Of a stretch of DNA of 27,088 nucleotides, positions 1-27,088 are shown piece by piece. Within the stretch, counting starts at the first letter, position 1. Each line of letters opens with the position of its first letter. The DNA is from Verrucomicrobiota bacterium (GTDB lineage: Bacteria; Verrucomicrobiota; Verrucomicrobiia; Limisphaerales; CANJSG01): NCBI GenBank assembly GCA_038209745.1, contig JBBQXJ010000064.1:1-27088 (forward strand), given 5' to 3'. The translations under genes and the position numbers were made by a program. The notes beneath the pieces are model-generated. The model had not been told where the DNA came from. It was given only the letters and a program-made list of their open reading frames with translations, and ran no database searches.

Positions 1-1
1 G

Positions 2-976
2 CCCGTTGTCATTCCCGATCTAGTCGTCGGCAATGTCACCCGCGAGCTGACCGACCGCGAAAAGATGGAGCCCGACTTCGTCATCGTCCGCAGCGACGGC
101 AATCCCGTCTTCCACCTCGTCAACGTCATCGACGACATCGAAATGGGCATCACCCACGTCATCCGCGGCGAAGACCACCTCAGCAACACTGCCAAGCACA
201 TCGCCCTCTTCCGGGCGTTCGGTGCCGAGCCGCCCCAGTTCGCCCACATTCCCCTCATCCTGAACACGGACAAGTCCAAGATGAGCAAGCGCGACACCGG
301 CGCCGCCCTCTCCGGCTACATGGACGGAGGCTACGCGCCGGAAGCGCTGGTGAACTACCTCTGCCTCCTCAGCTGGTCCCCCAAGGGCAATCGCGAGATC
401 ATCCCTTTGGAGGAAGTCGTCCAACTGTTCGACCTCCCACAGGTCGTTCGCCACAACGCCAGCTTCGACATCGACAAGCTCCATTGGATCAACGGCGAAT
501 ACATCAGGCTGATGACACTCGAACGGTTCGAGGAGCTCTCGCGCGTGGCCTTCGCCAAGGCCGGCATGGCCCTCGACGGATTCGCGCCCGACTACGTCCG
601 CACCGCACTCAAGACCTGCCAGGAAAAGATCAAGAGCTTCTCCGAGATGCCCGCGTTCGGCGGCTTCTACTTCGCCGAGGTGACGGAATACGACGCCGCA
701 GGCGCCGCCAAGAGCTTCGTGCCCGAGAACGGGCCCCGCATTCAACAGCTGCGCGACGCCTTCGCCGCCCTTCCGGCTTTCGACGCCGCCATGTTGGAAG
801 CCTCCCTGAAGAACGTCGCCGTGGAGCTCGCCGTTAAGACCGGGCTGCTCATCCATCCGACCCGCCTTGCTACCACCGGCAGAACCGTCGGACCGAGCCT
901 CTACCACCTGCTCGAAGCGCTGGGCAAAGACCGGGTCCTCCAACGCCTCGACGCGGCCATCGCCGTCATCGGCTGA
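2..976 (+). CDS. gltX: Glutamate--tRNA ligase (GluRS), 5'-truncated by the window edge
   Basis: The frame is open from base 2 (PVVIPDLVVGNVTRELTDREKMEPDFVIVRSDG...). It contains class I GluRS motifs DDIEMGITHVIRGEDHLSNT and KMSKR, and the C-terminal anticodon-domain pattern HPTRLATTGRTVGPSL. The HIGH motif would lie upstream of the window. Confidence 0.96.
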   Translation, partial: PVVIPDLVVGNVTRELTDREKMEPDFVIVRSDGNPVFHLVNVIDDIEMGITHVIRGEDHLSNTAKHIALFRAFGAEPPQFAHIPLILNTDKSKMSKRDTGAALSGYMDGGYAPEALVNYLCLLSWSPKGNREIIPLEEVVQLFDLPQVVRHNASFDIDKLHWINGEYIRLMTLERFEELSRVAFAKAGMALDGFAPDYVRTALKTCQEKIKSFSEMPAFGGFYFAEVTEYDAAGAAKSFVPENGPRIQQLRDAFAALPAFDAAMLEASLKNVAVELAVKTGLLIHPTRLATTGRTVGPSLYHLLEALGKDRVLQRLDAAIAVIG

Positions 977-1006
977 GGTCGCCATTCATCTCGTATTGAC
1001 TTTGCC

Positions 1007-1033
1007 AAAGGCCGGATTCGTCCGGCCTTTTTT
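1007..1033 (+). terminator. Rho-independent terminator downstream of gltX
   Basis: Perfect 10-bp stem AAAGGCCGGA (1007-1016) / TCCGGCCTTT (1021-1030) with a TTCG loop and a T6 run at 1028-1033, about 30 nt after the gltX stop. Confidence 0.85.
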
Positions 1034-1109
1034 GCTGCCCGAGGCAAAGACCGCGGACCAGAAATTTCTCTGGCGCAGGCCAAGACGAGTCGACCCCGCG
1101 CAGCCCCAC

Positions 1110-1853
1110 TCAGTTCACCCGCTCCTGGACGTTGAAGCGGAACATCCGCTTCTTCATCCAGCGCACGGCCAGCAGGTCGTAGAACGAGGCGAAGAGGCGG
1201 TTCCACACCCCGTAGTTGCTCACCCCGGCGAAGCGCGGATTGTGGCCCACGTCGATCTCCATGACGGTGAAGCCCTCGATCTTGAAGAGCGTGGGCATGA
1301 ACCGGTGCATGCCCTTGAAGAACTTCAGATCGGCGATGCACTCGCGCTTGAAGGCCCGGTAGCAGCAGCCGGCGTCCGACACCTGTTCCCCGCTCAGCTT
1401 GTTGCGGACCCAGTTCGCGATCCGGCTGGAGATCACCTTCACGATCCCGTCCCCGTCCGAACGCACCTTGACCCGCGTGCCGCAGACGCAGTCGACGCCG
1501 CTCTTCATCGCCTCGATGAACTTCGGCAGATCGGCGGGATCGTTCTGCAGATCCGCGTCGAGCGTGATCAAGATGGCGCCCTTGGCCACCCTCATCCCGG
1601 CCCACATCGCGGCGGACTGGCCGCTGTTGCGGTTCAGCTTCAATCCCACGACCCGCGGGTCCTCCGCCGCCATCGTCTTCAGCAGCGCCCACGATCCGTC
1701 GCGCGAACAGTCGTCGGTCACGACGAACTCCCACGGAACGCCCGTCGGATCGAGCGCCGCCGCGATGGTGCGGTGGAGTTCACGGAGGTTCCCTTCCTCG
1801 TTGAAACAAGGAATCACGACGCTGACTTCGGGCTGGACGCTGGGGCGGGGCAT
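1110..1853 (-). CDS. Glycosyltransferase family 2 (DPM1/ArnC-like polyprenol-phosphate glycosyltransferase)
   Basis: Motifs VSVVIPCFNEE, DDCSRDGS, NSGQSAA, TLDADLQNDPAD, DAGCCYRA, HRFMP and HNPRFAGVSNYG. ATG at 1853 preferred over the track start at 1865. Confidence 0.9.
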   Translation of the reverse strand: MPRPSVQPEVSVVIPCFNEEGNLRELHRTIAAALDPTGVPWEFVVTDDCSRDGSWALLKTMAAEDPRVVGLKLNRNSGQSAAMWAGMRVAKGAILITLDADLQNDPADLPKFIEAMKSGVDCVCGTRVKVRSDGDGIVKVISSRIANWVRNKLSGEQVSDAGCCYRAFKRECIADLKFFKGMHRFMPTLFKIEGFTVMEIDVGHNPRFAGVSNYGVWNRLFASFYDLLAVRWMKKRMFRFNVQERVN

Positions 1854-2071
1854 GGTCGGGCGCAATTCGACGGACTGCGTGGGGCGAGCCTACCGGATGC
1901 CGCCCGACACTAGGCGAGCGGAAACTGAACCGAACTCTGCGCAGGAACCACGAACGGCCTCAAAGATCACTTGATCCTGGTGTTCCCCACGATTGTCCGG
2001 AAAAAAACTGCCCTCCCAACGCGAGACTCCTAAAGTCCTTCCTTCAGTCGTTCCGCAGGACCGTGCAGGAA

Positions 2072-4087
2072 ATGCCCCTAAAACTTCGCAAGATCATGAA
2101 GCCCGCCCTCAGCGCGGTGTTGACGGTCCTCTGTGGCCTGATCCTTTGGCGGGCGGCCTTCGGCGAAGCCTGGATCCGCGCCAGCTACGACTACCTCTTC
2201 CGCTTCGGCTCCCACACCGTCACCAACGACGTCGTTCTCGTGATGATGGACAACGATTCGTTCGACAGCCTGCACCAGGACCGCAACGGGACCTGGGACC
2301 GCGCGCTCCACGCCCGGCTGCTCAATCGCCTGGCCGACGACGGCTGCTCCATGGTCGTGCTCGACGCGTTTTTCCGTGGCATCAAGGATCCCGACAAGGA
2401 CGAGGCCCTGATCGAGGCGATGCGTCGAAACCGGACTCTTGTCCTCATGGCCGACCGGGCCGAAACGACCCATCCAGAGCTCATGGCCGACTACGCCGTA
2501 CTGCCGGCCAATTCGTTCCTCGACGCGGCCAAGGGCCGCTGGGGCGTCGCTTGGCTGCAGCCGGATCTCGACCTGATCGTTCGCCAACACTGGCCGGATC
2601 CTTCGCCCGGCCATTATCCAAGTCTGCCAGAAGCCGCCGCCCGCGCCGCCGGCGCCCGGCTGGACGACATGCCGCAAGAGAAATGGCTCCGATACTATGG
2701 TCGGGACGGAGCATGGACCCGTCTTGGCTATCGCTTCGCCTTGAACCAGAAGCCGGGCTATTTCCTCGGCAAGACCGTCTTCATCGGCATCGAGCCCGCC
2801 ACCCCGCGGCCGAGCCAGGAACGGGACGAGTTCTCCACACCCTACACCCGCTGGACGGGAGCATCGTCCGGCGGCGCCGAGATCCTCGCGACGGCGTTCC
2901 TCAACCTGATGAACAACGACTGGTTGCGCCGCCCGACAATCGAGTTCGAAGGCGCCGTCCTCGCGCTCTGCGGAGCAGGACTGGGCTTCTCGCTCTGGTT
3001 CATAACCGGCCGAATCAGGATCGTGCTCGCCGTCGCCGTCGCGGTGATCGCCACTCTCGGGGCCATTTTGGCCACGCACTACAGCAACTATTGGTTCCCT
3101 TGGATGTTGGTCGTCGGAGCACAGCTCCCCGTGGCCCTGGCCTACGCCTACGCCGTGCCGCGCTTTCAGCCGATGCCCGCCAAAGGCCTTTCGTCAGGAC
3201 CGGCTCCCACCGCTTCTACTGCCGTGGATCTCCCACCCGAAATGGCGGAGTACACGCCCTTCCACCCTCCTTTTGGCCGTGGCGCCTACGGCCGGGTGTG
3301 GTTGGCCAAGAACGCCATTGGTCAATGGCAGGCGCTCAAGGTCGTCTATGCATCGAACTTCTCCGAAGCCGGCCCCTACGACCGCGAGTTCAACGGTGTC
3401 AGCCGCTACAAACCCGTTTCGGACAAGAACCCCAGCCTCCTGCGCGTCGATTTCGTCAGCACCAAACGGCCGGACTACTTCTACTACGTCATGGAGCTGG
3501 GCGATTCTATCGTCCCGGACTGGCAGTCGAATCCGTCCACCTACAAGCCGCGCGATCTCATGAACGAACGGAAGAACGCGCCCCGCGGAAGACTTCCGGT
3601 CCGGGACTGCGTCCGCATCGGGCTGACCCTGGCCGACGGCCTCGGATTCCTCCACCGGCAGGGGCTGACCCACCGCGACATCAAGCCGCAGAACGTCATC
3701 TTCGTGAACGGCCAACCCAAGCTCGCCGACATCGGACTCATCGCCGAAATCCGGCCGCCCGAAGAGGAACACACCTACGTCGGGACCATCGGCTACATGC
3801 CGCCGCCACCCGAACGGCCCGGCACGGCCCAGGCCGACATCTACGCCCTCGGCATGATGCTCTTCGTGCTGGGCACCGGGAAACAGCCGAGCTTCTTCCC
3901 CGAGATCTCCACCACCTTGGCGGAGGGGACCGGATTCATGGAGTTCATCCCGCTCAATTCCGTCATCCTCACCGCCTGCCAGCCTGACCCCGCGCAGCGC
4001 TACGCCACCGCCGCCGACCTGCAACGGGCCCTCCAGGACGTGCTCGAGACCCTCGACAGTTGGGCAGCGGGTCCGGGCAAGACCTGA
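2072..4087 (+). CDS. CHASE2-domain membrane sensor fused to a Hanks-type Ser/Thr protein kinase
   Basis: N-terminal TM/signal, CHASE2-like segment (WDRALHARLLNRL..VVLDAFF..GAEILATAFLNL), about three hydrophobic helices, then kinase motifs GRGAYGRVW, ALKVV, YYVMEL, HRDIKPQN, LADIGL and GTIGYMPP. Start uncertain (2063 GTG, 2072 ATG or 2096 ATG). Confidence 0.88.
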   Translation: MPLKLRKIMKPALSAVLTVLCGLILWRAAFGEAWIRASYDYLFRFGSHTVTNDVVLVMMDNDSFDSLHQDRNGTWDRALHARLLNRLADDGCSMVVLDAFFRGIKDPDKDEALIEAMRRNRTLVLMADRAETTHPELMADYAVLPANSFLDAAKGRWGVAWLQPDLDLIVRQHWPDPSPGHYPSLPEAAARAAGARLDDMPQEKWLRYYGRDGAWTRLGYRFALNQKPGYFLGKTVFIGIEPATPRPSQERDEFSTPYTRWTGASSGGAEILATAFLNLMNNDWLRRPTIEFEGAVLALCGAGLGFSLWFITGRIRIVLAVAVAVIATLGAILATHYSNYWFPWMLVVGAQLPVALAYAYAVPRFQPMPAKGLSSGPAPTASTAVDLPPEMAEYTPFHPPFGRGAYGRVWLAKNAIGQWQALKVVYASNFSEAGPYDREFNGVSRYKPVSDKNPSLLRVDFVSTKRPDYFYYVMELGDSIVPDWQSNPSTYKPRDLMNERKNAPRGRLPVRDCVRIGLTLADGLGFLHRQGLTHRDIKPQNVIFVNGQPKLADIGLIAEIRPPEEEHTYVGTIGYMPPPPERPGTAQADIYALGMMLFVLGTGKQPSFFPEISTTLAEGTGFMEFIPLNSVILTACQPDPAQRYATAADLQRALQDVLETLDSWAAGPGKT

Positions 4088-4124
4088 GCGGAGAAGTCCC
4101 GCACCGGCTCAACCCGGTTCCAGC

Positions 4125-4559
4125 TCATCCCCACCGGCGCGGCTTCCTCCGGGTCAGGTTGAATGCGCGCGGCAAGTGGCGGATCTCCCGCACCGCGCCG
4201 TCGGCCAACAACACCTCCACGATGTCGAAGCGGAATTTCACCTCCGGATTCTCCAGCCGTCCCAGATAGTCCTGCGCGGCCCGCGAAAGCTTCGCCCTCT
4301 TCGAGGCGTCCACCGCGGCGGCCGGCCGCGTCCAAGCTTCGCTCGAACGGGTCTTCACCTCGACGAACACCAGACAGTCCTCGTCCCGGAAAATCAGGTC
4401 CAGTTCACCGCGTTCAGTCCGCACATTGGCGGCCAGAAACTTCAACCCCAGGCTCTGGAGATGCCCCTTGGCGGCCTCTTCCCCCAAGACCCCACGCCGC
4501 AGATGCTCGGGCCTGGATGCCGGTGATTTCCCCACAAGATGACGCAGCCAGACGAACAT
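4125..4559 (-). CDS. yraN: YraN family (UPF0102) PD-(D/E)XK endonuclease-like protein
   Basis: GVLGEEAA..L..LG, GELDLI, LVFVEVKTR and RFDIVEV motifs. ATG at 4559 lies 23 nt downstream of the IMPase stop; the track extension to 4730 overlaps the upstream gene. Confidence 0.9.
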   Translation of the reverse strand: MFVWLRHLVGKSPASRPEHLRRGVLGEEAAKGHLQSLGLKFLAANVRTERGELDLIFRDEDCLVFVEVKTRSSEAWTRPAAAVDASKRAKLSRAAQDYLGRLENPEVKFRFDIVEVLLADGAVREIRHLPRAFNLTRRKPRRWG

Positions 4560-4582
4560 GGTGCCCTCGGCATGACCCGCCG

Positions 4583-5419
4583 CTAAGCGGCCGCGATCGC
4601 CTTGTCGATCTGCTTTCGCATCGCGCCGTTGCTCACGCAGATCTCGTAGGTGTGGTCCGCGCTGATCTGCCGCCGCCAAAATTCGCCGCCCGCGCATTCC
4701 ACGATCAACCCGCCGGCCGCGATGTCCCACAGGCGCACGCCGTGTTCCTTGTAGGCGTCGAGCCGGCCGTTGGCCGTCCAGGTCATCGAGAGAGCGGCGG
4801 CGCCCAGCAGGCGCAGCTTTCGCACCCGATGGATCAGCACGTTGAAGACGGGCAACATCTTCGCCAGCGTCTCCTCATACTTCGCGAAGCCCATCGCGAT
4901 GATCGCCTCCTCCAGTTTCTTGCGGCTCGCCACCTGGATCTTCTTTCCGTTGAGCCGCGCCGGCTGCCCGTCGATCGCCGTCCACATTTCGTCGAGGAAG
5001 GGGTCGTAGACCATGCCCGTCACGGTGGCGTAGGCGTCGTCGGAAAACACCGCCTTCTTCTCCAACCCCGGCCGGCGTTCCTGAAGGGCGATCGACACAC
5101 ACGCGTGGGGAATGCCGTAGGCGAAGTTCACCGTGCCGTCGATCGGGTCCACCACCCAGCGCCGCGCCCGTCCAGTGTCGCCCGAGTCCCCTTCCTCGCC
5201 CAGCACCGCGATGTCCGGAAAAGCCTTCGCCAGCGCCCGCTCGATCGTCTTCTGCGAACGGACGTCGAGCTCCAGCTTGATGTCGTGCTGGGTGGCCGCA
5301 TTGACCCGTTTTGTCGCGCTCGCGAGTGCCTTCCGCAGGGTCGCGCCGACCTCGCGGGCGACGGTTTCGGTGGCGACAAGGGCCCGGCGTTTTTCGGGAA
5401 GGGACAACAGCTTTGGCAT
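4583..5419 (-). CDS. suhB: Inositol monophosphatase family protein (SuhB-like)
   Basis: Motifs VLGEEG, WVVDPIDGTVNF, RLLGAAAL and WDIAAGGLIVECAGG. Confidence 0.88.
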   Translation of the reverse strand: MPKLLSLPEKRRALVATETVAREVGATLRKALASATKRVNAATQHDIKLELDVRSQKTIERALAKAFPDIAVLGEEGDSGDTGRARRWVVDPIDGTVNFAYGIPHACVSIALQERRPGLEKKAVFSDDAYATVTGMVYDPFLDEMWTAIDGQPARLNGKKIQVASRKKLEEAIIAMGFAKYEETLAKMLPVFNVLIHRVRKLRLLGAAALSMTWTANGRLDAYKEHGVRLWDIAAGGLIVECAGGEFWRRQISADHTYEICVSNGAMRKQIDKAIAAA

Positions 5420-5500
5420 CTACGGAACTGTGGCGCATCGCCCAAACCACGGGCGAGGGGAAATTGCGATACGAACGCTCCGTCCACGGAGCCCAGACAT

Positions 5501-5591
5501 GGACCGCGGAGCATCGTTCCGCCGGGGCGCAACGGCGGCAAAGGCGGCGGCCGGTTGCAACGGCGTTCCGCAGAGCGGTGCTCCGTGGTCC
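5501..5591. repeat. Imperfect 22-bp intergenic inverted repeat
   Basis: GGACCGCGGAGCATCGTTCCGC (5501-5522) pairs with GCAGAGCGGTGCTCCGTGGTCC (5570-5591): 18/22 Watson-Crick pairs, plus three G.U pairs if the + strand folds. It lies immediately after the radical SAM stop. Confidence 0.55.
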
Positions 5592-5593
5592 GG

Positions 5594-6685
5594 TCAAAAG
5601 CCGAAGTTCATCTGGTCTCCCGCCCGATCAGGCCGTCGGAACGCCGCCGCCGACAAACCGGGGCGATTCCCTTCGATTCCCGCCTTGCGGCAAGCGATCT
5701 TGAATTGCGCCGCGAGCTGCTCGGCGAAGATCCCCGTGCCCGCCATCCGTTCGCCGAATTCCGCGACGTTCAGCTTCCCGTCTCTTACCGCCCTGATGCG
5801 GTTCATCACCTTGTCGAACCGGTCCGGATACCAGCGCTGCAGCCAGTCCTGGAAGAGGTCCTTCACCCCGAAAGGCAGGCGCAAGACGACGTAGCCCGCG
5901 AACTTCGCTCCGGCCGCCGTCGCCGCGCCGATGATCGGCATCATCTCGTGGTCGTTCAGTCCGGGAATCATCGGCGCCGCCATCACCCCGACCGGCACGC
6001 CCGCCTCCGCCAGGATCCGGATCGTGTCCAATCGTTGCCGGGGCGAAGCCGTTCGCGGCTCCATCCGCCGCGCCAGCTCCGCGTCGAGCGTGGTGACCGA
6101 GACAAACACCGCCGCGGCGTTGAACCGCGCCAACTCCTTCAGCAGGTCCAGATCGCGCGTCACCAGGGCGTTCTTGGTCACGATTCCGACTGGATTGCGA
6201 AACTCGGCGAAGACTTCCAAGCAGCCTCGCGTGATGCGGAACTGCCGCTCCGCCGGCTGATAACAATCCGTCACTCCGCTCATCGCCACGACCTGCGGCC
6301 GCCACTTCGGAGAAGACAGGCCGTTGCGCAGAAGCGCTGCCGCATCGGTCTTCACCATGATGCGGGTCTCGAAATCCAGACCGGCGGAGAAGCCCAGATA
6401 CTCGTGCGTCGGCCGCGCGTAGCAATAGACGCACCCGTGCTCGCAGCCGCGATACGGGTTGATGCTGTAGTCGAACGGGATGTCCGGACTGTCGTTGCGG
6501 TTGAGGATCGTCTGCGTCGCGTCGCGGTAGAAAAGAGTCCCCGGTCGCGGCGTCTGGCCGATCTCGTCCGGAAACGGTTCCGCGTCCGGATCCGGCTCCA
6601 CATGGAGCCGCTCGAAACGATTCGGCGGATTGTCCGCCGCACCGCGTCCCGGAATGGTTGAAGGCCGATCCACGCCCCGCAGCAT
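5594..6685 (-). CDS. PA0069/Rv2578c-family radical SAM protein (spore photoproduct lyase-like superfamily)
   Basis: N-terminal GRGA..NP.NRFE, SPDIPFDYSINPYRGCEHGCVYCYARPTHEYLG (CxxxCxxC), SGVTDCYQPAER, TKNALVTRDLD, MEPRTASP and APMIPGLNDHE. Start is ATG 6685 or GTG 6673; the track start at 6769 runs into the pgi terminator. Confidence 0.92.
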   Translation of the reverse strand: MLRGVDRPSTIPGRGAADNPPNRFERLHVEPDPDAEPFPDEIGQTPRPGTLFYRDATQTILNRNDSPDIPFDYSINPYRGCEHGCVYCYARPTHEYLGFSAGLDFETRIMVKTDAAALLRNGLSSPKWRPQVVAMSGVTDCYQPAERQFRITRGCLEVFAEFRNPVGIVTKNALVTRDLDLLKELARFNAAAVFVSVTTLDAELARRMEPRTASPRQRLDTIRILAEAGVPVGVMAAPMIPGLNDHEMMPIIGAATAAGAKFAGYVVLRLPFGVKDLFQDWLQRWYPDRFDKVMNRIRAVRDGKLNVAEFGERMAGTGIFAEQLAAQFKIACRKAGIEGNRPGLSAAAFRRPDRAGDQMNFGF

Positions 6686-6761
6686 GGCACACGGACCGGA
6701 CAACGACAGTCCGATCCGCCCGACAATTTCAATCCGCGATCCACCGGAATCGCGGCCCCTG

Positions 6762-6805
6762 AAAACCACAAAACCGCCCGGTTCTCAATGGAGAACCGGG
6801 CGGTT
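6762..6805 (-). terminator. Rho-independent terminator of pgi
   Basis: Perfect 15-bp stem AACCGCCCGGTTCTC (6772-6786) / GAGAACCGGGCGGTT (6791-6805) with a 4-nt loop. On the minus strand it ends in a T-rich tail (TTTTGTGGTTTT), 20 nt after the pgi stop. Confidence 0.82.
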
Positions 6806-6825
6806 GAATCCGAGAGATGAGCCGC

Positions 6826-8409
6826 TCAGGCCCCGAACTTCGCCAAAGCCCCGTCGCCAGACCGCTTCACACCCGTTCCGGGATTGCCCGCCAAATGCAG
6901 GCACGTCTTGAAGATCGTCTCGATGTTGTCCGAGCCGATGGCTGCGGCCAGTTCCGGACCGGTGAAGCTCCTGCCGGCATTCACCTTCAGATGTTCGGCC
7001 ACCTTCGACTTCAACGCCAGAATCCCGGCGGCCGCCTTCTTGCCGGCTTCCACACCGGGCTGGTGGTAGGCGTTGATGTTGACCAGCGACGCGTAGAGGC
7101 CGACAGCGCGTTCGAAGAGCGCGATGAGGGCGCCAACGCTGAACGGCGTGACTTCCGGCACGGTGAGGGTGATCGACTGCCGCCCGTTCTCATACAGCGC
7201 CTGGCGGGTTCCGAGCAGGAAGCCGCTGAGGAAGTCGCCCGAGGTCACCCCCGGTTCCACCTCGATGCTGCCGGCCGCGCGGTCCCGCAGCGACTCGATG
7301 AACACCACGAAGAAGTTGAGCACGCCGTCGCGCAGCTGCTGCACATAGGCGTGCTGGTCGGTGGAGCCTTTGTTGCCATAGACCGCGATGCCCTGGTTCA
7401 CCACCTTGCCGTCGAGATCCAGCTCCTTGCCGAGCGACTCCATGACGAGCTGCTGGAGATACTTCGCGAAGAGCTCCAACCGATCCTTGTAGGGCAGCAC
7501 CACCATGTCCTTGCTCCCCTTGCCATCGCCGATGAAATACCAGCAGAGCGCGAGCTGCGCGGCCGGATTCGCGGCCACCGTTGCCACACGGGTGACGGCG
7601 TCGGTCGCTTTGGCCCCGGTCAGCATGCCTCGGAAGTCGATTCCCTGGAGCGCGGCGGGAAGCAGACCCACCGCCGACAGTTCGCTCGTGCGGCCGCCGA
7701 CCCAGTCCCACATGGGAAAGCTCTTCAACCAACCACCCGCCGTGGCGGCCTTGTGCAGCGCACTGCCCATCCCGGTGACGGCGACGGCGTGTTGGCCGAA
7801 GTCCAAGCCGGCCTTCTCATAGGCGGACTTGGCTTCGAGCATGCCGTTGCGCGTCTCGGGCGTGCCGCCGGACTTGGAAATCACCACGACCAACGTCTGC
7901 CCAAGCTGTCCGTCGAGGCGGGCCAAGGTCCGGTCCATCCCGTCCGGATCCGTGTTGTCGAAGAAGAAGACGCCCATCTTGTCGGTCTTGGGATCGCCGA
8001 GCGCATTGGCGACGAACTGCGGCCCGAGCGCCGAGCCGCCGATGCCGATCACCAGCACGTTCTTGAACGCGCCCTTCGCTCCGGCGATCTGCCCGCCGTG
8101 GACGGACTTGGTGAAGGACTCGATGTCGTTGAGCGTGCCTTCGATCTCGGCGGCGATCTCCTTCGTCGGCGCCAGAGCGGCATCCCGCAGCCAATAGTGG
8201 CCGACCATCCGATTCTCGTCGGGATTCGCGATCGCGCCCTTCTCCAACGCGGCCATGGAGGCAAAGGCCGTGTTGATGATCGGCTGCATCTTGGCGAAGA
8301 AATCATCCGGGAAATTCACCCGGCTGATGTCGATCGACAAACCGGCGGAGGGGAATTCGTGGTAGTGCTTCTGGAAACGGTCCCAGACCTGGGGATTGGT
8401 GACGCTCAT
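6826..8409 (-). CDS. pgi: Glucose-6-phosphate isomerase
   Basis: [71 protein letters not shown] and [16 protein letters not shown] at 8409 (MSVTNPQVW) preferred over the track start at 8514. Confidence 0.96.
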
Positions 8410-8455
8410 GGTGCGAGCAGAGATAGCGACCACTGCCACAACCGGAAAGCCCAAA

Positions 8456-8513
8456 GACGGCAACTCCCGTCGGCCGCTACGGCTCCGTGGCGGCGAACGG
8501 GAGTTCGCCGCCA
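8456..8513. repeat. Inverted pair of REP-like palindromes (GTAG/GTGG foot plus hairpin)
   Basis: Plus-strand copy GTGG-CGGCGAAC-GGGA-GTTCGCCG from 8487 (perfect 11-bp stem 8488-8498/8503-8513). Minus-strand copy GTAG-CGGCCGAC-GGGA-GTTGCCG starting at 8480. The copies diverge from a 6-nt spacer. Confidence 0.55.
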
Positions 8514-8526
8514 ACTTCTTCCCCGC

Positions 8527-11500
8527 TCACGGCGTCATCGGCTCCACCGCCTCCAGCCGGATCTCCCCGAGATCAATGCCCTCCGGCGGCGCGGGATCGG
8601 GAACCGTGAAGTTGTATTGGGCAATGGCGATGGCATTGGAAGGCTCCGCGCGAACCGGCTGGCCATCCGATCCGCGCACCGGATAAACGACCACTTGGAA
8701 CGTGTAGGTGCCCGGCTGAACGTCGTCCGCCACCAGCATCCCGCTCTCTTCCCTGCAGCTAAACCGCTTGGTTTCCGGATCGAGCCGGGGGTGCCAAGAC
8801 TTCATCCCGTTTGGTTTTCCCCAGAGCTGCTTGGGCGGAAGACTTCCGGTCGTGGCGACAAATCCGACCAAATTCGCCGCTTCTCCGGAGATCGAGGCAT
8901 CCGCCGTGCTTGCCGCAATTCGAGCCACGACCCGGGAGCCGCCGCCTCCCAGCACAACCTCCGTGATCAGGCTCGATGAAATGGTGATCCGTTCGGGATT
9001 GCCCGGAGACGAACTACCGGCGGCGTGTTTCATCGGGAAGATCGACCAATCACCCGGCGGAGCCATCGGGATGACGAACCGCCCGGACTCGTCGGTCCTG
9101 GCAGCGAACCATTGCCCCGAAGGTTGAAACGGCGCGATGCCCAACGGGCGAACGCCTGCTCGTTGCAGCACGGCGCTGGCTCCAGTCACCGGTTTCCCTT
9201 TGGCCACGATTGTTCCTTCGATTCTTCCCCAGTTTTGAAGCCTCAAAGATTCGCCTCCGCGCAACTGGTCGGGAGAAAACTCCCCGTAGCCTTTCAATCC
9301 GGCGGCGACGACCAGAAGGATGCCTTCGGCGGGCACGAGATCGATCCGTCCGTTGGCATCGGTCTGAAGAACCGGCTCCGACGACGCGTTGGAATCGAAT
9401 CCGCCTGGCTTCAGGAGAAAGCGCGTGTCTGGGCGAACCATCGCTACTTGAACAAACGACGCCGGTCCGCCATCCGGATTCAAGAAGGTCAGCGTTCTTC
9501 GCGCCTGATGCGACGGCTGCAAAACCACGGGCAACCAAACATCGCCTTCGTCTCGACCGATGGCCCGGGAGAGATACGGCAAGAAGCCCTCGGCCTCGAT
9601 CTGCACGAACCACGGCGGCGACGGTTCATCCCCGAAGGACGGGCTCTCCATCTGCTTGTCGAAACGTCCGCCCACGAACCTGTCGAAGGAAACTGCGCGC
9701 AGGTTGGTCGTGACGTTCATCTCCAGGATCTGAACTTCGCTGACGGCGAGCCTGAACTCGGGAACCAGCTCTCGGGTAGCCGCCGACCTGACTTCTCCGC
9801 GCAGCCGCAGTGCCGGGCTCAACTTGACCGTATGCTCCTGGTCATCCGCTTGAACCATCCAAGCCATTCGCCCGGCATAGCCGGAAGCCCGGATATCGAA
9901 ACTGAGTTTGCCAGCCGGGGCGTTGCTCCAGACCACCAACCCGTCCCCGTCCGTCTGCCGTTCGAACTGGGCCTGCACCTTGCTTGCTCCAGGATGGTCG
10001 TTGACGCAGTCATACCAAAGCATCGCCCCAAGAATCGGGGCTCCGTCGCGGTCCGTGACTCTGACCCGCAGCGTATTTCCTGTCGTGAGGACCAGATTCA
10101 CGGCGGGCATGTCTTTCGTCACTTTCACTTCCAGAGTCGTCGGGCTGAACCCGGAAAGGGTTGCCGTCACCAGGCTGCCACCGACACCGCAGCGGGGAAT
10201 CTCGAAGTGGCCGTCCATATCTGCCGTGCCCTTACGCTGCGACGAACCAAACCTGCTTTTGATCTGGATTCCCGCGTTGGGAACGGGGCGACCTTCGGTA
10301 TCAACCACCGCCCCGACGACATTCACGCCATCCGCGTTCAGCACGAAGCGATGGTTCAACGCTGTGAGCAAGAGAAGCTGATCCATCTCCTTACCCAGAC
10401 AGAGTGAAGCTTCAGAAACGTAGTCCTGATGGGTGGCCGACAAACAGAGACGGGGCAGGAGATCCGAGGCGATTCGGTTAATCTGCCAGCGCCCCGCGAC
10501 GTCGGACTCAACACCGTCGGACAAAATTTCATGGCTTTCCGGCCCGCGAAGATCGATTCGATCAGCGCCAAAATTGAACACGATTCTCGCCCGTGGAATC
10601 GGTGCGCCCTGGTCGTCCACTACGATGCCGCCAATCGTCTCCGCCGGAGCGAGCCGCAGCGTGTAGTCCAGAGGGATGAACTCGCCGCTCTTCGGCGTCC
10701 ATTTCAGGCGGGTGTCGGCGAGGCCGTCGATGCGGGTGGTGACTTCGAGATCGGTGATGGCGATCGGATAGTAGACGCGCGCATAGCCGTTGGTGTCGGA
10801 ATGGTAGGTCTTGTCGTTGAACTTCCCGCCTTCCCAGCCCCGTAACTCGATCTTGCCGCCGGTCACGGGTTTGTCGGTGGCGGCGTCCACCAGATAGAGC
10901 AGCAGCTTCAGTTGGCCGGCGGTGTCCTCCTCGGCCGATGCGGCTGCGCCCTTCTGGTCTCCGCCAGACACGGAGCTACCGGGTGACCTTGTCGCTGCGG
11001 CGATGTCCGCCGATGGAGTCGGGACAGAAGCCAGACGGGTCGAATCGGAGCCTCGGTGTTGGATCGCCACCGAAGCCACGATGGCCGCGATCCCAACCAT
11101 CAAAACCACCTTCGCCGGCCATCCCAAGAACCACGCCAACAGTCCGCCGCTCACGGCCGTGGCGGCGGCTTTCAACGCGGCGCCCGTGACTTCGGCCGCG
11201 AGCTGGACCGGCGGCGAGGCCGAAGCCAGGTCGATCAGCAGCGCCGCCAACGCCGCAGCGGTGGCGGAGGTGACGCCGCGCTTGGCGAGCAGGCCCCGGA
11301 GCTTGTCCAGCGCCCGGTCCACCCGCTTCCGCGCGGCGTCTTCGCCCACTCCCAGTCGGGAACCCACCTCGCCCAGCGAAAGCTTCTCGAAGAACCGCAG
11401 CAACACCGCCTCGCGGTCGGTCTCCGGCAGTTCATGCAGGGCGGTGTCGAGGATCGGGCTCATCTCCTCCCATGCAGCGGTGTCGTCCGTCGGGTTCATG

Positions 11501-11814
11501 GCGAGGGCGGTGGTTTCTCTGAGAAGACGCCGCTCGTCGCTCCGTCGCACGTTGATCGCCTGGTAGCGCGTGGTCGTGTGGAGCCAACCGGCCAAAGATC
11601 CACGCTTTCGCAGGCGATCCGCATCCCGGGCCAACGCGGCGAAGACGAGCTGGGTCACGTCTTCGGCCGAGGCAGCGCCGCCGCCGAGCTGGCGCAGGGC
11701 GGCGGAATAGACCAGCCCGAGGTGGCGGCGGACCAGTTGGCCGAACGCGGCCTCGGTTCCATCGACGGCATACGAGGTCAGCAGCTCGGAATCAGTGGGC
11801 TCAATGGGCGTCAT
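8527..11814 (-). CDS. ECF-type sigma-70 factor fused to a TM helix and multiple carboxypeptidase-regulatory-like beta-sandwich repeats
   Basis: Sigma region 2 (DSELL..Y...EAAFGQLVRRHLGLVYSAALRQL..AEDVTQLVF..LAGWL) and region 4 (LPETDREAVLLRFFEKLSLGEVGSRLGVGEDAARKRVDRALDKLR). A hydrophobic helix (VVLMVGIAAIVASVAI) follows, then repeated G.VVD..G.P[IV]..A.[IV] motifs. Confidence 0.9.
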   Translation of the reverse strand: MTPIEPTDSELLTSYAVDGTEAAFGQLVRRHLGLVYSAALRQLGGGAASAEDVTQLVFAALARDADRLRKRGSLAGWLHTTTRYQAINVRRSDERRLLRETTALAMNPTDDTAAWEEMSPILDTALHELPETDREAVLLRFFEKLSLGEVGSRLGVGEDAARKRVDRALDKLRGLLAKRGVTSATAAALAALLIDLASASPPVQLAAEVTGAALKAAATAVSGGLLAWFLGWPAKVVLMVGIAAIVASVAIQHRGSDSTRLASVPTPSADIAAATRSPGSSVSGGDQKGAAASAEEDTAGQLKLLLYLVDAATDKPVTGGKIELRGWEGGKFNDKTYHSDTNGYARVYYPIAITDLEVTTRIDGLADTRLKWTPKSGEFIPLDYTLRLAPAETIGGIVVDDQGAPIPRARIVFNFGADRIDLRGPESHEILSDGVESDVAGRWQINRIASDLLPRLCLSATHQDYVSEASLCLGKEMDQLLLLTALNHRFVLNADGVNVVGAVVDTEGRPVPNAGIQIKSRFGSSQRKGTADMDGHFEIPRCGVGGSLVTATLSGFSPTTLEVKVTKDMPAVNLVLTTGNTLRVRVTDRDGAPILGAMLWYDCVNDHPGASKVQAQFERQTDGDGLVVWSNAPAGKLSFDIRASGYAGRMAWMVQADDQEHTVKLSPALRLRGEVRSAATRELVPEFRLAVSEVQILEMNVTTNLRAVSFDRFVGGRFDKQMESPSFGDEPSPPWFVQIEAEGFLPYLSRAIGRDEGDVWLPVVLQPSHQARRTLTFLNPDGGPASFVQVAMVRPDTRFLLKPGGFDSNASSEPVLQTDANGRIDLVPAEGILLVVAAGLKGYGEFSPDQLRGGESLRLQNWGRIEGTIVAKGKPVTGASAVLQRAGVRPLGIAPFQPSGQWFAARTDESGRFVIPMAPPGDWSIFPMKHAAGSSSPGNPERITISSSLITEVVLGGGGSRVVARIAASTADASISGEAANLVGFVATTGSLPPKQLWGKPNGMKSWHPRLDPETKRFSCREESGMLVADDVQPGTYTFQVVVYPVRGSDGQPVRAEPSNAIAIAQYNFTVPDPAPPEGIDLGEIRLEAVEPMTP

Positions 11815-11964
11815 CTCGTATCTGTATTCCCCGCATTCGGGAGAAACCGGACAACGAAAGTGTGGCCGCCCGCCCGGTCATTGCGCCGAAAAAAAATGGG
11901 GTGGCCCGGGGTTTCTCCGATTCAGCCTCCGCACGCGCCCGCCAATTCCCGTTGAAATCCCTGA

Positions 11965-11994
11965 TTGGCGTCCCAACCGGCGGTTCCTTAGGCT
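11965..11994 (+). promoter_or_regulatory. Putative sigma-70 promoter for cobA-hemD (likely leaderless or very short leader)
   Basis: TTGGCG (11965-11970), 18-nt spacer, TAGGCT (11989-11994), 9 nt before the TTG start. No Shine-Dalgarno sequence in between. Confidence 0.35.
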
Positions 11995-12003
11995 GCGCCC
12001 ATC

Positions 12004-13521
12004 TTGAAAGCCAAAGGCATCGTTTATCTCGTCGGGGCCGGCCCCGGGGACGCAGGACTCCTGACCGTCCGTGGCGCCGAACTCATCGCCCGCGCGGACG
12101 TCCTCGTCTATGACGCGCTGGTCAACCCGGACCTGCTCCGGCTCGCGCCCAAGACGGCCGAGATCATCTACGGCGGCAAGCGCGCCAAAGCCCACGCCAT
12201 TCCGCAGGACGAGCTCAACCAACTCCTCGTCAAGAAGGCCAAGGCCGGCAAGATCGTCGTCCGGCTCAAAGGCGGCGATCCCTACATCTTCGGCCGTGGC
12301 GGCGAGGAGGCCGAAGAGATCGCCGCCGCCGGCATCGCCTTCGAGGTCGTTCCCGGCATTTCCTCCACCTTCGCCGCTCCGAACTACGCCGGTATTCCCG
12401 TCACCCATCGCGATTTCTGCTCCTCCTACACCGTCGTGACGGGTCACGAAGACCCGACCAAGGACGAGTCGGCCATCGACTGGGCCGCGCTGGCCAAAAC
12501 GCCCGGCACCAAGATCGTGCTCATGGGCGTGGAGCGGATCCGCCAGATCGCCGCGAAGCTCGTCGAGAACGGTCTCCCCGCCAAGACGCCCGTCGCCATG
12601 GTCCGCTGGGGCACCACCGGCCGGCAGAAGACGATCACCGGCACGTTGGCCACCATCGCCGACGTGGTGGAGGAGACCGGCTTCACCGCGCCCGCCGTCA
12701 CCATCATTGGCGGCGTCGTGGACCTTCGGAAGAAGTTGAACTGGTTCGAGAAACGTCCCCTCTTCGGCCAGCGCATCGTCGTGACCCGCACCCGCGACCA
12801 GGCCAGCCAGCTCTCCCGGCAACTGCAGGAGCGGGGGGCCGAGGTGCTGGAGATTCCGACCATCAAGATCGAGCAGCCCGAAGAACGCGTCGCCTTGGCC
12901 GAGGCCTTCGCCGATCTCGGCCAGTGCAACTGGATCGTCTTCACCAGCCCCAACGGCGTGACCACGTTCTTCGAATACTTCTTCCGCGTCCACGACGACA
13001 TCCGGGCCCTGGGCTTCATCCGCTTCGCGGCCGTCGGGCCCGCCACCGCCGCCAAGCTCCACGAGCTCCGGCTCAGGGTGGACGCCATGCCCGAGGAATA
13101 CGTCGCGGCCAAGGTCGCCGAAGCCATGTCCAAGGTGGAAACGATGGAGAACCTCCGCGTGCTGATCCTCCGCGCCGAAGTCGCCAGTTCCGAGCTGCCG
13201 AAGCAGCTGGAGGATTTGGGCGCCATCGTGGACGACGTGGCCTGCTACCGCACGGTGCCCGAGACGGACGACGTGACCGGCGCCGCGGCGAAGTTCGTGG
13301 AAGAGGGCGCCGACTGGGTCACCTTCACCAGCGCCTCGACCGTGGAGAACTTCCACGCCCGTTTCAACCTGCCCGAGACGCTGAAGAAGTTTCCCGACCT
13401 AAAGCTCCTCTCCATCGGACCCGAGACCAGCAAGGCGATCAAAACCCTCGGCCTTGAACCCACTTTGGAAGCCAAGGCCCACAACATCGACGGCATGGTG
13501 GCGGCGCTGGAGAAGGCCTAG
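12004..13521 (+). CDS. cobA: Bifunctional uroporphyrinogen-III C-methyltransferase / uroporphyrinogen-III synthase (CobA-HemD fusion)
   Basis: VYLVGAGPGDAGLLT, YDALV, VRLKGGDPYIFGRGGEE, VPGISS and AGIPVTHR, then the linker WFEKRPLFGQRIVVTR. HemD motifs FTSPNGV, VGPATA, FTSASTV and SIGPETS follow. TTG start. Confidence 0.94.
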   Translation: MKAKGIVYLVGAGPGDAGLLTVRGAELIARADVLVYDALVNPDLLRLAPKTAEIIYGGKRAKAHAIPQDELNQLLVKKAKAGKIVVRLKGGDPYIFGRGGEEAEEIAAAGIAFEVVPGISSTFAAPNYAGIPVTHRDFCSSYTVVTGHEDPTKDESAIDWAALAKTPGTKIVLMGVERIRQIAAKLVENGLPAKTPVAMVRWGTTGRQKTITGTLATIADVVEETGFTAPAVTIIGGVVDLRKKLNWFEKRPLFGQRIVVTRTRDQASQLSRQLQERGAEVLEIPTIKIEQPEERVALAEAFADLGQCNWIVFTSPNGVTTFFEYFFRVHDDIRALGFIRFAAVGPATAAKLHELRLRVDAMPEEYVAAKVAEAMSKVETMENLRVLILRAEVASSELPKQLEDLGAIVDDVACYRTVPETDDVTGAAAKFVEEGADWVTFTSASTVENFHARFNLPETLKKFPDLKLLSIGPETSKAIKTLGLEPTLEAKAHNIDGMVAALEKA

Positions 13522-13692
13522 GGCATGAGCCATTTCGATCCTAAACCGAACAAATCGTGAGGATCCCCCAAGCTATGTGGGGCAACGATGGAGGGCATGT
13601 CGCCAATACCTGCGCTTGACCCGCCTCCCCCGGCCTTGGATGAATCCAGCACCACCGCCCAACGTCATTTCACAGGTCACCCTATCCAATCC

Positions 13693-14568
13693 ATGAAACG
13701 CAGACTCCTCACCACCCTCCTCGTCGCCGTCCCCGTGGCGATTGCCACGCTCATCGGCTGCGCCACTGCGACAGCGGCGCCCAAGCGCGCCCTGCTCGTC
13801 ACCACCACCACCGGCTTCCGCCACAGCTCCATCGGCACGGCCGAACAGGTCATCGCCAAGATCGCGAAGGATTCCGGAGCCTTCACCATCGCGGCCGTGG
13901 CCAGCGTCTCGCCACCCCATGATCCCGGCCGGAACGCGAGCGACGAGCAGAAGGTCGACTTCAAGAAAGCCCAGGCCTCCTACAACGACGACATCGCGGC
14001 GACCTTGGCGAAGACCATGAGCCCGGCCGCGTTGAAGAACTACGATCTGATCATCTTCGCCAACACCACCGGCGACCTTCCCCTGCCCGACAAGGAAGCC
14101 TTCATGCAGTGGATCAAGAACGGCGGCGCGTTTGTCGGTATGCACAGCGCCAGCGACACCTTCCACGGCTTCCGCCCCTACATCGACATGCTCGGCGGCG
14201 AGTTCAAGACCCACGGCGCCCAGGTCGTGGTAAACTGCATCAACGAAGATCCGCAACATCCCGCCACGAAGCCCTTCGGCGCCAGCTGGGACATCCACGG
14301 CAAGAAGGAGGAGATCTACGAGTTCAAGTCGTTCGACGAGAAATCCGTCCATGCCCTCCTCATGCTGGCCAAGCATCCCCAACGGGACGAGGCGGGCCGT
14401 TTCCCCGTCTCCTGGTGCAAGATGTACGGCAAGGGGAAGGTCTTCTACACCTCGCTCGGCCATAACGAATACGTCTGGGAAATGCCCGAGTATCAGGCGC
14501 ACATCCTTGGCGGCATCGAGTGGGCGACCGGCCTGGCAAAAGGCAGCGCCGAACCGCAGCTGAAGTGA
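13693..14568 (+). CDS. Secreted (possibly lipoprotein) ThuA-like domain protein
   Basis: Signal peptide with a possible lipobox (MKRRLLTTLLVAVPVAIATLIG-C). ThuA-like motifs TTGFRHSSI, FANTTG, GGAFVGMHSASDT, LGGEFKTH, EEIY, PVSW...GKGKVFYTSLGH and GGIEWA. ATG 13693 preferred over 13588. Confidence 0.85.
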   Translation: MKRRLLTTLLVAVPVAIATLIGCATATAAPKRALLVTTTTGFRHSSIGTAEQVIAKIAKDSGAFTIAAVASVSPPHDPGRNASDEQKVDFKKAQASYNDDIAATLAKTMSPAALKNYDLIIFANTTGDLPLPDKEAFMQWIKNGGAFVGMHSASDTFHGFRPYIDMLGGEFKTHGAQVVVNCINEDPQHPATKPFGASWDIHGKKEEIYEFKSFDEKSVHALLMLAKHPQRDEAGRFPVSWCKMYGKGKVFYTSLGHNEYVWEMPEYQAHILGGIEWATGLAKGSAEPQLK

Positions 14569-14660
14569 TCCCGACCCAGGAACAGCAACGGCCGCCGGCA
14601 GATGTCGGCGGTCGTTTTCATTTGGTCGCCCGTCGGTTGAATGCTATCCGTCCCACCACC

Positions 14661-15353
14661 ATGTCGAGCCCGCCGCCCATCCTTGATCTGAAGAACGTCA
14701 ACAAGGTCTACCCCTCCGCGGGTGAAGCCCCCGTGGAGGTTCTGCGCGACATCGACCTGACCCTCGAAGCCGGCTCCTCGACCGCCATCGTCGGCCCTTC
14801 CGGCTCGGGCAAGAGCACCCTCCTCCAGATCATCGGCACCCTCGACCGCGCCACCAGCGGCACGGTGCGGATCGCTGGGCAGGATGTCGCCGGCCTCTCC
14901 GACGACCAGCTCGCGGAGCTGCGCAGCCGGATGATCGGCTTCGTCTTCCAGATGCATCATCTGCTCCCGCACTGCACCGCGCTGGAGAACGTCCTCGTGC
15001 CCGTCCTCGCCAATTCCAAGCCCGGCAAGGACACCGTGGAACGCGCCAGAAAGCTGCTGGACCGGGTCGGCCTTTCCCATCGGCTCAACCATCTCCCCGG
15101 GCAGATGTCCGGCGGCGAACGCCAGCGCACCGCCATTGTCCGCGCCCTGATCAACCAACCCAAATTATTGCTGGCCGATGAACCGACCGGCGCCTTGGAC
15201 CGCGCGTCCGCCGAAGCACTGGCCGTTCTATTGGCCGAATTGAACCGCGAAGAAAAGGTCACCCTGATCGTCGTGACCCATGCGCCGGAGCTGGCCGCCA
15301 CCATGGACCGCACCCTCCGCATCGAGGACGGACGGCTGCTGCCGACGGAATGA
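14661..15353 (+). CDS. ABC transporter ATP-binding protein (LolD/MacB-like)
   Basis: Walker A GPSGSGKST, Q-loop GFVFQ, signature MSGGERQR, Walker B LLLADEPTG and H-loop VTH. ATG at 14661. Confidence 0.92.
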   Translation: MSSPPPILDLKNVNKVYPSAGEAPVEVLRDIDLTLEAGSSTAIVGPSGSGKSTLLQIIGTLDRATSGTVRIAGQDVAGLSDDQLAELRSRMIGFVFQMHHLLPHCTALENVLVPVLANSKPGKDTVERARKLLDRVGLSHRLNHLPGQMSGGERQRTAIVRALINQPKLLLADEPTGALDRASAEALAVLLAELNREEKVTLIVVTHAPELAATMDRTLRIEDGRLLPTE

Positions 15354-15436
15354 CCGGGTCACGACTTGCCGGCGCGTCCCGCCGAATGACACTGCTCGCC
15401 TTGTTCTCCCGAACCACCGTCGCTAAGCTCAGGCCC

Positions 15437-17374
15437 ATGTTTTTCCGGGTCGTCCGCCCCGCCCTGATTCTGTTGGTCCTTTGTCTTGTCGCGATGCCGG
15501 CGACGGCCGCGGCCGCACCCGAAGATCTCCTGCCCGACGACACGCTCGCCTTCGTCACCGCCCCGGACTTCGCCACCCTCCGGTCTCTTCTGACGAACGC
15601 CCCGCAAACCGCCTATTGGCGGGATCCGGCGATGAAGGCCTTTCGCGGCCACTTCACCGACTCGGCCGAGACCCAGTTCGTCCAGCCCCTCCAATCGCTT
15701 CTCGGTTTCGATCCCTTCACTTTCGCCGATCTCATCCGAGGCCAGGCCACTCTCGCTCTTCTGCAAAACGGATGGAACGGCACCAACAATATTCGGCCCG
15801 CATTGGTCCTCGTGGCGGACGTGGGTGGCGCCACCAACACGCTGGCGAAGAAGATTCGATTCCTCGCCAAGGAATGGACGGATCAGGGCCGGCCCTTCCA
15901 GACGAACCTGGTCCACGGCCTTCCCTTTCTCATCTGGAGCGCAAACGAGCCCGATCTGCCCAAATTGATCGGGCCGCCCGCACCCAAGAATCCCGCCGCC
16001 ACCAACGCGAACCAGCTCACGTTTGCGCTCGGTCAATCGGGCTCTTTGCTCCTGCTCTCGACCTCGGTGACCGGCGTCGAGAGCATCCTACGACTCCAGT
16101 CCGGTGACGGCTCAAAGCCGATCGCCGCCCACCCTGAGATCCAAGGTCCGCGCACCAAGCTCTTCGCCGGTGCGGCGCTCTATGCTTGGGCCGATCCTGT
16201 GCGGATCCTCCCTCCCCTGCTCCGGATGGCCTCAAGCGGCGAGACCGTCTTCAGCCCAGACACGTTGGTTCGCTTCTTTGGGCTGGGCTCGCTCAAGAGC
16301 GCGGCCCTCGCGGTCCACTATGACGCCGTCGGCACCCGGATCGACATCGCCGTGGCGTCCCCGGTCGGCGAGCGTTCGGGCCTGTTGAAATTCTCCGGAA
16401 TCAAGGGCGAAGAGAGCGCTCCACCCGCGATCATTCCGGAATCGGTCCTCGGAGTTTCCCGTCTGCGAATCGATCTCAAAGCGCTCGTGACCGGAATCGA
16501 GAAGTTCGTCGTCGACGCCGAACCGGCCGCCAACGGCGCGATCGAGCTCATCGTGGGAACGGCCGGCAAGGACGAAGACCCCGACTATGATCTGCGCCAT
16601 GGACTGCTGGACAATCTCGGCACCGACGTCGTCGTCTACCAACCCCTCCCGGTCGGAAACACGGTGGAGAATCTCCTACTACCCACCAAGGTCGTCCTCA
16701 TCGCCTCGCCGGCTTCCGGCCGCCTCGCGAACGCCGCCCGCGTGCTGGCCGACACGCTCAGCCCCGAACGCGGCTCCGTCACCAACCGGATGTTTGGAGA
16801 GACCCGGATCTACCACCTAAAATCCGTCGGCGGCGACGAAGAAGGAGGCGGCATTGGCTTTGTCGCCGTGCCCGGATACGTGGCGTTCAGCTCGGACGAA
16901 GCCCTCCTCGAAGCCCTGGTGAAATCCGCCCAGACCAAGGCTCCGTCCCTCGCCGATCATCCCGGCCTCAAACAAGCCGCCGATCTGGTCGGCGGATGGA
17001 ACACGGGATGGTTCACCTACCAGAACCAACGCGAAGAACTGCGGCTGGAGTTGGCCGGGGTGAAGCGTCTTGTCGACGAACCTGTCGACCTCACTCTTCT
17101 GGGCCGATTGTGGCTGTTGCTGAACTCCGGTGATTCGAATCGCCCGCCCCTCTTCGACTACAAGCTCCATCCCCCGTTCGACGCGGTGTCCAAGTATCTT
17201 GGATTCTCCGTCGCTGCGGGCCAGATGACGGACGAGGGCTTCAGTTTCCGAGTCTTCACCCCCGCCCCGCCCGCATCCGCCCTCATTGCTCCGGCTCCCG
17301 TTCCTAGTCCAGTTCCTCCCGCTGTTTCGGCTCCGGCGCAGCCCGTGCCGGCACCCACGCCGCCGCAACAATAG
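15437..17374 (+). CDS. Secreted hypothetical protein (DUF3352-like start) with a Pro/Ala-rich C-terminal tail
   Basis: Long ORF with a signal peptide (MFFRVVRPALILLVLCLVAMPATAAAA), then PEDLLPDDTLAFVTAPD, and a tail PAPPASALIAPAPVPSPVPPAVSAPAQPVPAPTPPQQ. The family assignment is from recollection only. Confidence 0.7.
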   Translation: MFFRVVRPALILLVLCLVAMPATAAAAPEDLLPDDTLAFVTAPDFATLRSLLTNAPQTAYWRDPAMKAFRGHFTDSAETQFVQPLQSLLGFDPFTFADLIRGQATLALLQNGWNGTNNIRPALVLVADVGGATNTLAKKIRFLAKEWTDQGRPFQTNLVHGLPFLIWSANEPDLPKLIGPPAPKNPAATNANQLTFALGQSGSLLLLSTSVTGVESILRLQSGDGSKPIAAHPEIQGPRTKLFAGAALYAWADPVRILPPLLRMASSGETVFSPDTLVRFFGLGSLKSAALAVHYDAVGTRIDIAVASPVGERSGLLKFSGIKGEESAPPAIIPESVLGVSRLRIDLKALVTGIEKFVVDAEPAANGAIELIVGTAGKDEDPDYDLRHGLLDNLGTDVVVYQPLPVGNTVENLLLPTKVVLIASPASGRLANAARVLADTLSPERGSVTNRMFGETRIYHLKSVGGDEEGGGIGFVAVPGYVAFSSDEALLEALVKSAQTKAPSLADHPGLKQAADLVGGWNTGWFTYQNQREELRLELAGVKRLVDEPVDLTLLGRLWLLLNSGDSNRPPLFDYKLHPPFDAVSKYLGFSVAAGQMTDEGFSFRVFTPAPPASALIAPAPVPSPVPPAVSAPAQPVPAPTPPQQ

Positions 17375-17393
17375 GTCCGCCGACCGAAAGTCC

Positions 17394-17771
17394 TCACCGC
17401 ATCCCATCCGCCCGGGCGAAGGCGAATTCCTCCACCAAGCGCCCGCCGATGAGATGCTCCTGGATGATCCGCTCCAGCACGGCGGGCGAACATCCGTGAT
17501 ACCAGACGCCATCCGGATACACGACCGCCACCGGCCCGCGCAGACAGACACGGAGGCAATTGGCCTTGGTCCGGAAGATCTGGTTGGGTCCAGCGGCGAG
17601 GCCCAGCTCCTTGAGTCGACGTTTGAGAAACTCCCAGGATTCCAGCCCCGCTTCCATCGCGCAGCACTTGGCCTCGGATTGGTCCGCGCAGAGGAAGATG
17701 TGGCGCTGGTAGGTTTCCAGACCGAGGGACTGGGCGGCGAGTTGGAGATCCGGATCGATCACAAGGGACAC
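17394..17771 (-). CDS. Thioredoxin-like [2Fe-2S] ferredoxin
   Basis: [15 protein letters not shown]...[25 protein letters not shown]...[16 protein letters not shown] at 17771 shares one base with the upstream TAG (TAGTG); an alternative GTG is at 17762. The track extension to 18017 lies inside the PafA-like gene. Confidence 0.87.
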
Positions 17772-19180
17772 TATCGTCGTCCCGACTTGTCCCCGTCCAG
17801 CCCCCTCAGCCATGCCTCGGCTTCGCTGGGCTTGGACTCGAATGGATTGAGCAGCTGGAGCGGATTGCCGCCTTCGGCTCCGATGATCTCCCAGTCGAGA
17901 TAGTAGGACGAACCGCGCCGTTGCAGCTCCCGCATCAGACCGGACCGGGCCGCCGCGCGGGAATCCGCCGGGGCCCGGAGCAGGGCTTCGGTGATCTCGG
18001 CCACCGGCACGTCCCATTCCGGGGGCGGCTTGGCCAGCGCGAGGCCCAGGCTCCGGTCGGGATCGACGGCGTGGAACTCAAGATCCTGCGACTTCAACCA
18101 AGGATCGTCCCAGGTCAGCCCTTCCTGCGCGCGGAACTGTTCGAGCAGCCAGCGCTTGGTGATCCAGTCGACCCGGCCCACCAGGTTTTCCGGGGTTCCC
18201 GCGAGCTGGACGAGCGTGTCCTTCCAGCGGGCCAGGAGAAAATCCGTCTCCGCGTCGCGACCCCGGAATTCGGCCGTCGCCGCGTCGCAATAGAGCGCCA
18301 ACATTTCGACGGCGTCGATTTCGCGACCGTCGGCCAGCTCCACCGTCCACGGCCCGTCGAGTTGGTGCGAGAGTTGGCGGAGCACTTGGACGGAGTCCAC
18401 CAAGGCGACCTTGGGCAAGTGGTCGATCTCCAACAGATCGAGGACAAGGGAAGTGGTGCCCACCTTCAACAGGAGTGAATCCGACAGCACGTTCGCATCG
18501 CCGTGCAGGAGATGGAGCCGGCGGTAGCGTCGCGCGTCGCCCAACGGTTCGTCGCGCGTGTTGATGATGGCGCGGTTGAACTGAACCCATTCAAAAAGGT
18601 CGTTGTTGATGTAGTCGGCCCGCTGGCTGATCTGGAAGAGGTTCTGCTCGCCCGGCCGCGTCAGATCGCCGCGCATCTCGGAGGCATGGGTGGATCCGAC
18701 CCGTCCGGCCCCGGTGTAGAGCACCCGCACCGTGAGGAACGCGAGGAGCGAATGGACGTTCTCCTCGGTCAAAGGAGCCGCTCGCCGAACAAGGTAGTTT
18801 TCGTGGCATCCGAAGGTCGCGCCGGAGTAGTGGTCGATGTTGTTCCGGATGAAGGCGACCTGCTCGGCGATGCCGAGATCCTTCGTCGCTTGGAGCACCA
18901 TGGCGTCACCGGCCCGATCGTAGCGCAGCACGTCGACCAGGGAGAGGCATTCGGGCGTGCAGTATTCTAGGTGGCCCATGTCCACATAGGCGCGACCGCC
19001 GTTGAAGAGGAACCCGCCGTTGCCCGCCGGTTCGTCCCAGTCACGCTGGTGTATGTCGATCAGTCCGTAGCGCTGTTGGGCGAAGATCCAGTCGCGCACC
19101 CGGGTGACCGCTCCCGGAACTCCGGGAAGGTCGTCGGCGAGGCAGCCGTATTCTGTTTCGAGCCCGACGATGCGGTTCAT
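17771..19180 (-). CDS. pafA: Pup/UBact ligase-deamidase family protein (PafA-like, 469 aa)
   Basis: [67 protein letters not shown] and [21 protein letters not shown], plus VDWITK. An AGGAG RBS precedes ATG 19180. Its position after prcA favours the ligase rather than Dop. Confidence 0.88.
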
Positions 19181-19191
19181 GCTCCGGTCTC

Positions 19192-19932
19192 CTAGAGCCC
19201 CAACGACTCCCGCGACAGCGTTTCGAAACGGGCCAGCTTGGCCGCACGACGCGACAACCAGCCGATCTCGACGACCCGATCCTGCAAGTCCGTCTTCCAG
19301 CCCGCCGTGCGTTCGGCCTGATCCGGCGCTTCGGCTCCGAGCGGCTTGGCGTGCGTCAAACACCACCAGGTTTCCAGCATCCGAGCCGCCGCTTCCGCGG
19401 GTTGGCTGGAAGCGTTGAGGTGCGAATGGAGAAACGCGGCCGCTTCGGTCTCGCGCCCGGGCTGGCTCGCCGCCACGAGAATGCCGCCGTGCCGCGACTG
19501 GAACGTCCCGTCGAACCGAAGCCGGAAGAGAAGGTCCTTTTCCGGCGAGTCGCCCAGTTCCGCCAAGATCAGCTCGATCAGGAAAGGCGCGGAAAAAATC
19601 TGTTCAAACGCCGTTTTCAGCTGCGGACCCAGTCCGAAGCCGATCAACCGTCGCAGGCTCACGTCTTCCGGAGCGCGCGTGAAGGCCTCCAAATGCGCGG
19701 CATCGATCGCCGCTTGGCGGATCTTTTCAATGTCCGCTGGATGGCCCAGTCCGGCCATCGCATGCCGGTCGAAAAGCTCGAACACCTTCGACTGCCCGCT
19801 GCCGACGCCGAGCAACAGGATTCCGTCGTCCAGACTGGCGGCGAAGACGGGAGAGCCGTCCTTCAACTGCTCACGGACGTAGTCGCGGCGGTTCGCGACC
19901 GCTTCGAGCCAACGATAGGGTTCTTCGGTCAT
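19192..19932 (-). CDS. prcA: 20S proteasome alpha subunit (246 aa)
   Basis: MTEEPYRWLEAVANRRDYVREQLKDGSPV..., SKVFELFDRHAMAGLGHPAD, FTRAPEDVS and PFLIELILAELG..FDG align with bacterial PrcA. ATG 19932 overlaps the beta stop (ATGA). Confidence 0.85.
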   Translation of the reverse strand: MTEEPYRWLEAVANRRDYVREQLKDGSPVFAASLDDGILLLGVGSGQSKVFELFDRHAMAGLGHPADIEKIRQAAIDAAHLEAFTRAPEDVSLRRLIGFGLGPQLKTAFEQIFSAPFLIELILAELGDSPEKDLLFRLRFDGTFQSRHGGILVAASQPGRETEAAAFLHSHLNASSQPAEAAARMLETWWCLTHAKPLGAEAPDQAERTAGWKTDLQDRVVEIGWLSRRAAKLARFETLSRESLGL

Positions 19933-20702
19933 GCCTGTAGCCACTCCTTCTGTTCCGCATCGGTGATCGTCACCACGCCTTCTGGCTTCAACAGCTTCAA
20001 CGTCGCGAAGCTGTCCGTCGTCGGATCCACCCCGCCCGTGGCCGAGTCGAACTCCGACGCCGTGATCAACAGCCGCAGGGCGAACTGGACCGCTTCCTTG
20101 ATCTTCATCTCCGTCGGCTTCGGCGATCCGTGCCGTTCCTGGAAGCTGAGCACGCTGCGGATCGAGCCCGAACCCGAACCTGAAGCCGCGTATCCGACCG
20201 CTTGGAACTGCGCACCCAGCGGGTCGTAGAAGTAGATCCTCGGCTTCGCCGGAACCGTGGAGGTATCGAGCCCGGCGAAGAGAGGCGCCACGATCCCGAT
20301 CCCTTGGAGGGTCATCGGAAGATTGTCGCGGAGCAGCCGCGCGAGGGCGCGCACCTTGGCCGGCAGACTGAGCGACTGCAGCTGGCTGCGCCGGTAGTAC
20401 TCGAAGGACGTCTGCATCACGCGCGCCATCTCGAAAGCCGTGGCCGGAACCCCGGCAATGGCGAGGAGCGACGTGGCGTCGATCTCCAGCACCTTGTCGA
20501 CGCGGTCGGTGACGATCTGGTTGCCGGCGGTGGCCCGCCGATCCCCGGCCATTAAGACTCCGTCGGCACACTGGAAAGCAAAGACGGTGGTCGCCTGCGT
20601 GGGAGTGAACCCGCCGGCTCCGCCCACAACGTCGGGCCGGAAAGGAGCAAGGCTGTTTCCGGCCAGAAGGGAGAGAAAATCGCCCGCGATGGATTGCGTC
20701 AT
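19929..20702 (-). CDS. prcB: 20S proteasome beta subunit with propeptide (257 aa)
   Basis: 37-aa propeptide then TTVFAF. Numbering from that Thr gives Asp17 (AGDRRAT) and Lys33 (VDKV), and SGSGS and DSATGG are also present. ATG overlaps the UBact stop (ATGA). Confidence 0.92.
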   Translation of the reverse strand: MTQSIAGDFLSLLAGNSLAPFRPDVVGGAGGFTPTQATTVFAFQCADGVLMAGDRRATAGNQIVTDRVDKVLEIDATSLLAIAGVPATAFEMARVMQTSFEYYRRSQLQSLSLPAKVRALARLLRDNLPMTLQGIGIVAPLFAGLDTSTVPAKPRIYFYDPLGAQFQAVGYAASGSGSGSIRSVLSFQERHGSPKPTEMKIKEAVQFALRLLITASEFDSATGGVDPTTDSFATLKLLKPEGVVTITDAEQKEWLQA

Positions 20703-20872
20703 TGGCCGGTGCGTTGGCGATAGCGCTTGGCTTGGTCTGGATCGACCTTCCGCATCCGTTTCAAGAGCTCGTCGGTGTTGGGCTTGTCGACATTGGGAGC
20801 GGAGGGGCCTTCACCTCCGCCACCGCCGGAGCCGGGAGTCATGGGGCGTGTTTTTTGGGCTTGGTCAGGCAT
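20699..20872 (-). CDS. ubact: UBact, ubiquitin/Pup-analogous protein modifier (57 aa); not in the supplied ORF track
   Basis: Hand translation: MPDQAQKTRPMTPGSGGGGGEGPSAPNVDKPNTDELLKRMRKVDPDQAKRYRQRTGQ*. The C-terminal LLKRMRKVDP..AKRYRQRTG[EQ] is the UBact signature, and the stop overlaps the prcB start. Confidence 0.93.
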   Translation of the reverse strand: MPDQAQKTRPMTPGSGGGGGEGPSAPNVDKPNTDELLKRMRKVDPDQAKRYRQRTGQ

Positions 20873-21420
20873 AACGTCTACGAGGCTTCAGGGGTTGTCC
20901 TATCCGCGCCAAATTCGCAGAATTCTCCGCCTGCGCAAGGGCGGGAAGACACGACAGCGGAAACCATCAAACATTCGGAGGATCTCTTCAAAACAGCGAG
21001 GCCATGAGTGCCCGACGACGGGGTCCAAGACGTCGAACAGAAGGCCACCAACCCACAAACATACGGGCCTTTCTGAACAAATTCTCCCAACGGAGACTCG
21101 GGATACCGCGAATGCGCCCCAGCCCGGGCAAGGCCGACGTGTCGAAGACGAATCGATGGACTACCCCGCCCGCCCGTCGCCGGTCGGTTGAACTGGCAAT
21201 GTCGGAAGGATCCACCACGAGAAATGAAAAACCTTTGGCGCTCTGGAATCCGTCGAGAAATCCAACTCCCAACAAAAGCTCCACCTGCAACCCCACACAA
21301 CGGTGAGGTCGATCTGCAACGGGTCCCCGGCGAGGTGCGGGTAAGAAGTCCGCGTCGCCGTCCGTTGGGGGGATCCTTCTTGCCGGGCAACTTTGCTGCT
21401 GTTGAAATGATCCTACGCGT

Positions 21421-23400
21421 ATGTTTGAGAGATCAACGGTGTCGCTTTGGGTTCTGATGGGCACGGGGCTTCTTGCCTCGGCGGCGGTAGTAACAGGCGT
21501 TCCCGAGGGGGTATCGCAATGGTCCGGGCGGGAAGGGAAGACCATTCCCGTTCCGGTGAAGAATGTGCAGTTCGAGGGCGGCTTTTGGGGGCCGAAGATG
21601 CACATCTACAAGGACCGCACCATCCCACATTCTTGGTTGTACATGGGCTACGATATCCGGTCGTTGCGAAAAGCGGCGGGGGAGAAGACCGACGGCCCGT
21701 TCAACAACACCTGGGGCGAAGCCAATCTCTACAAGTTCATTGAAACCATCGCCCATTCTCTCGGGACGTTCCCGGATGACGCGTTGGAAAAGCAGGTCGA
21801 CGAGATCGTCGACCTCATTGGCCGCGCACAACGCTCCAACGGCTACGCGCATGTATTCATCATCAACGAAGGCAAACCGGCGTGGGATCCTGAGTTTCTG
21901 GACGGTTCCCACGACGGCTACGTGTTGGGGCATCTGATCGAGGCGGCCATCGAGTATCAGGCCAACACCGGAAAACGAGCTCTGCTGGAGATCGCCTGCA
22001 AAGCGGCCGACGAAGCCTATGAGCATTTTCTGGGGCCGAACGGGGCGCCCGGCTTTTGTGGGCACGCCGAGCTGGAGATGGCTTTGGTCGAACTTTCGCG
22101 TGCCACCGGTCGCGCCAAATACGTCGAGTTGGCGCGGGCTTTTATCGAATGGCGCGGTCGCGGTCTGGTGAAGCCCTATGGCGCGACGCCGAGGGCCTAT
22201 TTCCAGGATGCCGTCCCGCTGCGTCAGCAGGTGAACTTGGACGGCCACGCAGTCAGGGCCACTTTCTTCGCAACCGGAGTGGCGGATCTCGCCTTGGCGA
22301 CAGGCGAAGCCGACTACCGCCTCGCGGCCAATCGTTTCTGGGACAGCGTCACCCATCGACGAATGACCATCACCGGCAGCACCGGCCCCCGTCAGGAACA
22401 TGAGGCCTTCGGCGAGGATTACGAACTGCCCAACAACGGCTATTACGAGTCATGCGCGGCCTGCGGATTATTGAATTTCTCCCAGCGGATGTTTCTTTTG
22501 GAAGGCCGATCCGAATCCGGCGACGTGCTGGAGCGCGTGCTTTACAACGCGGTCCTCCACGGCATCTCGCTCGACGGGACGAACTCCTATTATCAGAACC
22601 CGCTGAGCGACGCAGATCACCCGCGTTACAATTCTTGGGTCTGTTGCCCGCCCAATCTCTCTCGCACGGTCTTCCAAGTCGGTCGGTACGCCTACGCCTC
22701 CGGCGGACAGGATGTATTCTTCAACCTCTACGTGGCCGGGATGGTCCACGCCCCGCTTACAGCGGGCTCGGTGTCCTTGAAAGTTGAGACCGATTACCCG
22801 TGGGAGGGCAGAGTGAAGATCACCGTCAGCTCCGGTGGACCAGGGCGATTCGCCTTGAACCTCCGTTGGCCGGGTTGGTGCGAAACCGCAACCCTCAAGG
22901 TCAACGGCCAAGCGATAGATCCGCTCCGCAAGACCGATCGCGGCTACCTCCGTTTGGAGCGCGAGTGGCGAGGGGACGATGTCGTCGAGTTCAACATGGA
23001 GATGCCCGTCCGCCTCATCGAGGCGCATCCGCTGATCAAGGATTGTGTGGGCAAAGCGGCCCTTCAACGCGGCCCGCTCATCTATGGATTCGAAGGGATC
23101 GACAACCACGGAAAGGCTGCCCTGGAACTCGGGGACAGCCCTCGATTCGAGGTGGAGGACCGCCCGGACCTTCTGGGTGGCATCCGCGTGGTGACGGGCT
23201 GGGACGCGGATGGCAAGCCGATCATGGCCGTTCCATTTTTCGCCATGGCCAACCGTGAGAAGACCAGCCAGGAAGTTTGGACCGTCCAGCGCGGACTCAA
23301 ACCTAGCGATGCTTGGTGGGAAGGTCGCCTTTACCGCGATGCCCACGGGACCATGACCAAATCCATCGCCCCTAGCCCCACCCAGAAGGACGCCAAGTAG
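21421..23400 (+). CDS. Glycoside hydrolase family 127 (beta-L-arabinofuranosidase-like), secreted
   Basis: N-terminal signal-like segment; YKFIE, SHDGYVLGHLIEAA, GHAELEMALVEL, GHAVRA, EAFGEDYELPN, YESCAAC and CCPPN (Zn/Cys nucleophile motifs). The C-terminal part has TDYPWEG and LQRGPLIY. Confidence 0.9.
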   Translation: MFERSTVSLWVLMGTGLLASAAVVTGVPEGVSQWSGREGKTIPVPVKNVQFEGGFWGPKMHIYKDRTIPHSWLYMGYDIRSLRKAAGEKTDGPFNNTWGEANLYKFIETIAHSLGTFPDDALEKQVDEIVDLIGRAQRSNGYAHVFIINEGKPAWDPEFLDGSHDGYVLGHLIEAAIEYQANTGKRALLEIACKAADEAYEHFLGPNGAPGFCGHAELEMALVELSRATGRAKYVELARAFIEWRGRGLVKPYGATPRAYFQDAVPLRQQVNLDGHAVRATFFATGVADLALATGEADYRLAANRFWDSVTHRRMTITGSTGPRQEHEAFGEDYELPNNGYYESCAACGLLNFSQRMFLLEGRSESGDVLERVLYNAVLHGISLDGTNSYYQNPLSDADHPRYNSWVCCPPNLSRTVFQVGRYAYASGGQDVFFNLYVAGMVHAPLTAGSVSLKVETDYPWEGRVKITVSSGGPGRFALNLRWPGWCETATLKVNGQAIDPLRKTDRGYLRLEREWRGDDVVEFNMEMPVRLIEAHPLIKDCVGKAALQRGPLIYGFEGIDNHGKAALELGDSPRFEVEDRPDLLGGIRVVTGWDADGKPIMAVPFFAMANREKTSQEVWTVQRGLKPSDAWWEGRLYRDAHGTMTKSIAPSPTQKDAK

Positions 23401-23424
23401 CCGGTGAAACAGGAGCCCGATAGG

Positions 23425-25986
23425 ATGGCCGTGACCGCCTTGTTCGCTGCGATCCCGCTGCTGCGTCGCGCGGGTTTCCGCCTGTGGCTGATGGCCATGC
23501 TGCTTGCCGTGATCCCGCTGCGGGCCGGCGATGTGGTGCTCGGCGCGGACTTCTCCGTCCACACCGGAACCCTCCGTCCGCTCCACGGCATCAACAAAGG
23601 GCCGCTGGCCCCGGGCGGAATCTTCGACGTGATCAAGGAGCAGAAGGAATTGGGGATTCCGTTCACGCGACTGCATGACTGCGGTTGGCCCAATCCATAT
23701 GTGGTCGATCACCATGTGGTTTTCCCCGATCCAAAAGCTGATCCAGCGTTGCCCGGGAGTTACGATTTTCGGCTCACCGACGAGTATATCGACGCGGTGC
23801 GCAAGACCGGCGCGGAACCGATCTACCGGTTGGGCGAGAGCATCGAGCACACCAGCGTAAAGCGCTTCGTGCATCCGCCCGCGGACATGGACAAGTGGGC
23901 GGCGGTCAGTGTCGGGATCATCCGGCATTACAACGAAGGCTGGGCCGGTGGATTCCATCACCACATCCGCTACTGGGAGATCTGGAACGAGCCCGAGAAC
24001 CGGCCCGTGATGTGGAGCGGAACAGACGAGGACTATCTGCGGCTCTACCGCACCGCCGCGACGGCCATAAAGAAGCAGTTCCCCGACCTGAAAGTTGGCG
24101 GGCCCGCGCTCGGTGCCAGCGGCCATTTTGTAGGGGGAGAGTTCCGCCCCACGGATTTTGCCGTGAACTTTTTGGCCATGTGCCGCAATGACAACGTCCC
24201 GCTGAATTTCTTCTCGTGGCACTGTTACACAGCCGATCCCGCCGAGCTTTCATCTCGCTCCCGGGCCATCCGGAGGCTGCTGGATTCAAAAGGCTTCACC
24301 GAGACCGAGAGCCACCTCAATGAATGGAACTATCTTCCCGGCAATGATTGGGGACCCATCACGCGCTCCGGGACGCCCGTCGCTCGCCAGCACACCTACG
24401 ATGCGATGTCCGGTGCACCAGGAGCGGCCTTCGCCGCCGCCGCGTTGCTGGAACTCCAGGACGCGCCCGTGAACGTCTGCAATTTCTTCCACGGCGAACT
24501 GGGAGCCTTCGGCATGTTCACCGAGCAAGGCGTCCCGCTGAAGGTTTACCAGGCCTTTCGGGCGTTTCAGGGGCTGATGGAGACGCCCAGACGCGTGGAA
24601 ACCCGCGGAGCCGTTGCGGGCGAGCTGGCCTTCGCTGCCGGGCTGAGTGCCGACGGCCGCGAAGCGACCCTGCTGGTGAGCAATTTTGCCGACCTGCGTT
24701 CGGAAGTGGTCGTGAAGTGGAAAGGCTTCTCGTGGACGGGAGGAGTAAACGCGGAGATCCGCACCGTCGATGCCGCAAACGATTTCAAGGATGCGCGGAA
24801 CGAGCCTCTCGCGGACGAAGCCCATGGACTTCGTCTTTCCCTGAAGGCACCGGCCGTGGTGATGGTCCGTTTGCGCCCCGCGGATGGCGCGATGGCGAAG
24901 ACGAAGTTGTCGGTGGCTTCACCTGCGAACCGATTGGTGTTCCAACGCGGTTTGGCGGGATCGTCAAAGGTCTCAGTGTCCGGCAACTGCGCATGGCCAG
25001 GGGCGGCGGTCGAGGCGCGGATGGTCGATGTCGACACGGGCAAGGCCGGCGATTGGATCACGCTGGGAACGGTCCAACCGGACGACACGTACCGGGGCGG
25101 CTTCACCGTCGCGGCCGGCTGGTATTCGCTGGAAGTCCGTGCGCGGGACAAGGAGCACTCGGCCACCGCGTCCGTGGAACGGGTCGGCGTGGGCGAGGTG
25201 TTTGTAGTCGTGGGTCATTCGGTGGCGCATGGCGGCCCGATCAATCTTCCCGGTGCCGATGACGACCGCGTGAGCACCATCGCGCTGCCGGCCGGCGATA
25301 TGGAATCGCAGTGGCAGTATAAGTTCACCGGCGACCCGCGCTACTTGCCGGACGCGGTGGGACGACACTTCGATTCCAACGTGCAACCGGCTCCGGCCGG
25401 GAATGGCACCTACTTTTGGGCGACGTTCGCAGAGCATGTCGCCAAGGAACAAAACGTGCCGGTGCTGATCCTCAACGCCGCCTTTGGCGGATCCAGCTTG
25501 GAGCACTGGGCCAAATCTGCTCGCGGTGAACTCTTCGCGCACCCTTTCATCCGCTCGTCGATTCGCATGCCCTACATCCAACTGGAGCACGCGCTGACGA
25601 AGTATTGTTCCGTCACGGGCCTGCGGGCGATTCTCGCCGATCAGGGCCAGAACGACTGGCCGGAGAAGGACGAGAACAAGATCCTCGCGAACTATCAGGC
25701 GTGGATCGAGCAGGCTCGCAAAGACACGGGTTTCCCGAGACTTGCCTTGGTGGTGAATCGCCAATCGCCTCCTGGGAGCTTCGGCCAGATTCGGCGGGTG
25801 CAGGATCGCATGATCAAAGAATACCCCGATTGTTTCGCCGGACCAGACTACGACACTCTCTCGAAGGACGATACCGTGGACAAAGTCCACCTCAGCGAAT
25901 CCGGCGCCAAGAAGGCGGCTCAACTCTGGTCCAAAGCCCTGGATGAGATGTTTTTCGAAGCCTCAGTTCCTTTGCTTCCAAAGTAG
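23425..25986 (+). CDS. GH39-like (clan GH-A) glycoside hydrolase fused to an SGNH/SASA-type acetylesterase domain
   Basis: Signal peptide, then TRLHD, YRLGESIE, YWEIWNEPE (acid/base), LKVGGP, FFSWHCY and HLNEWNY (nucleophile). From about 24900: NRLVFQR, VGVGEVFVVVGHS, AFGGSSLEHW, DQGQND and DKVHL. ATG 23425 has an AGGAG RBS at 23411-23415; the track start is GTG 23404. Confidence 0.78.
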   Translation: MAVTALFAAIPLLRRAGFRLWLMAMLLAVIPLRAGDVVLGADFSVHTGTLRPLHGINKGPLAPGGIFDVIKEQKELGIPFTRLHDCGWPNPYVVDHHVVFPDPKADPALPGSYDFRLTDEYIDAVRKTGAEPIYRLGESIEHTSVKRFVHPPADMDKWAAVSVGIIRHYNEGWAGGFHHHIRYWEIWNEPENRPVMWSGTDEDYLRLYRTAATAIKKQFPDLKVGGPALGASGHFVGGEFRPTDFAVNFLAMCRNDNVPLNFFSWHCYTADPAELSSRSRAIRRLLDSKGFTETESHLNEWNYLPGNDWGPITRSGTPVARQHTYDAMSGAPGAAFAAAALLELQDAPVNVCNFFHGELGAFGMFTEQGVPLKVYQAFRAFQGLMETPRRVETRGAVAGELAFAAGLSADGREATLLVSNFADLRSEVVVKWKGFSWTGGVNAEIRTVDAANDFKDARNEPLADEAHGLRLSLKAPAVVMVRLRPADGAMAKTKLSVASPANRLVFQRGLAGSSKVSVSGNCAWPGAAVEARMVDVDTGKAGDWITLGTVQPDDTYRGGFTVAAGWYSLEVRARDKEHSATASVERVGVGEVFVVVGHSVAHGGPINLPGADDDRVSTIALPAGDMESQWQYKFTGDPRYLPDAVGRHFDSNVQPAPAGNGTYFWATFAEHVAKEQNVPVLILNAAFGGSSLEHWAKSARGELFAHPFIRSSIRMPYIQLEHALTKYCSVTGLRAILADQGQNDWPEKDENKILANYQAWIEQARKDTGFPRLALVVNRQSPPGSFGQIRRVQDRMIKEYPDCFAGPDYDTLSKDDTVDKVHLSESGAKKAAQLWSKALDEMFFEASVPLLPK

Positions 25987-26071
25987 CGTGCCGCCGACCT
26001 TACGCGCGTTGACGATATGCGAAGGGAACGCTGGAGGTGGACCCGGCGATGGCGGTTGGGCAGTGGCTCCT

Positions 26072-26375
26072 GATCCGCTCTCCTCGCTCTTTCCGCCAAG
26101 CAGCGCGGGCTACGTCCAGCCTGTCGTGAAAATAAAACTGGGAGCGCGTTCCAACGACTGGCCTGACGAGACAAAGACCCTTCAATCCGACGTGGTCGAG
26201 CATTTCCAAGTCCCCGATTCCGAGGAGGCATTTCCGGTGCCAGTCTTCTGGGCCGAATGCACGATTTTTTTGAAAAAGTCCTCCCCGCAGCACGAGGTAA
26301 AATTCCGTCCTCCAGACAAACCCCCGAAAGCTCCGGATGGCTCGGTATAATGTCGTGTAGATTGATCTACAATAA
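26072..26375 (+). pseudogene. Internal fragment of an AbiEii/AbiGii-family nucleotidyltransferase toxin gene, frameshifted
   Basis: GYVQPVVKIKLGARSNDWP...AECTIFLKK...HEVKFRPPDKP, continuing after a +1 shift at the C-run 26321-26325 as PRKLRMARYNVV*. This resembles the AbiEii pattern YxxPxVKIElGARSxxWP...AERTFWEK..LHE..RP.DKP...MARHYYD as recalled. No N-terminus is present. Confidence 0.6.
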
Positions 26376-26399
26376 TGTCTGGACGGGGGATGAAGCGAT

Positions 26400-26935
26400 G
26401 TCCGGCAAGCGGGAAAACGCGGCCTTACCGCTGGCCTTACGTCGGAGGACAACGTCCACCACGCCTACGCGGTGTTTCACAGTCCCGCTTCCGGAGCCGC
26501 TACGCGAAGTTTCTGCAGATCGTTTTCCTGCGCCTGCCATTGACCAGGAACTTGAAACTGTTCCGCGGGCTGCCCCGGCTCGGCGGCGAGGATACCTTCT
26601 TCATCTTCCGTCCCTGCACGCCGCACACGTTCTCACCGACGGATCCAACCGCTCTAAATGGCGGCCACCTGAGCAGCAACGGTGGACGGCTTATATGGCA
26701 CAGGCGCCAAGGGAGCGTGGTAGAAGGGGCCTTGGACCCCGGTCGAGAGTCAAGAACCCGGCAGTCATGATCGCTATCGGAGATGGAAATACCGGACGAT
26801 TCTACGACGCCGAGATTTCTTTCCCGATGGTCATTCCCCCAACGGATCGTGGTCTACCGTCCATTGGACCGGCCTCGTCGAGGCGCCAACATCCTCTTTT
26901 GTGACCGGCCTGTAGAATGGGCACGGCGGGAGCCG
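26400..26935 (+). pseudogene. Degraded prepilin-like / H-X9-DG-CTERM (DUF1559-type) gene remnant
   Basis: Family-like fragments are spread over different frames: EDNVHHAY, NLKLFR/CP (from 26549), SRVKNPAVMIAIGDG (26743-26787) and GANILFCDRPVEW (26882-26920; cf. GANILFCDGHVE). Confidence 0.55.
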
Positions 26936-26951
26936 AGGGACGCCCGCGAAG

Positions 26952-27088
26952 CATCGGCGTCCGAAGGCGGGTGTCATGATGCGGCGTAGAGGGAGGCGAG
27001 GCGTGGCACGGCGAGGGCTTCCGTGAGCCGGTCGCGCAGGGCGTGGCGGAGCCAGCGGAGGAACTTCACGCTGCGCTGGGTGGCCCGC
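26952..27088 (-). mobile_element. Probable right end of an insertion sequence (IS4-like), truncated by the window edge
   Basis: A transposase-like C-terminus ends at 26974, followed about 10 nt later by a candidate terminal IR reading 5'-CATCGGCGTCCG from 26952 on the + strand. The second IR is not in the window. Confidence 0.5.
26974..27087 (-). CDS. C-terminal 37 aa of a probable transposase (partial)
   Basis: Minus-strand frame RATQRSVKFLRWLRHALRDRLTEALAVPRLASLYAAS* with strongly GC3-biased codons. It resembles C-termini of IS4-family transposases recalled from Verrucomicrobia; not verified by search. Confidence 0.5.
   Translation of the reverse strand, partial: RATQRSVKFLRWLRHALRDRLTEALAVPRLASLYAAS

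Follow-up and report, generated by a model that had tools for sequence, protein, structure and literature searches.

A probable UBact-proteasome core operon in a Verrucomicrobiota genome

The operon and its products

Five genes on the minus strand, encoding UBact, PrcB, PrcA, a PafA-like protein and a [2Fe-2S] ferredoxin, are grouped in a window of 27,088 nucleotides (the whole stretch of DNA that was analysed; Table 1). The original prediction, made by eye, was of a five-gene minus-strand operon. All five reading frames are open at the predicted positions, the ATGA, ATGA, 11-nt and TAGTG junctions are as described and each gene call is backed either by an HMM or by fold. The proposed HMM check gave E-values of 1.7e-24 for UBact (UBact model), 3.4e-25 for PrcB (Proteasome) and 1.3e-111 for the PafA-like protein (Pup_ligase), and so these gene identities are not due to chance. 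The host had been described as non-actinobacterial, and its nearest named homologues and loci do come from Verrucomicrobiota/Limisphaerales MAGs.

Table 1. Features of the UBact locus (coordinates are those of the window)
Feature	Coordinates	Strand	Description
ubact	20699-20872 (stop codon included)	-	57-aa ubiquitin-like tag; PF20513 and NF033388 above cut-offs
prcB	19929-20702	-	20S proteasome beta subunit, 257 aa; PF00227
prcA	19192-19932	-	divergent 20S proteasome alpha subunit, 246 aa; fold match
pafA-like	17771-19180	-	Pup-ligase-family enzyme, 469 aa, predicted UBact ligase; PF03136
ferredoxin gene	17394-17771	-	thioredoxin-like [2Fe-2S] ferredoxin, about 122-125 aa; Aquifex Fd4 match
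conserved upstream motif	20915-20939	-	candidate promoter; ends 42 nt before the ubact ATG

Base-by-base reading shows that the sequence ATGA is common to the ubact stop and the prcB start (20699-20702) and, a second time, to the prcB stop and the prcA start (19929-19932). The prcA stop codon (TAG, 19192-19194) is followed after 11 nt by the pafA-like ATG at 19180; the AGGAG that lies 8 nt ahead of this ATG overlaps the prcA stop codon. The last base of the pafA-like TAG (17771-17773) doubles as the first base of an in-frame GTG at 17771, and an alternative in-frame GTG at 17762 would leave an 8-nt gap after the pafA-like stop. The start of the ferredoxin is ambiguous between these two codons. 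The overlapping start and stop codons imply that the tag, protease and ligase would be produced from a single transcript by coupled translation. In an independent metagenome run from soil (X15), contigs span the fdx/pafA-like, pafA-like/prcA/prcB and prcB/ubact/upstream junctions, and therefore the arrangement is not an artefact of assembly.

UBact scores well above the cut-offs of both curated models for this family (Pfam PF20513, 85.7 bits, cut-off 27.8; NCBIfam equivalog model NF033388, 87.4 bits, cut-off 35). Unlike the tag of the Pup system, it has no match to the Pfam Pup model, and PF20513 is its sole Pfam match. The C-terminal 27 residues are nearly invariant among 20 orthologues. The protein ends in RQRTGQ; of 25 sequences compared, 21 have Gln as their last residue and 4 have Glu. 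A G[EQ] ending is given as a signature of the tag by Iyer et al. 2008, and UBact is a small protein with a Gly-Gln end that is encoded beside proteasome and Pup-ligase-family genes. Because UBact ends in Gln, a deamidase is needed.

A CTTG...TTCTGCGA block is kept upstream of ubact in 10/10 aligned loci of the 'detached' type (mpa and dop located apart from the operon) and is varied in the most distant locus. This block may be a promoter. A sigma-70 consensus scan found 0 promoters in the region, a terminator scan found 5 terminator-like sites (3.9 expected) and Rfam gave 0 matches in the window. The motif was also considered as a regulon link between the two loci of the system and was rejected: a strict pattern had 2 hits in the genome, the same number as a reversed control.

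PrcB belongs to the Ntn-hydrolase fold family and has the conserved domain PF00227 (89.2 bits). Its score against TIGR03690, a model built on Actinobacteria, is 146.1 bits (cut-off 191.9). Thr38 aligns with the first residue of the mature beta chains of Rhodococcus and M. tuberculosis, which leaves a propeptide of 37 residues, and Thr38, Asp54 and Lys70 are in register with Thr1, Asp17 (GDRRAT) and Lys33 (DKV). The residue preceding Thr1 is Ala, compared with Gly in both of these actinobacterial chains.

For PrcA, Pfam gives no hit even when E-values up to 10 are allowed, and its similarity to TIGR03691 covers residues 11-154 only (59.2 bits, cut-off 139.05). Its AlphaFold model (pLDDT 89.8, pTM 0.88) has an N-terminal (H0) helix at residues 3-23. 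The top 500 PDB matches of this model all have E-values of 0.001 or lower, the best being the 20S alpha chains of Rhodococcus and M. tuberculosis (E-value: 6.6e-14, TM 0.73-0.86, 18-20% identity). As modelled, PrcA folds as an actinobacterial-type 20S alpha subunit.

Partner genes and the identity of the ligase

An Mpa-like unfoldase and a Dop-like deamidase are encoded on contig C1, apart from the operon contig, with the Dop-like gene directly after the Mpa-like gene. The intact tag-and-degrade system that had been proposed is found in the genome as a whole; the window alone does not hold it, as these two genes lie outside. In total, the host MAG (92% complete, 2.6% contamination) contains one UBact, one PF00227 protein, two Pup_ligase members and one Mpa-like gene. 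Dop-like genes are located on a separate contig in 5/5 related genomes tested, and mpa-dop is detached from the operon in 19/69 related loci.

The Dop-like protein and A. cellulolyticus Dop are collinear (residues 19-488 with 5-473), the Dop-loop included. With Dop it reaches 349 bits, with PafA 232 bits and with TIGR03688 444.9 bits (cut-off 492.3). The Mpa-like protein has an OB-OB-AAA architecture (matches to PF17758, PF16450 and PF00004) and scores 318 bits against M. tuberculosis Mpa and 418.7 bits against TIGR03689 (cut-off 504.75). Mpa docks to the 20S particle through a C-terminal Tyr-containing motif, which is GQYL in M. tuberculosis. This motif is absent from the C-terminus of the Mpa-like protein. 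Small-hydrophobic residues close the sequence instead, ...SSGVI in this protein and GVV, AVV, SIV, GIV, RVV or STI in ten orthologues.

The PafA-like protein has the conserved domain PF03136 (374.1 bits) and, along residues 3-455, is collinear with PafA of C. glutamicum. Asp67 aligns with the catalytic Asp64 of that enzyme, which lies in the beta-sheet cradle (Asn in the 4bjr mutant). The top fold match of its predicted structure (pLDDT 86) is the PafA-Pup complex 4bjr. Fold was discarded as a means of telling PafA from Dop, since the Foldseek E-values are practically equal (1.0e-32 for PafA, 4.9e-32 for Dop). Ten tblastn read-outs of PafA-like orthologues contain one in-frame stop each, nine of which are read-through past the natural stop; in the tenth, orthologue L106, the stop falls at a conserved Trp position.

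A model of UBact in complex with the PafA-like protein received scores of 0.86, 0.83 and 0.84, compared with 0.00 for the best of three controls. The mark that it passed is reached by 116/157 solved complexes and by 2/215 mismatched pairs. At least 37% of the contacts agree between runs, and the pLDDT of the partner is at least 51. In this model, the conserved C-terminus of UBact lies in the groove and active site of the ligase; UBact residues 32-57 touch ligase residues 345-382 and the active site (residues 8-16, 67-70 and 111-126). The predicted binding of the tag in the groove resembles the Pup-PafA complex 4bjr, and the pass may reflect memory of this solved structure.

An alternative reading of the PafA-like protein is that it is a second Dop-type hydrolase (for deamidation or detagging) or a bifunctional enzyme, with tagging carried out differently or by both paralogues. 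Several scores point this way: the protein has more bits with the Dop model than with the PafA model (281.7 compared with 254.6 for TIGR03686, cut-off 551.3), and a second comparison, with structures, also favours Dop (209.6 bits) over PafA (182.8 bits). It has a Dop-type Val ahead of the catalytic Asp and, by the numbering of Hecht et al. 2020, a Dop-type Pro at position 15, after the EY.T motif. That paper lists His, Trp, Glu, Gly, Ser, Ser, Ala, Arg and Ser as the PafA-specific residues of the alpha-loop (in its Table 1). The 14 residues that the PafA-like protein has there match neither this signature nor that of Dop. These authors also describe mixed variants capable of both reactions, and place the PafA and Dop of Nitrospirae one in each of two separate clades. 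Against a second hydrolase stand the collinearity with PafA over the full length and the missing Dop-loop. Residues 21-49 of the PafA-like protein correspond to residues 21-75 of Dop, making it approximately 26 residues shorter at the Dop-loop, an element of roughly 40 residues that is absent from PafA according to Hecht et al. 2020. PafA-type residues occupy positions 3 (Ala), 7 (Phe), 11 (Gly) and 46 (Asp) of the numbering there. In the alpha-loop region a helix is predicted at residues 194-202 with a pLDDT of only 54-58; such a helix would be PafA-like, as this region is a loop in Dop. A clearly Dop-like paralogue is already present in the genome, and among 66 + 66 orthologues the ligase and Dop-like classes are sharply apart. 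The two classes have distinct conserved signatures and different alpha-loop sequences; their active-site motif lies at approximately residue 71 in the ligase class and at approximately 104-126 in the Dop-like class, with few rows excepted. On this evidence a hydrolase or bifunctional enzyme is unlikely, and the PafA-like protein is preferred as the UBact ligase.

The ferredoxin neighbour and the state of the operon

The product of the last gene matches Aquifex Fd4 (1f37; E-value: 7.4e-13). It shares the fold family and four Cys ligands of the thioredoxin-like [2Fe-2S] ferredoxins of Aquifex aeolicus (Fd4) and Clostridium pasteurianum; all four ligands, which follow the pattern C-x(n)-C-x(n)-C-x3-C, are aligned, and one is marked by the Fd4 C55S mutant entry. 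Unlike these proteins, it has an N-terminal extension of approximately 20 residues and falls below the NCBIfam equivalog cut-offs (NF041612: 43.4 bits, cut-off 150). To our knowledge, ferredoxins of this type have no known link to protein tagging.

The original prediction placed the ferredoxin gene in the operon. Its physical coupling stands; a conserved place in UBact systems does not. Among related UBact loci with enough flank, the gene follows the ligase gene in 1/48, and that locus is from the same genus. Homologues occur in 33/41 relatives, comprising 19/19 that are UBact-positive and 14/22 that are UBact-negative. Because it is found in so many relatives without UBact and rarely after the ligase gene, the ferredoxin gene is a widely kept, UBact-independent gene, and it was rejected as a part of the system on phylogenetic profile and synteny. 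It is probably a coupled, lineage-specific neighbour. The rival view is that within this lineage the ferredoxin is a working part, such as one that senses redox state or iron and modulates the ligase, and is translationally coupled to pafA-like for this reason. Its start, which overlaps the pafA-like stop or sits 8 nt past it, would fit such a role, as would its homologue in every UBact-positive relative. The gene is also directly downstream of pafA-like in 5/5 same-genus genomes with both genes on one contig, and in G235, a genome of another family, it lies 1 kb downstream of the ligase gene, behind an alpha/beta-hydrolase gene. Synteny in one genus is weak evidence, however, because related genomes are not independent, and in the UBact-positive relatives outside the genus and G235 the ferredoxin gene is on a different contig. 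With the single same-genus locus among the 48 and the UBact-negative carriers also counting against it, a working role for the ferredoxin is quite improbable, and that of a neighbour is retained.

A further possibility is that the whole operon is what remains of a horizontally acquired system, now decaying or silent and non-functional. The patchy occurrence of UBact in the phylum (7/201 sampled genomes above the cut-off), the division of the system between two loci in the host genome and the various insertions between prcB and prcA in same-genus relatives could be read in this way. Decay is contradicted by the five open reading frames with intact catalytic residues, by UBact orthologues in 6/6 same-genus genomes, by operon genes that are 67-91% identical wherever same-genus contigs reach and by the Mpa-like and Dop-like genes elsewhere in the genome. 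Contigs from an RNA library also match prcA and prcB. This library, metatranscriptome X20, contains a fraction of 0.06 of the sampled words, yielded three short contigs and is blind to transcript ends and co-transcription. The prcA match covers 161 nt with 2 differences and the prcB match 167 nt with 0 differences, a weak hint that both genes are expressed. The third contig has a 40-nt partial match to the ferredoxin gene followed by unlike sequence, and it is probably from another organism. A remnant is the least credible of the readings considered, and its probability is very small indeed.

Proposed working and relation to known systems

The locus very likely represents the core operon of a UBact-proteasome system, which in Gram-negative bacteria corresponds to the Pup-proteasome system of Actinobacteria. 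The system would work as follows. UBact is made with a C-terminal Gln, as read from its sequence, which the Dop-like enzyme would deamidate to Glu. The groove of the PafA-like protein would then bind the conserved C-terminal half of UBact; with ATP, this enzyme would phosphorylate the terminal gamma-carboxylate and join UBact to lysines of the target. Both ligase steps are proposed from homology, and the complex model supports them. Tagged proteins would be recognized and unfolded by an Mpa-like hexamer and fed into the PrcA/PrcB 20S particle, to which the hexamer is presumed to dock. PrcB, in which the catalytic residues are seen, would activate itself by removing its 37-residue propeptide, so that Thr38 is exposed. 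Tag removal is probably a second task of the Dop-like enzyme.

UBact-proteasome loci of Gram-negative phyla were reportedly described by Lehmann, Udasin, Livneh and Ciechanover in 2017 (BBRC 483:946). Species-representative genomes contain at least 558 confirmed UBact loci, with the canonical order mpa-dop-ubact-prcB-prcA-pafA in most related loci. The operon described here is like these loci in its tag family and ...RYRQRTG[QE] C-terminus and in its gene set (Mpa, Dop, UBact, PrcB, PrcA and PafA), and its ubact-prcB-prcA-pafA order and tight coupling are those of most of 80 related UBact loci. Its detached mpa-dop pair is an arrangement shared by the 19 loci noted above, whereas the ferredoxin gene coupled to the ligase gene is specific to the genus. 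The biochemistry of UBact was said in the original prediction to be largely untested. Our literature search agrees: UBact appeared in no title or abstract searched, and an experimental study of it was not found.

The actinobacterial Pup-proteasome system (Mpa/ARC, Dop, Pup, PrcB, PrcA and PafA of M. tuberculosis, C. glutamicum and Rhodococcus) has the same enzyme folds and catalytic residues. In both systems the tag ends in Gln and must be deamidated, and both pair a Dop paralogue containing the Dop-loop with a ligase paralogue that lacks it. In contrast, the alpha-loop of the UBact ligase is a third type, distinct from those of actinobacterial PafA and Dop. The Mpa-like C-terminus without a Tyr-containing motif, the Ala at position -1 of PrcB and the low identity of PrcA (18-20%) are further differences, and all five proteins score below the cut-offs of the actinobacterial equivalog models (rounded bits/cut-off: PrcB 146/192, PrcA 59/139, PafA 255/551, Dop 445/492 and Mpa 419/505).

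It is conceivable, at long odds, that in this genus the ferredoxin has been co-opted to sense redox state or iron and so tunes UBact ligation, and that the UBact-type ligase, whose alpha-loop resembles neither that of PafA nor that of Dop, chooses its targets by a mode unseen in Actinobacteria. If true, such a sensor would tie proteasomal degradation to oxidative or iron stress.

The operon is ordinary of its kind: it belongs to a widespread system that is known from computer analysis alone, and it brings no new principle. The analysis adds that in UBact systems the ligase and its deamidase paralogue have sharply distinct, conserved signatures, unlike the diagnostic residues of Actinobacteria, that the unfoldase of the UBact system lacks the Tyr docking motif and that the ferredoxin is not to be counted among the components. 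Among environmental Verrucomicrobiota, and in other Gram-negative phyla, systems of the UBact type are common, and this locus, which is clean, compact and fully open and has its partners located elsewhere in the genome, is a usable template for reconstitution.

Organization of the operon

Five genes lie in the same direction on the minus strand of the window, as read from the ORF list and the sequence: ubact (encoding a small ubiquitin-like tag), prcB, prcA, a PafA-like gene (encoding the predicted UBact ligase) and a ferredoxin gene. Both the ubact/prcB junction (20699-20702) and the prcB/prcA junction (19929-19932) are ATGA overlaps. The prcA TAG codon is followed by an 11-nt spacer, with an AGGAG motif that overlaps this stop codon. 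One candidate start of the ferredoxin gene is a GTG that shares the final base of the TAG codon of pafA-like; 9 nt beyond it is another GTG in the same frame. The tight coupling described in the original prediction is borne out by the ORF list and the sequence at all gene borders. Beyond the ferredoxin stop codon is a convergent gene whose end is 19 nt away, and upstream of ubact is a divergent GH127 glycosidase gene whose start is 548 nt away. Because they are flanked in this way, the five genes form a bounded unit.

Genes of the UBact-proteasome core operon and its ferredoxin neighbour in the window, and of the predicted unfoldase locus (L003) on contig C1 of the same genome
Feature	Position	Strand	Product	Remarks
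ubact	20699-20872	minus	57 aa	
prcB	19929-20702	minus	257 aa	
prcA	19192-19932	minus	246 aa	
PafA-like gene	17771-19180	minus	469 aa	
Ferredoxin gene (small)	17394-17771	minus		From ORF list and sequence
Mpa-like ATPase gene	L003:7654-9366 (C1)			Tail type ...G[VI][VI], also in orthologues; no Tyr-containing docking motif

All operon junctions are spanned by contigs from an independent soil run, and in each of 19 runs from sediment or soil the DNA contigs contain at least half of the words sampled from the stretch. prcA and prcB are each matched by a short contig of one metatranscriptome library, and these two contigs hint weakly at expression. Detached loci (those without dop, the predicted deamidase gene, directly upstream of ubact) share a conserved CTTG...TTCTGCGA block, whose end is 42 nt from the ubact ATG. 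This block is a candidate promoter; its genome-wide recurrence is not above chance.

In same-genus relatives, the prcB-prcA junction carries a different insertion in each genome in place of the ATGA overlap found in the window (L014:1779-2275, L015:4725-5256, L016:8914-9335, L017:6950-7173 and L012:8829-8967). Three of the five are 420-530 bp long and contain small, unrelated ORFs of Cys-rich, lipoprotein-like and membrane-like type, and the other two are hairpin or inverted-repeat elements of 140-225 bp. This junction appears to be a hot spot for insertions within the operon. Two other genes of the window encode a CHASE2-Ser/Thr kinase (2063-4087, plus strand) and a 1095-aa protein (8527-11814, minus strand) in which an N-terminal ECF-type sigma-70 region 2/4 is fused to CarboxypepD_reg and Ig-like domains, an unusual sigma fusion.

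Tag, proteasome subunits and predicted ligase

The tag scores 85.7 bits against Pfam PF20513, where the cut-off is 27.8, and 87.4 bits against the NCBIfam equivalog NF033388, where it is 35. Its C-terminal residue is Gln, as in 21 of 25 tag sequences, the other four ending in Glu. PrcB has the conserved domain PF00227 (89.2 bits). When aligned to the beta subunits of Rhodococcus and M. tuberculosis, its residue 38 corresponds to Thr1 of the mature chain, following a 37-residue propeptide, and Asp17 and Lys33 are also in position. Position -1 is Ala, whereas it is Gly in the Rhodococcus and M. tuberculosis chains. A whole-genome profile search found a single PF00227 protein, that encoded by the window's prcB, and no HslV-like match in this 92% complete genome; in control bacteria, the search does recover HslV-type proteins.

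PrcA is divergent, with 18-20% identity to the 20S alpha chains of Rhodococcus and M. tuberculosis. No Pfam model matches it even at E<=10, and its score against TIGR03691 is only 59 bits. A structure predicted from 21 orthologues (pLDDT 89.8) has these same alpha chains as its best PDB matches (E-value: 6.6e-14, TM 0.73-0.86). The original assignment of tag, beta subunit and ligase family is thus confirmed by HMM matches to PF20513, PF00227 and PF03136, respectively, while that of PrcA is supported by the predicted fold and not by a Pfam HMM.

The PafA-like protein matches Pup_ligase (PF03136) with 374 bits, and its fold matches PafA and Dop equally. Bit scores do not settle which of the two it is: it scores higher against Dop than against PafA both with family models (281.7 bits, a partial match, against 254.6 bits, full-length) and with solved structures (209.6 against 182.8 bits). 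Hecht et al. 2020 (PMC7947786) give two structural discriminators and a diagnostic residue set, and these positions were read off HMMER alignments of the window protein. Dop-type residues at positions 9 (Val) and 15 (Pro) would, together with the bit scores, fit a hydrolase or bifunctional enzyme rather than a dedicated ligase. Against this, positions 3 (Ala), 7 (Phe), 11 (Gly) and 46 (Asp) carry PafA-type residues, and the residues at positions 4 and 10 resemble the PafA type; most of the Dop-loop is absent, the stretch between residues 21 and 49 being approximately 26 residues shorter than in Dop, and the protein is collinear with PafA. Furthermore, 66 PafA-like and 66 Dop-like orthologues separate sharply into two classes, each conserved. 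The 14-residue alpha-loop matches neither signature from that source; a helix, which is a PafA-like feature, is predicted at residues 194-202, where pLDDT is just 54-58. A hydrolase or bifunctional enzyme is therefore quite unlikely, and from its loop length, collinearity, residues and paralogue class the protein is concluded to be the probable ligase. In one PafA-like orthologue (L106:9701-11113), a conserved Trp position is occupied by an in-frame stop (DP*LEAQDLEYH); the gene may be a pseudogene, or the stop may stem from a sequencing error or be a recoded codon.

A complex of UBact and the PafA-like protein was predicted from alignments of 53 ligases and 20 tags. The scores were 0.86, 0.83 and 0.84 (highest of three controls: 0.00), a mark that solved complexes reached in 116 of 157 cases and mismatched pairs in 2 of 215. 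Contact agreement between runs was at least 37% and partner pLDDT at least 51. In the model, the conserved half of UBact (residues 32-57) contacts ligase residues 345-382 and active-site residues 8-16, 67-70 and 111-126, a placement that corresponds to how Pup binds PafA in 4bjr. Because the binding mode is the same, this result may echo the solved Pup-PafA complex, and the model indicates likeness to that pair rather than binding.

The fifth gene product is a thioredoxin-like [2Fe-2S] ferredoxin that matches Aquifex Fd4 (1f37; E-value: 7.4e-13), with which all four Cys ligands align. The ferredoxin gene is directly 3' of the ligase gene in all five same-genus genomes having both on one contig, and in G235, a relative of another family, it is 1 kb downstream with an alpha/beta-hydrolase gene between. 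In the remaining UBact-positive relatives, the homologue is on a different contig. Among 48 wider loci (from the best 80 of at least 558), it follows the ligase in only one, again of the same genus. Of 41 relatives, 33 have a ferredoxin homologue, among them 14 of the 22 lacking UBact. Because it is rare after the ligase elsewhere and common without UBact, the ferredoxin is a widely kept gene that became an operon neighbour in the window lineage. A functional link to UBact is unlikely, and the one observation that argues for it is this local coupling.

Predicted unfoldase and deamidase at a second locus

As UBact ends in Gln, deamidation would, by analogy with Pup, be required before ligation: the tag would be deamidated first and then ligated. 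Neither a deamidase nor an unfoldase was found within the window. The genome (4.58 Mb in 140 contigs; completeness 92%) encodes exactly two Pup_ligase-family proteins, and the second gene is on contig C1, immediately downstream of an Mpa-like ATPase (predicted unfoldase) gene. This ATPase combines two OB domains with an AAA domain; its score against TIGR03689 is 418.7 bits, and against M. tuberculosis Mpa it is 318 bits. The C-terminal ends of the protein and ten orthologues consist of small-hydrophobic residues without a Tyr motif. The Dop-like enzyme of C1, a predicted deamidase, is collinear with solved Dop along its entire length (349 bits against Dop, 232 against PafA). UBact, the PF00227 protein and the Mpa-like gene are each present in one copy. 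The intact tag-and-degrade system originally predicted thus holds for the genome, which has the full gene set, but not for the window, as the system is split across two loci with the deamidase and unfoldase outside it. The Dop-like gene and ubact are on different contigs in 5/5 related genomes tested, so the split is not a binning accident. Located 3-7 kb upstream of mpa-dop (L003:224-4394) are genes for a circularly permuted ATP-grasp/alpha-E protein and a transglutaminase-like protein and two HSP20 genes, together a cluster of peptide-ligase and chaperone type.

Distribution and significance

Of 8000 candidates scored, 6733 are related to the PafA-like protein at E<=1e-10, and those carrying names are Verrucomicrobiota MAG proteins. 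A sample of 201 genomes from the whole phylum contains 7 with UBact above the cut-off; among closer relatives, 19 of 41 have it, including all 6 genomes of the same genus. At least 558 UBact loci were confirmed in species-representative genomes, of 600 pattern-scan matches listed. Gene maps were drawn for the best 80 of these, which are nearly all from Verrucomicrobiota (Limisphaerales, Pedosphaera, Methylacidiphilales, Chthoniobacterales and Opitutales). In this set of 80, overlapping junctions are the norm, pafA-like is downstream in 49 of the 70 loci with enough downstream flank, and dop is directly upstream in 50 of the 69 with enough upstream flank; the other 19 are detached, like the window locus.

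In five loci labelled Chthoniobacterales (L085, L087, L101, L102 and L104), the flanks of ubact-prcB-prcA contain no dop on the upstream side and no pafA-like gene on the downstream side; the same holds for L082 (labelled Verrucomicrobiae), L004 and L007. The UBact system is more dispersed in the Chthoniobacterales lineage. Three MAG records labelled Klebsiella pneumoniae (L034), Klebsiella sp. (L046) and Akkermansia muciniphila (L051) carry UBact loci with 84% identity to the tag of the window; L034 and L046 contain mpa, dop, ubact and prcB, and L051 has the complete six-gene order. These organism labels are probably wrong.

The name UBact was reportedly given by Lehmann et al. in 2017. Full-text literature searches found no experimental study of UBact, nor any paper naming it in the title or abstract. 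As early as 2008, Iyer, Burroughs and Aravind (PMC2588565) described Pup-like tags in Verrucomicrobia that end in G[EQ]. On the evidence of family matches, junctions and independent contigs, the window locus is, as predicted, real and intact, and it is a typical core operon of the UBact-proteasome kind. Such operons have already been described computationally, and the locus is a further member and not surprising; it is useful as a template for UBact biochemistry.
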